Origin: Promethearchaeia archaeon
Lineage (GTDB): Archaea > Asgardarchaeota > Lokiarchaeia > Sigyniarchaeales > SOKP01
Length of the DNA: 62,157 bases
Reading direction: 5' to 3'
Assembly: GCA_029856125.1 (NCBI GenBank)
Contig: JAHQWJ010000012.1
Location: 1-62,157, forward strand
Part shown: positions 1-62,157 of the stretch, in pieces
Numbering within the stretch: position 1 is the stretch's first letter
How the letters are laid out: each line of letters opens with the position of its first letter
Notes under the pieces: generated by a model
What the model was told of the DNA's origin: nothing
The model's input: the letters and a program-made list of their open reading frames with translations, nothing else
Databases searched by the model: none
Position numbers and translations under genes: made by a program

Positions 1-279
1 AAAATTCCAGCTAATTTAAGAATTGTAAATTTATCGAATGCTAAAGAAACAGTGACAAGATCAGGTAAAAGAAGTATCTACGTATTGGTAAATATGGTTT
101 TACCTTTTATATAAACACTTTTTTTTTTCTTCTTTACGGAATTTAGAACAGTTCATCAAATGTTCAAGAGTCCATTTATAGTTTAGCATTAAAAACTAAT
201 TATGCATCCTTACCTTGTTTTAATTAAGAACAAAAAAAAAACAAGAAAATGAAAAATAATAAAAAGGAGGTAAAAACTA

Positions 280-351
280 ATGGGAAAAACCGATATTAAA
301 GTTGTAAAAGCAAAAATGAACTTTAAAACATTAAGTTTTATGGCAAGATAA
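280..351 (+). CDS. Putative 23-aa small protein MGKTDIKVVKAKMNFKTLSFMAR (not in ORF track)
   Basis: Translated by hand; strong SD AAGGAGGTA just upstream of the ATG; T-rich tract follows the stop. Confidence 0.5.
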   Translation: MGKTDIKVVKAKMNFKTLSFMAR

Positions 352-427
352 GGATAAATTAAATTCTTTTTTTAATAATTTTTTAATTAAAAAATACAAA
401 AAAAACTAATAAAAGAGGTAAATAAAA

Positions 428-499
428 ATGGATAAGTATGAAAAAAGAACAATAATAATAAAAACACCTGACGCTTTTCCTGGGCGTATAGATTTTTAA
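428..499 (+). CDS. Putative 23-aa small protein MDKYEKRTIIIKTPDAFPGRIDF (not in ORF track)
   Basis: Translated by hand; SD-like AAGAGGTA upstream in a context resembling that of the 280..351 ORF; T-rich tract downstream. Confidence 0.5.
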   Translation: MDKYEKRTIIIKTPDAFPGRIDF

Positions 500-733
500 T
501 TACGATTTCTTTTAAAGAAAAATTCTAATTTTTTCTAGGATACCGAGAATATAACAAGATTTATTACTCTATTTTGTAAAAAAACATTTCAAAAATCTTT
601 TAAGTTAGTAGTAGATTGCTTTTTCCATAAAATATTTATGATTTTATTCATTTACTAATTTAAATTTTAAATATTATTCTTATTACTTCATAGCTAATTA
701 CTATGATCTTTAAGTTAAAAGAGAGAAAATGAA

Positions 734-2986
734 ATGGTTAAAGTAAAAAATCCCGATGAGATCGCACAACTCATTACATCAGGTTCGTTTGAGAAAAAAC
801 GGTTGTTTTCAATAGTGGCTCATATAGACCACGGTAAAACCACCGCAAGCGATTACCTTCTAAGACGTGCAGGTTTAATGAGGGAAGAGGACGCCGGACA
901 ACTTCAGATGACTGATTCTGACGAAGAAGAGCAGGCAAGAGGAATTACAATTTTCACGAGTGTTGTTCTGTTAGCATTCAATGATCCAAGAAAACCGGAT
1001 GATGACGAACCATACATCCTTCAAATTAACGATACTCCCGGACATATTTCTTTTACTGGAGAAGTGTCGCGTGCTCTTAGGGGTAGCGATGGGGCTATAA
1101 TTCTTGTTGATGCTTTAGAGGGTGTTATGACTCAAACAGAGACAAATATCCGATTATCCGTTGGTGAAGAGTATTGTAAGCCTGTGTTATTTATTAATAA
1201 AGTTGATCGGTTAATAAGTGAACTTAAATTAAGTCCACAAGCTACTTTCGAAAAAATTGATAAAATTTCAAGACAGGTAAATGAATTAATCAAAAAGATT
1301 AGACCCGAAGGATCAGGTTGGACCGTTGATTTTGCCAAAAACAGCGTTGCCGTTGGTTCAGCGAAACATGGGTGGGGTTTTACCTATGAAATTTTATTGG
1401 AAAAAGGTTTAAAGCCACAAGATGTATTCGCAAAATATAGTGAAGGCGACATTCAGTGGTTAAGAGATAATCTTCCACTTGACGAGCCGATGTTAAGGAT
1501 GGTTGTGGATCATTTACCTAATCCCGTGGAAGCTTCAAAGTATAGAATTCCTCACATATGGGCGGGTGATTTAGACTCAGAATTAGGACAATCACTTCAA
1601 AAATGCGATCCTAACGGTCCGCTCTATGGTATGATTACAAAAATATTCTTAGACCCACGAAGAGGGTATCAACCAACTTTAATTGGCAGGGTTTTTTCTG
1701 GAACATTCCGATTATCGGACTCGATCTATTTGGTAAATAACAGAACAAGTAATCGAGTCAAACGATTGGGAGTCATGGAAATTACAGATCTATTGGATAT
1801 CCCAAAAATTCCTGCAGGAAATTTGTTTGCTCTATACGGTTTTATTTGTCCCTCTGGAGAGACATTTATGTCCGCCAGTGATGTCCCAAAGGATAAAAAA
1901 GAAGCTTTACTTCTGCCGTCTTTTGAAAAAATCCAATATGCGTGTGAACCCGTTGTTTCAAGAAGCATAAAACCCAAAGATCCACACGAAATCGACAAAT
2001 TAGATACGGTAGTAAGTAAGTGGCTTCAAGCAGATCCTACTGCGATGTATCGGCGGGACAAAGAATCTGGAGAGTTCATCTTAAGTGGAATCGATCCGCT
2101 TCAAATTGAAATCCTTACCAAACGGATCAATAACCAAGTTTCAATTATAATCGGAGAGCCGATAATAGTATTTCGAGAAAAAATTACTAAGAGAAGCAGA
2201 AACTTTTACACAAAATCAGCAAACTCCCATAATCGCATCTTGTTATACCTTGAACCACTAGACGAGCTAACAGAAAAACTAATTGATTCCGGAAAAATAA
2301 CAGATTTGATGCATGACAAGGATAGAGCAAAAATCTTAAGAGAGGAAGCAGGTTGGGACGCGAAAGAAGCTAGAAGGATCGTTGACGTGTATCAAGGAAG
2401 CTTACTCGTAAATGGCACCTCAGGATTACAACGATTTGATAAAGTTAAATCTTACTTAACGGCTGCCTTTAGAGATTGGCTTGGAGAATGTATTCTTGCA
2501 AAAGAACCAGGAGCAGGATTTAAAATAGTTTTCACAGACATGACTATTCATGAAGACACTCGCCATACATCGTACGGACAAATAGCAGGAATGGCTTTCT
2601 CTGCTATGTCCTTAGCAATGTTGGACGCTGATCCTCATCTTTTCGAACCTATTCAGAGAATTGACGTGAAAACTCCAGAAGGGTCAGAAGGACCAGTCAA
2701 TGCTATTATTAATAGGCGACGTGGCAAAATTACGAATGTAGTTCCAGAAGGAGAATACGTAAGGGTTCACGGTGTAATTCCCGCAGCTGAAACTATTGGT
2801 ATAGCTGACGATATACGAGGTTCTACTCAAGGAAGAGCGTTCTTTGGATACGAATTTTCTGGTTTTGAAAAAGTACCAAAGAGTTTAGAAGAAGATCTTA
2901 TTCTCGAAATACGAGCGAGAAAAGGTATGCCCGACCACTTGGCTAATTCTTCAAGCTGGGATCGATTTATTTACAAAAAGACTTAG
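734..2986 (+). CDS. Archaeal elongation factor 2 family GTPase, probably the paralog aEF-2p
   Basis: G1 AHIDHGKTT, G2 RGITI, G3 DTPGH, G4 NKVD, C-terminal IRGSTQGRA; domain IV loop HEDTRHTSYGQ instead of HxDxxHRG; not adjacent to rpS12/rpS7. Confidence 0.9.
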   Translation: MVKVKNPDEIAQLITSGSFEKKRLFSIVAHIDHGKTTASDYLLRRAGLMREEDAGQLQMTDSDEEEQARGITIFTSVVLLAFNDPRKPDDDEPYILQINDTPGHISFTGEVSRALRGSDGAIILVDALEGVMTQTETNIRLSVGEEYCKPVLFINKVDRLISELKLSPQATFEKIDKISRQVNELIKKIRPEGSGWTVDFAKNSVAVGSAKHGWGFTYEILLEKGLKPQDVFAKYSEGDIQWLRDNLPLDEPMLRMVVDHLPNPVEASKYRIPHIWAGDLDSELGQSLQKCDPNGPLYGMITKIFLDPRRGYQPTLIGRVFSGTFRLSDSIYLVNNRTSNRVKRLGVMEITDLLDIPKIPAGNLFALYGFICPSGETFMSASDVPKDKKEALLLPSFEKIQYACEPVVSRSIKPKDPHEIDKLDTVVSKWLQADPTAMYRRDKESGEFILSGIDPLQIEILTKRINNQVSIIIGEPIIVFREKITKRSRNFYTKSANSHNRILLYLEPLDELTEKLIDSGKITDLMHDKDRAKILREEAGWDAKEARRIVDVYQGSLLVNGTSGLQRFDKVKSYLTAAFRDWLGECILAKEPGAGFKIVFTDMTIHEDTRHTSYGQIAGMAFSAMSLAMLDADPHLFEPIQRIDVKTPEGSEGPVNAIINRRRGKITNVVPEGEYVRVHGVIPAAETIGIADDIRGSTQGRAFFGYEFSGFEKVPKSLEEDLILEIRARKGMPDHLANSSSWDRFIYKKT

Positions 2987-4398
2987 ATTTTTTTATTATT
3001 ATTTTCTTTTGTTTTATCATTTTCCATTAATTTTTGCCGTAGTTTAACATTTTTGGATATTTTTTTTAATGCTTGGTAAAAATCATTTGGAATAATTTCG
3101 ATTTGTTCTAGTAATTCAGGATCTATAATTTCACAATCCAAATCAATTTGCGGTAGATATCTTTTCAACGCAAAAAGTGAAGCTTCTTTACATACTCCAG
3201 AAATATCTGCTCCACTAAAATTCTGAGTGCTTTCAGCTAATTCTCGTATAGAAACAGATTTTTCTAGTGGCATATTTCTGGTATGAATTCTAAATATTTC
3301 ATCACGACCTTTTTCTTCAGGTAAATTAATTTCAATGATTTTATCAAATCTCCCTGGACTTAGTAGAGCAGGTTCTAAAAGTTCTAGTTTATTGGTTAAT
3401 CCAATCACAATAACAACCCCTCTTCTATTAAATCCATCCAACAAAGATAACAATTGTGAAACCATTCTGTGTTCCCATTTACCTAAAACTAGTTCCTTTC
3501 TTGGAGCAATAGAATCTATCTCATCAATAATTATAATAGAAGGCGCTTTTTCTTCAGCTTCAATAAAAATATTCCGTAATTTTTTTTCTGTTTCGGAGTG
3601 ATATTTCTGTATTATTTCTGGACCGCTAAAAAATAAGATGTATGCTTCGCTTTCATTAGCAACTGCTCTTGCTAAAAGAGTCTTTCCACAACCTGGAGGG
3701 CCTGAAAGTAAAATCCCTCTTTGAGGTGTTATCCCTAACTTATTAATTAATGATGGATGTCTTAGAGGAATTTCTACTATATCTCTTATTTCTTCTATCT
3801 CATGATGTAAGCCCCCAATATACTCGAATGTAACATAGTCTGCCCCCTGCTCTTTATCTTCAGTAATTTCTTCACTTATATAAAGAACTGTCTCTGGTTT
3901 AATAGTACAAATTCCACTAGGTTTCAGGCTTATGACTTTAAAACTAACTTCCCTGCTGATACCTATTGATATAAAAATAAAATCATCAATAGCAACGGGG
4001 TAATTAGTTAACTTACGTTTAACGAATGTTTCAAACCTTGGATTCGATTTTATTTTAATACTAATTGGTGCTAAAACGATATTTTGAGCGGTATGAGTTA
4101 TTACTTTTCTGATTTGAATCGTTTCATCAATACTTGTTCCCGCATTTTTAATTAATCTAGAATCAATACGAACAATTCCTAATCCACTATCTTGAGGATA
4201 ACTTGGCCAAGCAATCGCAGCAGTTTCCTTTTTTCCAATAAGAGATATAATATCAGCAGTTTTTATATCTAACTTATCCATGGTTTCTTGATCAATTCTT
4301 GCGATATTTCGACCAATATCCCTCTTTTTTGCTTCTTGTACACGTAAAGCTACTCTTAAGCTATCTTTAAAATTATTATCCTTAGTCTTATCCCTCAT
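2983..4398 (-). CDS. Cdc48/VAT-like AAA+ ATPase, N-domain plus a single AAA module
   Basis: N-domain [19 protein letters not shown]; Walker A GPPGCGKT; Walker B IIIIDEID; [13 protein letters not shown]; 471 aa with no D2. Confidence 0.9.
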
Positions 4399-4485
4399 TA
4401 TAAATCAAAATTGAAGTAGATGGATTTATTAGAATAGAAGTAATTTAGAGTTAAATATTTTAAGCATTTAAGAAGATTTTTTAAA

Positions 4486-5046
4486 TTACATTGAATTTTT
4501 AAAGTAAAGCTCTCTAACTAGCTTTTGAAACGCTTCAATAACTCCTTGTCCTGTCAAAGCACTTGTTTTAAAGTACTCGATGATGTCGTGTTCATTTACA
4601 AATTTTTCAACATTAAAATCTGAGTTTACTTTCTCCTCGTTAGAAACCAATTCGTTTTCATCAACTAAATCGACTTTGTTCCCAAATAATGCTATTGGAA
4701 TATCTCCGCAATACTTTTTAAGTTCATTTAACCACTTTTCGATGCGATTAAAACTTTCTATTTCTTTGGGAGCATGGGAAAACACAATTATTGCCCCGCT
4801 ACTTCCCTTATAAAACTTATGGCGCATAAATTCAAATGTTTCTTGGCCCGCCAGATCCCAAATAAATAATCTCACTTTCTTACCTTCTAGGTTTTCTTCG
4901 TAGTTTGAAAATTGAGCGCCTAAAGTGGCAATGTAATCTTTTTGAAAAGCTCCCGTTGTATATTTCCTAATTAGAGTCGTTTTTCCAACCGAGGGGTCTC
5001 CAACTACTATTATTTTGAATTTAAAATCTTCTCCTTCGCCAGACAT
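4486..5046 (-). CDS. Rab-like small GTPase
   Basis: GDPSVGKT, WDLAGQE, NKVD, TSAL motifs; no C-terminal Cys. Confidence 0.93.
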   Translation of the reverse strand: MSGEGEDFKFKIIVVGDPSVGKTTLIRKYTTGAFQKDYIATLGAQFSNYEENLEGKKVRLFIWDLAGQETFEFMRHKFYKGSSGAIIVFSHAPKEIESFNRIEKWLNELKKYCGDIPIALFGNKVDLVDENELVSNEEKVNSDFNVEKFVNEHDIIEYFKTSALTGQGVIEAFQKLVRELYFKNSM

Positions 5047-5236
5047 TATCTTTTATGGAATTTTAGTTTTTTTCAATTTTATTAATAATAATTGTTAATA
5101 TCTACAATGAATAATGAACTCGATTATTTTTATCTCTTTATAATGTTCCAAATCTCAACATTTATAGAATTGAAGATTTATTATTACTATTAAGGGAATT
5201 TTAAAATGAATTAAAGCGAATAAATTTGATGTAATT

Positions 5237-6133
5237 ATGGCCGAAGATCAAGAAAATCAAAACGAGGTAGAAAGCAGTACGGAGAAAGAAGAACCAAGAG
5301 AGGATCGAGACGATTTAGACATATATGTCTCAGAAATGAAACATCTTGAGACAGATTTTTCTGATTTGGAAGATTTGGATTTCGAAGAATTAAAAGAAAT
5401 GCAAGAAGCGATTGCAAAAGTAAAAGAATTAGAAAATTTAGAGGGTGACGAGAATGTTGAGGAATTTGTCCCAGATCTTCAATCATCTGAGCAAGAAGTT
5501 TATTTAGCACAAAAAGAAGCGATGATAAGTGATTTTTCAGATATTGAAAGTATCGATTTTGAGGAACTGCAAGAAATGCAAAAAGCAATTGAATCCGTAA
5601 AACAAGAAGAGATTCAAGATTTTGGATCTAAAATAAACCAGATGGCAGAAACCGATCCAATATCTTCAGATTTGGAAGAAAGGATCAAACAAGAACTTTT
5701 AGAAAGAAAACAGGAAGCTAAAGAAGAAGTAATCACTCCTGAAATTTTCATTGAGCGTAATAAGGATAAACGCGATAAAATTTGGTATCATGCGCTTTGT
5801 TATTTAGTTTATGAGGCAGAAGACAACATTGCGAGTAAGACGCTTCTATATGAAATGTTGAAGGAAGTTACGAGCAAAAGTCCCATAGATCCCATCCCAG
5901 AAAACCAGTTTTATTTTGGATTAGGTTACATTTTAAGATTATCACTAAATGATAAACAAGTTGTTAAATACATCAAAGGAGGTAAATTTAAGGTTAATGT
6001 AGCGGAAAAAGGGATAACAGATCTTCTAAACATAATAGGGGAACCAATAAACAGACGACCCATTCTAACAGATGATGAAAAAAAGAAAATGTATGAAGAA
6101 TTTCTCAATGACGATTTTTTTGATCAGATTTGA
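5237..6133 (+). CDS. Hypothetical protein: acidic N-half with two internal repeats, C-terminal winged-helix-like domain
   Basis: 298-aa ORF; repeats DFSDLEDLDFEELKEMQEAIAKVK and DFSDIESIDFEELQEMQKAIESVK. Confidence 0.75.
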   Translation: MAEDQENQNEVESSTEKEEPREDRDDLDIYVSEMKHLETDFSDLEDLDFEELKEMQEAIAKVKELENLEGDENVEEFVPDLQSSEQEVYLAQKEAMISDFSDIESIDFEELQEMQKAIESVKQEEIQDFGSKINQMAETDPISSDLEERIKQELLERKQEAKEEVITPEIFIERNKDKRDKIWYHALCYLVYEAEDNIASKTLLYEMLKEVTSKSPIDPIPENQFYFGLGYILRLSLNDKQVVKYIKGGKFKVNVAEKGITDLLNIIGEPINRRPILTDDEKKKMYEEFLNDDFFDQI

Positions 6134-6254
6134 AGGAATGAAATAAATCGTAATGTTAATTAAAAAACTGCTTCTGATACTTAAAATTATAAATAGATCA
6201 AAATATTAATTACATACTTACCTTACCATTTAATTAAAAAAAATAGAAAAATTA

Positions 6255-7025
6255 GTGGTTAATATGGATATAGTAGATATTTTACAAGGAAGTCTTAGCT
6301 TGATTTTTGTTATAATTTCCTTTATTATCGGAGTTACAATCATCTCTAAATATGGTAAAATTAAGAATAGAATATACATTCTGGTGGGGCTTACCTGGCT
6401 CATGTTGTCCACACTTTGGCTACCAGAAGCAGGTTCATTCCTAATGAGCTTAATTATTCAACAAACTCTCGCTATAGAATGGTATTTTATTTTGGGTAAT
6501 GTTTTTATTCCTATCGCTTTACTGTGTTGGGTAACTGCTTATACAGATATGGTCAATAAAGATAAACAAAAGATAGCAGTCGCTCTCATTTTGATCTTTG
6601 GTGTTGTCTTTGAAGGTCTGTTTTTCTACAATTTCTTTTTGGATATTAATTTATTGGGAGTTATTAACCCGTTAAGGCCATTTAGTGCCGATTTGGGGTA
6701 TTTCTTAACAATATTATTGTTAATATCATTTCTCATCTTATTTGTGACGGGTTTTAAGTTTGCTAGAAAATCAATAAAGTCTGAAAATAAAGAAGTTAGA
6801 TTAAAAGGGAAACTTCTTCAATTTGCTTTTATCGCTTTTACAATTGCCGCCCTGCTTGAGAAAACAGCAAGATCTATTTTGATAGGAACAGTTTTTCTTG
6901 ATCCAACTATTCTATTATTATCAGTGATACTAGTGATTGTAAGAGTACTATTAATATCAAGCGCGCTTGCTTTCTATGGTGGCTTTCTCTTACCAAACTG
7001 GATGAAAAAAATCTTTACCAAATAA
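6255..7025 (+). CDS. Polytopic (~7 TM) membrane protein of unknown function; start may be ATG 6264
   Basis: About seven hydrophobic segments, basic loop RKSIKSENKEVRLKGK, C-terminal LPNWMKK. Confidence 0.75.
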   Translation: MVNMDIVDILQGSLSLIFVIISFIIGVTIISKYGKIKNRIYILVGLTWLMLSTLWLPEAGSFLMSLIIQQTLAIEWYFILGNVFIPIALLCWVTAYTDMVNKDKQKIAVALILIFGVVFEGLFFYNFFLDINLLGVINPLRPFSADLGYFLTILLLISFLILFVTGFKFARKSIKSENKEVRLKGKLLQFAFIAFTIAALLEKTARSILIGTVFLDPTILLLSVILVIVRVLLISSALAFYGGFLLPNWMKKIFTK

Positions 7026-7161
7026 TTTTATTTTCTTTTTTCCTTTTTCTATATAAAATAAGAATTTCTTCACTTAGTAAACTGTGAATGTTAATAAGAC
7101 TAAAAATATTTAATTAATAAGTAGATATCAGTCATATAGCAATATTGCATTATCCAAAGCC

Positions 7162-7797
7162 ATGAAAGTTAAACCTTCTTTGCTGATTATGGGAAATTCA
7201 AATGTAGGAAAAAGTTCAATAACAAGACTATTACTCCCAAATCCAAAAAAGTTTAAAGGGAGAGCAGGTAAACAACCAGGGAGCACACTTCTAATAAAAG
7301 CTATAGAATTTCCTCTAATGCCCTATAAAATCGTGGATTTACCCGGATTTGGGTATATGAAAGACTCTAGCCGCCGAAGAGAGGAACACATAAAGAAACA
7401 AATAGTTATCCATATTGAAAAACACCATGATGAATACTTTTTTGGTTTAATAGTACTAAATTCACTAAGAATTGAAGATGAGTTAAAAAAATATTTCATG
7501 GAGGATAAGACTACAATCCCTCTAACTTTTGAATTAATTAAATTTTTAAATGAATTTGAAATACCACTTCTAGTCATTTTAAATAAAATAGATAAGATTT
7601 CAGTTTTCGATAAGAAAAGAATATCTTCATTATTGATCAATTCTGCTAAGGCTTATGACTTAAACTTAGTTCAAATAACTGATAAAGAAGTTAAAGTTTA
7701 TAACGAAATACCTTATTTAGAATTCTCGGCAACGAAAAAAACAAATTTAGATAAACTGAAAAGAATCATAAATACAACACTAAAAAGAAATGGTTAA
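7162..7797 (+). CDS. engB: EngB/YihA-like GTP-binding protein
   Basis: GNSNVGKSS, DLPGFGY, NKID, SA motifs. Confidence 0.8.
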   Translation: MKVKPSLLIMGNSNVGKSSITRLLLPNPKKFKGRAGKQPGSTLLIKAIEFPLMPYKIVDLPGFGYMKDSSRRREEHIKKQIVIHIEKHHDEYFFGLIVLNSLRIEDELKKYFMEDKTTIPLTFELIKFLNEFEIPLLVILNKIDKISVFDKKRISSLLINSAKAYDLNLVQITDKEVKVYNEIPYLEFSATKKTNLDKLKRIINTTLKRNG

Positions 7798-7814
7798 AAC
7801 CTTTTTTTTGAGCA

Positions 7815-9104
7815 TCATGGATTTGTTATAACAGGATCTTTATTCTTATCCCAATTTATTGCAAACAAGAAATCTCTACTCGCCTTATTTTTATAGATCA
7901 ATGGAAAGTTTCCTATTTCTTCGACTTTGAGAGCTAAATCTTCTAAATATTCGTAAGTCGGAAAGTAATATTGTATAGATTCTTCGCTATTTAGTCTCTT
8001 ATTTATATTTAGCGCCCGTGCTTGAAGAGTAAAACCCTTAATTTCAAAAAAATTGGGATTAGCTTTCTCAATTAATTTAATATAGTCCTTAATGTAATTT
8101 TCCGATAAATTTAAGTTTTTTACCGCTGTTAATCTCACTAAGGTTCTACAAGATAAGCTTTCAACTAAATCTAAGGTGTTCGATATTTTACTCCACCCAT
8201 CTTTAATCATGGGTCGGCAAACTCTTTTATAAATATCTTTATTTGGTGCTGGTAGCGTGATATAGAGTTGGGATGGCAATGAGTTCAAACTTTCAATTTT
8301 TTCTGGTAACGTACCGTTAGTTACAATAAAGGTTGTCATATTTCGATTACGAAACTCACTTACTAATCCATCTAATTTTGGATATAAGAATGGTTCACCA
8401 TCAAGAGATATAGCTGCGTGATTAGGATTCATCGCTTCACTGTGAGCTTGCATGATTTCATCAGGCGTGGTTAAGGATACATTGATTAACCTCACGACTT
8501 CTTCCCTAGAATCTATACAACAAGATATCTCATCATCAAGCTTATAGTTCTTTAACGAATCATCTGAGGGATGAATAAATTCTTGATTTTTTAAAAGATT
8601 TACAGCTCTTTCAATTTTGTTCTTACTAACATGAAGGCTCTTGGAAAGAGAATTTACACTGTGATCTTCGCTATTTTTTAGCATATAATAAAGCATATCT
8701 GCCATAATTTCATAATTCTCAAGATTTCGTCTTAGAGGTAAGTGGTTCTTAATAATGTCTTGATGGTGGCGTATCATCTCATCAACGAGCTCCTTGGGTT
8801 CATCTGGTGTGACAACAAAATCTCTACTTAAATTTCCTAATTCGTTATCTCTCCAGCAAAAAACACATTGCTGATTACAAAAAGGCAAAGCAGGAGTATT
8901 TTGTAAACATCGATGACTTTCAATCCCAAAAACGCCCTTATAACAATTCCTATTATTTCTACCTGTCATTAGTTTTTGTTCTAACCAATGACAAGGTTTA
9001 ATTGCAGTATGTTTATTTTTTCCTATAATGCGATACATTGATTTTGAATATGCTTCTACAAACGCATTTGTAATCTTATTGTCAATAATATATGGATTCG
9101 TCAT
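7815..9104 (-). CDS. taw1: 4-demethylwyosine synthase TYW1/Taw1 (radical SAM) with internal insertion
   Basis: HTAIKPCHW, CYKGVFGIESHRCLQNTP, CNQQCVFCWR, HAAISLDGEP, FIVTNGT. Confidence 0.92.
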   Translation of the reverse strand: MTNPYIIDNKITNAFVEAYSKSMYRIIGKNKHTAIKPCHWLEQKLMTGRNNRNCYKGVFGIESHRCLQNTPALPFCNQQCVFCWRDNELGNLSRDFVVTPDEPKELVDEMIRHHQDIIKNHLPLRRNLENYEIMADMLYYMLKNSEDHSVNSLSKSLHVSKNKIERAVNLLKNQEFIHPSDDSLKNYKLDDEISCCIDSREEVVRLINVSLTTPDEIMQAHSEAMNPNHAAISLDGEPFLYPKLDGLVSEFRNRNMTTFIVTNGTLPEKIESLNSLPSQLYITLPAPNKDIYKRVCRPMIKDGWSKISNTLDLVESLSCRTLVRLTAVKNLNLSENYIKDYIKLIEKANPNFFEIKGFTLQARALNINKRLNSEESIQYYFPTYEYLEDLALKVEEIGNFPLIYKNKASRDFLFAINWDKNKDPVITNP

Positions 9105-9253
9105 TCTCCAATACCATATTTTTATTCAAAGCCTAATAGATTATAATTATAGGATAATTTAGATATTAAAAATTATTATTTAGAAATATAAGTACTTTAG
9201 TAATTAGGAACCAACTTATAAAATATAATTAGTATAACTTCAGAACTTAAAAG

Positions 9254-10138
9254 GTGTCAATATTGTTAAATAAGCTAAAAAGCCAAATGCTCAATTTAGG
9301 TTTGAAATTCATTTCCGTAGATGACAAAGTAGTCCGGATGATATTGGAAACAAGTGCTTCGAACATTAACGAGATCGTATTGATGCCCGCTGTAAAAATT
9401 GTGATGAAAAAGTTAGTTAAACGACTTCAAAATAAAATCGTTCATGGTAGAGTTTACAATGGAACATTAAACGGAATAAAAGTAAGCATTATCCGATCTC
9501 AAGTTGGATGTCCAAACGCAGCACTTACAATAGAATGCTTGAAACGTTCCAAAGCAAAAATAGTTGTAAGGGTAGATTTTTGTGGTGGAATTTATGGAGA
9601 AAATACCACGATAAATATTGGTGACATCGTGATACCCAAATCAGCTTACTGTGGAGATGGAACGAGTTCTGAATACTTAAGAGCTAATCAAACTCTATTG
9701 AATCAATTAGAATCTATAACCAACCCACTTTCAACAACCCAAAATCTCATCGCTAGTCCACAAACAATTTTTATATCTAAACCTAACGAACTATTAAAAG
9801 AACTTCTTATTAGAGAAGCTCGTTCTCTTTACCCCAGTAAAGTTTACCCCTGTAAAATTTGGACAACAGACGCGCTATTTTGTGAAACCTATGAATTTTT
9901 ACGATCCCTAAATTCAATCAATATCAAAGGAATCGACATGGAATCCTCTATTCTATTTTTATTGGGACAACTTTACAATCTAAAGGTTGCGTCTATACTA
10001 TCTGTTTCTGATTTACCTGGAGATGCGAAGTATGATCTCCTTAAATCAAACGAAATTCATCCCGATATGGAAACTGGAATAGATAACGCTATTAAAATTC
10101 TAATAAATACCCTCCCAAAAATACAACATTCTCTATAA
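9254..10138 (+). CDS. Purine/uridine nucleoside phosphorylase family protein (PNP_UDP_1)
   Basis: VGCPNAALTIE, RVDFCGG, WTTDALF, GIDMESS, LSVSD. Confidence 0.8.
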   Translation: MSILLNKLKSQMLNLGLKFISVDDKVVRMILETSASNINEIVLMPAVKIVMKKLVKRLQNKIVHGRVYNGTLNGIKVSIIRSQVGCPNAALTIECLKRSKAKIVVRVDFCGGIYGENTTINIGDIVIPKSAYCGDGTSSEYLRANQTLLNQLESITNPLSTTQNLIASPQTIFISKPNELLKELLIREARSLYPSKVYPCKIWTTDALFCETYEFLRSLNSINIKGIDMESSILFLLGQLYNLKVASILSVSDLPGDAKYDLLKSNEIHPDMETGIDNAIKILINTLPKIQHSL

Positions 10139-10151
10139 AAACAGGAGATCA

Positions 10152-11054
10152 TCATAAACCATTCAGTAATTTAGAGAAGTCGGGTTCGTCAAAAAATTCG
10201 TTAAACTTTTTCAACAGTTCAATATTGATAACTTGTATTTTTTGATTTTTTTGTGTTTTAACAGATTTCACTAAATCTAATGTTTTTAATTTTTTTAAAT
10301 GGTATTGGACAGTCCCAGAATACACTTCTAATTTTTCGCCAATTTTAGAGATTGCAATTCCTTCTTCTTTAAAAATTTCTTCAATGATTTTTGGGATTAA
10401 TGGATTCGTAAAAACAACTTTAAATTTATCATAATCTTCTGGAAGGTCAACTAAAAAATAATGTAAAGATTTTCCAATTTTTTTCGACCTTATGAGTTTG
10501 AAACGCTCTAAAGTCATAATATGTTTTAAAAAGGGGGTTCTCGTTATTCCTAATTCTTCTTCGACTTTCTCATCTCTAGCATGAATTCCGGGATTTTCTT
10601 TTATGAACTCTAATATTTTAGCTAGTTTATCGTTGTTTAGAATTTCTAACTTTGTTCTTCTTTCTTTTGTTACGATCCAACTTTTATCTTCTAAACTCCT
10701 TATTGCTAAAAATATTTCTTCCTTACTATAACCTTTCTTATACGCTAGTTTGGCTATACTTTTTGCGTATAATTTCTCAATAATAGGAAATTTTTGCAAC
10801 TCTGCTTCAGAAGCTACATCGATCTCAAAATCGGCATCATACCTTTTTAATTTTAAAATATGTTTTGCGATATCCAAAACATCGACCTCAATCTCAGTAA
10901 GATCATCGATTAATGGTTCCGGTACGATTTGTAATTCTCTTTTTTCAATTTTAACGTCTTGCAAAGGAGTAAAATCCGCTCGTCTAAATGAACTTACCTC
11001 TAATTCTTTTTCCCTTTGTTTTTCTTTAGATTCTCTTTTTTTTTCTAACGACAT
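10152..11054 (-). CDS. Multi-winged-helix transcriptional regulator (ArsR-like)
   Basis: ILEFIKENPGIH...KHIMTLERFKLIRSKKIGK and ISKIGEKLEVYSGTVQYHLKKL wHTH units. Confidence 0.75.
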   Translation of the reverse strand: MSLEKKRESKEKQREKELEVSSFRRADFTPLQDVKIEKRELQIVPEPLIDDLTEIEVDVLDIAKHILKLKRYDADFEIDVASEAELQKFPIIEKLYAKSIAKLAYKKGYSKEEIFLAIRSLEDKSWIVTKERRTKLEILNNDKLAKILEFIKENPGIHARDEKVEEELGITRTPFLKHIMTLERFKLIRSKKIGKSLHYFLVDLPEDYDKFKVVFTNPLIPKIIEEIFKEEGIAISKIGEKLEVYSGTVQYHLKKLKTLDLVKSVKTQKNQKIQVINIELLKKFNEFFDEPDFSKLLNGL

Positions 11055-11079
11055 TACTCAATGAGTTAATATTTAAATT

Positions 11080-12654
11080 TTAGGCATTTTTCTCTAAAAA
11101 CTGTACAAATTCGAACTGTTGGGCACTATCCATATATTTTAGTTCTTCTACCAATTTATCATAATATTTTGGCTTAAGATTTGGAAGCTTGCGAATGCGC
11201 TCTATTAATTTATGAGGAATTTCCTCATATAATCCTTTTAACGCTTCGATGTACTTTAATTGTTCTTCCTCTGCTATGTATGCTAATTCTTTTATAATAT
11301 TTTTGCGTTCCTTTTTTGGGATGTCAAGATCTAATATTTGCTTTCTCAAATCTTTAGAGAATATATTAAATATTTTGGCGAAATATTCTTTAACTATTTT
11401 CTTATCTTTTTCATTTTTAACCGGTAATAGGGATTCGTGAAGTCGTAATACAGAGGGTTCCTCTTTTTTCTCTTCTGTTTTTTTAATATCAAGTGTCTCA
11501 ATCTCAACTTCTTCTTCTTTTATCTCTTCGATAGATTTGATTTCCTCTGGGGTATCTTTTAAGAGTTCCTTCTCAGGTTTTAGTTCTACCGTTTCCTCTT
11601 CTAAGGGAATGATCTCATCTTCAATTATTTGAGGTTTTTCCTCTTTTTCTAAAGAATTTTTTTCTTCCACAAGTTGTATTTTTTTAGAGGGCTCGCTTTT
11701 TGGTTGAAATTCTCCCATTTCTTTCTTGATAACGGGATCAATAGGTTTTCCTATGAATAAAAGAATTAATATCAGCGATTTTATCAAGATAAAAATACCA
11801 ATGCTAATAAACGCAGTGGATATTACGCCCAATATAAATATTCCGATCACAAAAGCCCCTGTAAACTGATTCTGTTTGTGGATTTTTCCTTTTAAAGCTA
11901 AATCGATGATTAACATGATAACAGGGGTTATAATAAAAGATAGGCCGATTAAAAACAAAAAGAGATTACTGAAAAGATCTGATAATAAACCACCAATAAT
12001 TAGGTTATTTAAAACTAATAAAACGAGAATAAATCCCGCTTTCGCTGAGAAATAATTTATCGAGTTTTTTAGTTTGAGACCATAGTTGTAGACTTTGTGA
12101 TCTTCTCCTTTATGATAAACAATCGAATGAATTAGAATCAAAATTCCTTTAATTAATAAAATGACACCGGATCCGTAAAAAATACACCCTAATATACCAT
12201 AACAAATTGCATCCAGGGCAATTTCATCGTAGTTTTTTGACTGAACCCTTGGCGATATGTATCTTAGGTCGTATATTAATACGAATACACTACCCAAAAC
12301 GAGTATATAAGAATTAATTACATTAACAATACTCCCAAAAATGAAAAAATTAAAAAAACTCAATACTAATATAGCTACCGCATAAAGGACTAAGGGTATG
12401 TAATCGAATTTGTTCAAATATTCTATTGCTTTTTCTAAATTAGTTTTATCCTTATTATTCAACCCATATTTTGGATGTGGCTGAATTTTGCTTCTCTGTT
12501 TTCTTGTTGGATGTTGTTTAAAGTTCACTCCTGATAATGAAAATGGTGATCCACACATTTCGCAATAAACTTGAGTTCTATCATCAATTAGTTTAGATAA
12601 TTCTTTTGGAAACACATAAGAACAATTACGACAAATATACAGTTTTTCCGACAT
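11080..12654 (-). CDS. Membrane protein with N-terminal Zn ribbon, TM block, acidic linker and C-terminal helical repeats
   Basis: CRNC...CEMC; multiple hydrophobic helices; E/K-rich linker; repeated IIKELAYI / LVEELKYM units. Confidence 0.7.
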   Translation of the reverse strand: MSEKLYICRNCSYVFPKELSKLIDDRTQVYCEMCGSPFSLSGVNFKQHPTRKQRSKIQPHPKYGLNNKDKTNLEKAIEYLNKFDYIPLVLYAVAILVLSFFNFFIFGSIVNVINSYILVLGSVFVLIYDLRYISPRVQSKNYDEIALDAICYGILGCIFYGSGVILLIKGILILIHSIVYHKGEDHKVYNYGLKLKNSINYFSAKAGFILVLLVLNNLIIGGLLSDLFSNLFLFLIGLSFIITPVIMLIIDLALKGKIHKQNQFTGAFVIGIFILGVISTAFISIGIFILIKSLILILLFIGKPIDPVIKKEMGEFQPKSEPSKKIQLVEEKNSLEKEEKPQIIEDEIIPLEEETVELKPEKELLKDTPEEIKSIEEIKEEEVEIETLDIKKTEEKKEEPSVLRLHESLLPVKNEKDKKIVKEYFAKIFNIFSKDLRKQILDLDIPKKERKNIIKELAYIAEEEQLKYIEALKGLYEEIPHKLIERIRKLPNLKPKYYDKLVEELKYMDSAQQFEFVQFLEKNA

Positions 12655-12958
12655 TAAAGCCTCACACTTATATATTAATTATTTTATTTAATTTTTTTAA
12701 TTTATGTTTACTAGTTTTTTATTGCAGATTTTTGGAGGTAAAAATATTCCACGAGAATTGATTTGCTTAAAATGATTTTAAATTTTACGCTACTAAGACT
12801 AAAACCAATCATTTCCATACAACTACAAATCTATTTTTTTAAATATGAATAGTTGAATAAAAGAAGTCTAAAGTCGATTATAAAAAAAATGGAGTCCAAT
12901 TTTTCCCAAAGAATAAAAATTTAATAATTTCACCAAATTTGCGTAATCGGACTAAAGC

Positions 12959-13459
12959 TTAAGTAATGAGCTTGGTCCATTTTAAAGTAGTTATAGTATT
13001 ATTTAGGTCGTGATGATCTTCAGTTGTATTAAATTCCAGGTTAGTAAATATCTGGTAGGCTTGCTCCCGAGATGCTTTATATTGGGCAATATCATCATGT
13101 TTTCCATGAAAAATTATCGTAGGGATAGTTGATGGTAAGATCTTATCTATTTGCAACATGGGAGTTGCTAAAAAAGGAGCTAATAATATTAATCGCTCGA
13201 TTTTTTCAGGATTTTGAAGGGCATAAAGCGTAGCCATTAATCCACCGAAACTTGAACCTATTATTATCCATGAATTCCTTTTTTTAAGAAATAAATCCAA
13301 TTGTCCCATTCTCTCTTTAAGGAGATCACCAAGCGAGATATTCTTCTTAAATTTTTTAAAATTGGGCGTAAAAATATCTGGGAATAAACCCTTCAGGTAG
13401 GTTCCTTTAAATCCATTACCTGAGCTTTCAAGACCGTGGATAAAAATAATATTTTTCAT
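12959..13459 (-). CDS. Alpha/beta-hydrolase (YqiA-like esterase)
   Basis: FIHGLES, nucleophile elbow GSSFGG, HGKHDD, C-terminal His. Confidence 0.85.
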   Translation of the reverse strand: MKNIIFIHGLESSGNGFKGTYLKGLFPDIFTPNFKKFKKNISLGDLLKERMGQLDLFLKKRNSWIIIGSSFGGLMATLYALQNPEKIERLILLAPFLATPMLQIDKILPSTIPTIIFHGKHDDIAQYKASREQAYQIFTNLEFNTTEDHHDLNNTITTLKWTKLIT

Positions 13460-13482
13460 TGTATATGGTTCTATGCTAACCT

Positions 13483-14550
13483 TTAATATTCAATTTCAAA
13501 GTCCTCTGGGCTTACAGGGTAGAGTTCTTTATTCAATTCTTTTAGTAATTTTTTCTGACCAAAATAAAAAAACAGAAAAAAGATACCAAAATATACTGTA
13601 ATCACTACTAATGTAAAGACATAATATTTTCTTGTGAACGAAATGAAATGGAGGGAGATACCAATAATAAAACCCGTAAACAATCGAGATTCCGTTGTAC
13701 TTGTCCTAAGCAATAACTTTTGGGTCCCCCAATCAATTAATCCGGGTATTGGGAATACAACGATGATTATGAACGCCAATTCGGCGCTAAATTGAGGATT
13801 TACGATTAGTTGAAAAAGATGAGTGAAAAAAACAGATATTATTATTCCAATCACCATTCCTGAGCATCTCGAGCAAAAATAGATTTTAGTTCGTCCAAAT
13901 TGAAAATAAAATGTATGATCACTCGCAGAAACAGGATGGTGTGTTAGCAACATGTAATATAGGTGCTGTTCTTTCGATGCAAAAATCTTGTCAAAGATGA
14001 TTAATAGAACTGGAACAGATATTATAACAGATATGAGGGTTTGGAAGAAAAATTTAACTCCAAAGTTAGAAAATAATACTGCTACTGGTAGGGAACTATG
14101 ATGAAATAACATAGTAGCCATTACTACTAAAATAGTAGCAATTAAAGAATTGATCACTAAAATTACAATGGAATAGAAGATTTTTTTAATGTTATGATAT
14201 TTCAATGGTTTATATTTGTAGATTCCAGCAAGAGATCCACATATCGCTACGATAAAACACCAATCGATGTAGATTGTATGATAGAATGCAATCTGATAGA
14301 CGAGTTCCCCCAGGAATCCCGCAAAAAACGCTGGAAGTGGTCCTGATAATACTGAAAAGAATGTAAGTGTCAGTAGAGATACGCTAAAAACAATCGAAAA
14401 ACTGATAGTTCCTATATAAGGTGAAGAAACAGAACCAAATGATTCTGAAGTGTATAAATAACTCATGAAAATAAAGAAGACCGTTATAATTTTCACAAAT
14501 ATCGTTCTTATGAAACTGCTTGGGCTATTTTCGTTAGAATCAATGCTCAT
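13483..14550 (-). CDS. Membrane protein: ECF S-component-like N-half fused to a DUF2085-like domain
   Basis: GPLPAFFAGFLGE pattern typical of S-components; FCSRCSG, LIDWGTQ, RLFTGF typical of DUF2085. Confidence 0.65.
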   Translation of the reverse strand: MSIDSNENSPSSFIRTIFVKIITVFFIFMSYLYTSESFGSVSSPYIGTISFSIVFSVSLLTLTFFSVLSGPLPAFFAGFLGELVYQIAFYHTIYIDWCFIVAICGSLAGIYKYKPLKYHNIKKIFYSIVILVINSLIATILVVMATMLFHHSSLPVAVLFSNFGVKFFFQTLISVIISVPVLLIIFDKIFASKEQHLYYMLLTHHPVSASDHTFYFQFGRTKIYFCSRCSGMVIGIIISVFFTHLFQLIVNPQFSAELAFIIIVVFPIPGLIDWGTQKLLLRTSTTESRLFTGFIIGISLHFISFTRKYYVFTLVVITVYFGIFFLFFYFGQKKLLKELNKELYPVSPEDFEIEY

Positions 14551-14602
14551 GCTTATCGCATAAAAAAATTAATGAAAATAGATAAAATTATCTTTCATAA
14601 TT

Positions 14603-15262
14603 TTAAAAAAAAATAACATCAAGCTCTTTAATTAAGCTTTCTTTCGTTTTTTCGAATCCTTTTCTGAGGACGCTAACAATTATATTTTTCCCTGTTGGCA
14701 CATTAATGATGCTATCATCTTCTTCTACTATTACAATTCCATCATCGTTATAATCTAATTGTCTCTTAAGAGCCTCGTACGCTTTTTCTTTAGTTTTAAA
14801 CGCTGCTCTGGATAATTCATCGTAATTTTTCACATCATCTTTAATATTCAAAAATAAAACACATTCCTCAACTTGAGAAACAAAGGATTTTCTTGTAATT
14901 TCCTTTAATTTCTCGTAATGCTTATGATTTTTTTTACACTGTTTATCAGTCTGGTCATTTTCTAGATAATCAGGAAAGTTTTTTTCAATAACCTCATCAA
15001 ATTTTTCTTGAGTAATCTCTCCATTCTGTACTAAAGCCTTAGCTGAATCCAATGCGATAGTTATTTGTTTTAATGTTCCCACACGAGCGTTATTATCACT
15101 CCAGAACTTATAAAAGGCTTTTACTATAGGTTTTACTACAAAATTGAATGCTCCAGCATCTAACTCTGTCTCTATTAGCTCTCTACCAAATCCTAGTGAA
15201 AGATCGGTTGTTGAAATCATCTTTTCCTCAACGATCTTATAATTTCTTTCCAGGTAATTCAT
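14603..15262 (-). CDS. Hypothetical helical protein (paralog of 15350..16006)
   Basis: Shares ERNxKIVxExMI, LxxGRxLIxTELD, NFxVxPIVKAFY, GTLKQI, CxKxHxxYEKLKE, LRKGFE with its neighbour. Confidence 0.8.
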   Translation of the reverse strand: MNYLERNYKIVEEKMISTTDLSLGFGRELIETELDAGAFNFVVKPIVKAFYKFWSDNNARVGTLKQITIALDSAKALVQNGEITQEKFDEVIEKNFPDYLENDQTDKQCKKNHKHYEKLKEITRKSFVSQVEECVLFLNIKDDVKNYDELSRAAFKTKEKAYEALKRQLDYNDDGIVIVEEDDSIINVPTGKNIIVSVLRKGFEKTKESLIKELDVIFF

Positions 15263-15349
15263 TATATATCTCCTTTCGGTTATTTTTTTAACTTACTATA
15301 GCATATTGTGTTCTTTTTTGATATTTTTGAAATATTAATTTGATACTTA

Positions 15350-16006
15350 CTAATCGTAGGTTTCGTCGATACCTTCAAAGAAATCTTTTTTACTCTCTTC
15401 GAAACCTTTTCTTAAAGATTTTACGATTACCATCTTTGCAACAGGAATAGATAATATAGATGGATCTTCTTCTATGATGCTGATGCCTCTCTCTGTGAAT
15501 TCTAACTGCTTCTTTAAGTTCTTAGTTGCTATTTCTTTTGACTTGAATGCACCTTTGGCGAGATCAGTATAATCATTAACATGTTCTTCAACACTAAGGA
15601 AAGTTTTAACTTCTCTAAGATAATTGATAAAAGTCTCTCTAGAGTTTTCTTTTAATTTTTCATAATTTCTATGTTTCTTACTACATTGATATGTTACCTG
15701 ATCACCTTTAAGGAATTTCGGAAAAAATTCTTCTATAATGCGATTAAAAGATTCTTCTGAATTTCCATTAAGTAATAATTGTTTGCCAGCATCCAAAGTG
15801 ATATCAATCTGCTTTAAAGTTCCCTTTCTTGCGTCATGTTGAGCCCAATAATCATAGAAAGCTTTAACAATGGGTCTAACTATAAAATTCAAAATTCCTG
15901 TATCTAATTCCGTGTCAATTAGTTTTCGCCCTAATTTAAGCGATTGTTCCATTTGCTGAATCATTCGTTCTTTTACGATTTTACAATTCCTTTCCACATG
16001 ATCCAA
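15350..16006 (-). CDS. Hypothetical helical protein (paralog of 14603..15262), TTG start
   Basis: Full-length colinear similarity to the downstream ORF. Confidence 0.8.
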   Translation of the reverse strand: MDHVERNCKIVKERMIQQMEQSLKLGRKLIDTELDTGILNFIVRPIVKAFYDYWAQHDARKGTLKQIDITLDAGKQLLLNGNSEESFNRIIEEFFPKFLKGDQVTYQCSKKHRNYEKLKENSRETFINYLREVKTFLSVEEHVNDYTDLAKGAFKSKEIATKNLKKQLEFTERGISIIEEDPSILSIPVAKMVIVKSLRKGFEESKKDFFEGIDETYD

Positions 16007-16214
16007 AGAAAATCCCCAGCAGATTTATTTAATAGTACTTTCGTAAATTAAAATTCTTCTTGAACTAATAAAGTAAAATATTGAAAATTTTTTAACTTTT
16101 TCATAATTTAATTAGTCTTGCGTCTAGAACGAAAAAAGTAAGTATATAATATGAAAAAATGTTCTATAATTATATTAGGTTTAAATACAATATTAACTTC
16201 ATAAAATAAATCCT

Positions 16215-19200
16215 ATGCGTTACATCTTTAAAATTCTAATATTGGGCTTAGATGGGGAAGCAATCGCTCTTTATACTATAAGAACCTTCGGAGAAGAGGG
16301 CGAAAATAAAGGAGCATATTTAGAGTTATATAAAGAAGTAAAAGCATTAGAGGATACTTGTGATATAGAAGTTAACGCTATAACTGATGTTGAGAATACT
16401 GATCTTGACGAATTGATTAATACTGTTGATGGCATTATCTACTTCATAAATCCCCTGAAAAACGAAGAAAAAGAAGTATTTGATTCCATTTTACACGACA
16501 TTAGAAAAATTACCCGAAACATACCTTTAATTATAATGTACTACGATAATGAAGGAATTATTCCTTTATCCGTAAATAGTATGCTGGAAAATACTTGGCT
16601 TAAGTACTTCGATATTGAAGCTTTTGTTAATGTTCGTCCGAGAGAATTTTATCGCGTTTTGCATTGTTTATGCATCGCAATGATTTCAGGAGATTCCCCA
16701 CTTTCACTAGAGAACGCTTGGATGAGGTTTCCCATTTATATTCAACTGGCTAACATATATTTTAAAAAAGCTGAAAAAGAATCTAAACCTGAATATTATT
16801 TTTATTCTGCTCAAGCTATTAAAAAAGCTGCTATGATTGCTGATATTTTTAACAAAGAAGAATATTATGTAATTTGCGAACAAGCAGCCTTTCTGTTCTC
16901 AAAAGTAAACTTATATTTGGAGGCTGCTGAAATACTTCAAAATGTAGATAAAAAAAAAGTGGAGAATTTCAAGAGATTATATGCTGAATCTATGATCTTG
17001 GAAGGTAATAAATTGTTTAACAAGCGTAAATTTGACGCTTCAGCAAGACAATACGAATCTGCAGCTCAATGGGTTGCTTTAGAACATGAGGACGAAGAGC
17101 TTAAAAACGAAGCATTTAAATTAGCGATAACTTCTTGGATTTCAGCTTGCAAAATGGAAAATGCTTTTAAAATTATTAAAAATTTGCCACATGATCTGAT
17201 ATTTGAAATTTTACAAGACTTTCTCCCCAAAATAATAGAGATGGTTGATTTTTTAATAAAAGAACAGAAATTACTAATAGCACGAGACCAATTGCGTATA
17301 ACTGTAGATGTCTATCAAAAGAGAAACTTGACTGAGGAGCTCCAAGAATTAGTAACCAAATTAATCGAAGTTTTAAAATTGCTTTTAGCAAAACAAATTG
17401 AAGAGGAAGATAGATTTAGCGCCTACGAATATTATTATGAAATTAAAAGCGTTTGTGAAACATATGATTTAGAATTACCAAATCAAGATAAGCAATTGAA
17501 GGTTTTGATTATTTTATTTAAAAAAAACCTCGAATTTGGGGACACTACTCTATTATTAAATGAAATAAGATCATCGAAGTTAAAAAAAGAGTTAACTGCG
17601 CAAATATCCAAAGCAGAGGATGAAAACAGGGAAAAGTTGAAACAACAGAAAGAGGAAAATCTACGGAAAAATGTAGGGTTTCTTAATAATTATATTGAAC
17701 GGGAGTTACAAATTATAGCTGAAAGTAACTTGAAAACCATTAAAGAAGCTAATGGGTTAATTGAAAAAAGAGAGTATCTTAAAGCAGCTAATTTGGTTAA
17801 ATCTCAAGCGGATTTCTGGAGTGCGATTGGTAGAGAAGAAATTCAAGACCAAATGTTAAAAAAAGTTCTCGACATTCTATTAATTGGTAAATTTTTTGAC
17901 AGATTTACGAATGTCTACTATGAGCTAACAAATAAATCGAAAAAGATTTATTTGAGAAATAAACTAAACCTCGTTAAAAAAATACTAAAAGAAGTTGCGA
18001 AGGAGCGCAATTTTGAAGAAGTTTTTACTACTTGCATATTCTTTTTATCAATATATAGAGAACAATCACTATTCGATCAATCTAAAGAAATAGCCGAGCT
18101 TTCTGTTGAATACATCAAATCTGAAGCTCTTAGAGTTGTTAAAGAAAATGAAGATAAAAAAGCAATTGATTCAGCTATAATTTTGATTGCGAAATCTACC
18201 GATTTATCACATGCATTTTTAGATAACCGTGAAATAAATTTTGATAAGATATATGAAATAATCGTCAAATTTTTCATAAAATTAGAAGATTTTTCTTATG
18301 CTCATGCGAATAATGATAAGATTTTAGACAAATCGCTTAAAAAAAAATTGAATGAAAAGATACAAAAGGCTGAATCAGATATAAGTGCCAATGATGCTGA
18401 AAAAGCTCAGAAGGATTACGATGATGGTATATTAAAAGAAAGAGAGTCGATCATCAAAAAAAGAGCGCGGGACGCGCAACAAGACAAACAAAATGATCTT
18501 CGACAGAGAACTGGTCTTAGAAGGGTCTATGATAAAGGACTTAACTTTTTAAAAGAACAAGATTTTAGAAACGCATTGAAAGAATATAATACACATATTC
18601 CCTCTTTAATTGACCAAAAAAGGCTTAACCTTGCTGGAATTTCTTTGGTAATTAGTTTGTTAATTCTTTACAAATTAAAAAGGATTGAAGAATTTGAAAA
18701 ATCCTTAAGGAAAATAAAAAAAAGTCTGGGTAGCTTAGAAATTTCCTTTTCAGAAACTTATCCAATTACTTTACTTGAATATATCATCGAAATCGAAAAA
18801 CTGGAAGATACTATTAAATTTAAAGAAGCACTTCAATATGTTGAACATTTAGCGCTATTTGATGAGGAATTGGAACTGCTCTATGAATTATTGGATAAAT
18901 CCAAAAAATCCCCTGATAGTGAAGATACTGAACTCTTGAAAAGGGAGAAAAAAGTAAAAATAATTATAGAATTAGGTAAGCAGATTTCCAAAGAGAAAAA
19001 AGATATAGCTAAAAGGAAATTAATGAAAAACCAATATTGGAAAATTTCTTACCAAGATTTATGCAATGGAAAATTAGAGGTAGCTGGTAATGAATATAAC
19101 AGTACAATTTCAAAATTATTAGAAAAACGATTTTTCAAACAGGCTACTGTAAGTTTCATAATTGCGACTATTATTATGGGAAAAAACAAAAATGTTTCCT

Positions 19201-19973
19201 TAGCCAAATCGTATTTATATGAACAATTAACAAGATATTCAAAATATAAAGAAGATTTTGGAGACCTACCTGAAATTCAAATCCTAAGCGAGCTCCTTTT
19301 TGCGTTGGAAAATAAAGATGACGAGCAAATCGATTTATGCCTAAAAATTTTAACAGAAAAACTAGTGCTCTTTGATTGTGAAATTGATTTATTAAAAAGT
19401 TTTGTCCCCAGGGAACAACAACATGAAGTAGAAGATGTTAGAATGTCGAGAGAAGAGCTCGCCAAGGAAAAAAAGCTCAACATACAATTAGACCAAAATT
19501 TTGGGATAATACAAAAAAAAATGCCTGATGTTCGGCGTGAACAACAAGAACATCTAAAAAAGAGAAATTTCATGAAAAACCGAATCTATACTGATGTAAT
19601 AACGCTTCTTGAGAATAACTCCTTCAAAGACGCTGGAATTGAATATCTTAAATTAGCTTACACATTGTCAAAAAGGAAAAATTTTGAAAGCAGCTCCTTG
19701 ATGGCATTATTGCATGGCTTAGCACTAATCGTAGCTAAGGAACCTTTAAAAGAGATTAGGATTAATATTAATAGCTATCTTTCTTCTTTAGGTCTTAATA
19801 AAAAACTTTTGGAAGACACTTACCCTATTCGTTGTATTGAATTTCTACTTAATGTTATATCCCATAATGTAGAAAAATATTTACCAACAATTAAGGAATT
19901 ATTAGATATTTTGCCGCTTTTTGAAGAAGAAAAAAAAATAATTGATAATTTGTTAAAAGAGGAAGGAAATTAA
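16215..19973 (+). CDS. Large protein: degenerate small-GTPase-like N-domain, alpha-solenoid and three C-terminal helical repeats
   Basis: YIFKILILG, VDGIIYFIN, IPLIIM strands; TPR/SNAP-like helices; three repeats ending L[AVP]LF[DE]xE. Confidence 0.75.
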   Translation: MRYIFKILILGLDGEAIALYTIRTFGEEGENKGAYLELYKEVKALEDTCDIEVNAITDVENTDLDELINTVDGIIYFINPLKNEEKEVFDSILHDIRKITRNIPLIIMYYDNEGIIPLSVNSMLENTWLKYFDIEAFVNVRPREFYRVLHCLCIAMISGDSPLSLENAWMRFPIYIQLANIYFKKAEKESKPEYYFYSAQAIKKAAMIADIFNKEEYYVICEQAAFLFSKVNLYLEAAEILQNVDKKKVENFKRLYAESMILEGNKLFNKRKFDASARQYESAAQWVALEHEDEELKNEAFKLAITSWISACKMENAFKIIKNLPHDLIFEILQDFLPKIIEMVDFLIKEQKLLIARDQLRITVDVYQKRNLTEELQELVTKLIEVLKLLLAKQIEEEDRFSAYEYYYEIKSVCETYDLELPNQDKQLKVLIILFKKNLEFGDTTLLLNEIRSSKLKKELTAQISKAEDENREKLKQQKEENLRKNVGFLNNYIERELQIIAESNLKTIKEANGLIEKREYLKAANLVKSQADFWSAIGREEIQDQMLKKVLDILLIGKFFDRFTNVYYELTNKSKKIYLRNKLNLVKKILKEVAKERNFEEVFTTCIFFLSIYREQSLFDQSKEIAELSVEYIKSEALRVVKENEDKKAIDSAIILIAKSTDLSHAFLDNREINFDKIYEIIVKFFIKLEDFSYAHANNDKILDKSLKKKLNEKIQKAESDISANDAEKAQKDYDDGILKERESIIKKRARDAQQDKQNDLRQRTGLRRVYDKGLNFLKEQDFRNALKEYNTHIPSLIDQKRLNLAGISLVISLLILYKLKRIEEFEKSLRKIKKSLGSLEISFSETYPITLLEYIIEIEKLEDTIKFKEALQYVEHLALFDEELELLYELLDKSKKSPDSEDTELLKREKKVKIIIELGKQISKEKKDIAKRKLMKNQYWKISYQDLCNGKLEVAGNEYNSTISKLLEKRFFKQATVSFIIATIIMGKNKNVSLAKSYLYEQLTRYSKYKEDFGDLPEIQILSELLFALENKDDEQIDLCLKILTEKLVLFDCEIDLLKSFVPREQQHEVEDVRMSREELAKEKKLNIQLDQNFGIIQKKMPDVRREQQEHLKKRNFMKNRIYTDVITLLENNSFKDAGIEYLKLAYTLSKRKNFESSSLMALLHGLALIVAKEPLKEIRININSYLSSLGLNKKLLEDTYPIRCIEFLLNVISHNVEKYLPTIKELLDILPLFEEEKKIIDNLLKEEGN

Positions 19974-19977
19974 ATCT

Positions 19978-20892
19978 CTATACCATATTTGCGTATTTCA
20001 TTAGATCCTTAACCCTCATGCGTAAAGTTACCTCAGTTACGCGAGCTAATTTACTAATCTCTTTCTGTGTGCGGTTTTCACTACAAATTTTAGAGCCAAT
20101 ATAAATCGCGGCAGCAGCAATTCCTTTAGGATCTTTACCCGCGGAGTTGAATCCGCTTTCATCTGCCTTCTCTATAATTTTAACGGCAGTATTACGACAT
20201 TGCATAGACAATTTCAACTCGCTGTTAAACTTGTCTACATAGCGAGAGGGTCCGAAATGCTGAACTTTTAAATTTAAATGAGGTAAAACCTCCATTAGAA
20301 TTAAGCGATAACTTTTGATAACTTTTTTTTTCGGGATTTGCGCGACTTTTGTAATTTCTTCTACAGTTCTAGGAATTCCGTGGACACGCAAAGCACAAAA
20401 TATTGATGCAGAGAGTAGAGTATCAATACTTCTTCCCATTGTGAGTTTTTTTTTTACAGTCTGAGTATAAATCCTAAGCGCGTCTTCAGCTACAGTGTCT
20501 GGGATACTAAGTCTTTTTTGCAAACGTTGCAAATTAGGTAAAGCAATCCATAGGTTCCTTTCATAACTTGTTGTTAAGGATCTATGGATTTTTGCGAGTC
20601 TATTAAATTTTGACTTGTATTTGGGGCTTAATAAGGTTCCTCGTGCATCTCTACTACCTCTAATAATCGTCCTTGGGCCAATAGGGCTATAAACCCTTTC
20701 GTTGCTCTTTCTATTTTGGATTTCTTCTTGTGTGAAAGCTCTACGCGGTGAATCGTCTATGGACCTCTCATCTGCCGAACCGCAGTTTAGACATACGAAA
20801 AATCCAGCTTTCTCAATGATTTTGGGTGCGTCACAACAAGGTTCTTTTCCCTTCTCATTAAAAAAGTCATTATTTTCGAAGCTTGACGGCAT
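19978..20892 (-). CDS. tfb: Transcription initiation factor IIB (TFB)
   Basis: Zn ribbon (CC...CLNCG), RRAFTQEE, two cyclin folds (GRSIDT; GKDPKGIAAAAIY; RTQKEI; VTEVTLR). Confidence 0.95.
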   Translation of the reverse strand: MPSSFENNDFFNEKGKEPCCDAPKIIEKAGFFVCLNCGSADERSIDDSPRRAFTQEEIQNRKSNERVYSPIGPRTIIRGSRDARGTLLSPKYKSKFNRLAKIHRSLTTSYERNLWIALPNLQRLQKRLSIPDTVAEDALRIYTQTVKKKLTMGRSIDTLLSASIFCALRVHGIPRTVEEITKVAQIPKKKVIKSYRLILMEVLPHLNLKVQHFGPSRYVDKFNSELKLSMQCRNTAVKIIEKADESGFNSAGKDPKGIAAAAIYIGSKICSENRTQKEISKLARVTEVTLRMRVKDLMKYANMV

Positions 20893-20975
20893 ATCAACTA
20901 GCTAATTTAAATTCAAATATATATATATATATTGGGATTAATCAGTTTCAGTATAGTATTTAAAAGAAACCACAT

Positions 20976-21000
20976 ATTTAAATCTGAAGATTTAAATCTT
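20976..21000. promoter_or_regulatory. Overlapping palindromes in the tfb / GTPase divergent intergenic region
   Basis: ATTTAAATCT-GA-AGATTTAAAT perfect 10-bp inverted repeat overlapping the 14-bp palindrome AAGATTTAAATCTT. Confidence 0.3.
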
Positions 21001-21094
21001 AGTCTATTTAACTAATATCTTAAAAGATTAGCAAAATTAATTAATTCATTAAACGCTCTCTAAATAATAATTACTAACTAGTAAAAATAATAAT

Positions 21095-22348
21095 ATGTCA
21101 GCTGATATTTCCAAAATTATTAACATATTTTCTAAATTTTTAGATACTAAAGTAGCTAAAGAAGGAAAGTTAAAGACTATTGAAGAAATCAAGAAACTTT
21201 CATTGAACTCGTTCAAATTTATATCTAAAGAAGATGCTAAAATTTTAAAGGATCTTCTAAAAATATCTAAAATTGAAGAAGTTTCCAAATTAAATAGGGA
21301 AAACCCTTTTAGTAATTTAAAGATTTTCGGAACAACAAAAAATCCTCTAGAATTGACTGAACTACAGGAAGAATTTAACAATAAAGTTGCTACGATTAAA
21401 GCAGAGAACCCCGAGTTAGTAAAAGCATTGGACAAAGCAATCATAATCAGCTCTATAATAACAAATTTAACCGATGCAGATGAAATCGTTACTGGGAAAT
21501 CTGCACAAAAAATAATCGTTATTGGATTAGATAACGCTGGAAAAACAGCAATTTTGAACAAATTTGGAGGGCGATTAGGCATTAGCGATTTAGCAAACTT
21601 AAAACCGACTAAAGGTGTCGATCGCCGTCATATCGAAACAGAAAATTCTGACTTAGATTTGTTTATCTGGGACTTTGGCGGTCAGGCGCAATATAGGAGT
21701 AAATATCTAAAAAATCCAGAACAATATTTTTTACAGGTTGATTTACTAATTTATGTCATTGATTTACAAGATTCTGAGAGGTTTCCAGAGTCTTTTGAAT
21801 ACTTCGAGCAAATTCTAAAAACACTCACGATTTTAGAAGAAGACCCATTTGTATTAATATACATACATAAATTCGACCCAGAATTAAAGTATGACCCTGA
21901 AACGCTTCTTAACATCGAACTTCTAAAAGATAATTTAAACCAAGCATTGACTTCTTTTGGATACGATTACGAAGCTTATCTAACTTCAATCTACTCTTTA
22001 ATTACTAACGAACCAGAGTTTTCTAAATATATTAAAGAGGTTATGAAATCTACCGACTCCTTAACTAATCCCACTTTAAGGAAAGTAGAGGGATTAGGAA
22101 AAACTTTAGAAGAAACTATGAATGCTGTTATTCGACTGTCTGAAAGTCTTTCAAAGCAGTTATCTGAGTTAGATAATAGATTGAGAGTCATCGAAAGCGG
22201 TGCATTTCAAATGGCTCAAAGTGGTATTCCCATAGGATTATCACCACCTAACCAGGCCTCAGTTCCCGGTAGGCCTGGAGATACAAGGTTAAAAGTTCTT
22301 GACGAATTAAAACAGTTGTTCGATAAAAAGAAAAAGTTAAACCTATAG
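21095..22348 (+). CDS. Arf/Rag-like GTPase with N-terminal HhH-like extension and C-terminal coiled coil
   Basis: GLDNAGKT, PTKG, WDFGGQ, HKFD, TSI motifs. Confidence 0.88.
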   Translation: MSADISKIINIFSKFLDTKVAKEGKLKTIEEIKKLSLNSFKFISKEDAKILKDLLKISKIEEVSKLNRENPFSNLKIFGTTKNPLELTELQEEFNNKVATIKAENPELVKALDKAIIISSIITNLTDADEIVTGKSAQKIIVIGLDNAGKTAILNKFGGRLGISDLANLKPTKGVDRRHIETENSDLDLFIWDFGGQAQYRSKYLKNPEQYFLQVDLLIYVIDLQDSERFPESFEYFEQILKTLTILEEDPFVLIYIHKFDPELKYDPETLLNIELLKDNLNQALTSFGYDYEAYLTSIYSLITNEPEFSKYIKEVMKSTDSLTNPTLRKVEGLGKTLEETMNAVIRLSESLSKQLSELDNRLRVIESGAFQMAQSGIPIGLSPPNQASVPGRPGDTRLKVLDELKQLFDKKKKLNL

Positions 22349-22402
22349 CTTTTTTTAACCAAACTTGTGAAAAATACTCAATATAAGCTTTTTATTAAAA
22401 AT

Positions 22403-23122
22403 CTAAGCTCTTTTTGATTTACTGCAATGTTCCACAATCCATTTGTAATTAGCTAAGTAAATGATTATACTTAACAACCCTACAACTAACAGTAAATAAA
22501 ATAGATTTTCAAAAAGTAAGGGGTTAATTACTTGTTTGTAGATATCCCCTATACTAAATTGCTCAAAAAAAATCATTAAACTATTTAAAAAAGGAGCTAA
22601 AACGAATCTCGCTATTATAAACCCAAAAACACCTATAAAAGCACCGCAAATTACATCAGTAGGGTAATGAACTCCTAATTGAATTCTAGAAAAAGATACA
22701 AATATTACGATAAACGCAACAATAATTACCACCATCGGGGTATTTAACATCATAATAAACAGAAATCCTTGAGACGCCACATTATACGAATGCCATGATG
22801 GAAAACTTCTAGAGGTTGGTTCTCTCTCGAGTGCTTCAATATTTTTTAATGCTTCAAAAGGTCTATCTCTACCTACTAGTTTTTTAATAGGGGCAATTAT
22901 CAATACACCAACTAAAAAGACGGTTGAAATGTTTGAAAATAAAAAGGAATCGTAAAAGATGAATAAGTAAAAAACCGTTAACACCATCCATAAAGTCTCT
23001 CTTCCCAGAAATGATATAATTTTTAAAAGATTTGTAAATAACATTCCGCCAAATCCATTATATTTTAAAATAATCCTTTTGTCCCAGGCATCAAGGTTTT
23101 TTAATATTGATTTATCTTCCAT
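22403..23122 (-). CDS. PAP2-family membrane phosphatase
   Basis: KKLVGRDRP, FPSWH, SRIQLGVHYPTD. Confidence 0.9.
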   Translation of the reverse strand: MEDKSILKNLDAWDKRIILKYNGFGGMLFTNLLKIISFLGRETLWMVLTVFYLFIFYDSFLFSNISTVFLVGVLIIAPIKKLVGRDRPFEALKNIEALEREPTSRSFPSWHSYNVASQGFLFIMMLNTPMVVIIVAFIVIFVSFSRIQLGVHYPTDVICGAFIGVFGFIIARFVLAPFLNSLMIFFEQFSIGDIYKQVINPLLFENLFYLLLVVGLLSIIIYLANYKWIVEHCSKSKRA

Positions 23123-23136
23123 GCTTCATATGCCTT

Positions 23137-23934
23137 CTAATATGTTGTACCTAAAAATTTATAAGCATCTTTAACTTTAGAAATGTTTTCTTGGAAATTT
23201 TCAACAGAATGAGAATCTGATCCAACGAAAAATCTAGCTCTTCCTTCTTTTTTTAACTTCATAACATTTTCCTTAGAAGGAAAGGGTCGATTAATGGGAA
23301 AACGTAAACCTGACAAGTTATATTCAATTCTAATTTTGTTCTTAATACATAAACGCCCCAAATTAAGAACTCGTTCATCTGAAATGTCGCAATCATCTAA
23401 TGGTTTAATATCGTGTTCATTAATGTATCGATAAATTGTATCTATGTGACATATGTTCTTGAAGATTTTTGATTCAATCATCATCCTACTGATTTCAAAG
23501 TAATCGTCTATGACTTGTCTCATTTGAACCTTCTCCAATAATTGAAGTAATTTAGGTCGTGAAGTTATAGGGTAACCATATATCCATTCATGCAGAGTAC
23601 CTCCAATAAAATCGAGTTCTTTTTCGTAATCATCCATAAATTCTAATAATTCGATTTCTCTATCGCGATAATACTCTAGCTCGAGACCGCTAAGGATAAA
23701 CTTATATTCTCCTTTCAAATCGTCAAATTCTTCAAGATAATCGTCTATCTTGCCATTATAGAAGGGATTTGATTTATCTCTTTCGATGGAATAAAGTTCG
23801 TAATGTTCGAGAAAACATATATTGATTTCCTCAGCTTCAGCAATTTTAATATAATCGCTGAAGTCTGGACCATCTTCTGATATGTCTGAGCTCCACCTAG
23901 TATGTATATGATAATCTGTAAATGGATATTTCAA
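23137..23934 (-). CDS. PHP-domain phosphoesterase (HisK/HisJ-like)
   Basis: DYHIHT, FLEH, GLELEY, CHID, GSDSH. Confidence 0.88.
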   Translation of the reverse strand: MKYPFTDYHIHTRWSSDISEDGPDFSDYIKIAEAEEINICFLEHYELYSIERDKSNPFYNGKIDDYLEEFDDLKGEYKFILSGLELEYYRDREIELLEFMDDYEKELDFIGGTLHEWIYGYPITSRPKLLQLLEKVQMRQVIDDYFEISRMMIESKIFKNICHIDTIYRYINEHDIKPLDDCDISDERVLNLGRLCIKNKIRIEYNLSGLRFPINRPFPSKENVMKLKKEGRARFFVGSDSHSVENFQENISKVKDAYKFLGTTY

Positions 23935-23978
23935 AGTACTTCTAAAAATGAAATAAAGAAGTTAAAAATATTGATTAT

Positions 23979-25877
23979 TCAGTCTATAGAATTTTCCTTG
24001 TCGAAAAAAACTTCATAAAACAATTCTTTTTCTCCTGCCTCGGGAGGATTTATCTTAGTATAACCTCCCTTTCTAATAATTTGCACCGTACTTTTATTTT
24101 GAATATGGATGTTACCGTAAAAACCTTTAATGCCTTTTTCTCTTGCTATAATTATAAGATGTTGGTATAAGAAAGAACCTAACCCCTTCCCTCGATATTT
24201 CTCTTTGACTAAAAAGCTATACTCTGCCATATTTAGCTTAGGATTTAAGTAATACGTCGCATTGCCAATCATTTCCTCTCTTCCTATATTTCCGATAAAG
24301 GCTCCAATTGAAAAAACATTGTTGTAATCTATATTTACTTCGTTTTGCGTCTTTGAATGGGTGAATTCCTTTTTAACTTCGAAAAATCGTAAATATCGAT
24401 CTGTTTCGTTTAAGGAATAATATAACTCTTTTAATAAGGGTTCGTCTGTTGTTTTAACTGGGCGAATTTGAATCTTTTCTCCTCCTCGTAGAGTAGATGT
24501 AGTCACATACTCTGAAGGGTATCTGCAAATTCTACCTTCTTGGTCGTATGGTAAAATCTGATCTGAATAAACATAATTCAACTTTTTAGCTTCATCTAAC
24601 AACCAATGACGAAAATCCGGGTGAGCAACGCATATTAGTTCTAGTACTCGCTCCCTTATAGTCTTTCCATGGAGATACGCTACACCCCATTCAGTTACGA
24701 CATAATGTGCATCTCCTCGAGATAACATTACTCCCGCACCTTCATCTAGATGAGGTAAAATCCGGGATTTTTTACCATCACGAGAAGTGGATGGCATAAT
24801 AATTATAGGTTTACCTCCTTTAGAAAATGCAGCGCCTCTCATAAAATCTATGGTCTCTCCTATCCCGGAATAGAATCCATACCCTTCAGTTGCAGCGTTT
24901 ACTTGTCCTGTAAGATCAATTTGTCGAGCTGAGTTTATTGAAACCATTTTCTTATTCATTCCTATGTATCTAGGATTACACACGTAATCTGAAGGGTAGA
25001 ATTCAATATATGGATTATTATTAACAAAATCGTACAGTTTTTTACTTCCTAAAGCAAAACTCGTAATAATCTTTTCAGGATGGAAATTTTTTTTTCTGCT
25101 GGTTAATACTCCTTGTTCAATTAACGGAATAATATTGTCTGTAATATAATAGGAATGCATTCCTAAGTCTTTTTTATCCCCTAAAAATTTCAATATAGCA
25201 TTTGGTAAATCGCCAAATCCTACATGAATGGTTGATTTATTCTCAATAATATTACTTATATTTCTGCCTATTCGTTCGGCAACTTCGTCAGGTTCATCGA
25301 AATGAAATTCTAACAGAGCTACGTCGTTAACAACGAAATGATCGATTTCTTTCATGTGAATAAAACTATTACCTAAAGTTCTTGGCATTTGAGGATTCAT
25401 CTCAACAATGTTTATAAAAGCCGATTGGGCTAAAGGTTTTGCTATATCCACATTGATGCCAAGAGAGCAAAATCCAAAAGAATCAGGGGGTGTAGCTTGT
25501 ATAAGAGCAACATCAATATGTTTTCTACCCGTTAAAAATAGTCGAGGTATTTCACTTGCGTAAATCGGGGTATAATCGGCTTGTCCTTTATTAATTTCCT
25601 CGCGAAGCGTATTTCCAATAAATAACGCATTATGCCTGAAGAGATCTTCAATTTTATCTTTGAAATATTTCTCTGGACCAATAGTTAAGAAATGAAGTAT
25701 TTCAGTATCTATTAACTTCTCAGACTGCTTTATCAATTCCGAAGTGAGTAATTGTGGTCTCGAGCATCCAGAACCTATGAAAACTCTATTACCCGGAATA
25801 ATTTTTTTTATCGCATCTTCAGCAGTAATCTCCTTATCTTTCCACTTTTCCCGCCAATCTTCATTTGATGAATCCAT
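23979..25877 (-). CDS. Acetyl-CoA hydrolase/transferase-like domain fused to a C-terminal GNAT acetyltransferase
   Basis: PPDSFGFCSLG, EMNPQMPRT, INSARQIDLTGQV, YVVTEWG; GNAT with RYLRFF, AEYSFLV, YRGKGLG. Confidence 0.9.
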   Translation of the reverse strand: MDSSNEDWREKWKDKEITAEDAIKKIIPGNRVFIGSGCSRPQLLTSELIKQSEKLIDTEILHFLTIGPEKYFKDKIEDLFRHNALFIGNTLREEINKGQADYTPIYASEIPRLFLTGRKHIDVALIQATPPDSFGFCSLGINVDIAKPLAQSAFINIVEMNPQMPRTLGNSFIHMKEIDHFVVNDVALLEFHFDEPDEVAERIGRNISNIIENKSTIHVGFGDLPNAILKFLGDKKDLGMHSYYITDNIIPLIEQGVLTSRKKNFHPEKIITSFALGSKKLYDFVNNNPYIEFYPSDYVCNPRYIGMNKKMVSINSARQIDLTGQVNAATEGYGFYSGIGETIDFMRGAAFSKGGKPIIIMPSTSRDGKKSRILPHLDEGAGVMLSRGDAHYVVTEWGVAYLHGKTIRERVLELICVAHPDFRHWLLDEAKKLNYVYSDQILPYDQEGRICRYPSEYVTTSTLRGGEKIQIRPVKTTDEPLLKELYYSLNETDRYLRFFEVKKEFTHSKTQNEVNIDYNNVFSIGAFIGNIGREEMIGNATYYLNPKLNMAEYSFLVKEKYRGKGLGSFLYQHLIIIAREKGIKGFYGNIHIQNKSTVQIIRKGGYTKINPPEAGEKELFYEVFFDKENSID

Positions 25878-25996
25878 ATCCTACACTTTAAGGCTCTAAT
25901 TTTATTTTGTTTAAAATTTTCCTTTATTATCAAAAATAGTTAAGTCCTATATCTTTAATATTTTTACTTTAACTTTTTAAGGTAATTCTCTTTGAA

Positions 25997-26302
25997 TTAC
26001 CTATTTTTAAAAACTGCTGAAAAATAAATAACTCCACTGCCAGAAATAATACACCAAATCAATGAAGGAATTAAAAAAACAAGACGCTGCTCAAAATCTA
26101 CGGACGGGGAAATTATGTTAAAAATTATTGATAATAATGACGAAATAAACATAAACCCCCCAAAAAAGATCATGAATATAATAATAAGTGATTTCGAACT
26201 CTTCTTTCTACTCTCAATCATGACACAATTGGCACAAATTCCTATCTTTTCCTCAAAACCACCCTCGACGAGTTCTTGATCGCAAACTTCACAATTTAAC
26301 AT
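25997..26302 (-). CDS. Small Zn-ribbon plus 2-TM membrane protein
   Basis: CEVC...CANC followed by two hydrophobic helices. Confidence 0.65.
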   Translation of the reverse strand: MLNCEVCDQELVEGGFEEKIGICANCVMIESRKKSSKSLIIIFMIFFGGFMFISSLLSIIFNIISPSVDFEQRLVFLIPSLIWCIISGSGVIYFSAVFKNR

Positions 26303-26690
26303 TATTTCTACTCCATATTATAATTAAATAAAAAGATTATACGATTATTTAAAATTCTATTCAAATGAAAACGAATCTTTTCAATAAATTAAAGATTTTC
26401 TAATCGATTTATTTTTAATAATTATTAATAAAATTAATCTCTATAACTCATAAACAAACTCTAAAAAGAGATTTTGAAAAAAACTTACTTCTCCCATTCC
26501 TTAATAAATTAAAGATAAAATGTTTAAATTGAATTCGAAATATTTACTCCATGACTTAATACAACCATTTAAATCTAAAAAATTTAAATGTGATGAGAAA
26601 GAAAAGAAATCTTTAAAGAATTTTAAGAATTTAATAAAGCAAGAAATTTAATTATTCAAATGAAGTAGAAATTCAAATTAGTGAAATATA

Positions 26691-28673
26691 ATGTCAAAAG
26701 AAGACAACAAAATGAAAAGTGTTCTAACTGAAAATCGAATATTTGACCCTGTAGATGTCAGCCCTGAATATGCTAAGACTGGAATGTCAATGGACGAATA
26801 TAAGAAACTTTACAAGCAATCCATCGAAGATATGGAAGGATTCTGGGGAGAACAAGCAAAATCGCTTGATTGGTTCAAACCTTACGATAAAGTGTGGGAA
26901 AAAACCGATCTCTTTCCGGGAAAATGGTTTGTGGGCGGTAAACTCAATGTTTCTTATAATTGTATAGATAGACATGTGAAAGCTGGAAATGGAGATCGCG
27001 TTGCAATCATATGGGAAGCAGACGAGCCTGGTCAAGTAAGAAAATTTACTTACAACGAACTTTTAAAAGAAGTAAGTAAAGTTGCTAACGCTATGAGAAG
27101 TAAAGGGCTTAAAAAGGGTGATAGAGTCACAATATGGTTGCCGATGATTCCTGAGTTAGCTATTATTATGCTGGCTTGCGCTCGAATTGGGGTAATTCAT
27201 TCCATCGTCTTCGGTGGTTTCTCAAAAGAAGCTGTCAAAGATAGAATTGAAGACTCAGATTCGCGCTTATTGTTTACAAGCGATGAAACCTTAAGGGCTG
27301 GTAAAACTTATCCTAAAATGGCTGATGTCGTTAAAATAATAGATAAAGTACCAACAATTGAACATGTTATTGTCGTTAAACGAACAGGGAACGAAGTTCC
27401 TCACACTGATAAAGATATTTGGTACCACGACTTTATAGATGGTGTGAGTGAAGAATGCGAACCTGAACAAATGGATTCGGAAGATACCTTATTTATACTC
27501 TATACAAGCGGAACCACCGGAAAACCTAAAGGCGTTAACCACACAACAGCAGGTTATATTCTCCATACATCTTTTACTCATAAAGTCGTATTCAACTACA
27601 AGGAAGGCGAAGTTTGGTATTGTACCGCAGACATAGGTTGGATAACAGGTCATAGTTATATCGTATATGGCCCTTTAGCGAATGGAGCAACAACTCTAAT
27701 GTTTGAAAGCGTGCCAACTTATCCCGATGTCGATAGGTTTTGGGATATTGTGGAACGCCATAAGGTTAACCAATTTTATACCGCCCCAACCGCCATACGT
27801 GCCCTTATGAGACACGGCGATGAACCCGTAAATAGACACGATTTAAGTTCTTTAAAGGTTCTCGGAACCGTAGGAGAACCGATAAACCCCGAAGCATGGA
27901 CCTGGTATCATAGAGTTGTGGGAAAAGAACGATGTCCGATTGTAGATACCTACTGGCAAACTGAAACGGGAGGTTTTATTATGACTCCTATAGCTACTGC
28001 AACTCCAACCAAACCTGGATCATGTTGCTTGCCTTTCCTTGGTATTAAACCTATAATTTTCGATTTGGAAGGTGACGAGATCACCGAAGCAAACGAGGGC
28101 GGTTACTTCGCAATTGCTCAAAGTTGGCCGGGTATGTTACGCGATGTTTGGGGTGATACTGAGAGATTCAAATCAACTTATCTCGAAAAGTATCCTGGAT
28201 ACTATTATACTGGTGATGGAGCACGGCGAGATGAAGATGGTTACTATTGGATACTTGGACGATTGGACGATGTTATTAAGGTATCCGGACACCGCATAGG
28301 AACAATGGAAGTAGAATCTGCTATAGTGAGCCATCCAAAGGTTGCAGAAGCCGCCGTAGCACCATTCCCACATAAGATAAAGGGACAAGCTATTTGGGCG
28401 TTCGTGACATTAATGGGTGGCATTGATAAATCAGCGAAATTATCGAAAGAGATTCGTATGCATGTTAGGCAAGAGATTGGGCCCGTTTTTCAACCGGATG
28501 TAATTCAATTTGCTGACGCCTTACCAAAGACGCGAAGCGGTAAGATTATGCGCCGAATTCTAAAAGCCATAGCTTCGGGCACAGAAATAGGTAATGTTAC
28601 GACCTTGGCAGATCCTTCAGTAGTCGATGTTTTGCTTGAAGAGCGTAAGAAAATGGATGTAGAAGTAGGTTAA
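26691..28673 (+). CDS. acs: AMP-forming acetyl-CoA synthetase
   Basis: YTSGTTGKPKG, ADIGWITGHSY, VGEPINP, DTYWQTETG, LPKTRSGKIMRR. Confidence 0.97.
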   Translation: MSKEDNKMKSVLTENRIFDPVDVSPEYAKTGMSMDEYKKLYKQSIEDMEGFWGEQAKSLDWFKPYDKVWEKTDLFPGKWFVGGKLNVSYNCIDRHVKAGNGDRVAIIWEADEPGQVRKFTYNELLKEVSKVANAMRSKGLKKGDRVTIWLPMIPELAIIMLACARIGVIHSIVFGGFSKEAVKDRIEDSDSRLLFTSDETLRAGKTYPKMADVVKIIDKVPTIEHVIVVKRTGNEVPHTDKDIWYHDFIDGVSEECEPEQMDSEDTLFILYTSGTTGKPKGVNHTTAGYILHTSFTHKVVFNYKEGEVWYCTADIGWITGHSYIVYGPLANGATTLMFESVPTYPDVDRFWDIVERHKVNQFYTAPTAIRALMRHGDEPVNRHDLSSLKVLGTVGEPINPEAWTWYHRVVGKERCPIVDTYWQTETGGFIMTPIATATPTKPGSCCLPFLGIKPIIFDLEGDEITEANEGGYFAIAQSWPGMLRDVWGDTERFKSTYLEKYPGYYYTGDGARRDEDGYYWILGRLDDVIKVSGHRIGTMEVESAIVSHPKVAEAAVAPFPHKIKGQAIWAFVTLMGGIDKSAKLSKEIRMHVRQEIGPVFQPDVIQFADALPKTRSGKIMRRILKAIASGTEIGNVTTLADPSVVDVLLEERKKMDVEVG

Positions 28674-28700
28674 ATTATTTTTTTTATTTCTTTTTTTTTA
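28674..28700 (+). terminator. Oligo-T archaeal-type terminator after acs
   Basis: Two long T runs immediately after the stop codon. Confidence 0.5.
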
Positions 28701-28816
28701 AATGAACAAGAATAACCAGATGTATTATCGATAAACTATTTTCTATTTTAAATCTACAAAAATGTTAACAGAAATCAGCTAATTATTATATACTTATTCG
28801 ACTCTATTAATTTTAT

Positions 28817-29059
28817 ATGAGCAAGTGTCCTTATTGCAATAAAACTGTTACAGACAATCAAGTACTTTGTATGAACTGTGGTTCTCAAATCAAGCCACTC
28901 AAAGTGAAACGCAAACTCTTTGGGGGAAAGATTAACGTAATTTTATCGGTAAATAGATCAAATTCATTTGAAATGAGTTATATTGAGGAGAGAGTAAAGG
29001 AACCGAAACATCGTCTTAAAACGCCAAAAGGCAACTTGACATTAGATCATTGGTTATGA
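28817..29059 (+). CDS. Small zinc-ribbon protein
   Basis: CPYC...CMNCG. Confidence 0.65.
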   Translation: MSKCPYCNKTVTDNQVLCMNCGSQIKPLKVKRKLFGGKINVILSVNRSNSFEMSYIEERVKEPKHRLKTPKGNLTLDHWL

Positions 29060-29234
29060 TTGAGCCTTCTACAGAAATATTAGATTAATCAAAAAACAAA
29101 GTTAGTAAATTCTTAATTTCTAGATTTTTAATTCTGTTTGCTTTATTAAACATTTAAAGCGTTTATTGGGCTTTTTAAGTTATTACTCATTTAATTATTA
29201 GACTGAGAAGCTATTTCATTTAGTGTAAGTTTAT

Positions 29235-31046
29235 TTGTCAAGTAAAAAGCTGGTAGAGGTTAACATTCTGAATTTAGAGAGAAAGAATTACAAAAGTTAT
29301 AAATCTTGGCTCCTTCACCATCTTTTCAAAAATAAATTCTTGATTTTCTTTGTTATAATTGGCATTATAATTGTTACTTTTACAAGAACTCTCATACCAA
29401 TAATTATCGGTGAGATTGTAGATGATGCTCTGATTGCTCTTGATTACGATAAATTTATAACGCTCCTTATTATGGGGTTAGCAATTTATTCTATACGTAA
29501 TGTTATGGAATATGTAACGATGATGATCGGTCACTATTTAGGTTTGAAAACCGAGCAAAATATGAGACAAGAGTTTTTTGAGACCATCCAACATAAACCT
29601 TTAAGATATCATGATAACGCTAAAGCTGGGGATTTGCAAGCCCTCGCAACCAATGATGTACGAGTAATCAATGCGATGATTTCCCATGGAGCTTTTTTTT
29701 TTTATCCTTTCTTTCAAGTGGTAATGACTTTATTCCTACTGATTTTCACGTTTGATATTAGACTCGCTCTAGTATGTATTCCATTCGTGTTTTTTTACGT
29801 GTACTTTATTTTGTATTATCGCAGAAAAATTGCTCCATTTGCTGCTAAAAGGTTAAGAAAACATTCAGATTTAGCAATTGTATTACAAGACAGTATAACA
29901 GGTGCTTCTGTCGTCAGAGCTTTTGCAGCGGAAGGTTTAGAACGAAAAAAATTTAAGAAAGCAGTAGATGCTTTTAGAGATAACTCCATCGGAGAATACT
30001 TAGTGCAAGCAAAATATTTTCCTATGTTAGTTCTATACATAACTATCGGAATTTCACTTATTCTTGGCATTGTATTTGTATTTCAGAATTCGTTAACCAT
30101 TGGAGAACTAGCTGCTACGAATCTACTTTTGATAACTCTTATAGATCCAACTAATCTGATTTGGTGGGCTACTAATGATATGATGAGTGGGTTTGCGGCT
30201 TGTTCGCGCGTGTTTATAGCATTATCTAACGAAGATAACGAGGATCAAGGAATTGAGAATCAATTATGGCCTAAAGAGTTCAAAGGAAAAATAGAATTTA
30301 GAGATGTAACTTTTACTTATGAAAATGGAGAAAGAAATAGACCTCCTGTTCTGAAAAATCTCAATTTCACTATCGAACCGAACCAAAAAGTCGCTCTTGT
30401 TGGTCCTACAGGGTGTGGCAAAACAACGATCGCAAAATTGCTCCTCCTCCTTTATGAACCCCAACAAGGGACCATTTTATTAGATGGGAAAAACATTCAA
30501 GATTATCCCCTTGCAGAATTAAGAAAAAAAATTGGTTACATCGAACAAGACATCTACCTATTCTCGCGAACTATACTTGAAAATATTGCTTTTGGAAACC
30601 ATAATGCTAGCCAGGAAGAAATAATTAACATCGCAAAACTTGCTCAAGTTGATGATTTTGTCCAAAATTTCTCAAATGGATACAGTACTATTGTAGGTGA
30701 GAGAGGTACAAGGCTTTCAGGAGGAGAAAAACAGCGCGTGGCTATTGCTCGAGCTTTCTTAACTAATCCTGCCATGCTCATACTTGACGATTCTGTTTCT
30801 GCTATTGATAGTGAAACTGAAGAGAAGATTGGGCGAGCGATGGAAAATATAGTAAAGAACAGAACTACTCTAATAATAACTCATCGGCTTCATACCATAC
30901 GCACATCTGATAAAATTCTAGTTCTCAAGCACGGAAGAATTGTATCAGAAGGAAATCATTCAGAATTAATTCAGTCATCTGAAGATTACAGACGAATTTT
31001 TGGGAAACGAGTGTCTTTATCAGACTTTAACACGCAAAACACTTAA
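29235..31046 (+). CDS. Heterodimeric ABC exporter subunit (TMD+NBD, degenerate Walker B)
   Basis: 6 TM; GPTGCGKT; LSGGEKQR; LILDDS. Confidence 0.93.
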   Translation: MSSKKLVEVNILNLERKNYKSYKSWLLHHLFKNKFLIFFVIIGIIIVTFTRTLIPIIIGEIVDDALIALDYDKFITLLIMGLAIYSIRNVMEYVTMMIGHYLGLKTEQNMRQEFFETIQHKPLRYHDNAKAGDLQALATNDVRVINAMISHGAFFFYPFFQVVMTLFLLIFTFDIRLALVCIPFVFFYVYFILYYRRKIAPFAAKRLRKHSDLAIVLQDSITGASVVRAFAAEGLERKKFKKAVDAFRDNSIGEYLVQAKYFPMLVLYITIGISLILGIVFVFQNSLTIGELAATNLLLITLIDPTNLIWWATNDMMSGFAACSRVFIALSNEDNEDQGIENQLWPKEFKGKIEFRDVTFTYENGERNRPPVLKNLNFTIEPNQKVALVGPTGCGKTTIAKLLLLLYEPQQGTILLDGKNIQDYPLAELRKKIGYIEQDIYLFSRTILENIAFGNHNASQEEIINIAKLAQVDDFVQNFSNGYSTIVGERGTRLSGGEKQRVAIARAFLTNPAMLILDDSVSAIDSETEEKIGRAMENIVKNRTTLIITHRLHTIRTSDKILVLKHGRIVSEGNHSELIQSSEDYRRIFGKRVSLSDFNTQNT

Positions 31047-31058
31047 CGAGGTATCATT

Positions 31059-32879
31059 ATGGGGCTTTATGCAGGAATGATGGACGAGGGACAGAAACGA
31101 GAATATTCCGATCGTGAACTACTGGTCAGGTACATTAAGGGTGTTGCACCTTTTAGGAAAAGTATCGTTCTAATCTCATTGTTTATTTTCATTACTACGA
31201 TAGCTGAAACTGTAAATCCACTTTTAATTGGAATTGCAATAGACGAACTTTCTAATATTAATAGTAATCCTCTAATTGTATTGGCAGCAGGGGGGCTTTA
31301 TTTTATTCTTTCTATTCTACTCTGGATAATGTTTTTTTTACGACGCAAAGAAATAGGAAAATTTGTACCCTTTTTTTTGGAAAAGCTACGAATGAAGATT
31401 TTTGATAAATTACAAGAACAAGACATGAGCTTTTTCGATAAACATCTGAGCGGTAAACTAAATACCCGCGTTTCTAACGATGCATTAGATTTTGGAAATA
31501 CAACGCTCCTATTGGCGGAGACTCTCGGCAACCTTCTTATAAGTGTAATGACCTTTGCTGTGCTTCTATGGTTAAATCTAACATTAGCTCTCGTAACATT
31601 GATAGCTATTCCTTTCATCTTTTTATTAGTTTTATCTCTTAGACGGGTAGTTAAAATTGTTAGTAGAGCTTACAGAAAAGCAATTGGCAGTATAAATGCT
31701 GCAATGGTTGAATCAATTGAAGGTATACATGTAAGTAAAAGCTATGGACAAGAATCTACTGTTTCAAAGCAATTTGAAGAAACTAATAAGCAATATTTTA
31801 AAGCAGGTTTTCGAATAACCTCCGTAACTCATATGTGGAGGCCTCTGCTGGAAATAATTGCTTCCATTACACTCTTTGTCGTTATTTTCCTTGGAGGTCA
31901 ATTTGTATTTCAAGGTTTAACTAATCCTGGAACAATTTTTATGTTTATTCTCTATCTTCAGAAGTTTTTCCGCCCTATAATGGTCCTCTCCGTATTTTTC
32001 CCCCAGCTTAGCTCAGGAATGGCAGCTTATGAACGAATATTAGATGTTATTGATTCTGAGCCAAATGTAAAACAAAATCCAAACGCAATTGATATCGATA
32101 CATTGGAAGGAGAAATTATATTCAAAGATATCGATTTTTGCTATAGAGAAGGTGAATGGGTGTTTAATAGATTAAATCTATATATAAAAAAGGGTGAAAA
32201 ATTAGCTATTGTCGGTCACACAGGGGCTGGGAAAACTTCATTAGTATCACTTTTAGCTCGTTATTATGAGTTTCAAGGAGGATCAATTGAAATTGATGGA
32301 ATCAACATTAGGGATATGACTTTAAACTCTTATAGAAGAAATTTAGGCAATGTACAGCAAGATGTTTTTTTGTTTTCAGGTACTATAGAAGAAAATATTC
32401 GATATGGTAGACAAGACGCGTCAGAAGAAGATCTCCAGAATGTAATTAAATCTGTGCACCTCGAAGAACTAATCGAATACTTACCAGAAGGGCTGCAAAC
32501 ACAGATTGGTGAGAGGGGAAAAGGACTGTCGGCAGGACAACAGCAACTAGTAAGTTTTGCTAGAGCAATATTGACTGACCCTCGGATTCTTATACTTGAC
32601 GAAGCCACATCGAGCGTTGATGCGTATACTGAAGCAATTATTCAAGAGGCTTTAGAAGAGCTTTTATCTAATCGAACCTCTATTATAATTGCTCATAGAC
32701 TCTCAACTATCGTGAATGCCGATCGGATAATCGTGATGGATAGTGGGCAAATCGTTGAAGAGGGTACTCATAATTCTTTGCTCACACAAGGAGGAAAATA
32801 TGCCACGCTCTATAAGCAATATTTTGAGCATCAAAGCCTAGACTGGGAGCACCATCGTGAGTCTCTTAAAGTTGAATGA
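31059..32879 (+). CDS. Heterodimeric ABC exporter subunit (TMD+NBD)
   Basis: 6 TM; GHTGAGKT; LSAGQQQ; LILDEATS; IAHRL. Confidence 0.93.
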   Translation: MGLYAGMMDEGQKREYSDRELLVRYIKGVAPFRKSIVLISLFIFITTIAETVNPLLIGIAIDELSNINSNPLIVLAAGGLYFILSILLWIMFFLRRKEIGKFVPFFLEKLRMKIFDKLQEQDMSFFDKHLSGKLNTRVSNDALDFGNTTLLLAETLGNLLISVMTFAVLLWLNLTLALVTLIAIPFIFLLVLSLRRVVKIVSRAYRKAIGSINAAMVESIEGIHVSKSYGQESTVSKQFEETNKQYFKAGFRITSVTHMWRPLLEIIASITLFVVIFLGGQFVFQGLTNPGTIFMFILYLQKFFRPIMVLSVFFPQLSSGMAAYERILDVIDSEPNVKQNPNAIDIDTLEGEIIFKDIDFCYREGEWVFNRLNLYIKKGEKLAIVGHTGAGKTSLVSLLARYYEFQGGSIEIDGINIRDMTLNSYRRNLGNVQQDVFLFSGTIEENIRYGRQDASEEDLQNVIKSVHLEELIEYLPEGLQTQIGERGKGLSAGQQQLVSFARAILTDPRILILDEATSSVDAYTEAIIQEALEELLSNRTSIIIAHRLSTIVNADRIIVMDSGQIVEEGTHNSLLTQGGKYATLYKQYFEHQSLDWEHHRESLKVE

Positions 32880-32899
32880 TTAAAAATTAATTGAGTATT

Positions 32900-34939
32900 T
32901 TAAAAAGAAATCTGTGTAGTGAGTAAATCTTCATTTTTTGAAGAAGATCCAATGTAAATAGTATATTGGATACTCTCGATTTCCCATACTCTATTCTCAG
33001 GATTATACCATGCAAAATCTTTTTTCCTCACATCAATTGAGACAGTTTTTGTTTCGCTCAGATTTAAATCGACTTTCTTAAATCCACGCAACAGTTTTAA
33101 GGGACGATCAACGCTAGAATTCTCAAAACCTACATACAATTGTACAATCTCTTCACCAGCAACAGCTCCAATATTCGAAACATCTACACTAACAATAATT
33201 TTCTCTTCGACTGATTCTACTTGGATATTATTATAAGAATATTCAGTGTAACTCAAACCAAATCCAAAAGGGAATGCGGGTTCAATATTTTCTTTTTCCA
33301 TCAAAGTATATCCGTGATAGTAACCGTATTCAATGTCATCAATATCTATCTCGAAATAAGGTAATTGGGCTGGATCTTTAGGAATTGTAAGTGGTAATTT
33401 TCCACTTGGATTAACTTTACCGAAAATAATATTTGCTAACGCGTTCCCTCCTTCCATTCCAGAATACCAAGCCATTAGTATTGAAGGAACTTTTTCTTTC
33501 CACTCTTCCATAAGGATCGCACTTCCTCCAACCAGGACAACTACGCATTTTTCGTTTACTTTTGCGATAGCCTCGATTAATTTAATGTCATCCTCCTTTA
33601 ATCCGAGGTTAGGACGGTCTCCTAATCCCTTTGAAATGTGAGGGATATATTCTCCCTCATCTTTATACGTATATCCAACAATTATTACAACAGAATCCAC
33701 ACTTTGGGCAATTTTTTGTGCTACATCAATATCATTACCATCGTTATGGATTATGTTTATTTTATTCCCAACACTATTTTTTATTCCTTGCAAGGGAGTG
33801 ATGATATTTTTCTGGCGAACATAGCTACTTCCATGATCCCCCGTATTTTTCGCATCAGATAAAGGTCCTAACACTGCTAAAGAATCCATCTCATCAGCAT
33901 TGAATGGTAAAAGTTTGTCTTGATTTTTGAGTAGGACCATGCTCTTTTCAGCAACTTCACGAGCTAAGGAAACATGATCATCGCAACCGATTAAGTCTGA
34001 GTCATAATTTTGGGTATCTTCTTTTGTGGTAAACTTTAATGTCGTACGAAGTATTCTTCTTATAGAATCGTCGACGAGATTTAGAGGAACTTTTCCTAAC
34101 TTTACTGCTTTTTCTAACTTTTTTCCATAATATTTAGCTCGGGGCATTTCAACATCTAAACCTCCCGAGATGCCCTTAATAGTGTCTCTAAGACCGTTCA
34201 TCCAATCTGAATGGACAAAACCATCAAATCCCCATTCGCCCTTTAATATATCTCTTAATAAATATGAGTTATGACCACAATATTCACCGCGCACTTTGTT
34301 ATAAGCTGACATAACAGTTGCACACCCATCTTCAATACACCGTTTAAAATGAGGCAAATAAACCTCTCTCAATGTCCTTTCACTTATCTGGACATTGACT
34401 TTAAAACGCGAATATTCCATGCTGTTAGCGACATAATGTTTAGCAGTAGCCATTACATTATGTTTTTGGACTCCACGAATTATTGCCGCTCCAAATTCGC
34501 CAATGTGAAATGGGTCTTCTCCGAATGTTTCTTGAGATCTTCCCCAAGCGGGATGGCGTAAAAGGTTAATGCAAACACCTCCAAAAAGATTAGCTCCCTG
34601 AGCACGGGCTTCCTTCCCAATAACTTCACCTAATTTTTCTTCAAGTATTATGTCCCATGATGCACCTCGAGCCATCGCTACTGGAAAACAAGTAGATCCT
34701 GGCATACTTACTCCCTTTGGTCCATCAGTAAATAAAAATGGAGGAATATTTAAACGTTTAACGCCTCCACCGGGATAAGCGCGCACTCCAAACTTATGAT
34801 CTTTTAATAAAAGCAAGAAAAAATTGTTTCCTGACATGCATGCAACTTTTTCTTTTAATGTCATCATATCTAATGCTTCATTAACAACTATATTAATTTC
34901 TTCTTCCGTCATTCCTTTTCTAATATTAAAATTATTCAT
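32900..34939 (-). CDS. Glycoside hydrolase family 3 beta-glucosidase with FnIII-like domain
   Basis: TDGPKG, WGRSQETFGEDP, KHY, VMSAYN, nucleophile HSDW, PFGFGLSYT. Confidence 0.93.
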   Translation of the reverse strand: MNNFNIRKGMTEEEINIVVNEALDMMTLKEKVACMSGNNFFLLLLKDHKFGVRAYPGGGVKRLNIPPFLFTDGPKGVSMPGSTCFPVAMARGASWDIILEEKLGEVIGKEARAQGANLFGGVCINLLRHPAWGRSQETFGEDPFHIGEFGAAIIRGVQKHNVMATAKHYVANSMEYSRFKVNVQISERTLREVYLPHFKRCIEDGCATVMSAYNKVRGEYCGHNSYLLRDILKGEWGFDGFVHSDWMNGLRDTIKGISGGLDVEMPRAKYYGKKLEKAVKLGKVPLNLVDDSIRRILRTTLKFTTKEDTQNYDSDLIGCDDHVSLAREVAEKSMVLLKNQDKLLPFNADEMDSLAVLGPLSDAKNTGDHGSSYVRQKNIITPLQGIKNSVGNKINIIHNDGNDIDVAQKIAQSVDSVVIIVGYTYKDEGEYIPHISKGLGDRPNLGLKEDDIKLIEAIAKVNEKCVVVLVGGSAILMEEWKEKVPSILMAWYSGMEGGNALANIIFGKVNPSGKLPLTIPKDPAQLPYFEIDIDDIEYGYYHGYTLMEKENIEPAFPFGFGLSYTEYSYNNIQVESVEEKIIVSVDVSNIGAVAGEEIVQLYVGFENSSVDRPLKLLRGFKKVDLNLSETKTVSIDVRKKDFAWYNPENRVWEIESIQYTIYIGSSSKNEDLLTTQISF

Positions 34940-35009
34940 AAAATCTCCCCTAATATTTCAAATGGTTATAACTTTGATATTTAATATAAAGAATTATTAT
35001 TTTAATAAC

Positions 35010-36464
35010 TCAATAGAAGAATTTCCATTCATTTCTGTCCAAATTATCGATTAAGTTTAGAACTAATTTTGCTAAATCAGCATCTTTCTTCGTTAACTCC
35101 TTCAATTCTAACATCAGGTTTTCTTCTCCGAACTTAAGAATAGAAAAAACAGCAAGTTTTTTTAGATTTTTATCCTCTAAACTCTGGAGATTTTCTAAGC
35201 AAATTTTTACAAGTTCTTCGACCTGTAAATCTATAATTAGCTTGAGGATCATCTCTTTCTTTTTTAAAAGAGCATTTTTTTCATCAGAAGTTTTTGCTGT
35301 AGTAAGTTTTAGAATTTTTATGAATTCATTTTTAACATCTTGCCATTGTTCAAGCATTTCTGGGTTATCATTGAGAGACTCCCGAATAAATTCCAATGAC
35401 CATTTATCCCCCTCATTTAATAAGTTCACGATCAAATCTTGATCGATGAGATTTGACTTCTGCATGTCATTAATGAGACTCACATCGACAATCTGAAAAT
35501 TTCTTACATTTTCAATGATTATCTTTTCCCAATTCTCAATTTTATCTTTTAGTACCAAAATTGCCTTTAGAATTTCTGATATGAAATTGGGATTTTTGCT
35601 TTCCTCCAATTTTCCCAAGATAATTGATAGGAACTTATCATTATTATAATATTTCTTCGCAATGAGATATAATGAACCGTATGGATATTTTAAAGAATTC
35701 ACAAATTCGAGAGTTTCTTCCTCAAGTGATAGTTCTAATATCGCACCAACCCTGAAAATGTTCTCTTGAAGTGATTTTACATTTTTTAAGAATTCTTGTT
35801 CTGTAATTTTGTCTTCATTTATTTGAACTAGGTAAGATTTAAAGAGGCTTGTAATTTCATTTAATTTGGTAACATCTCCTTCTTGAGAAAGGTTTTCGAA
35901 TGATTTAACCATCTGATTTTTGAGATGAAAGTCCCTTATGCCTGTGTTATTAGCGAGTCTTAATATTAACGATTCTACATTTTGGGCAGCCGTTTTAGAA
36001 ACCACATTTTCAATCAGATCAGAAACCACATTGTCTGTCACTTTATCAAAAGATAAACAATACTCAAAAGCCGGTTTGAAGCTTAATGATTTGTTTAAAT
36101 CACATATCCTCCTAATGTGGTGTTCACGTAGAGAAGTTCGAAGTTCACCTAAATCGCCAAAATAGCTAATCTCTCTATAATCGTTTAAAACTTTTAATAT
36201 GGTCTCTTGAATTCTTTCTATTCTCTCCTCTTCATAAACAGAAGTTTCATCCAAAATATGATGTAATCCTAGAAAACTCCACGCTCTCAATATGACTTCA
36301 TTAGTATCAAAAAGCTCAAACAAGAGATTGAAATCTTTTCTATTAACTAAAGGCTTGAATATGCTTTTATAGGTAGATGTTAAATTAGCTTTTGGACTTT
36401 GTTCTACTGGTGCATATCCCTTTCTCAATTTATCAATGATTTTTTGCGTGAATGAACTACTCAT
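35010..36464 (-). CDS. Hypothetical alpha-helical (HEAT-like) protein
   Basis: 484-aa Leu/Glu/Lys-rich helical ORF; NEVILRAWSFLGL HEAT-like unit. Confidence 0.65.
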   Translation of the reverse strand: MSSSFTQKIIDKLRKGYAPVEQSPKANLTSTYKSIFKPLVNRKDFNLLFELFDTNEVILRAWSFLGLHHILDETSVYEEERIERIQETILKVLNDYREISYFGDLGELRTSLREHHIRRICDLNKSLSFKPAFEYCLSFDKVTDNVVSDLIENVVSKTAAQNVESLILRLANNTGIRDFHLKNQMVKSFENLSQEGDVTKLNEITSLFKSYLVQINEDKITEQEFLKNVKSLQENIFRVGAILELSLEEETLEFVNSLKYPYGSLYLIAKKYYNNDKFLSIILGKLEESKNPNFISEILKAILVLKDKIENWEKIIIENVRNFQIVDVSLINDMQKSNLIDQDLIVNLLNEGDKWSLEFIRESLNDNPEMLEQWQDVKNEFIKILKLTTAKTSDEKNALLKKKEMILKLIIDLQVEELVKICLENLQSLEDKNLKKLAVFSILKFGEENLMLELKELTKKDADLAKLVLNLIDNLDRNEWKFFY

Positions 36465-36549
36465 ATTTGGTATTCACATTTATTTTTCAATTTTTCAATA
36501 AAATTCCCTCTCAAAGAAAATAGCGAATTTTTATTATATATTATGATTT

Positions 36550-37842
36550 TTGACTAAATACCTCTGTTTTAAATATAAAGTATTGATAAAAATGTTTGAT
36601 AATAATTACATGTATAAATTTATTGAAGATATCTGCAATGACATTGGTCCTCGAGAATCAGGAACAGAGCAGGAAATATTGGCTGGCAACAGAGTAGAAT
36701 CAGAATTGAAAAAGTTTTGCGATGAAACACACCAAGAGTCATACATCAGCAGTCCTCATGCTTTTTTGGGAGGAATAAGATACGGTGCACTAATAGTATT
36801 TATAGCTGGGGTCTTTTTTTGGGTATCGTTGTTAGGTGATCTTAGCATCATAAATCTAAATCCCATTTTTGATGTGCTTTTCCTAATTTTAGCAGTTATT
36901 CTAATCGGAGTTACGATTAGCTATTTTATTCTAGAAGTTATGAAATACCATGAAACCTTTGATTTTCTCTTTCCTAAACGTTCTTCAAATAACATAATTG
37001 GAACTATCAATCCAAAAAATGAAGTGAAAAACACTGTAATCTTCTCTGCACATCACGATTCAGCCTTTGAGTTTAATACATTTTACTATTTGAAGCGATT
37101 TGGACAAATTATAATAAATATAGGATATTTGGGGGTTGCAATAATTTTTGTTGCTATATTGTTGAAGTTGATCTTCTTCTTTTTATCGATTGAACAACCT
37201 ATTCTATTCTTGATCTTTGGTATTATCTTTATATTTTTCATACCTATCATTTTAGTTTATATCTTTTTCCATAGCTATAAACCTGTTCTGGGTGCATTCG
37301 ATAACCTTTCTGGAGTTGCTGTGCTATTAGGAATCGCAAAATTCTTGTCAGAGAATAAAAATAATAACGAGATCTTCCCAAAATACACCAGAGTTCATTT
37401 AATTTCTTTCGCAGGTGAAGAATCCGGCTTAAGAGGCGCTAAACGATATGTAGAAGCACACTATAACGAATTGGTATCAAATCAAACTACAATTGTTAAT
37501 ATGGATAGTATAGCTAAAAAAGATTTTATCGTAATTCATAATAAAGAATCCGGAATAGGTGCTAGGCACGATCCACTTGTATTTGAACCTCTCTTAGATA
37601 TAGCTGAGAACTTGAATCTTAATCCGAAAATATTAGCGCTCCCATTTGGTGCAACTGATGGAGCAGTCTTTAGCTTAAAGAATATTCCGGCTGCCTCAAT
37701 AGGTGGTTTGAATTTAAAAGAAGAGCTACCACCTTACTATCATACTAGAAACGATACCCCTGCTGTAATTGAAAAAGAAGCTTTAGGTCAATTTGTCCAA
37801 ATTTGCGTAGAGTATCTAAAATTCATAGACAACAAAAGCTAA
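36550..37842 (+). CDS. Membrane-embedded M28 family metallopeptidase (true start probably a later ATG)
   Basis: SAHHDS, GAFDNLSG, GEESGLRG, NMD, YYHTRND; TM hairpins inserted in the catalytic domain. Confidence 0.85.
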   Translation: MTKYLCFKYKVLIKMFDNNYMYKFIEDICNDIGPRESGTEQEILAGNRVESELKKFCDETHQESYISSPHAFLGGIRYGALIVFIAGVFFWVSLLGDLSIINLNPIFDVLFLILAVILIGVTISYFILEVMKYHETFDFLFPKRSSNNIIGTINPKNEVKNTVIFSAHHDSAFEFNTFYYLKRFGQIIINIGYLGVAIIFVAILLKLIFFFLSIEQPILFLIFGIIFIFFIPIILVYIFFHSYKPVLGAFDNLSGVAVLLGIAKFLSENKNNNEIFPKYTRVHLISFAGEESGLRGAKRYVEAHYNELVSNQTTIVNMDSIAKKDFIVIHNKESGIGARHDPLVFEPLLDIAENLNLNPKILALPFGATDGAVFSLKNIPAASIGGLNLKEELPPYYHTRNDTPAVIEKEALGQFVQICVEYLKFIDNKS

Positions 37843-37882
37843 ATCATTTTTTATTTCATTGCTTCTACTTTATTTTTTCTTT

Positions 37883-38281
37883 TTAATAGAGGAAAATTAT
37901 TTTACGAATATAATCTTCCATTTTTTCTAAGATCACATTAAAATTAGATTCGTAATTTAAATCAAAGACTAAGAAAGTTTTCTCGTCACATTCAGTAATA
38001 GCAATAGTCTGAGTTCCTAATTCTACGATTATTTTAGCTGCTTTTCTATCTCCCATTGTACGGCCTAGACTTATAGCACCTTCTAAGACCGATGCGCACA
38101 TGGATGTGAAGTTATCAAAATCAATTTCTTCTTTAAAATTTTCCGCAATAAGACCTCCGTCGCGGTATGCGAATAATACACCTAATAAGTTTCCAGTATC
38201 TTTAATTAAGTCGATAATTTGAGTTAATTTTTTAACTTTTTCAGTTTTTGGAAGTTCTAACTCATCCATGTTTAACTTCAT
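37883..38281 (-). CDS. Roadblock/LC7 domain protein
   Basis: GVLFAYRDGGLIAEN, FTSMCASVL helix, roadblock topology. Confidence 0.8.
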   Translation of the reverse strand: MKLNMDELELPKTEKVKKLTQIIDLIKDTGNLLGVLFAYRDGGLIAENFKEEIDFDNFTSMCASVLEGAISLGRTMGDRKAAKIIVELGTQTIAITECDEKTFLVFDLNYESNFNVILEKMEDYIRKIIFLY

Positions 38282-38309
38282 TCTCCGTTTTCGATAGATA
38301 ATTTAATTA

Positions 38310-39749
38310 ATGAAACTTAAAATTTTAATATATATGAATGAAGAAAGCTTTTCTAGCGGTAAAAATGATTTAAAAGAATTAATCCGTAGTACCAATGACA
38401 CATTTATTAAAGATGATTTAATCAGTTTTTTAAAAATTCCAAGTTATACTACAAATACAGAAGCAATTAGAGAAGCTAAAGATTTTATCACCTCTTATAT
38501 TTCTAATTTTTGCGAAAAAATAGTAGAAATCGAAGGGGAAATGAATCCATTACTGTTAGCTGAAGTCGATGGAGATATCAAAGATAAATTATTAATCTAC
38601 ATGATGTACGATACTCAACCTGTGAATAAAGAGAAAGAATGGATTAAAAATCCTTTTGGAGCGGAAATTACTGATTTACCGAAGCCTTTAGATAAACTAG
38701 GCAAGGTTATTATTGCTAGGGGTGCATACAATTCAAAAACTCCTTTATTATGTTTTTTAAATGTGGTGAAACTTTTAAAAGAAGAAGAAAAGCTTCCAAT
38801 ATCATTATTGTTTTTAATAGACGGGGAAGAAGAATTAGGTTCACCTACACTATTAAACACTCTTAAAATAAAAAAGAATATGTTTAATGCGTGCACAGAC
38901 GCATACTACCCTTCCATAAAACAAGATTTAAACAAAATTTCGGTTTTAAAGCTTGGTTATAAAGGTATTTTATCTTTATCTATTAAAGTTTCATCAGCCA
39001 ACTCAGAATCCCATTCTGCTTTTAGTTCGATGATCCCTAATCCTGCCCAAGATTTGATATTCGTACTTAATAGTATTTATTCTGAAAAGAAGTTTAAAAT
39101 TGATTCACTCAGCGTTCCTTACAAGATGACCGAAAAAGAGAATGTAATTATTGAGGATTTAATGGAAAGTATTGATTTAAGAATAATAAAAGAAAAAGCA
39201 GGAATTAAACAAACTCTTATACATGATCCTAAGGTGAATTTTATTGATTACTTGTTCAATCCAACTTTCAATATCTCTACTTTAAAATCTGGTTATTTGG
39301 AAAATGGAGTGAAGAATATGGTAGCTAACAAGGCAGAGTGTAATATTGACATTAGATTTGCTCACGATGTGTCAGTAAATTTGATTTTTGAAGAAATTAA
39401 AAAGAAAGTTAATGATTTAACGAGAAATTCAAAATCTAACTTTGAAATTGTTCTAAACATGGGCTATGACCGATCAAAAGTTAGAGAAAATTCAATTTTA
39501 GTAAAAAGTCTTGTAGATAGTTTTAAAGAGCTCGGATTTACGACCCAACTTTGGCCGATTAGCGCTGCGGCAGCTCCACTAAGTCAGATACAAAGCTATT
39601 TGGGATTGAACTTCATTGTTGGTGGTTTAGGTATTGGAGGATATGCACACGCTCCAAACGAATTCGTTCAAATAAATTCGATTCAAAATACAAGACTTTC
39701 AAATTATTTATTTCTAAAAAATTATGTTGATCTATATAGTGAGACGTAA
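38310..39749 (+). CDS. M20/M25/M40 family metallo-hydrolase with variant metal ligands
   Basis: YMMYDTQP, ARGAYNSK, DGEEELGS, HAPNE, dimerisation domain. Confidence 0.85.
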   Translation: MKLKILIYMNEESFSSGKNDLKELIRSTNDTFIKDDLISFLKIPSYTTNTEAIREAKDFITSYISNFCEKIVEIEGEMNPLLLAEVDGDIKDKLLIYMMYDTQPVNKEKEWIKNPFGAEITDLPKPLDKLGKVIIARGAYNSKTPLLCFLNVVKLLKEEEKLPISLLFLIDGEEELGSPTLLNTLKIKKNMFNACTDAYYPSIKQDLNKISVLKLGYKGILSLSIKVSSANSESHSAFSSMIPNPAQDLIFVLNSIYSEKKFKIDSLSVPYKMTEKENVIIEDLMESIDLRIIKEKAGIKQTLIHDPKVNFIDYLFNPTFNISTLKSGYLENGVKNMVANKAECNIDIRFAHDVSVNLIFEEIKKKVNDLTRNSKSNFEIVLNMGYDRSKVRENSILVKSLVDSFKELGFTTQLWPISAAAAPLSQIQSYLGLNFIVGGLGIGGYAHAPNEFVQINSIQNTRLSNYLFLKNYVDLYSET

Positions 39750-39750
39750 T

Positions 39751-40914
39751 TTAGTACGAATGAAATAGTCCACCAAATCCTCGTAGTTTTGGTTTAATTG
39801 CTTCTTGAGGACACATTTCCATACAACAAAGACAAGAGATGCATTCTCTTCTCAAAAATTCAGGATACTCTCCACTTATAAAATTAATAGCGTTTACTGG
39901 ACAGACTTTTGAGCATTGTCCACATTGTATACATAATTTTTTGTTTAGAATTGGAATTTTTTTTGTTACTTTATAAACTATGCTCCTTGTGATGAAACTT
40001 GCAAAGTTAGTCATGAATTTTCCTGGGACTTTAAATTTTGGAGTAGAGTTTCTCGCTTCTTCTAAAGATAGTCCTAAAATTTCTATATTATGCAGATCTC
40101 CTATACCTAAACCTCTCTCGTAAGCATTTTTTAAATGAGGAACATATTTGAGGCCTTTAAATTTACCTATCTCTAACGCTACAACATCCAACGCTAGTTC
40201 ATCTATCCCAACTAAAATTAAATCCCATTGCTTCATAGTTCCAGAAACAGGTCCCATTGGCCCCTGCATTACTTTAACACAATCGTAGATGATTAAGCGG
40301 TTGGGTTTATTTTTTACAATCCAAGAAAAATTATCAGCAAGAGCTTCACCAAATTTATCAGGTGTTCTTCCTACTAAATGATACTTTGCTTTAAGACCAC
40401 CGGGAATAATTCCCCAATAATTTTTAACCGCCCCCGTTATTGTCGCTTCTCCATGAGTTTTTAATTTTGGTAAATTTATCAATAAATCGCAATCTTTTAC
40501 AGGTTTTGATACATAATAATCTTTAAGCCTTATTGCACCATCAATAACTTCTTGAACAGGAGTATCTTGCTCAAAATTAATAAATTTGACGCCCGCTTCT
40601 TCGCAAACTTCATAAATACCGATTTCTTGAGCGATTTTTTTAGCTGATACCTTTATTTGACCTGGAGAATCCCCAATACGTATGTTATCTTTTTCAACTC
40701 CGATATCTTTTAAATATTTTAAAACGGTTTCAACGAATATTGGTTGAGTGCACGCATCTTTTGTAGCTCTGAGTAAGTTAGGCTTTAAAAGAATGCTCTT
40801 ACATTCACGAATGTCAAAGGGAAGAGTATCAACAATCAATGTGATCCCCGCTTTAATAGCATCGAGGATGGAATCGTAATCATTTACATTTACAATACTT
40901 ATTTTCGTAGACAT
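39751..40914 (-). CDS. DUF362 family protein with C-terminal 2x[4Fe-4S] ferredoxin
   Basis: LLKPNLL, INLPKLKTH, TGAVKN; CIQCGQCSKVCP and CISCLCCMEMCP. Confidence 0.88.
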   Translation of the reverse strand: MSTKISIVNVNDYDSILDAIKAGITLIVDTLPFDIRECKSILLKPNLLRATKDACTQPIFVETVLKYLKDIGVEKDNIRIGDSPGQIKVSAKKIAQEIGIYEVCEEAGVKFINFEQDTPVQEVIDGAIRLKDYYVSKPVKDCDLLINLPKLKTHGEATITGAVKNYWGIIPGGLKAKYHLVGRTPDKFGEALADNFSWIVKNKPNRLIIYDCVKVMQGPMGPVSGTMKQWDLILVGIDELALDVVALEIGKFKGLKYVPHLKNAYERGLGIGDLHNIEILGLSLEEARNSTPKFKVPGKFMTNFASFITRSIVYKVTKKIPILNKKLCIQCGQCSKVCPVNAINFISGEYPEFLRRECISCLCCMEMCPQEAIKPKLRGFGGLFHSY

Positions 40915-41132
40915 AATATCCCCTATATTAAAAAATAATATACTAAATTAAAATATAACTTTAACGACGAAAACGGACCTAATTATGACTTTCCAATGTA
41001 TTAAAGAATTTGGCAAAATTTGTCTCGGAAACAATTAATATTTTAATAATTAACTTTTATTATTATTATAATTATACTTCAAAATACAATTCTAACAAAA
41101 TTGTATGGAAAATCGATCACTGAAATAAATCA

Positions 41133-41714
41133 ATGACGCTCGAGGAAGACCAAAACTTGGACGATGAAAAAGACGATAGAGAACCCGATGTAATGTTTAA
41201 AATTTGCTTATTCGGAGATGGTGGAGTTGGTAAGACCACATTACTCGGTAGATATCTTACCGGCCTTTTTAAGAGCAATCAAACAATTACTATTGGTGTC
41301 GATTTCCATGTCAAAAAAATAGAAGTTGATGGCAAAATCGTTCTACTTCAAATTTGGGATTTCGCGGGCGAGGCTCGCTTTAGGTTCCTATTACCGAGCT
41401 ATGTTTTAGGTGCGTCAGGAGGAATTTTTATGTACGACATAACACGGTATTCTAGTTTGAAAAATTTTCCTGAATGGATTAAGATTTTTAAAAACGGCTT
41501 TGCTGGAGCCAAAGATAAACCCTTACCGATAATTATGGTCGGAGGGAAATTAGATTTAAGCTTTAAACGAGCTGTTCCAAGCAAAGAAGCGTTTGATTTG
41601 GCAAAATCTAATAAGTTATTTGGATATATTGAATGTTCAGCAAAAGATGGGAGAAATATCGAAGATATTTTCACAGAAATTGCTAAGTTGATTCTTCGTA
41701 GAGCCGGACTATAA
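41133..41714 (+). CDS. Rab-like small GTPase
   Basis: GDGGVGKT, TIGVDF, WDFAGE, GKLD, CSAK. Confidence 0.93.
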   Translation: MTLEEDQNLDDEKDDREPDVMFKICLFGDGGVGKTTLLGRYLTGLFKSNQTITIGVDFHVKKIEVDGKIVLLQIWDFAGEARFRFLLPSYVLGASGGIFMYDITRYSSLKNFPEWIKIFKNGFAGAKDKPLPIIMVGGKLDLSFKRAVPSKEAFDLAKSNKLFGYIECSAKDGRNIEDIFTEIAKLILRRAGL

Positions 41715-41717
41715 CAC

Positions 41718-42563
41718 TCAAGGCAAAAATATATCTTTCAGCGAATTTATTACAATATTAGGAATCATTCCTGTTTCTACTTCCGGAGAACGATCCTTAT
41801 CTCCCTGCAATTTTTCAACATCAGATGCTTTTGTCACACCCGTCAATACGAGAGCCGTATTAATACCTGCGCGATTGCCCGCTAAGATATCTGTGTTTAA
41901 ACGATCTCCAAAGATGACAGAGTGGCTAGGATTCATATTTGTATCATCTATTATCAATTGAATCCCTTCTGGGTTTGGTTTCCCAAAAATTTTAACAGGT
42001 TTTTGGTTAGTACAGGTTTCAACAGCGTTCACCATTACACCTGCCCCTGGTAGTAAACCTGCCGCCACAGGAAAGGTAGTATCTGCATTAGTAGCGTAAA
42101 ACTTAGCGGTTCCTTCTAAAATACACCTCTGAGCGAAAGCTATTTTTGTATAAGTAAGGGCTCTATCCATACCAACTATCACGAAGTCAACTTCTTTATG
42201 ATTCGATTCAGCGTTAACGACCTCGTGGCCACATCTTTTTAATTCTTCTTTTAATCCCATTTCTCCTATAATAAAAATCGTAGCGTTCTGTCTTAATTTA
42301 GTTATTTCACTTGCTGTTATCGAAGCACTCGTATAAAAATCTAAAATGTTGCTTTCAATGTTAAATGCTTTAAGGCGTTGGACGTACATCTGTCTCGTAA
42401 TTGTGGAATTATTGGAATTATAGACAACTTTAATTTCAAGTTCTTTTAATGCCGCTATCACTTTATCGCTGTCAGATATTAGTTTATCTCCGCGATATAT
42501 AACTCCATCCAAGTCAAAAATCGCTAACTCGGTATCTCTAAGCTGTTCAATTAATTTTCTCAT
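41718..42563 (-). CDS. HAD-IIA hydrolase (NagD-like)
   Basis: FDLDGVIY, SNNS, GKPN, GDRLNTDI, LVLTG. Confidence 0.92.
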   Translation of the reverse strand: MRKLIEQLRDTELAIFDLDGVIYRGDKLISDSDKVIAALKELEIKVVYNSNNSTITRQMYVQRLKAFNIESNILDFYTSASITASEITKLRQNATIFIIGEMGLKEELKRCGHEVVNAESNHKEVDFVIVGMDRALTYTKIAFAQRCILEGTAKFYATNADTTFPVAAGLLPGAGVMVNAVETCTNQKPVKIFGKPNPEGIQLIIDDTNMNPSHSVIFGDRLNTDILAGNRAGINTALVLTGVTKASDVEKLQGDKDRSPEVETGMIPNIVINSLKDIFLP

Positions 42564-42606
42564 TGTAAATTAATAAAGTATTCTCTTCTGATAATATATA
42601 ATTTGT

Positions 42607-43749
42607 TTAAAACCATCCGATTGGTAATCCTAATAGAAAAACGAGGAATTGTATGCCTATCGGTATAAATATAGGATTTAATATATTATCTGCGGTAACG
42701 GCTGGTAAATAGTCAGTTAAAAAGAAAATAAGGGCGCCCATTATAGCATATATCGGCCCTACAAATATAAAACCAATAACATAAGCGACTAAAACGCCCG
42801 CAATAAATCCTTCGACAGATTTTATTTCTTCATTCCTAAGTATAATTTTGTGCTTGCCATATCTTTTTCCGATTATTGCCGCAGAAGCGTCAGATAAACA
42901 CGCTATAAGGATTCCAGCAAAAAAAACGAAAATGTTTATGATACCCGCCATATATAACATATAGGAAAAGATAAAACCCGTAATGATGTAAATTTGTGGT
43001 CCCGCTGCGTTTTTTTCTTTGTTTCTCAACATAGATTTAGTTAAAAAATTAAAAATTGAATATTCGGGCCCCCAAACGATTCGAATTATGTCCGATACAA
43101 TAACAAACGCTAAAGCGCCAATTAGAGCAAACATAGTAATCTCAACTACTGCTTGAAATTTATCAAACAGGAATGGATAATTAGATAAATCGCCCCATAT
43201 AAAATTATATGACGGTTCAAACTGTTGAATCATAGTAATGATACCGTCATTTACTAAGGATGTCAGCGGCGGTAAAGCTAAAAATCCAAAGAATGCAATA
43301 AGTAATAAAAAACCTGAAAGATGGAAACTTTTTCGAATTAACTCCATCTTAAAAGGGATATCATCTTTATAGGGGTTTTCTTGAGTCATCTTTTTGATAT
43401 ATCTTCTTAGGATCGATTCTTTTTTTAACTCCGCCTCACTATTATCTGTTTCGACTCTCATCCTCTTGATTGATCTCCTAATAATAGTTGTAAAGATAAG
43501 GTTCGCTACAAGAATCATAGTTATCCACCAAATCATAAACCCGTTAAAAGGATAGGTAAAAAATCCAACTACCGAATTATAATATCCAAAAATTAAATAA
43601 CAAACACCACATAGAATTGAGGAAATTCCTCCATAAGAGTTTTTGGCCCTATAACCTTTTACTCCAATATAATACATCAAGCTCATTAGAGTGAAGAAAA
43701 ACAGCGTAAAAGTTGTGTTATAAAGATTTGCAATGAGAGTCCAATCCAT
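42607..43749 (-). CDS. CTP-dependent dolichol/diacylglycerol/polyprenol kinase-like membrane protein
   Basis: RKSFH, DASAAIIGKRYG, KSVEG, DNILNP; multiple TMs. Confidence 0.8.
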   Translation of the reverse strand: MDWTLIANLYNTTFTLFFFTLMSLMYYIGVKGYRAKNSYGGISSILCGVCYLIFGYYNSVVGFFTYPFNGFMIWWITMILVANLIFTTIIRRSIKRMRVETDNSEAELKKESILRRYIKKMTQENPYKDDIPFKMELIRKSFHLSGFLLLIAFFGFLALPPLTSLVNDGIITMIQQFEPSYNFIWGDLSNYPFLFDKFQAVVEITMFALIGALAFVIVSDIIRIVWGPEYSIFNFLTKSMLRNKEKNAAGPQIYIITGFIFSYMLYMAGIINIFVFFAGILIACLSDASAAIIGKRYGKHKIILRNEEIKSVEGFIAGVLVAYVIGFIFVGPIYAIMGALIFFLTDYLPAVTADNILNPIFIPIGIQFLVFLLGLPIGWF

Positions 43750-44142
43750 GATAGCAACACAATTGGTTAGTTTAATTATTTTTATAATTAATCATCAATT
43801 AATTATTCTTTTATTTATACATATAGCATTAAAATTGAGTTAAACCTAAGAAATACTACTATGTAATTATTTTTTTTTGCGAAAAATAAGAAAGCTAATA
43901 TCTTTTTCACTGAATGGTGTAGATTTTGTGCGCTCCATATCTTATCTTTATCCACATATTATAAACTTTAATAAACCAATAATATACAAGATTTTTATAT
44001 AGATAACGAATAATAATGAATAATAATAAAAAATAAATAAATACTATTAATCTATTTAAATTATAAGCTAAAAATAATCTCAATAGTATTCTATTAGTTT
44101 ATCTTTATCTAATAAAAATCATTATATATAGAGAAGGAGAAA

Positions 44143-44517
44143 TTGTCAGTAATGGAGTCTGTCGATACCTTAGATGATCTTTTAAAAAAATTACTTGGAG
44201 CAATTCCAGAAGTAAAATCTGCCGCTATTGTGTCTGCTGAAGGGCTTCCTATTGCCTCGGCACTCCCACAAGGGGTCGATGAAACAAGAATCGCAGCGAT
44301 GACTGCAGCTTTACTCTCCTTATCCGAAAGAGCAATAATCGAAATGGGAAAAGGGGATTTTGATCAGTTATACATTAAAGGCTCTGAAGGGTACCTTTTG
44401 GTCATGCAAGCAGGTCCAAACGCGGTTCTGACCGTTTCTACAACTAAAGATGTTAGGCTTGGGTTAATCCTGTTAGATTGTAGGAGGACGTGCGAAAAAA
44501 TAGCTCAATTGATTTAA
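44143..44517 (+). CDS. Roadblock/LC7 (MglB-like) protein
   Basis: SAAIVSAEGLPIAS, RIAAMTAALLSL, QLYIKGSEGY, LGLILLD. Confidence 0.92.
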   Translation: MSVMESVDTLDDLLKKLLGAIPEVKSAAIVSAEGLPIASALPQGVDETRIAAMTAALLSLSERAIIEMGKGDFDQLYIKGSEGYLLVMQAGPNAVLTVSTTKDVRLGLILLDCRRTCEKIAQLI

Positions 44518-44684
44518 ATTTTCTTTTATCTCTGCGCAAGCCTAATACATTTAATATTTTATTTATTTAAAACCACAAATTTTTAATTTTATGCTTAATT
44601 TGTTTTAGTAATATTAGCAATATTTTTTACTTTAAATTAAGGAAAATAACGGGCAAATTGAAATGTTTAAGGTGTTCTGCATAA

Positions 44685-45293
44685 ATGTTTAAAGTGTTTT
44701 CCATCAGTACTAAGGTCGAGATCCCGCCATTTTTATTCGATCAACCTAAGGGAACCAGCGCAAGAATTATTCTTAGCGAGGAATACGAGGGTATAATTAC
44801 AAGAGATTATGGATTTATTATTGCGATCGTTGATGTACTTGAAGTAGGACCTGGAATTATCATTCCTGGAAATCCTAACACTTTTCACCAAGTAGAATTT
44901 TCCATCCTCGCATTTAAACCAAAGCTTGGTGAGGTGGTGGAGGGAGAAGTCGTAGAATTAGTTGATTTCGGAGCTTTTTGTCGACTTGGACCATTAGATG
45001 GATTAGTTCATGTTTCACAAATTTGCGACGATTATATATCATATGAACAAGTAGGAAATCGATTTATAGGTAAAGAGACTGGAAAAATACTTGAAGTCAA
45101 TAATGAAGTGAGAACTAAAGTGATCGCAGTTTCCTTAGGCACTGGGCGTAGTGGTAAGCTTGGCTTAACGATGAGGCAGAAATTCTTAGGAAAACTCGAC
45201 TGGGTTGAAGCTGATGTTGAAGAAGAATATGCAACTATCGAGGCTAAAAAGTCAAAAGCTTCAGAGGAAGAAGAAGAAGTCAGCGAGGAATAA
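44685..45293 (+). CDS. rpoE1: DNA-directed RNA polymerase subunit Rpo7 (E')
   Basis: EVVEGEVVELVDFGAF, GPLDGLVHVSQI, GLTMRQ. Confidence 0.95.
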   Translation: MFKVFSISTKVEIPPFLFDQPKGTSARIILSEEYEGIITRDYGFIIAIVDVLEVGPGIIIPGNPNTFHQVEFSILAFKPKLGEVVEGEVVELVDFGAFCRLGPLDGLVHVSQICDDYISYEQVGNRFIGKETGKILEVNNEVRTKVIAVSLGTGRSGKLGLTMRQKFLGKLDWVEADVEEEYATIEAKKSKASEEEEEVSEE

Positions 45294-45296
45294 ATA

Positions 45297-45491
45297 ATGA
45301 AAAAGCTCGAAAAAGCTTGTAAGAATTGCCACCTGATAACCAAAAATCAAACTGTTTGTCCAAAATGTAAAACACATAGTCTTAGTGAAGATTATACAGG
45401 TGAAGTAATAATAATTGACCCAACTAACTCGGAAATGGCGAGTTATCTTAAAATCCATTTTCCGGGAAAGTATGCTTTAAGAGTTCGCTAA
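45297..45491 (+). CDS. spt4: Transcription elongation factor Spt4 (RpoE'')
   Basis: KACKNC...CPKC, IIIDP, PGKYALRVR; follows rpoE1. Confidence 0.95.
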   Translation: MKKLEKACKNCHLITKNQTVCPKCKTHSLSEDYTGEVIIIDPTNSEMASYLKIHFPGKYALRVR

Positions 45492-45529
45492 GTTAGGTTT
45501 TTATGTAAATAAGTTTTGCCTATTAAATA

Positions 45530-46123
45530 TCACATCATCATTCCTACGAATTTATCTACTACTTTTTGAATTCTCTTCTCAACATCAACCATAACGATTC
45601 CTTCTGGGATTGATTTCCTTGAATCCGTGACAGGTGGTTGACCGTAAAAGACTAAATTCTTTACCTTATCGTTGAGAGTGATGCTTAAAACCAGCGGTAA
45701 GACGAGTAGATCCTCTTCTCCTACGATAACCTTCAGTAAAGTTCTCTTTTTGGATTTAACTATGTTATCTAAAAGCGTAAAGCTTTCTTTTTTTATCCCT
45801 CCCTCAGGGTTTTCAAATTCAATAATTTCTTCAAAAAAATCATCAATCTCTATTTTAATATGATTTCTTTGGGTTTTTTCGTCTACAATGCAGAGCGATA
45901 TTAAGGGTTTTAAAAATTTACTTGCGAGGAAATCTTTTGTTACTATATCACCTACTAAATAAACTGATACTTCAAAACCTTTCTTTAGATATTCTTGTAT
46001 GACCCTTTCTACTTCATTAATCGTTTCTTCTCGGGTTCCTGAGTATAATTTGCCTAACGGTTGAGAGAACTTGTGTCTTTCATTCGGTGGAATCTTTAAA
46101 TTGTCATTCAATTTTTTATTCAC
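45530..46123 (-). CDS. GTP-dependent dephospho-CoA kinase (DUF359)
   Basis: PLG, VGDIVT, VDEKTQR, GEEDLLVLP, YGQP. Confidence 0.88.
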   Translation of the reverse strand: MNKKLNDNLKIPPNERHKFSQPLGKLYSGTREETINEVERVIQEYLKKGFEVSVYLVGDIVTKDFLASKFLKPLISLCIVDEKTQRNHIKIEIDDFFEEIIEFENPEGGIKKESFTLLDNIVKSKKRTLLKVIVGEEDLLVLPLVLSITLNDKVKNLVFYGQPPVTDSRKSIPEGIVMVDVEKRIQKVVDKFVGMMM

Positions 46124-46148
46124 TTTGTTTTTACATAGAGTTTTATTG

Positions 46149-46235
46149 TTATATAATAAATAACAAAATTATTAAAATTATTTCGATGAGCATTAAAATT
46201 CTTGCTTTCTTAGCAGACCTTTTAATTTCAGCCAT
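46149..46235 (-). CDS. Putative 28-aa single-TM microprotein MAEIKRSAKKARILMLIEIILIILLFII (not in ORF track)
   Basis: Translated by hand; basic N-terminus plus hydrophobic C-terminus; AGGA upstream; co-oriented with DUF359. Confidence 0.35.
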   Translation of the reverse strand: MAEIKRSAKKARILMLIEIILIILLFII

Positions 46236-46352
46236 TGTTTCCTAATAAAAAAGCAAAATTTTATTTTTCAATATTCTTTTAATCTTTTATAACTCAGAAT
46301 TATCTTTAAATTAACTGATTAACTGAGAATAACTGTTGTTAAAAGACTCAAA

Positions 46353-46709
46353 ATGTCGTTCAATATTGAAATTTTAGAGGAGAAGAAAAACCCGGTAATC
46401 GATCGTACTGAGGTTAAAATTAGAATCGAACACCTAGATGCCAGTACTCCTAATAGGTTAGAAGTGAAAAAGAAAATTGCAGCTATGAAAAACGCTGAAG
46501 AAAAGTACACTATCATTCGAAAAATTCAAACTCAATTTGGCAGCTCGGACGATATTGGTTTAATAAACATTTATCAAGATTCTAAAGAGCTTCAATTCTA
46601 TGAGCCTTTTCATATTCAAGTAAGGAATTTACCAAAAGATACTCGGGAAGAGATTTACAAGTTAAAGAAGAGGAAAGAACCATATAAGCACCTATTTGAA
46701 TACGATTAA
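46353..46709 (+). CDS. rps24e: 30S ribosomal protein S24e
   Basis: KKNPVIDRTE, TPNRLEVKKKIA, TQFG; conserved context before S27ae. Confidence 0.92.
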   Translation: MSFNIEILEEKKNPVIDRTEVKIRIEHLDASTPNRLEVKKKIAAMKNAEEKYTIIRKIQTQFGSSDDIGLINIYQDSKELQFYEPFHIQVRNLPKDTREEIYKLKKRKEPYKHLFEYD

Positions 46710-46734
46710 AATTATAAAAAAAAAATGAATTACT

Positions 46735-46956
46735 ATGACAAACGCATCAAAATATTATAAAATTGAGGATGGTAAAATCGTAAGAACTCATCGTGTGTGC
46801 CCAAAGTGTGGCCCATCGTATTTTCTCGCTGATCATTATGATAGATCTTCATGTGGGAATTGTGGATACACTGTTTTTAAAAGGAAGGGAAAAAAAGGAG
46901 CAGCTACCGTCGCTCGAAGTGGAAGATCGCCCCGAAAGCGTACTAAGTCAACCTGA
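46735..46956 (+). CDS. rps27ae: 30S ribosomal protein S27ae (no ubiquitin fusion)
   Basis: [29 protein letters not shown]. Confidence 0.95.
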
Positions 46957-47043
46957 ATATAAGCAGCAACAAATTTTCTTTCTCTTTCATCGTTTCTTTT
47001 ATTGTACTTACTAACATAACTATATGCATTTTAGGCGAAATTT

Positions 47044-48057
47044 ATGAATTTGAAGAACAATCTAACGCTTGGAATCGAATCCACGGCACACACCTGGAGT
47101 GTTGGAATAGTAGATTTCAGTGGAAAGGTTCTCAGTTTAGTGAACGACATGTTTATTCCTGAAAAGGGGGGAATTCACCCTATCTTGGTAAAGGAGCAAC
47201 ATTTAAACAATTTTATGGGAATAATTAACAAAGCTTTAGACAACGCTTCAGTTTCAATTAAAGATATTGATCTTATAGCATTCAGTAAAAGTCCTGGTTT
47301 AGGACCAATCCTAAAAATAGGCGCTCATGTTGCGAGAATGCTTAGTCAACTTTTAGGAATACCGATAGTTGGTGTAAATCATTGTATCGCTCACATTGAA
47401 ATCGGACGATTTTTGTGCAAAATAGATGACCCCCTCACTTTATATGTTTCTGGAGGAAATACAATAGTTAGCGCTTATGAGTCTGATCGTTATCAAATAT
47501 TTGGAGAAACGTTAGATATCCCAATCGGTAATTTAATAGATTCGTTTGCTCGTGATGTTGGGATTCCCCATCCTGGGGGTCCAAAAGTTGAAATATTAGC
47601 TCGAGAGTCTAATAAATACTTACACTTGCCGTACGTTGTAAAAGGTATGGACCTATCCTTTTCTGGGCTCTATTCTGCGGCCAAAAGATTAATTGAATCT
47701 AAGAACTATGAAAATAAATATACCCTAAATGATCTCGCAAATTCGCTTCAAGAAACAGCGTTTGCCATGCTTACAGAAGTGACCGAAAGAGCCTTAGCTC
47801 ACACGGGAAAAAATGAAGTCTTGTTAACAGGCGGAGTGGCTGCTAATAAACGATTACAAGAAATGGTTAGATTCATTAGTAGAGAGCATGATGCAAGATT
47901 TGAGGTTGTTCCTCTAAAATACGCAGGAGATAATGGGGCCATGATTGCGTGGACGGGAATTTTGAGGTATAAGTCTATTGGAGGTAATAACATCTCAGAA
48001 ACCCAGATAAATCCGAAAGAACGAATGGATCAAATAACAATCCCATGGAGATCATAG
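47044..48057 (+). CDS. kae1: KEOPS t6A synthase Kae1
   Basis: LGIESTAHT, VNHCIAHIE, LYVSGGNT, GETLD, GGVAAN, DNGAMIA. Confidence 0.97.
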   Translation: MNLKNNLTLGIESTAHTWSVGIVDFSGKVLSLVNDMFIPEKGGIHPILVKEQHLNNFMGIINKALDNASVSIKDIDLIAFSKSPGLGPILKIGAHVARMLSQLLGIPIVGVNHCIAHIEIGRFLCKIDDPLTLYVSGGNTIVSAYESDRYQIFGETLDIPIGNLIDSFARDVGIPHPGGPKVEILARESNKYLHLPYVVKGMDLSFSGLYSAAKRLIESKNYENKYTLNDLANSLQETAFAMLTEVTERALAHTGKNEVLLTGGVAANKRLQEMVRFISREHDARFEVVPLKYAGDNGAMIAWTGILRYKSIGGNNISETQINPKERMDQITIPWRS

Positions 48058-48070
48058 GTGTTGCACTAAA

Positions 48071-48745
48071 TTGTCGAACGAGATTATTGTTGAAAAACTC
48101 ATTCACAAGGGAGCAGAAGCTAGTCTCTATTATGGTTCTTGGTTTGGAAAGGAAGTTATTTTTAAAAAGCGAATTCCTAAGGGATATCGCATAGAACAAA
48201 TAGACAAGATTATCCGCTATAATCGAACTCTCAACGAAGCTAAATCACTAATTAGAGTTAAAAATTATGGGGTGTTAGTCCCTCCTGTGTACGAAATTGA
48301 TATTGAAAACTCGACTATCGTAATGAAATACATAAAAGGTGAAAAATTAAAGGATATTCTAGATTCCTTAACTACCTTAAAGAAAGTGCAATATTTAAAA
48401 GAAATAGGAAAAACTATAGCGTATTTGCATAAAAATGGTCACATTCATGGTGATATCACTACAAGTAACATAATTCTAACCCCATCTCAAGATTTATTTA
48501 TTGTTGATTTTGGTTTACACAACTATTCTGATTCAATTGAAGATAAAAGCACTGACCTACATTTATTTAAGAGAGTTTTGATATCTTCTCATGGAAGCGA
48601 TTTTTCCATCTGTTTTGACGCTTTTCTTGAAGGTTATCGTGAAGGATATGGGATCGATAAAATAAATGAATGTAAAAGAATTCTAAAGAATATTTCAATA
48701 ATTGAAACGAGAGGCCGGTACGTAAAAAAAGAAGATAGATTATAA
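48071..48745 (+). CDS. bud32: KEOPS kinase/ATPase Bud32
   Basis: KGAEA, KxRIPKGYR, HGDITTSN, DFGL, RGRY. Confidence 0.95.
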   Translation: MSNEIIVEKLIHKGAEASLYYGSWFGKEVIFKKRIPKGYRIEQIDKIIRYNRTLNEAKSLIRVKNYGVLVPPVYEIDIENSTIVMKYIKGEKLKDILDSLTTLKKVQYLKEIGKTIAYLHKNGHIHGDITTSNIILTPSQDLFIVDFGLHNYSDSIEDKSTDLHLFKRVLISSHGSDFSICFDAFLEGYREGYGIDKINECKRILKNISIIETRGRYVKKEDRL

Positions 48746-49000
48746 AAATAAAATTTTTTCAATCGACCTTAAATTGAAAACATTAATTGTTCATTTTAAA
48801 GATAAAGGCATTAAAATTATTTACATCTGATATAGAGCCCTTTAAAAGCCTCTAAATTCAGAGAGATAATTTTATATACAAGTTTAACTTATATTTTATT
48901 ATCAAAAAGTTGGATTTAGTTAAGGGTTAATAATATAAGATAACTTTTTTTACTCGTTATTACGCTTTTCTGAACTTCTTTTTGAAAATTAATAACTTTA

Positions 49001-49213
49001 GTGAATTCAATTTTGCCGAAACCTGAAAAAGAGAAAAAACCTACGATGCAAAATATTACTATCAATATTCCTGACATATATGATACAAATATTCAAAAAT
49101 TAATTAAATTGAAAATCGTTCCCTCAAGATCAGAATGTATTAGAATTGCATTACGTGAATTTTTTCACAACGAATATAAAACTATGCAATTATTAGGATT
49201 TTTTGAAGATTAA
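49001..49213 (+). CDS. Ribbon-helix-helix (CopG-like) regulator
   Basis: MQNITINIP...PSRSECIRIALREF. Confidence 0.8.
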   Translation: MNSILPKPEKEKKPTMQNITINIPDIYDTNIQKLIKLKIVPSRSECIRIALREFFHNEYKTMQLLGFFED

Positions 49214-49235
49214 AAAAGAAATAGTGTTAAAAAAA

Positions 49236-49487
49236 TTATCTTCTTTTACGAATTTTACGCGCTTCTCGTTCTACTTCCCGTAAAATAACGATATCACTAA
49301 CTTGTATTGGACCCTTAACGTTTCTCGTAAGAATTCGATTTCGATCTGGACCTTCAAGAATCCTTACCTTTATTTGGCTGATCTCACCAGTTAATCCGGT
49401 TCTACCAACAATTTGAAGAACTTCAGCAGGAATTGAATAATCTTGTGTTACTCTACCTTTTCCTTTTGATTTATCTATTTTCGCTAA
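49236..49487 (-). CDS. rps28e: 30S ribosomal protein S28e (missed by ORF track; non-canonical start)
   Basis: Translation [58 protein letters not shown]; directly downstream of L7Ae. Confidence 0.93.
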
Positions 49488-49501
49488 GATGTTTCACCAG
49501 A

Positions 49502-49873
49502 TTATTTTTTTAATGCTTCTAACTTCTTTAAAATATCCTCTAAAGCTTTATCGTTTCCAGTTCCTACATTCTCAATTGCAATGGCAGAAGAAGCAATATT
49601 AATACGGGCTGCATTTCCTAATTCTTTTTTCGTGGATACATAACCGTATGGAATTGACTTTTCTTCGCACAACAATGGAACGTGAAATAAAATTTCTGGT
49701 GGGCTAACATCCTCTGCCATGATAACGAGTTTCGCAAGACTCCTCTCTATTGATTTCGTTACTTCATTCATTCCTTTCCTTATTTTCGCATCTCTCGTTC
49801 CGGAAATCGTGGATAAAGCGTCTTTAATGCCATTTTTTAACGCATCAGGTACTTTATATTTTATATAGCTCAT
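49502..49873 (-). CDS. rpl7ae: 50S ribosomal protein L7Ae
   Basis: KIRKGMNEVTKSIER, AEDVSPPEI, LCEEKSIPY, KKELG. Confidence 0.97.
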   Translation of the reverse strand: MSYIKYKVPDALKNGIKDALSTISGTRDAKIRKGMNEVTKSIERSLAKLVIMAEDVSPPEILFHVPLLCEEKSIPYGYVSTKKELGNAARINIASSAIAIENVGTGNDKALEDILKKLEALKK

Positions 49874-49878
49874 TTTTT

Positions 49879-49923
49879 TCTCCTTCCAATATATATTCTT
49901 AATATATTATCATAAATCATCGA
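49879..49923 (-). promoter_or_regulatory. Candidate kink-turn hairpin in the L7Ae 5' leader overlapping the SD
   Basis: UC-GAU-GA-UUU...AU-rich hairpin...AAG-GA-GA; C-stem is only 2 bp. Confidence 0.3.
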
Positions 49924-50017
49924 TTTTGATGTTGTATGTAATAATGGATATAAAATAAAATTTTTGGTTTGGAATAACAGTAAAATTTTTTTAGAATCCT
50001 TCTTTTAATTACCTATA

Positions 50018-50218
50018 ATGATTATCCCAATTCGCTGCTTCTCATGCGGCAAAGAAATAGCTTCCCGTTACAAACCCTATTTAGAACTATTAGAAAAAGG
50101 CGAATCTGCAAAGGAAGCTTTTAAAAAGTTGGGTCTCGAAAGATTCTGTTGCCAACGCATGATTGTTGGACATGTAGATTTAATCGATGATCTTTTGAAG
50201 TTCCCAAGATTGCAGTAA
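50018..50218 (+). CDS. rpoN: DNA-directed RNA polymerase subunit Rpo10 (N)
   Basis: MIIPIRCFSCGK, RFCCQRM, HVDLID. Confidence 0.97.
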   Translation: MIIPIRCFSCGKEIASRYKPYLELLEKGESAKEAFKKLGLERFCCQRMIVGHVDLIDDLLKFPRLQ

Positions 50219-50287
50219 TCTTAAAAAAAAGAATAGATTATAGATTTATTAGCTTTAAAAGATATATTTTACTCTTTCTTAGCCAAC
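50214..50287 (+). repeat. Direct repeat, left copy (74 bp)
   Basis: AGTAATCTTAAAAAAAAGAATAGATTATAGATTTATTAGCTTTAAAAGATATATTTTACTCTTTCTTAGCCAAC; matches 55547..55619. Confidence 0.95.
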
Positions 50288-52185
50288 GAATAACCTCGTT
50301 CTTCTGTCTCTGCAAGAAAAAGGTCTACAATTGCTAACCATTTATTTTTTGATTCCAAATCGCTTAAAATTTTACTTGTTAATTCTTTTCCTTTCTTAAG
50401 ATATTGAAACGCTAATTCAATATTTTCCAGTGCTATATAACAAATTCCGATTTTGATATAAGTCTGATAGATAAACCAATCATTAGAATCAATTTCTATG
50501 GCTTTTTGGAATTCTTGTATGGCTTTTTCATATTCTTTAAAGTGTATTAAGATTTCTCCGTATGTATCGCGATAAATTCCTTTTTCTGGTTCTTTTTTTA
50601 CGAGTTCGCGAAGAATTTCCAATGCTTCTTGTTTTTTATCTAAATAAGACAACCAATACGCTTTATAATTACGAAGAGAATTGTCTTTTGGATATTTCTC
50701 GATTAATTCTTCAATAATTTCCAATCCATCTTCTACATTTTTATCTTTTTTGAGAGTAAACGCCTTTTTTATCATGATATCGATTTCCTTCTCAGGAAAT
50801 AGCTTTAACATGTTTTCTAATTCCGTTAACACATCGTTATATTGGTTAAAATAGAGTAAGATTCGTATTTTTGAATTAAATAAATCGTAATTCTTTGGAG
50901 TTAAGGAAATTTCATTTTCAATTTCTTTAATTTTTTCCATGTATTGAGATTCTAATGCTTCGGAATTATGCGATTGCATAAAATCCGTCATATTTTGCCA
51001 AATAATTCCTTCTAGTTTATCATGTATCTCTACTAATTCTTTTTTTATCTCAATTTTATAGGCTAAATATTTCATATATCCTGGTAAAAATTCTCTCAAT
51101 GATTCTCTGAAATCCTTATGAAATAAAATTTCACAAATTTCTTCAAGGATATCATCTATCATAGAATTCAGGCTTCCTAACTCTGTAAATTTTTCTAAAT
51201 ATTTGTTTGTTGCTATATGTTCTTCAGTAATAGCTCGAAGGATCTTCTCTAATTTTTCGTCAAAATGGAAATAATAATATTTATTAGGAGAAATATCTAA
51301 TTTAAAAAATTGTAAGTCATATAAATCGCTTTCTACAATCTCATTCACCCAAAAATCGAGCATTCTCTTTTCTATTTTGTAAAATCTCGAAAATTCCTCA
51401 AGTGATAGATAATCAGGATAAAAATCGGGATGATTGATTGAAATATAAAGCAAAATTATATAAAAATCCTCTTCATCTTTTAAAATTGTGCTAACTTTTA
51501 AATAATCTAACTTTAAAACCTTATTGAGAAACCTAAATTTAACACGATCGTCAGCAATTTTGAACTTATCAAAAAATTGGGATGCCTTTGTTGTAATTTC
51601 GTCGATTCGTTTTCTTTCCTCATCTAAAATTGTTTGTCTGTCCAAATCGTAATTTTGTAGTATCCTTGAATATTCTGATTTACCTGATTGAGTAATGAGA
51701 TATCTTTTATTTTCTTTGATGATATATCCCTTTTGAACTAATGAACTTAGAGCTTTTGATAAAGAGGATTGATTTATAGATAAAGGTTGTTCAAGAAAGT
51801 CAGACCTTTTGCAAAAGCCGTTATTGTACACCATCCATATAATCCAATGGGAATAATTTCTCCCCCTTTTTAATATTGCGTCAGGGGGGAAACTTATTGT
51901 TCGTTCTCTGCTTCTTTCTTTTGACAACTCTTGAAATTTCTTTATCCCTTCTGGAGTTATCTTGTATTGTCCTCTTGTTAACTTCTCGATATGTCCTTTA
52001 AGGATTAATTTTGTTAAATGACGAGATATTGTCGAGATAGGGATTTCGATAGGTTTTTGTTCAAAATTCGACCATTCACAACTTTCATTATTGGCTAGCA
52101 TCCAAAGAATTATATGATCATAATTCTTTCTATTAAGTTTTGAAGGATTAAGAATTTCTTCAGAGGGATAATTTACTTTTTCCAT
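50269..52185 (-). CDS. Tandem winged-helix (MarR-like x2) plus TPR protein
   Basis: Two repeats HxIxWM..NN...STISRHL / SSLSKAL...YxITxxG; C-terminal TPRs (DTYGEIL..YEKAIQEFQKAIE). Confidence 0.8.
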   Translation of the reverse strand: MEKVNYPSEEILNPSKLNRKNYDHIILWMLANNESCEWSNFEQKPIEIPISTISRHLTKLILKGHIEKLTRGQYKITPEGIKKFQELSKERSRERTISFPPDAILKRGRNYSHWIIWMVYNNGFCKRSDFLEQPLSINQSSLSKALSSLVQKGYIIKENKRYLITQSGKSEYSRILQNYDLDRQTILDEERKRIDEITTKASQFFDKFKIADDRVKFRFLNKVLKLDYLKVSTILKDEEDFYIILLYISINHPDFYPDYLSLEEFSRFYKIEKRMLDFWVNEIVESDLYDLQFFKLDISPNKYYYFHFDEKLEKILRAITEEHIATNKYLEKFTELGSLNSMIDDILEEICEILFHKDFRESLREFLPGYMKYLAYKIEIKKELVEIHDKLEGIIWQNMTDFMQSHNSEALESQYMEKIKEIENEISLTPKNYDLFNSKIRILLYFNQYNDVLTELENMLKLFPEKEIDIMIKKAFTLKKDKNVEDGLEIIEELIEKYPKDNSLRNYKAYWLSYLDKKQEALEILRELVKKEPEKGIYRDTYGEILIHFKEYEKAIQEFQKAIEIDSNDWFIYQTYIKIGICYIALENIELAFQYLKKGKELTSKILSDLESKNKWLAIVDLFLAETEERGYSLAKKE

Positions 52186-52246
52186 GATTAATGAAAGCTA
52201 AATAAAATGTTTATTAGGTATAAATTGGGAACATTTCTATTTATAT

Positions 52247-52299
52247 CTTTTTTTCGGAACTTCCACTTTTTTTCAGAATTTCCGTGGAATTGTCGAAAG
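52247..52299. promoter_or_regulatory. Candidate operator: two direct copies and one inverted copy of a TTTCrGAAyTTCC-like motif
   Basis: CTTTTTTTCGGAACTTCC (52247-52264), CTTTTTTTCAGAATTTCC (52266-52283), GTGGAATTGTCGAAAG (52284-52299) in a divergent intergenic region. Confidence 0.45.
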
Positions 52300-52380
52300 T
52301 TCAACTATAAATGGATGGATATTAACATTTTTCATTGATCATCATTTTGATGATAAAATTTAAACAAAAACTAAATTTAG

Positions 52381-52788
52381 TTGATAAGAAAAATGACCGA
52401 AATCAAAAAACTTACAAAAATCGTACTAATAGTGTATGCTATTATTTTTTTCATATTTGGGGTCAACCTTACATTTCTATACGATATGATCATGAATCCT
52501 GAAGGTTGGACAAACCCCTATTTCCCAAGAATGTTTGGGGGAATTAATTTCGTATCTGCCATTTTCGCGATATTAATGCTTCGCAAAAAGGAGTGGGAAG
52601 AAATTAAATTGACATTTGCGTATTTTATTGGTATACTTATATCGACATTACTCATCGAAATTTCAGTTTTATCTATATTAGGCTCTACTTTTGGAGCTTC
52701 GACGATTCAACTAGGTATGTCTACTATAATCTTAGAGGCTGTACTTTTAACTCTTGGAATTGTCTCTTATATCAAACAGAGAAGTTAA
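52381..52788 (+). CDS. Small 4-TM membrane protein
   Basis: Four hydrophobic helices; NPYFPRMFGG loop. Confidence 0.75.
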   Translation: MIRKMTEIKKLTKIVLIVYAIIFFIFGVNLTFLYDMIMNPEGWTNPYFPRMFGGINFVSAIFAILMLRKKEWEEIKLTFAYFIGILISTLLIEISVLSILGSTFGASTIQLGMSTIILEAVLLTLGIVSYIKQRS

Positions 52789-52838
52789 ACGCCATAATTT
52801 AAAAATTTCTAATTTTTTTTTTTTCTTTTTTTTTTAAT

Positions 52839-54872
52839 ATGTATTCGGAGAATATTTACATTAGATTTAAAACAATAATTAGCTTAGATATTAATAAGAG
52901 TATAATCCAAACAAATGAGTATATGTCTCATCCTGCGCTGAATCAATTAACAAGAGTGGAAGAGCTTTTTGATTCTGGTTATCTTGATGAAGCTTTTGAA
53001 ATATTGAACGATCAAAGTCAATATGAGGGGCTTAATCTTCAGCAAAAAAGTCATTTTCAGTTTCTTAAGGGATTAATTCTCTTATATCTTAATAAAGGCG
53101 AAGATCTCATTAGTTTAGGCGAGACAATTTATAAAGAAGGTCAAAAATGTGATGATAATCTCCAATCTTTTGATGGATTATTTTTTATTATTACTGGATT
53201 AGCTATAGCTGGTAAATTTGAGGAAGCGTTCAAACTTTTTGAAAAAGCTGAGTTAGTATTAAAGCATATTTCGAATGTATCTAAAGAAATTATAACTCGA
53301 AGAAAAGTTCGTCTAAGTGTAGCAAAAGCCTTTGTTGGATTGCATGGTGGTAAAGTAGATTTGGTTGAGACATCTTTAGAGTGGATCTTAGATTCACAAG
53401 AAAAATTCGATAAATCATTTGAAATCGTCTGGGCTAATCTTATAATGGCAAGTTATTTATTACGAGTAAAAAGCAAGTTTGATCTTTGTAGGGAGCACAT
53501 CACAAACGCATTATCTATTGCAAAGGAAATTAAATTTAATCATTACTGGATTGCTCTGTGTCAACTCTATTTTGGAGTATATTATGAAACTATTGGCGAA
53601 ATGGATACAAGCTTGAAATATAACATAAAGAGTCTAGAAGTATTTAAAAAGATAAATAGTAGTTTTAATATTGCAATTCTATTAAATAATATGGGGGGTT
53701 TATATGGTGAAATTGGTGAATATGAACTTGGTGTGGAACATTTAGAGGAAAGTATAAATCTTTTAGAGCAGATTCCTCAAGGTTTTTTTTCTATTGAAGG
53801 CATTATTGAAAGTTTAATAATTTTAGCCGCTGAACATGGAGATAACGAATGTGCTCAAAAATATTTTGATCGTTTGGAAAATATTTATAACCAGAAAAGA
53901 GGCGATGGAATTAACTATGGTTACAAATTCACTAAAGCTCTAATTTTAAAAACAAGTTCTCGAATCCGAGATAAAGCTAAAGCTGAAGAATTATTTAAAG
54001 AACTTATAGAAACTGATACTATATTTTTTGATCTTATTATAAAAGCTCATATCCATCTTTGTGACATACTTCTCACGGAATATCGTATAGAGAATAATAT
54101 TGAGGTACTTAATGAACTTAATTATTATATTTCCAGGCTATTGGATATTGCTGAAAAGCAACATTCATATCTAGTTTTTTGTGAGACGTTCATATTACGA
54201 GCCAAATTAGCCTTAATTAATTTCAATATGAAAACAGCAAGGCGTTATTTAACTCAAGCTCAAAAAATAGCGGAATCTTATGGTATAAAACGGTTAGCAA
54301 TGAAAATTTCATACGAGCATGATGAATTACTTAGAAAAACTAAAATGTGGGAGAATTTAAAAACTTCAGAAGTATCTCTATCTGAACGTTTGGAGCTTGC
54401 TGGTTTGAACGAGCAAATGGAAAATATGGTAAAAAAGCGAATGATTGAAATTCCAGAAATATCAAAAGAAGATCCTGTTATGCTATTAATCTTAACGGAG
54501 GGTGGCAATCTATTATTCTCTAAAAAATTTGTAGAAGATTTTTCTTTTGAAGATGACATTTTAGGAGGTTTCCTAACCACTATAAATTATATTATCAGTG
54601 AGGTATTTTCTGAAGGTCTTGATAGAGCAGTTTTTGGGCCATTTACTCTTCTTATGATGCCCGTTCAACCATTTTTAGTATGTTATATCTTTAAAGGAGA
54701 CTCGTATTTTGCTCACAATAAAATTAAAAATTTTATTGATTCCATACAGAATGAAAGTTGTATTTGGCAATCTTTCCAGAATTTTTTCCAAAAGAGTAAA
54801 TCAGTTCAATTAAACGATATTCCTTCGCTTGAGTCTATGGTAATGGAGATTTTTGTAGAGAAAAAAAATTGA
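52839..54872 (+). CDS. TPR-repeat protein with C-terminal longin-like domain (start probably ATG 52923)
   Basis: TPRs (LLNNMGGLYGEIGEYELG); C-terminal MLLILTEGGNLLFSKKF...ILGGFLTTI...FLVCYIFKG longin-like topology. Confidence 0.75.
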   Translation: MYSENIYIRFKTIISLDINKSIIQTNEYMSHPALNQLTRVEELFDSGYLDEAFEILNDQSQYEGLNLQQKSHFQFLKGLILLYLNKGEDLISLGETIYKEGQKCDDNLQSFDGLFFIITGLAIAGKFEEAFKLFEKAELVLKHISNVSKEIITRRKVRLSVAKAFVGLHGGKVDLVETSLEWILDSQEKFDKSFEIVWANLIMASYLLRVKSKFDLCREHITNALSIAKEIKFNHYWIALCQLYFGVYYETIGEMDTSLKYNIKSLEVFKKINSSFNIAILLNNMGGLYGEIGEYELGVEHLEESINLLEQIPQGFFSIEGIIESLIILAAEHGDNECAQKYFDRLENIYNQKRGDGINYGYKFTKALILKTSSRIRDKAKAEELFKELIETDTIFFDLIIKAHIHLCDILLTEYRIENNIEVLNELNYYISRLLDIAEKQHSYLVFCETFILRAKLALINFNMKTARRYLTQAQKIAESYGIKRLAMKISYEHDELLRKTKMWENLKTSEVSLSERLELAGLNEQMENMVKKRMIEIPEISKEDPVMLLILTEGGNLLFSKKFVEDFSFEDDILGGFLTTINYIISEVFSEGLDRAVFGPFTLLMMPVQPFLVCYIFKGDSYFAHNKIKNFIDSIQNESCIWQSFQNFFQKSKSVQLNDIPSLESMVMEIFVEKKN

Positions 54873-54977
54873 TAGAAGTTTACAATTCAACTATTCCAAT
54901 TCACCAAAATTTTATATTAACCTAAACCTAATCTTCATTAAAAATAAATTGTTTTTTCATTAAGCAATAGAAATCTA

Positions 54978-55532
54978 ATGAAGAACTCTGAGGAATTTCG
55001 ATTTAAGATAGTAGTCATTGGAGATGGAGCTGTAGGTAAAACATCCTTAATTAAAAAATTCACGAAAGGGACATTTGAAACGGATTATGTAAAAACGATA
55101 GGGGCTCAGTTTTCAAAATATAACAAAGAAATTAATGGAGATATGATTAGATTAATATTCTGGGATATTGCAGCTCAAGAAGATTTCAATTTTCTGCATC
55201 ACTTGTTTTATAAAGAGACTAAAGCGGCAATTATAGTATGTAGCCTTGAAGAAAACGATTTAGGAAAAAACAGCTTCACACATATAGAAAATTGGTATAA
55301 CCAACTAAACAAGTATTGTAGCGGTATACCTGTTTTATTATTCGCCAATAAAGTTGATTTAGTAAGCAAAAATGAAATTAACAAAGCTAAAATTCAAAAC
55401 ATCGTTAAAAAATATAATTTTTTCGAATATTTCACTACTTCCGCAAAAACTGGAGAAGGTGTAATCGAAGCTTTTAACGTTATTATTGAAAAATTATATT
55501 TCAAGTATAAGCAACTTTCTGCTAATGGATAA
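54978..55532 (+). CDS. Rab-like small GTPase with variant G3 (WDIAAQ)
   Basis: GDGAVGKT, TIGAQF, WDIAAQE, NKVD, TSAK. Confidence 0.92.
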   Translation: MKNSEEFRFKIVVIGDGAVGKTSLIKKFTKGTFETDYVKTIGAQFSKYNKEINGDMIRLIFWDIAAQEDFNFLHHLFYKETKAAIIVCSLEENDLGKNSFTHIENWYNQLNKYCSGIPVLLFANKVDLVSKNEINKAKIQNIVKKYNFFEYFTTSAKTGEGVIEAFNVIIEKLYFKYKQLSANG

Positions 55533-55546
55533 CTCCGTTTAAATCA

Positions 55547-55619
55547 AGTAATCTTAAAAAAAGAATAGATTATAGATTTGTTAGCTTTAAAAGATGTATT
55601 TTACTCTTTCTTAGCCAAC
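55547..55619 (+). repeat. Direct repeat, right copy (73 bp)
   Basis: Same as 50214..50287 except two A>G substitutions and one fewer A in the A-run. Confidence 0.95.
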
Positions 55620-55687
55620 TAAAAATAGTTTTATCTAGAGTTATAATTTAGAGTTATAATAAGGATTTAACTATATTTATTATATTT

Positions 55688-55870
55688 TTATTCTTTCCCA
55701 TAAAGCGCTGTCCATCTTACTTTACGCGGGTTTCGTTTCTGAACCAATGTAGCAGTTCTGCATTTATGAGTGCAAAAGGTAAAAATTGTTCCATCTTTTT
55801 TGATATACATGTGTCCTTTGCCGATTGGGATATCATAGCCACAAAAAGAGCATTTTTTTACTTTAACCAT
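55688..55870 (-). CDS. rpl24e: 50S ribosomal protein L24e
   Basis: CSFCGYDIPIGKG, DGTIFTFCTHKC, NPRKVRWT. Confidence 0.97.
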   Translation of the reverse strand: MVKVKKCSFCGYDIPIGKGHMYIKKDGTIFTFCTHKCRTATLVQKRNPRKVRWTALYGKE

Positions 55871-55903
55871 GGAATTGTCATCTCACTTAGTTTAATATAG
55901 ATT

Positions 55904-56311
55904 CTATTCCCCTGCTGATTTAAAAAGTTCAGTTTCCCCGTATTTTAAAACTTTCAGGTTGATTAATGTCATATCGAAACTTATCTCGCTTCCTCTAATC
56001 ATCTTCCTTCGCTTTTGCCCTTTTCTTGTAGGCTTATACCCGATCCCTCGTTTTGAAACAAGAATCCTTTTCTTTACGGGACCGTGAACATCCTTTCTCA
56101 TTGGGAAACCGCTAGCGTCTGAACCTCCGGTTATTTCAAACTCGTAATTCGGAAATCCAATTAGGCCGCCATTAATCGATTCACCAATCTTTTTCGCTTC
56201 AAAAAGGCGTGATTTCTTTTCATCTATTTCAATTAGCTTAGATAAACCTTTTCCGGGACCTGTGTTTCCACCAGAAATATTTAATTTGTAAACTCTTTTC
56301 TCTGAACTCAT
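55904..56311 (-). CDS. rps6e: 30S ribosomal protein S6e
   Basis: KLNIS, ITGGSDASGFPMR, GQKRRKMIRG. Confidence 0.96.
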   Translation of the reverse strand: MSSEKRVYKLNISGGNTGPGKGLSKLIEIDEKKSRLFEAKKIGESINGGLIGFPNYEFEITGGSDASGFPMRKDVHGPVKKRILVSKRGIGYKPTRKGQKRRKMIRGSEISFDMTLINLKVLKYGETELFKSAGE

Positions 56312-56481
56312 TATTATCGAACTAACAAAAAGGAAATTACTATAAGAAATATCCTAAAATTTAAAAATTTTATTGATTTTGAGTTAAAGGAACACAAATA
56401 ATTAATTTCCGAAAAAAAAATACAATTTATTTTAAAGATCACCCCCTATTTAAAATATAAACTTAAATTGGATTTATCCAT

Positions 56482-57303
56482 ATGACGCAGATTTTTGAAG
56501 TGCTAGAAGTGAGGGAGTTTCCATACTTTGTGACTATAGATATAGATGATGTTCCTATAGTAGGAGAAGTCATTAATGTTAAGAATAGTCGAAAGGTTTA
56601 CTTGCTCGTGGATCACAATAAAAAGAAAATATGGACATTTAACGGGCGAAATAGCCCTTTCAAGCTTCAAATTTATGGTGGAATCTTAGCGGGAATGCTC
56701 CGTAAACAATTAAAACTTTTTTATCGAGTATATGCCCTAAATATGTATTCTACAGAATCTCCCGAATTTCAAGAAGTAATGATACAATCCATCGGACCGG
56801 GTAGAGCACAGGCTATTAATAAAGATGATTTCTCCAACACCGTTATTGATGGGACTGTAGGGGAGATAATCCTTCACAATCCGGGGTTAAAAAAAGCTAT
56901 GGAAACTATTAATTCGTATGCTCAACCGGAAGATTTAAAAAGAATTTTTCTTATCATAGCAGGTAATATTTACTCCGAAGAAGATATTTTAGAAGCAATA
57001 CTCGAAGAAGAGAAATATTCAACTAATTTAGTGAAAATGGGTCAGTTAAATAATGGTTTTACGTTCTTTAGTGACCGGAATTACTCAACACGAATAATTG
57101 TTAGAAACAGAACGATTCAAGGGATTGAACTTTATGTCAATAACTTTGAAAATTTACCTTCTCTTCGCATCAAATCTCCAATTATTCACGAAGAGAAAAT
57201 AAGTAACAAGGGAGACATGGATACATTGATGAAAGCATTTCAAATTCCTGAATCACTGCCTGATGATGATGATGATGATTCACAGGAAGAAAATAAGACT
57301 TAA
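56482..57303 (+). CDS. Putative gelsolin-like domain protein with an additional unknown domain and acidic tail
   Basis: KVYLLVDHNKKKIWTFNGRNSP plus the following helix resembles the gelsolin core (VFILD..IYVWxGxxS); C-terminal PDDDDDDSQEE. Confidence 0.55.
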   Translation: MTQIFEVLEVREFPYFVTIDIDDVPIVGEVINVKNSRKVYLLVDHNKKKIWTFNGRNSPFKLQIYGGILAGMLRKQLKLFYRVYALNMYSTESPEFQEVMIQSIGPGRAQAINKDDFSNTVIDGTVGEIILHNPGLKKAMETINSYAQPEDLKRIFLIIAGNIYSEEDILEAILEEEKYSTNLVKMGQLNNGFTFFSDRNYSTRIIVRNRTIQGIELYVNNFENLPSLRIKSPIIHEEKISNKGDMDTLMKAFQIPESLPDDDDDDSQEENKT

Positions 57304-57332
57304 ACTAACTAATCTAATCATAAATAATTAGC

Positions 57333-58664
57333 ATGATTCTTTTAATCAATCCAAAAACCACTAAACCTACAGAATTTCAAAATGAGTTTTTTAGGGAGCC
57401 CAATTTAGGTCTTCTGTATATAGCAGCGATTCTAGATCAAAATAACATTCCCGTCGAAATTTTGGATTTAGAACAGTATTATGGATTAGAGCCCGAGGAA
57501 CTAAATAAAATTATTATTGAAAAAATCGAACGGTACGAAATAATTGGCATAACATCTCTGACTAACACCTTTTATCTGGTTAAGGAGATTGCTGAATTGA
57601 TAAAAAGATCTAATAAAGAAAAGATTGTGGTTCTGGGAGGGCCTCATGTTTCATTTCAATATCAAGATATCCTTAAAGCTGAACCCGTAATTGATTATAT
57701 ATGTGTAGGTGAATCGGAAACATCATTCCTTGAATTGACGAATCTCATAATTCGAGAAAAAAGCAACTTAATGAACTCTCAAGCTTTCGGAAGAGAGTTG
57801 GATTCGATTAAAGGCTTAGCATATAAGAATTTAGAAGGAAATGTCATATTCACGGGATTTCCAAAACCAATTGATATAGAAACAATTCCGCTACCGCCAA
57901 GATATCTCCTCTCCCAGGAAAATTTCTACTATCGCGTAGCAAGCGTGATAATCAATAGAGGATGCCCCAACCAATGCTCATTCTGTTCTAGGCAAAAATT
58001 ATTTCCAAAAACTAGAATAAGGGGTTTAAGTTCAATCTTATCGGAAATCAGGGATATTCTTTCTTATCAAACGTACAACTATATCAACTTTTATGACAAT
58101 ATTAACATTAATAGAATTTTCTTCCATAATTTTTGTAGATTATTTATCGACAACGAGATTAAAATTCCATGGGGTTGTGAATTACGAGTTGATAGCATAA
58201 ATGCTGAAGACGCGAGTCTATTAAAAGAAGCCGGTTGTAAACTCATCGCCACCGGTATCGAATCCGCTAGCTTAAAAGTGTTAGAAAACAATTTGAAATA
58301 CCAAGATCCTAAGCGAGTAATTTCAGGACTAAAACATTTGAAAGCTGTAGATATCCCCGTACAAGCGTATTTTGTTTTAGGACTACCTGGTGAGACTGAA
58401 GCGACATTTCAGGAGACTCTAGATTTTATTACCTCCTTACCCTTTAATGAAGAAGATAAAATTAATTATTTTGTAGCTACTCCTTATCCGGGTTCTCGAT
58501 TATGGGACGAGAGGGATTATTTTAAGATCAAAGTAATAGAGAGCGATTTTACTAAATACGATTGTCAGCATATAATTTTTGAAACTTCTGATTTATCAGT
58601 TCAGAAACTTGAAAAACTTTTTAAAATTGCAAAGGATATTGAACAATTCTTTAAAAGACATTAA
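57333..58664 (+). CDS. Cobalamin-binding radical SAM enzyme (class B-like)
   Basis: PNLGLLYIAA, VLGGPH, GESE, RGCPNQCSFC, GIES, GLPGET, PYPGS. Confidence 0.9.
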   Translation: MILLINPKTTKPTEFQNEFFREPNLGLLYIAAILDQNNIPVEILDLEQYYGLEPEELNKIIIEKIERYEIIGITSLTNTFYLVKEIAELIKRSNKEKIVVLGGPHVSFQYQDILKAEPVIDYICVGESETSFLELTNLIIREKSNLMNSQAFGRELDSIKGLAYKNLEGNVIFTGFPKPIDIETIPLPPRYLLSQENFYYRVASVIINRGCPNQCSFCSRQKLFPKTRIRGLSSILSEIRDILSYQTYNYINFYDNININRIFFHNFCRLFIDNEIKIPWGCELRVDSINAEDASLLKEAGCKLIATGIESASLKVLENNLKYQDPKRVISGLKHLKAVDIPVQAYFVLGLPGETEATFQETLDFITSLPFNEEDKINYFVATPYPGSRLWDERDYFKIKVIESDFTKYDCQHIIFETSDLSVQKLEKLFKIAKDIEQFFKRH

Positions 58665-58960
58665 AATACGGATCGATGGGGTAGGCAATACGGAAATGCT
58701 TTGGTAAACTGAGTAAAAGCTACATCTTCTGCATCCATTTTAATCAGTTCACTTACATTTTCCAAAACATCTTTTTGTGTTGTATATAAGTCTGTCTTAA
58801 TCCCTTTAGTCTCAAGTTTTTTGATTAATGAACTAAGATGTTCAATTATTACTGTTCCGTTATTATCTTTAAATCTTTTAAAATCTTTCTTGCAAATTTC
58901 TGATACATATGCTACATCCGGTTTCTTAGGATATCTCTCTTTTGATAAGGCATATGACAT
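58661..58960 (-). CDS. Hypothetical protein (~99 aa; likely start ATG 58960)
   Basis: GAGGTG SD-like motif upstream of MSYALSKERYP; ends FPYCLPHRSVF. Confidence 0.55.
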   Translation of the reverse strand: MSYALSKERYPKKPDVAYVSEICKKDFKRFKDNNGTVIIEHLSSLIKKLETKGIKTDLYTTQKDVLENVSELIKMDAEDVAFTQFTKAFPYCLPHRSVF

Positions 58961-59171
58961 TTTTTTTTTCCACACCTCTATAGAAGAATACCAAAGAGTA
59001 TTCTCTAAGTTACATAGCAACATTAATATTTATAATTATTTACACGACATCATTTTCATAAGGAGAGAAGGGTAATTTTAATATTGAGAATTAACTCTAA
59101 TTTAGTGTAGTTAAGAAATAATATATAATATCTAAAACATATAAAAAAATAAATAAAAATTAGGCGCTATA

Positions 59172-60461
59172 TTGATTATGGCTAAAAGTGACTACTTTAT
59201 AGGGGAAGCCCTTTTGGGTGCTGAAGAAAACTTAGCACATATAGATTTAATAATTGGTTCAAAAGATGGTCCCGTTGGGGTATCTTTTGCAAATGCACTT
59301 AGTTCTCCTTCAATAGGCCATGGGGGACTTTTAGCATGCATTAGACCAAATCTTCTTACAAAACCAATTAGTCTTGTTATACCTAAAGTAACAGTCTCAA
59401 AAATGGAAGAAGCAAATAAAATTTTTGGACCCGCTCAAGCTGCCGTTGCTAAAGCAATAGCCGATGCAGTAGAAGAAAATATCATACCCATGAATAAACT
59501 AGATGAATGGTTACTTATCGTAAGTGTCTTTATTCACCCCGATGCAAAGGATTATAGGAAAATCTATCAATACAATTATAGCGCAACGAAACTAGCGATT
59601 AAAAGAGCATTAATGAATTACCCACCAATTGAGAAAATTTTCTACGATAAAGATCGAGCAAAACACCCTGTTGCGGGAATCCGAGTACCAAGGCTTTGGA
59701 GACCACCATATATCCAAGTTGCTTTGGATCACCCAAATATAGAACATCATATGAAAGTGTTAAAACAATTACCTAAGAGCGACAGAATTATCTTAGAAAT
59801 TGGAACTCCATTTCTCAAGAAATATGGTATGGAAGCAATAAAAAGAGTAAGGGAAGTAGCCCCTGAAAAATTTATTGTGGCAGATTTAAAAACACTGGAC
59901 GTAGGAAAATTAGAAGTAGATTTTGCATTTGACGCGACTGCAGATGCTGTTGTTGCAAGTGGTTTAGCGGCACCCTCATCTATTGATAAATTTCTTTTAG
60001 AAGCTAATCGTATGGCAATTTATGGTTTTGTTGACACTATGGAAGTAGAGGATCCTATAGCAAAATTAAGCAAATTAAAACAAGTCCCTGATGTTGTCAT
60101 TTTACATCGAGCAATTGATGTAGAACAAGCAACGGGTTCAGAATCATCAGATGCAGCTCAAAAAGCAAGATGGGGAGTTATTCCTAAAATTAAGGAATTA
60201 TATAAAGACCAAAAATTAGCGTCTGGTCGAGACCGCGTTTTAGTTGCCGTTGCAGGAGGAATTGATCCAAATACTGCCAAATATGCTATAGATATGGGAG
60301 CAGATATTTTAATAGTTGGACGATTTATTACATCATCTAAAGATGTTGAAAATTCCATGAGGAGATTACTCAATATCATGCCAGGGTATTCTGATATTGA
60401 CTTAAAGAGAATTCATACCGAAGATGACGATAATTCTGTAAAAAAGCCTAAATGGGATTAA
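59172..60461 (+). CDS. fae-hps: Bifunctional formaldehyde-activating enzyme / 3-hexulose-6-phosphate synthase
   Basis: Fae: IGEALLG, AHIDLIIG, GPAQAAVAKA, VFIHP, YNYSATK; Hps: QVALD, EIGTP, ADLKTLD, LHRAID, VAGGI, VGR. Confidence 0.93.
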   Translation: MIMAKSDYFIGEALLGAEENLAHIDLIIGSKDGPVGVSFANALSSPSIGHGGLLACIRPNLLTKPISLVIPKVTVSKMEEANKIFGPAQAAVAKAIADAVEENIIPMNKLDEWLLIVSVFIHPDAKDYRKIYQYNYSATKLAIKRALMNYPPIEKIFYDKDRAKHPVAGIRVPRLWRPPYIQVALDHPNIEHHMKVLKQLPKSDRIILEIGTPFLKKYGMEAIKRVREVAPEKFIVADLKTLDVGKLEVDFAFDATADAVVASGLAAPSSIDKFLLEANRMAIYGFVDTMEVEDPIAKLSKLKQVPDVVILHRAIDVEQATGSESSDAAQKARWGVIPKIKELYKDQKLASGRDRVLVAVAGGIDPNTAKYAIDMGADILIVGRFITSSKDVENSMRRLLNIMPGYSDIDLKRIHTEDDDNSVKKPKWD

Positions 60462-60524
60462 AATAATTATTTTAAAATATATTCCCTCTTCTTTTTAAAA
60501 CAATTTAAAGTTCATTAAATACAC

Positions 60525-60761
60525 TCAATTCATTAAAGCATAAGTGTAAATTATTAAGAAACAGCTTGTAAAAATTAATGTTAGAAGCGTAATCTTTCTC
60601 ACATTATATAATTTTTTCTGTTTATTCTTAAATTTAGCTTGTTCCTCAAAAGTTGTTCTAGGAGCCATAGGTTTGAAAGTATCAACCGAATCATCTTACC
60701 ACATCTGATCTACTTTTTGTGGGCGATACTCCTGGAAACCATATTTTGCAATGAATTCCAC
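60525..60761 (-). pseudogene. Possible degraded gene, or a 47-aa TM microprotein (60525..60668)
   Basis: Frame VEFIAKYGFQEYRPQKVDQMW*DDSVDTFKPMAPRTTFEEQAKFK...TM with one internal TAA at 60696-60698; higher GC than flanks. Confidence 0.3.
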
Positions 60762-61091
60762 TTATTTAAATTCTCAAATCTTTTTCTTTTTTTTCTATAA
60801 TCCGATTTTAATTACGATAATAATTTATTATTTCCAAGTTAGTTTTTTTTCTTTTATTTTTAAGCAGTAAAGTGTTGAACAAATCTTTATATTATATATA
60901 TTTACACAAAGATTATACGATGAAATTTAAGAAAACACTTATTATATTTATGCCCCAATAAAATCCTATACAATAAAAGCATTTAAAACTTTAAAAAAAA
61001 TAGATGATAATTTATTATGTTAGATAATATTGCACGATAAGTAGAATAACTTGTATAAATTAAAAATTTTAAATATATTTCCTTTAGATAA

Positions 61092-61862
61092 ATGAAGAAA
61101 AAAATGAAGAAAACAGGTAAAAAATCAAAAGAACCAGAAATAAACCAGCAAAGCTTTGTTTACTCACAAGACACACCCCAAAGAATGGTTCTCATCCCTG
61201 GTGGAGAATTTATTATGGGAAAAGATAGTGATTATGAAGCTGATTTTAGTCCAGCGCATAAAGTACAGGTCGATTCGTTTTATATTGACAAGCATGAAGT
61301 AGCTAATGCTGAGTATTACAAGTTTTGCCAGGAAACAGGGCATAATTTACCAGAATTTTGGGAAGTTGAAATATTTCGTTGCGGAAAGGATTTTCCGAGT
61401 CATCCGGTAGTTGGTGTAAATTGGTCTGATGCAAAAGAATATGCTGAGTGGGCTGGAAAGCGATTACCAACCGAAGCTGAATGGGAATATGCTGCTAGAG
61501 GAAAACTTATTGATAATGAATATCCTACAAGTAACGAATGGACTATTCCATTAAGAAGAAACATGCCAGGAGAAGGTTGGGAAAATTTAATTATAGAAGT
61601 TGACAGTCATGATTCAAATGCTTATGGATTGTTCAATATGTCAGGGAATATTTGGGAATGGGTTTGGGATAGATATAATGAAGAATACTATAATGAAAGT
61701 CCTTATAGTAATCCTAAAGGCCCCGAAAAGGGTACTCTGAGGGTTGTTCGCGGTGGAAGTTGGCATTCTGGCAAAACTTGTAAAAAAGTATATTACCGAA
61801 AAGGACTTCCTTCAAATTGGGTCGATTTTGCTGTAGGGTTTCGGTGCGCTAAGGATCTTTAA
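61092..61862 (+). CDS. Formylglycine-generating enzyme (SUMF1/FGE-sulfatase) domain protein
   Basis: IPGGEFIMG, HPVVGVNW, RLPTEAEWEYAARG, NAYGLFNMSGNIWEW, RGGSW, GFRC. Confidence 0.9.
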   Translation: MKKKMKKTGKKSKEPEINQQSFVYSQDTPQRMVLIPGGEFIMGKDSDYEADFSPAHKVQVDSFYIDKHEVANAEYYKFCQETGHNLPEFWEVEIFRCGKDFPSHPVVGVNWSDAKEYAEWAGKRLPTEAEWEYAARGKLIDNEYPTSNEWTIPLRRNMPGEGWENLIIEVDSHDSNAYGLFNMSGNIWEWVWDRYNEEYYNESPYSNPKGPEKGTLRVVRGGSWHSGKTCKKVYYRKGLPSNWVDFAVGFRCAKDL

Positions 61863-62082
61863 TATTTTAAGTTTAATGCAAATCTGAGATAAGTACGAGT
61901 TAAAACCTACCGAATTAACAGGATTCTTGAACTTCTAATAAGAAATAATTATTTTTTCGACAAATTATACTTTTCTAAGATTTTAAAGAGAAAATTATAA
62001 TGTAAAAATATTTATTTATTAGGAATGGTTCTTATTTCAGCAATGGATACATGATTTTAGCTTGAAATATTTATTTAGAATT

Positions 62083-62157
62083 ATGACAATTAAATTAAGA
62101 TGTACGGTTTGTGAAGAGATTACAGAACATGATGTTTTAGAAAGATATGGAGAATAT
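62083..62157 (+). CDS. Partial ORF, probable Zn-ribbon protein running off the window
   Basis: MTIKLRCTVCEEITEHDVLERYGEY, open to the end. Confidence 0.45.
   Translation, partial: MTIKLRCTVCEEITEHDVLERYGEY

Follow-up and report, generated by a model that had tools for sequence, protein, structure and literature searches.

An integrase-free four-gene Rab-like GTPase module inserted beside rpoN between two copies of resident sequence in a Promethearchaeia genome

Introduction

Integrase-less genomic islands flanked by att sites (cis-mobilizable elements) are recognized by direct repeats over a gene end, no integrase inside and an empty allele in relatives, and in islands that target protein genes the att blocks often cover the gene 3' end together with the terminator. 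Insertion with long target duplication goes back to Nobusato et al. (2000; cited after Furuta et al. 2010, PMC2853133); in the extended study of Furuta et al., no archaeal case survived the screen and gene fusion at the junction was also seen. Homology-facilitated illegitimate recombination has been shown experimentally only in transformable bacteria (PMC5361080, PMC2884548). Touzain et al. (2010; PMC2884548) found that 10 to 18% of bacterial variable segments are flanked by repeats, 66 to 94% of which are shorter than 30 bp.

The patchy, multicopy small GTPases and longins of Asgard archaea are usually put down to transfer, loss and duplication, with no mechanism in view; the quoted parts of one survey describe the GTPase/longin neighborhoods as patchy and lineage-specific and ascribe them in the same way (bioRxiv 10.1101/2020.10.19.343400). 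A literature search, with most subscription journals outside its coverage, returned no account of repeat-bounded insertion scars of this kind in Asgard archaea. Here, we analyze such a scar in a 62,157-nucleotide stretch of a Promethearchaeia archaeon (contig JAHQWJ010000012.1 of assembly GCA_029856125.1), called the window below. The original prediction, made from the letters of the window, was that a cassette of four signaling genes between direct repeats had been inserted at the 3' end of rpoN, either at an att-like site mobilized in trans or through recombination-mediated capture.

Results

The repeat is present in two copies, at 50214..50287 (74 nt) and 55547..55619 (73 nt) on the + strand, and begins with the last 5 nt, stop codon included, of the gene for RNA polymerase subunit N (rpoN; 50018..50218, + strand; Pfam PF01194, E 4e-26). 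The predicted two substitutions and one indel were borne out, together with the coordinates: the copies differ by A/G at 50248/55580, by A/G at 50264/55596 and by one A fewer in the A-run of the right copy. BLAST matched the copies to each other at E ~1e-27, and the next best match in the 3.69-Mb genome had an E value of 0.025; thus, the repeat is neither a chance likeness nor a dispersed element. The two copies are the only ones in the genome, so it is not a multi-copy element, and an Rfam search of the repeat gave no match at E values up to 1, which together rule out a dispersed element or an RNA; the target is not a tRNA or other known RNA. A transposon or insertion sequence was also rejected, as none of the inverted repeat pairs listed for the window joins both cassette ends, no transposase was matched, and the duplication, at 74 bp, is not short.

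In seven related lineages (G003, G007, G010, G048, G049, L033 and L219), the site is empty and reads rpoN, one repeat copy, a 150-aa flavodoxin gene on the opposite strand, rpl24e and rps6e. The single-copy empty site also occurs in L032, L034 and L038, whose copy differs from the left copy of the window at one position, and relatives with an identical RpoN protein carry it as well; in L219, the flanks are 97% identical to the window. Since the single copy in relatives lies at the rpoN/flavodoxin boundary, the repeat is, by sequence comparison, resident DNA, made of the rpoN stop codon, a terminator-like spacer between convergent genes and the last five codons of flavodoxin. These empty sites uphold the predicted insertion, as relatives do not all carry the four genes. 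The prediction further expected that removing one copy plus the interior would leave rpoN converging on the conserved right flank, which comprises rpl24e (55688..55870, - strand; Pfam PF01246) followed by rps6e (55904-56311). Excision does join rpoN to rpl24e on paper, but the single-copy sites found in relatives differ in content, with flavodoxin before rpl24e; rpoN with one repeat copy and rpl24e but without flavodoxin was absent from all loci fetched, and a JGI pattern scan returned three contigs, all with known alleles. In more distant members of the genus, rpoN directly faces rpl24e across an unrelated spacer, so the flavodoxin itself probably arrived here in an earlier event.

Four alleles, A to D, coexist at the rpoN site. 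Allele A is the empty site, and allele B (L045, L046, L052 and L055) holds the cassette, the right copy and an intact flavodoxin, into which the right copy also continues in G052, a genome of another species. Allele C is that of the window and of L042, L056 and L057; ~460 bp with the flavodoxin gene are deleted, leaving its promoter region behind a scar at 55620..55625, past which the sequence matches the flavodoxin upstream region of L219. Four assemblies end exactly at the fork between alleles B and C. Comparison of these alleles shows that the strain of the window lost a flavodoxin that its sister strains keep, and the loss would have followed the insertion. Allele D (L031 and L044) is a replacement without duplication at the same junction: a membrane-protein gene follows the GTPase gene in place of the right copy and most of flavodoxin, and on contig C18 of the window's genome, another repeat pair encloses a copy of this gene (89% identical) as its cargo.

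The insert is 5.26 kb long, and all four predicted genes are present. On the - strand lies a gene for a 638-aa double winged-helix and TPR protein (wHTH-TPR; 50269..52185; Pfam wHTH and TPR matches), whose native C terminus is cut off in the window, so that the gene now ends in flavodoxin codons. This C terminus consists of the last five codons and stop codon of flavodoxin (LAKKE*; 50269..50286, - strand), according to a comparison with the empty sites, where these codons close the flavodoxin gene at an equal distance from rpoN; native wHTH ends differ. The other three genes are on the + strand. The second encodes a small membrane protein (131 aa; 52393..52788) with no Pfam or NCBIfam match and no known family, in which the four transmembrane segments expected correspond to three strong and one weak hydrophobic segments by hydropathy (3-4 transmembrane). 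The third (52839..54872; Pfam TPR_12) encodes a TPR protein with a C-terminal domain, at about 54450-54869, that had been called longin-like. The Pfam search did not name a longin domain and the Atlas gave a lead only; structure prediction (pLDDT 79; predicted topology beta-beta-alpha-beta-beta-beta-alpha-alpha) and Foldseek matches to AP-2/AP-1 sigma, zeta-COP, TRAPP and Mon1-Ccz1 (best E 3e-5, TM 0.5-0.6) confirmed at the level of the model that the domain folds as a longin. The fourth gene encodes a 184-aa small GTPase (54978..55532; Pfam Ras, E 1e-39) with WDIAAQ as its G3 motif in the window's strain; we call it Rab-like, not a Rab, because its C terminus has no prenylation cysteines. Judging from gene order and fold, the divergent wHTH-TPR protein may be a regulator of the other three products: the membrane protein, the longin protein as a scaffold or exchange factor, and the GTPase.

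Profile searches against Pfam and NCBIfam matched no integrase, transposase or other mobility family in the four genes, as the prediction had also held. When base composition was compared, the GC3 of the cargo fell between the 8th and 90th percentile of the genome's genes, within the genome's range, and a foreign composition was rejected. Close homologues of the cargo are found in Promethearchaeota (Lokiarchaeia) MAGs.

The right junction lies at 55546/55547 and has 1-3 nt of microhomology, too short to be diagnostic. It follows a 14-nt tail of the module (55533..55546, + strand), and we place the module edge at 55547 because the likeness to the module copies of G014 and G013 stops there, at the first base of the right copy. 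In G052, the cassette occupies this site too and shares the right junction, and its left end differs: 46 nt of the repeat lead into 20 nt that correspond to positions 129-148 of flavodoxin, counted from where the repeat begins, and ~200 bp of different DNA separate these from the native end of wHTH. The original duplication was thus probably at least 148 nt long and later trimmed to 74, a figure that rests on one genome and a 20-nt match; alternatively, the left ends of the window's genome (G000) and of G052 could be two independent joins. Under either reading, sequence comparison indicates that the duplicated length is not fixed.

The order wHTH-TPR, membrane protein, TPR-longin, Rab-like GTPase recurs at several addresses across the Promethearchaeota family, often in arrays. 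The wHTH-TPR family was found in 103 of the 131 genomes searched in this family (up to 9 matches each), and in one of 19 from other families of the order. In both the Rab and the wHTH trees, the rpoN-site copies adjoin those of G014 and lie far from the genome's own paralogue on contig C126, which rejects this paralogue as an intragenomic source; the module address of G013 and G014 is empty in the window's genome. The search gave no direct donor: even the nearest copy outside this site is 87-92% identical in protein. Between G000 and G052, the wHTH DNA is 98-100% identical and the flanks are 79-92% identical, and closer relatives lack the cassette, which at the sequence level indicates a recent exchange of the module between species. 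The idea of a mobile module proved sound, in that it has moved both between chromosomal addresses and between species. The prediction of a fairly recent integration was correct as to the insertion itself and weak in its argument on age: both repeat copies are resident-like within each species (G000 and G052), apparently trimmed and overwritten by recombination, and for this reason their three differences cannot date the insertion.

The repeat contains an imperfect 40-nt hairpin (50248..50287, - strand), a candidate terminator with a U-tract further on. Its RNA fold z scores are -1.7 in the left copy, -3.7 in the right copy, and -2.6 and -2.2 at two empty sites, and the fold is weak in three other alleles. 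T-rich runs are present on both strands of the repeat, and both later breakpoints of the window's genome fall at the hairpin foot. A promoter/terminator scan, built for bacteria and applied here to an archaeon, stayed at chance level. From its sequence, the repeat may be a putative two-way terminator needed by both new convergent gene pairs, and this role is probably why the retained piece persists.

Similar scars were found elsewhere in the window's genome, where close direct repeat pairs number 41 and close inverted pairs 3. In 32 of the 41 direct pairs neither copy lies inside an ORF, as opposed to random windows, 74% of which do. After hand removal of paralogue and in-gene pairs, 25 remained at ~20 sites, with repeats of 36-237 nt that enclose 0.5-5.7 kb and have no sequence in common between sites. 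Single-copy empty sites were shown at C1, C4, C18, C124 and C143 (C142 and C126:306k were also compared); C143 and C124 are serial arrays, and at C1 and C4, the resident gene follows on from one copy and a different, incoming-like allele from the other. A comparison with 1.1 Mb of G007, at 89% identity, placed the indel junctions in a continuous range from target deletion to target duplication, with replacements at 49 of 96 indel loci. A long flanking direct repeat was present in 7 of 116 variable segments, against none with an inverted repeat and 6 of 1500 (0.4%) random ones; within the G007 genome, the corresponding counts are 9 direct pairs and 0 inverted ones. In prokaryotes, close direct repeats are commonly in excess, and the rates given here cover one genus.

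Discussion

The explanation that we hold to be probable, with moderate confidence, is that foreign DNA from a congener was joined at two independent points, with the intervening DNA duplicated, later trimmed and then spread by homologous recombination. Related Promethearchaeota DNA with the wHTH-TPR, membrane protein, TPR-longin and Rab module would have been joined in at the rpoN stop codon, where 1-3 nt of microhomology are seen, and at a second, independent point further along in the flavodoxin 3' end, and the resident DNA between the two points would end up on both sides of the insert. Deletions then probably trimmed the left copy, to 74 nt here and differently in G052, which in the window's genome fused wHTH-TPR to the flavodoxin stop codon, and some strains lost, through a further deletion, the flavodoxin that follows the right copy; these changes are seen by comparing alleles, and we infer their order and the enzymes involved. 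Finally, the identities between genomes suggest that homologous recombination in the conserved flanks would carry the filled allele from strain to strain and across species. The first step could be an anchored (homology-facilitated) integration or the repair of a staggered break, and the C1 and C4 sites favor the anchored form. That both copies are resident-like in both species needs an extra step, either gene conversion or later recombination. These observations suggest that relocation needs no mobile element, and the second option of the original prediction, recombination-mediated capture, fits best.

The other predicted route deserves attention, as a virus or plasmid integrase acting in trans could target the flavodoxin 3' end or the rpoN stop codon, making the repeat an att identity block and the cassette cis-mobilizable. 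The att-like span of the repeat over a gene 3' end and terminator, two breakpoints within 1 nt of the same place and a right junction invariant in two species all agree with this. However, the left end differs between G000 and G052, so that the duplication has no constant length (74 nt against at least 148) and no fixed att core is shared by all carriers, and ~20 similar scars have no common sequence or motif. In the assembly, a MAG that could lack the helper, a single tyrosine recombinase was found, closest to archaeal XerA, and neither a large serine recombinase nor a PF07508 match. No circle or excision joint appeared in four runs (X1, X3, X5 and X6) or in the fetched loci, contigs being prone to drop rare forms. 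Other module addresses have no flanking repeats in the stretches viewed, and the viral contigs searched contained no match to the repeat or to the wHTH gene, which also rejects a viral origin. We therefore give integration in trans only a small chance. The same small chance is given to a tandem duplication of the repeat and flavodoxin that came first, with the module later replacing most of the first flavodoxin copy. Flavodoxin fragments are kept in the left copy and replacements without duplication are common here, both among the indel loci and in the allele of L031, but a tandem flavodoxin allele is absent from every locus seen, and the right end of the module abuts the first base of the right copy, as a separate later replacement need not.

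It is also important to consider that the filled state could be old, with empty relatives having lost the module by recombination between repeats whose main role is that of a deletion switch. If the crossover fell between the two substitutions, the product would be identical to the ancestral single copy; the empty site of L219, with its 97% identical flanks, could be such a scar, and G052 and G000 do not pair as closest relatives when flank identity is compared. Nevertheless, several independent losses would be needed (G003, G007, G010, G048, G049 and L033), a wHTH identity of 98-100% to G052 cannot be vertical, and the origin of the repeat would be left unexplained, which makes an old filled state quite unlikely. 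Finally, an assembly artifact or a chance repeat, the former foreseen by the original prediction as a way for it to fail, has a negligible probability. The genome, a MAG, has 6% contamination, and the polymorphic locus forks assemblies, but the three differences between the copies are consistent across many independent assemblies; among them, L042 covers the cassette from end to end (99.8% identity), and each junction is present in many more. Against these alternatives, capture at two independent join points, followed by trimming and homologous recombination, is the reading that we retain.

At the rpoN site, the relocation of a module can be followed through an empty site, four coexisting alleles, the boundary on the donor side and an exchange across species, and the ~20 sister scars make the mechanism testable by comparative genomics. 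It is conceivable, though we regard it as unlikely, that in the Promethearchaeota family an integrase-free, sequence-independent capture, duplicating 36-240 bp at gene ends and building serial arrays, is a main route by which Rab/longin modules multiply and pass between species. If true, such capture would explain, as a working mechanism, how eukaryotic signature genes spread in a patchy way.

Among known systems, the locus comes closest to insertion with long target duplication. It resembles integrase-less att-flanked islands in its direct repeats over a gene end, the absence of an integrase inside and the empty allele, and differs from them in that no fixed core, shared att motif or helper integrase was found, nor a circle in contigs. 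As in the Asgard small-GTPase/longin neighborhoods of the survey, a Rab-like GTPase adjoins a longin-fold protein, whereas the wHTH-TPR, membrane protein, TPR-longin, Rab order is unlike the operons quoted from it, and relocation is resolved here to the base (bioRxiv 10.1101/2020.10.19.343400). Compared with the bacterial segments of Touzain et al. (2010), 6% of the segments here are flanked by long repeats (36-237 bp), although thresholds differ and the counts are not strictly comparable. The likeness to insertion with long target duplication is extensive (PMC2853133): the insert is under 20 kb (here 5.26 kb) with no other mobile element, the duplication exceeds 30 bp, is variable in length and unique in the genome (here 74 bp in two copies), it overlaps a gene 3' end, relatives have an empty single-copy site, and a gene is fused at the junction. 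Unlike the cases of Furuta et al., the cargo is a signaling module, restriction-modification having been their screening filter (their cases cover that subclass only), the host is an archaeon, a single genome has ~20 scars whose cargoes are unrelated, and the scar at the rpoN site was probably trimmed later. The best process analogue would be homology-facilitated illegitimate recombination: as there, one junction is fixed and the other variable, the microhomology is short, and gene ends are displaced and orphaned, and at sister sites, DNA was added serially (C143 and C124) and resident-like and incoming-like alleles lie together (C1 and C4); here it is a candidate process, and both rpoN-site copies look resident, so that the anchor side cannot be named. 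Thus, the type of scar is known from bacteria, and the host and cargo are new.

Neighborhood of rpoN and variation within the module

In two other members of the genus (loci L014 and L015), the 3′ end of rpoN is repeated in degenerate form downstream of the gene, over 46 nt at 89% identity in L014; therefore, this gene end has been struck more than once. Also downstream of rpoN, the L7Ae-S28e block of genome G011 lies in inverted orientation (L017). Immediately 5′ of the rpoE-spt4 genes lies a roadblock/LC7 gene (window positions 44143-44517), an arrangement that is kept in relatives.

Within the module, the G3 motif of the GTPase (window 55160-55180) reads WDIAAQ, compared with WDIAGQ in the sister strains represented by L052 and L055, and the same Gly-to-Ala change is found separately in G042. 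This substitution may alter switching. According to metagenomes, the membrane-protein and TPR-longin genes (window 52400-54700) are much more polymorphic than the wHTH and Rab genes, and their different parts resemble different relatives, a mosaic that was probably generated by recombination among paralogues.

Other internal repeats were observed at window 5354-5619, where an 89-nt unit recurs at 72% identity with a spacing of 177 nt and is apparently a coding repeat, and in G017 (L090:1-589), where a tandem repeat of about 69 nt is present in several copies within one open reading frame, close to the module array.

Duplication-bounded cargo elsewhere in the genome

On contig C124 of the window's genome, G000 (10483-12240; L123), two cargo genes are surrounded by a perfect 36-nt repeat and a partial third copy; the site is empty, with a single copy, in G048 and G052 and holds different cargo in G007 and G056. 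The C143 locus (77728-80298; L117) is an integrase-free array built by serial addition, in which a segment of 50 to 140 nt occurs in three copies 3′ of the thermosome gene, with two cargo genes interspersed. The first of these genes is absent from G048, and both are absent from G056.

On C1 (5772-11630; L109), a putative pyruvoyl arginine decarboxylase gene has 75 nt of its 5′ end duplicated, and the two copies enclose 5.7 kb of cargo. Here, the live start looks like an incoming allele, and the resident promoter stays with the orphan copy. Furthermore, an orphan membrane-protein gene is common to L031 (395-1150), the allele in which such a gene replaced the right repeat copy, and contig C18 (129843-130667), with 89% DNA identity; the gene thus occupies a separate insertion hot spot in each of the two strains.
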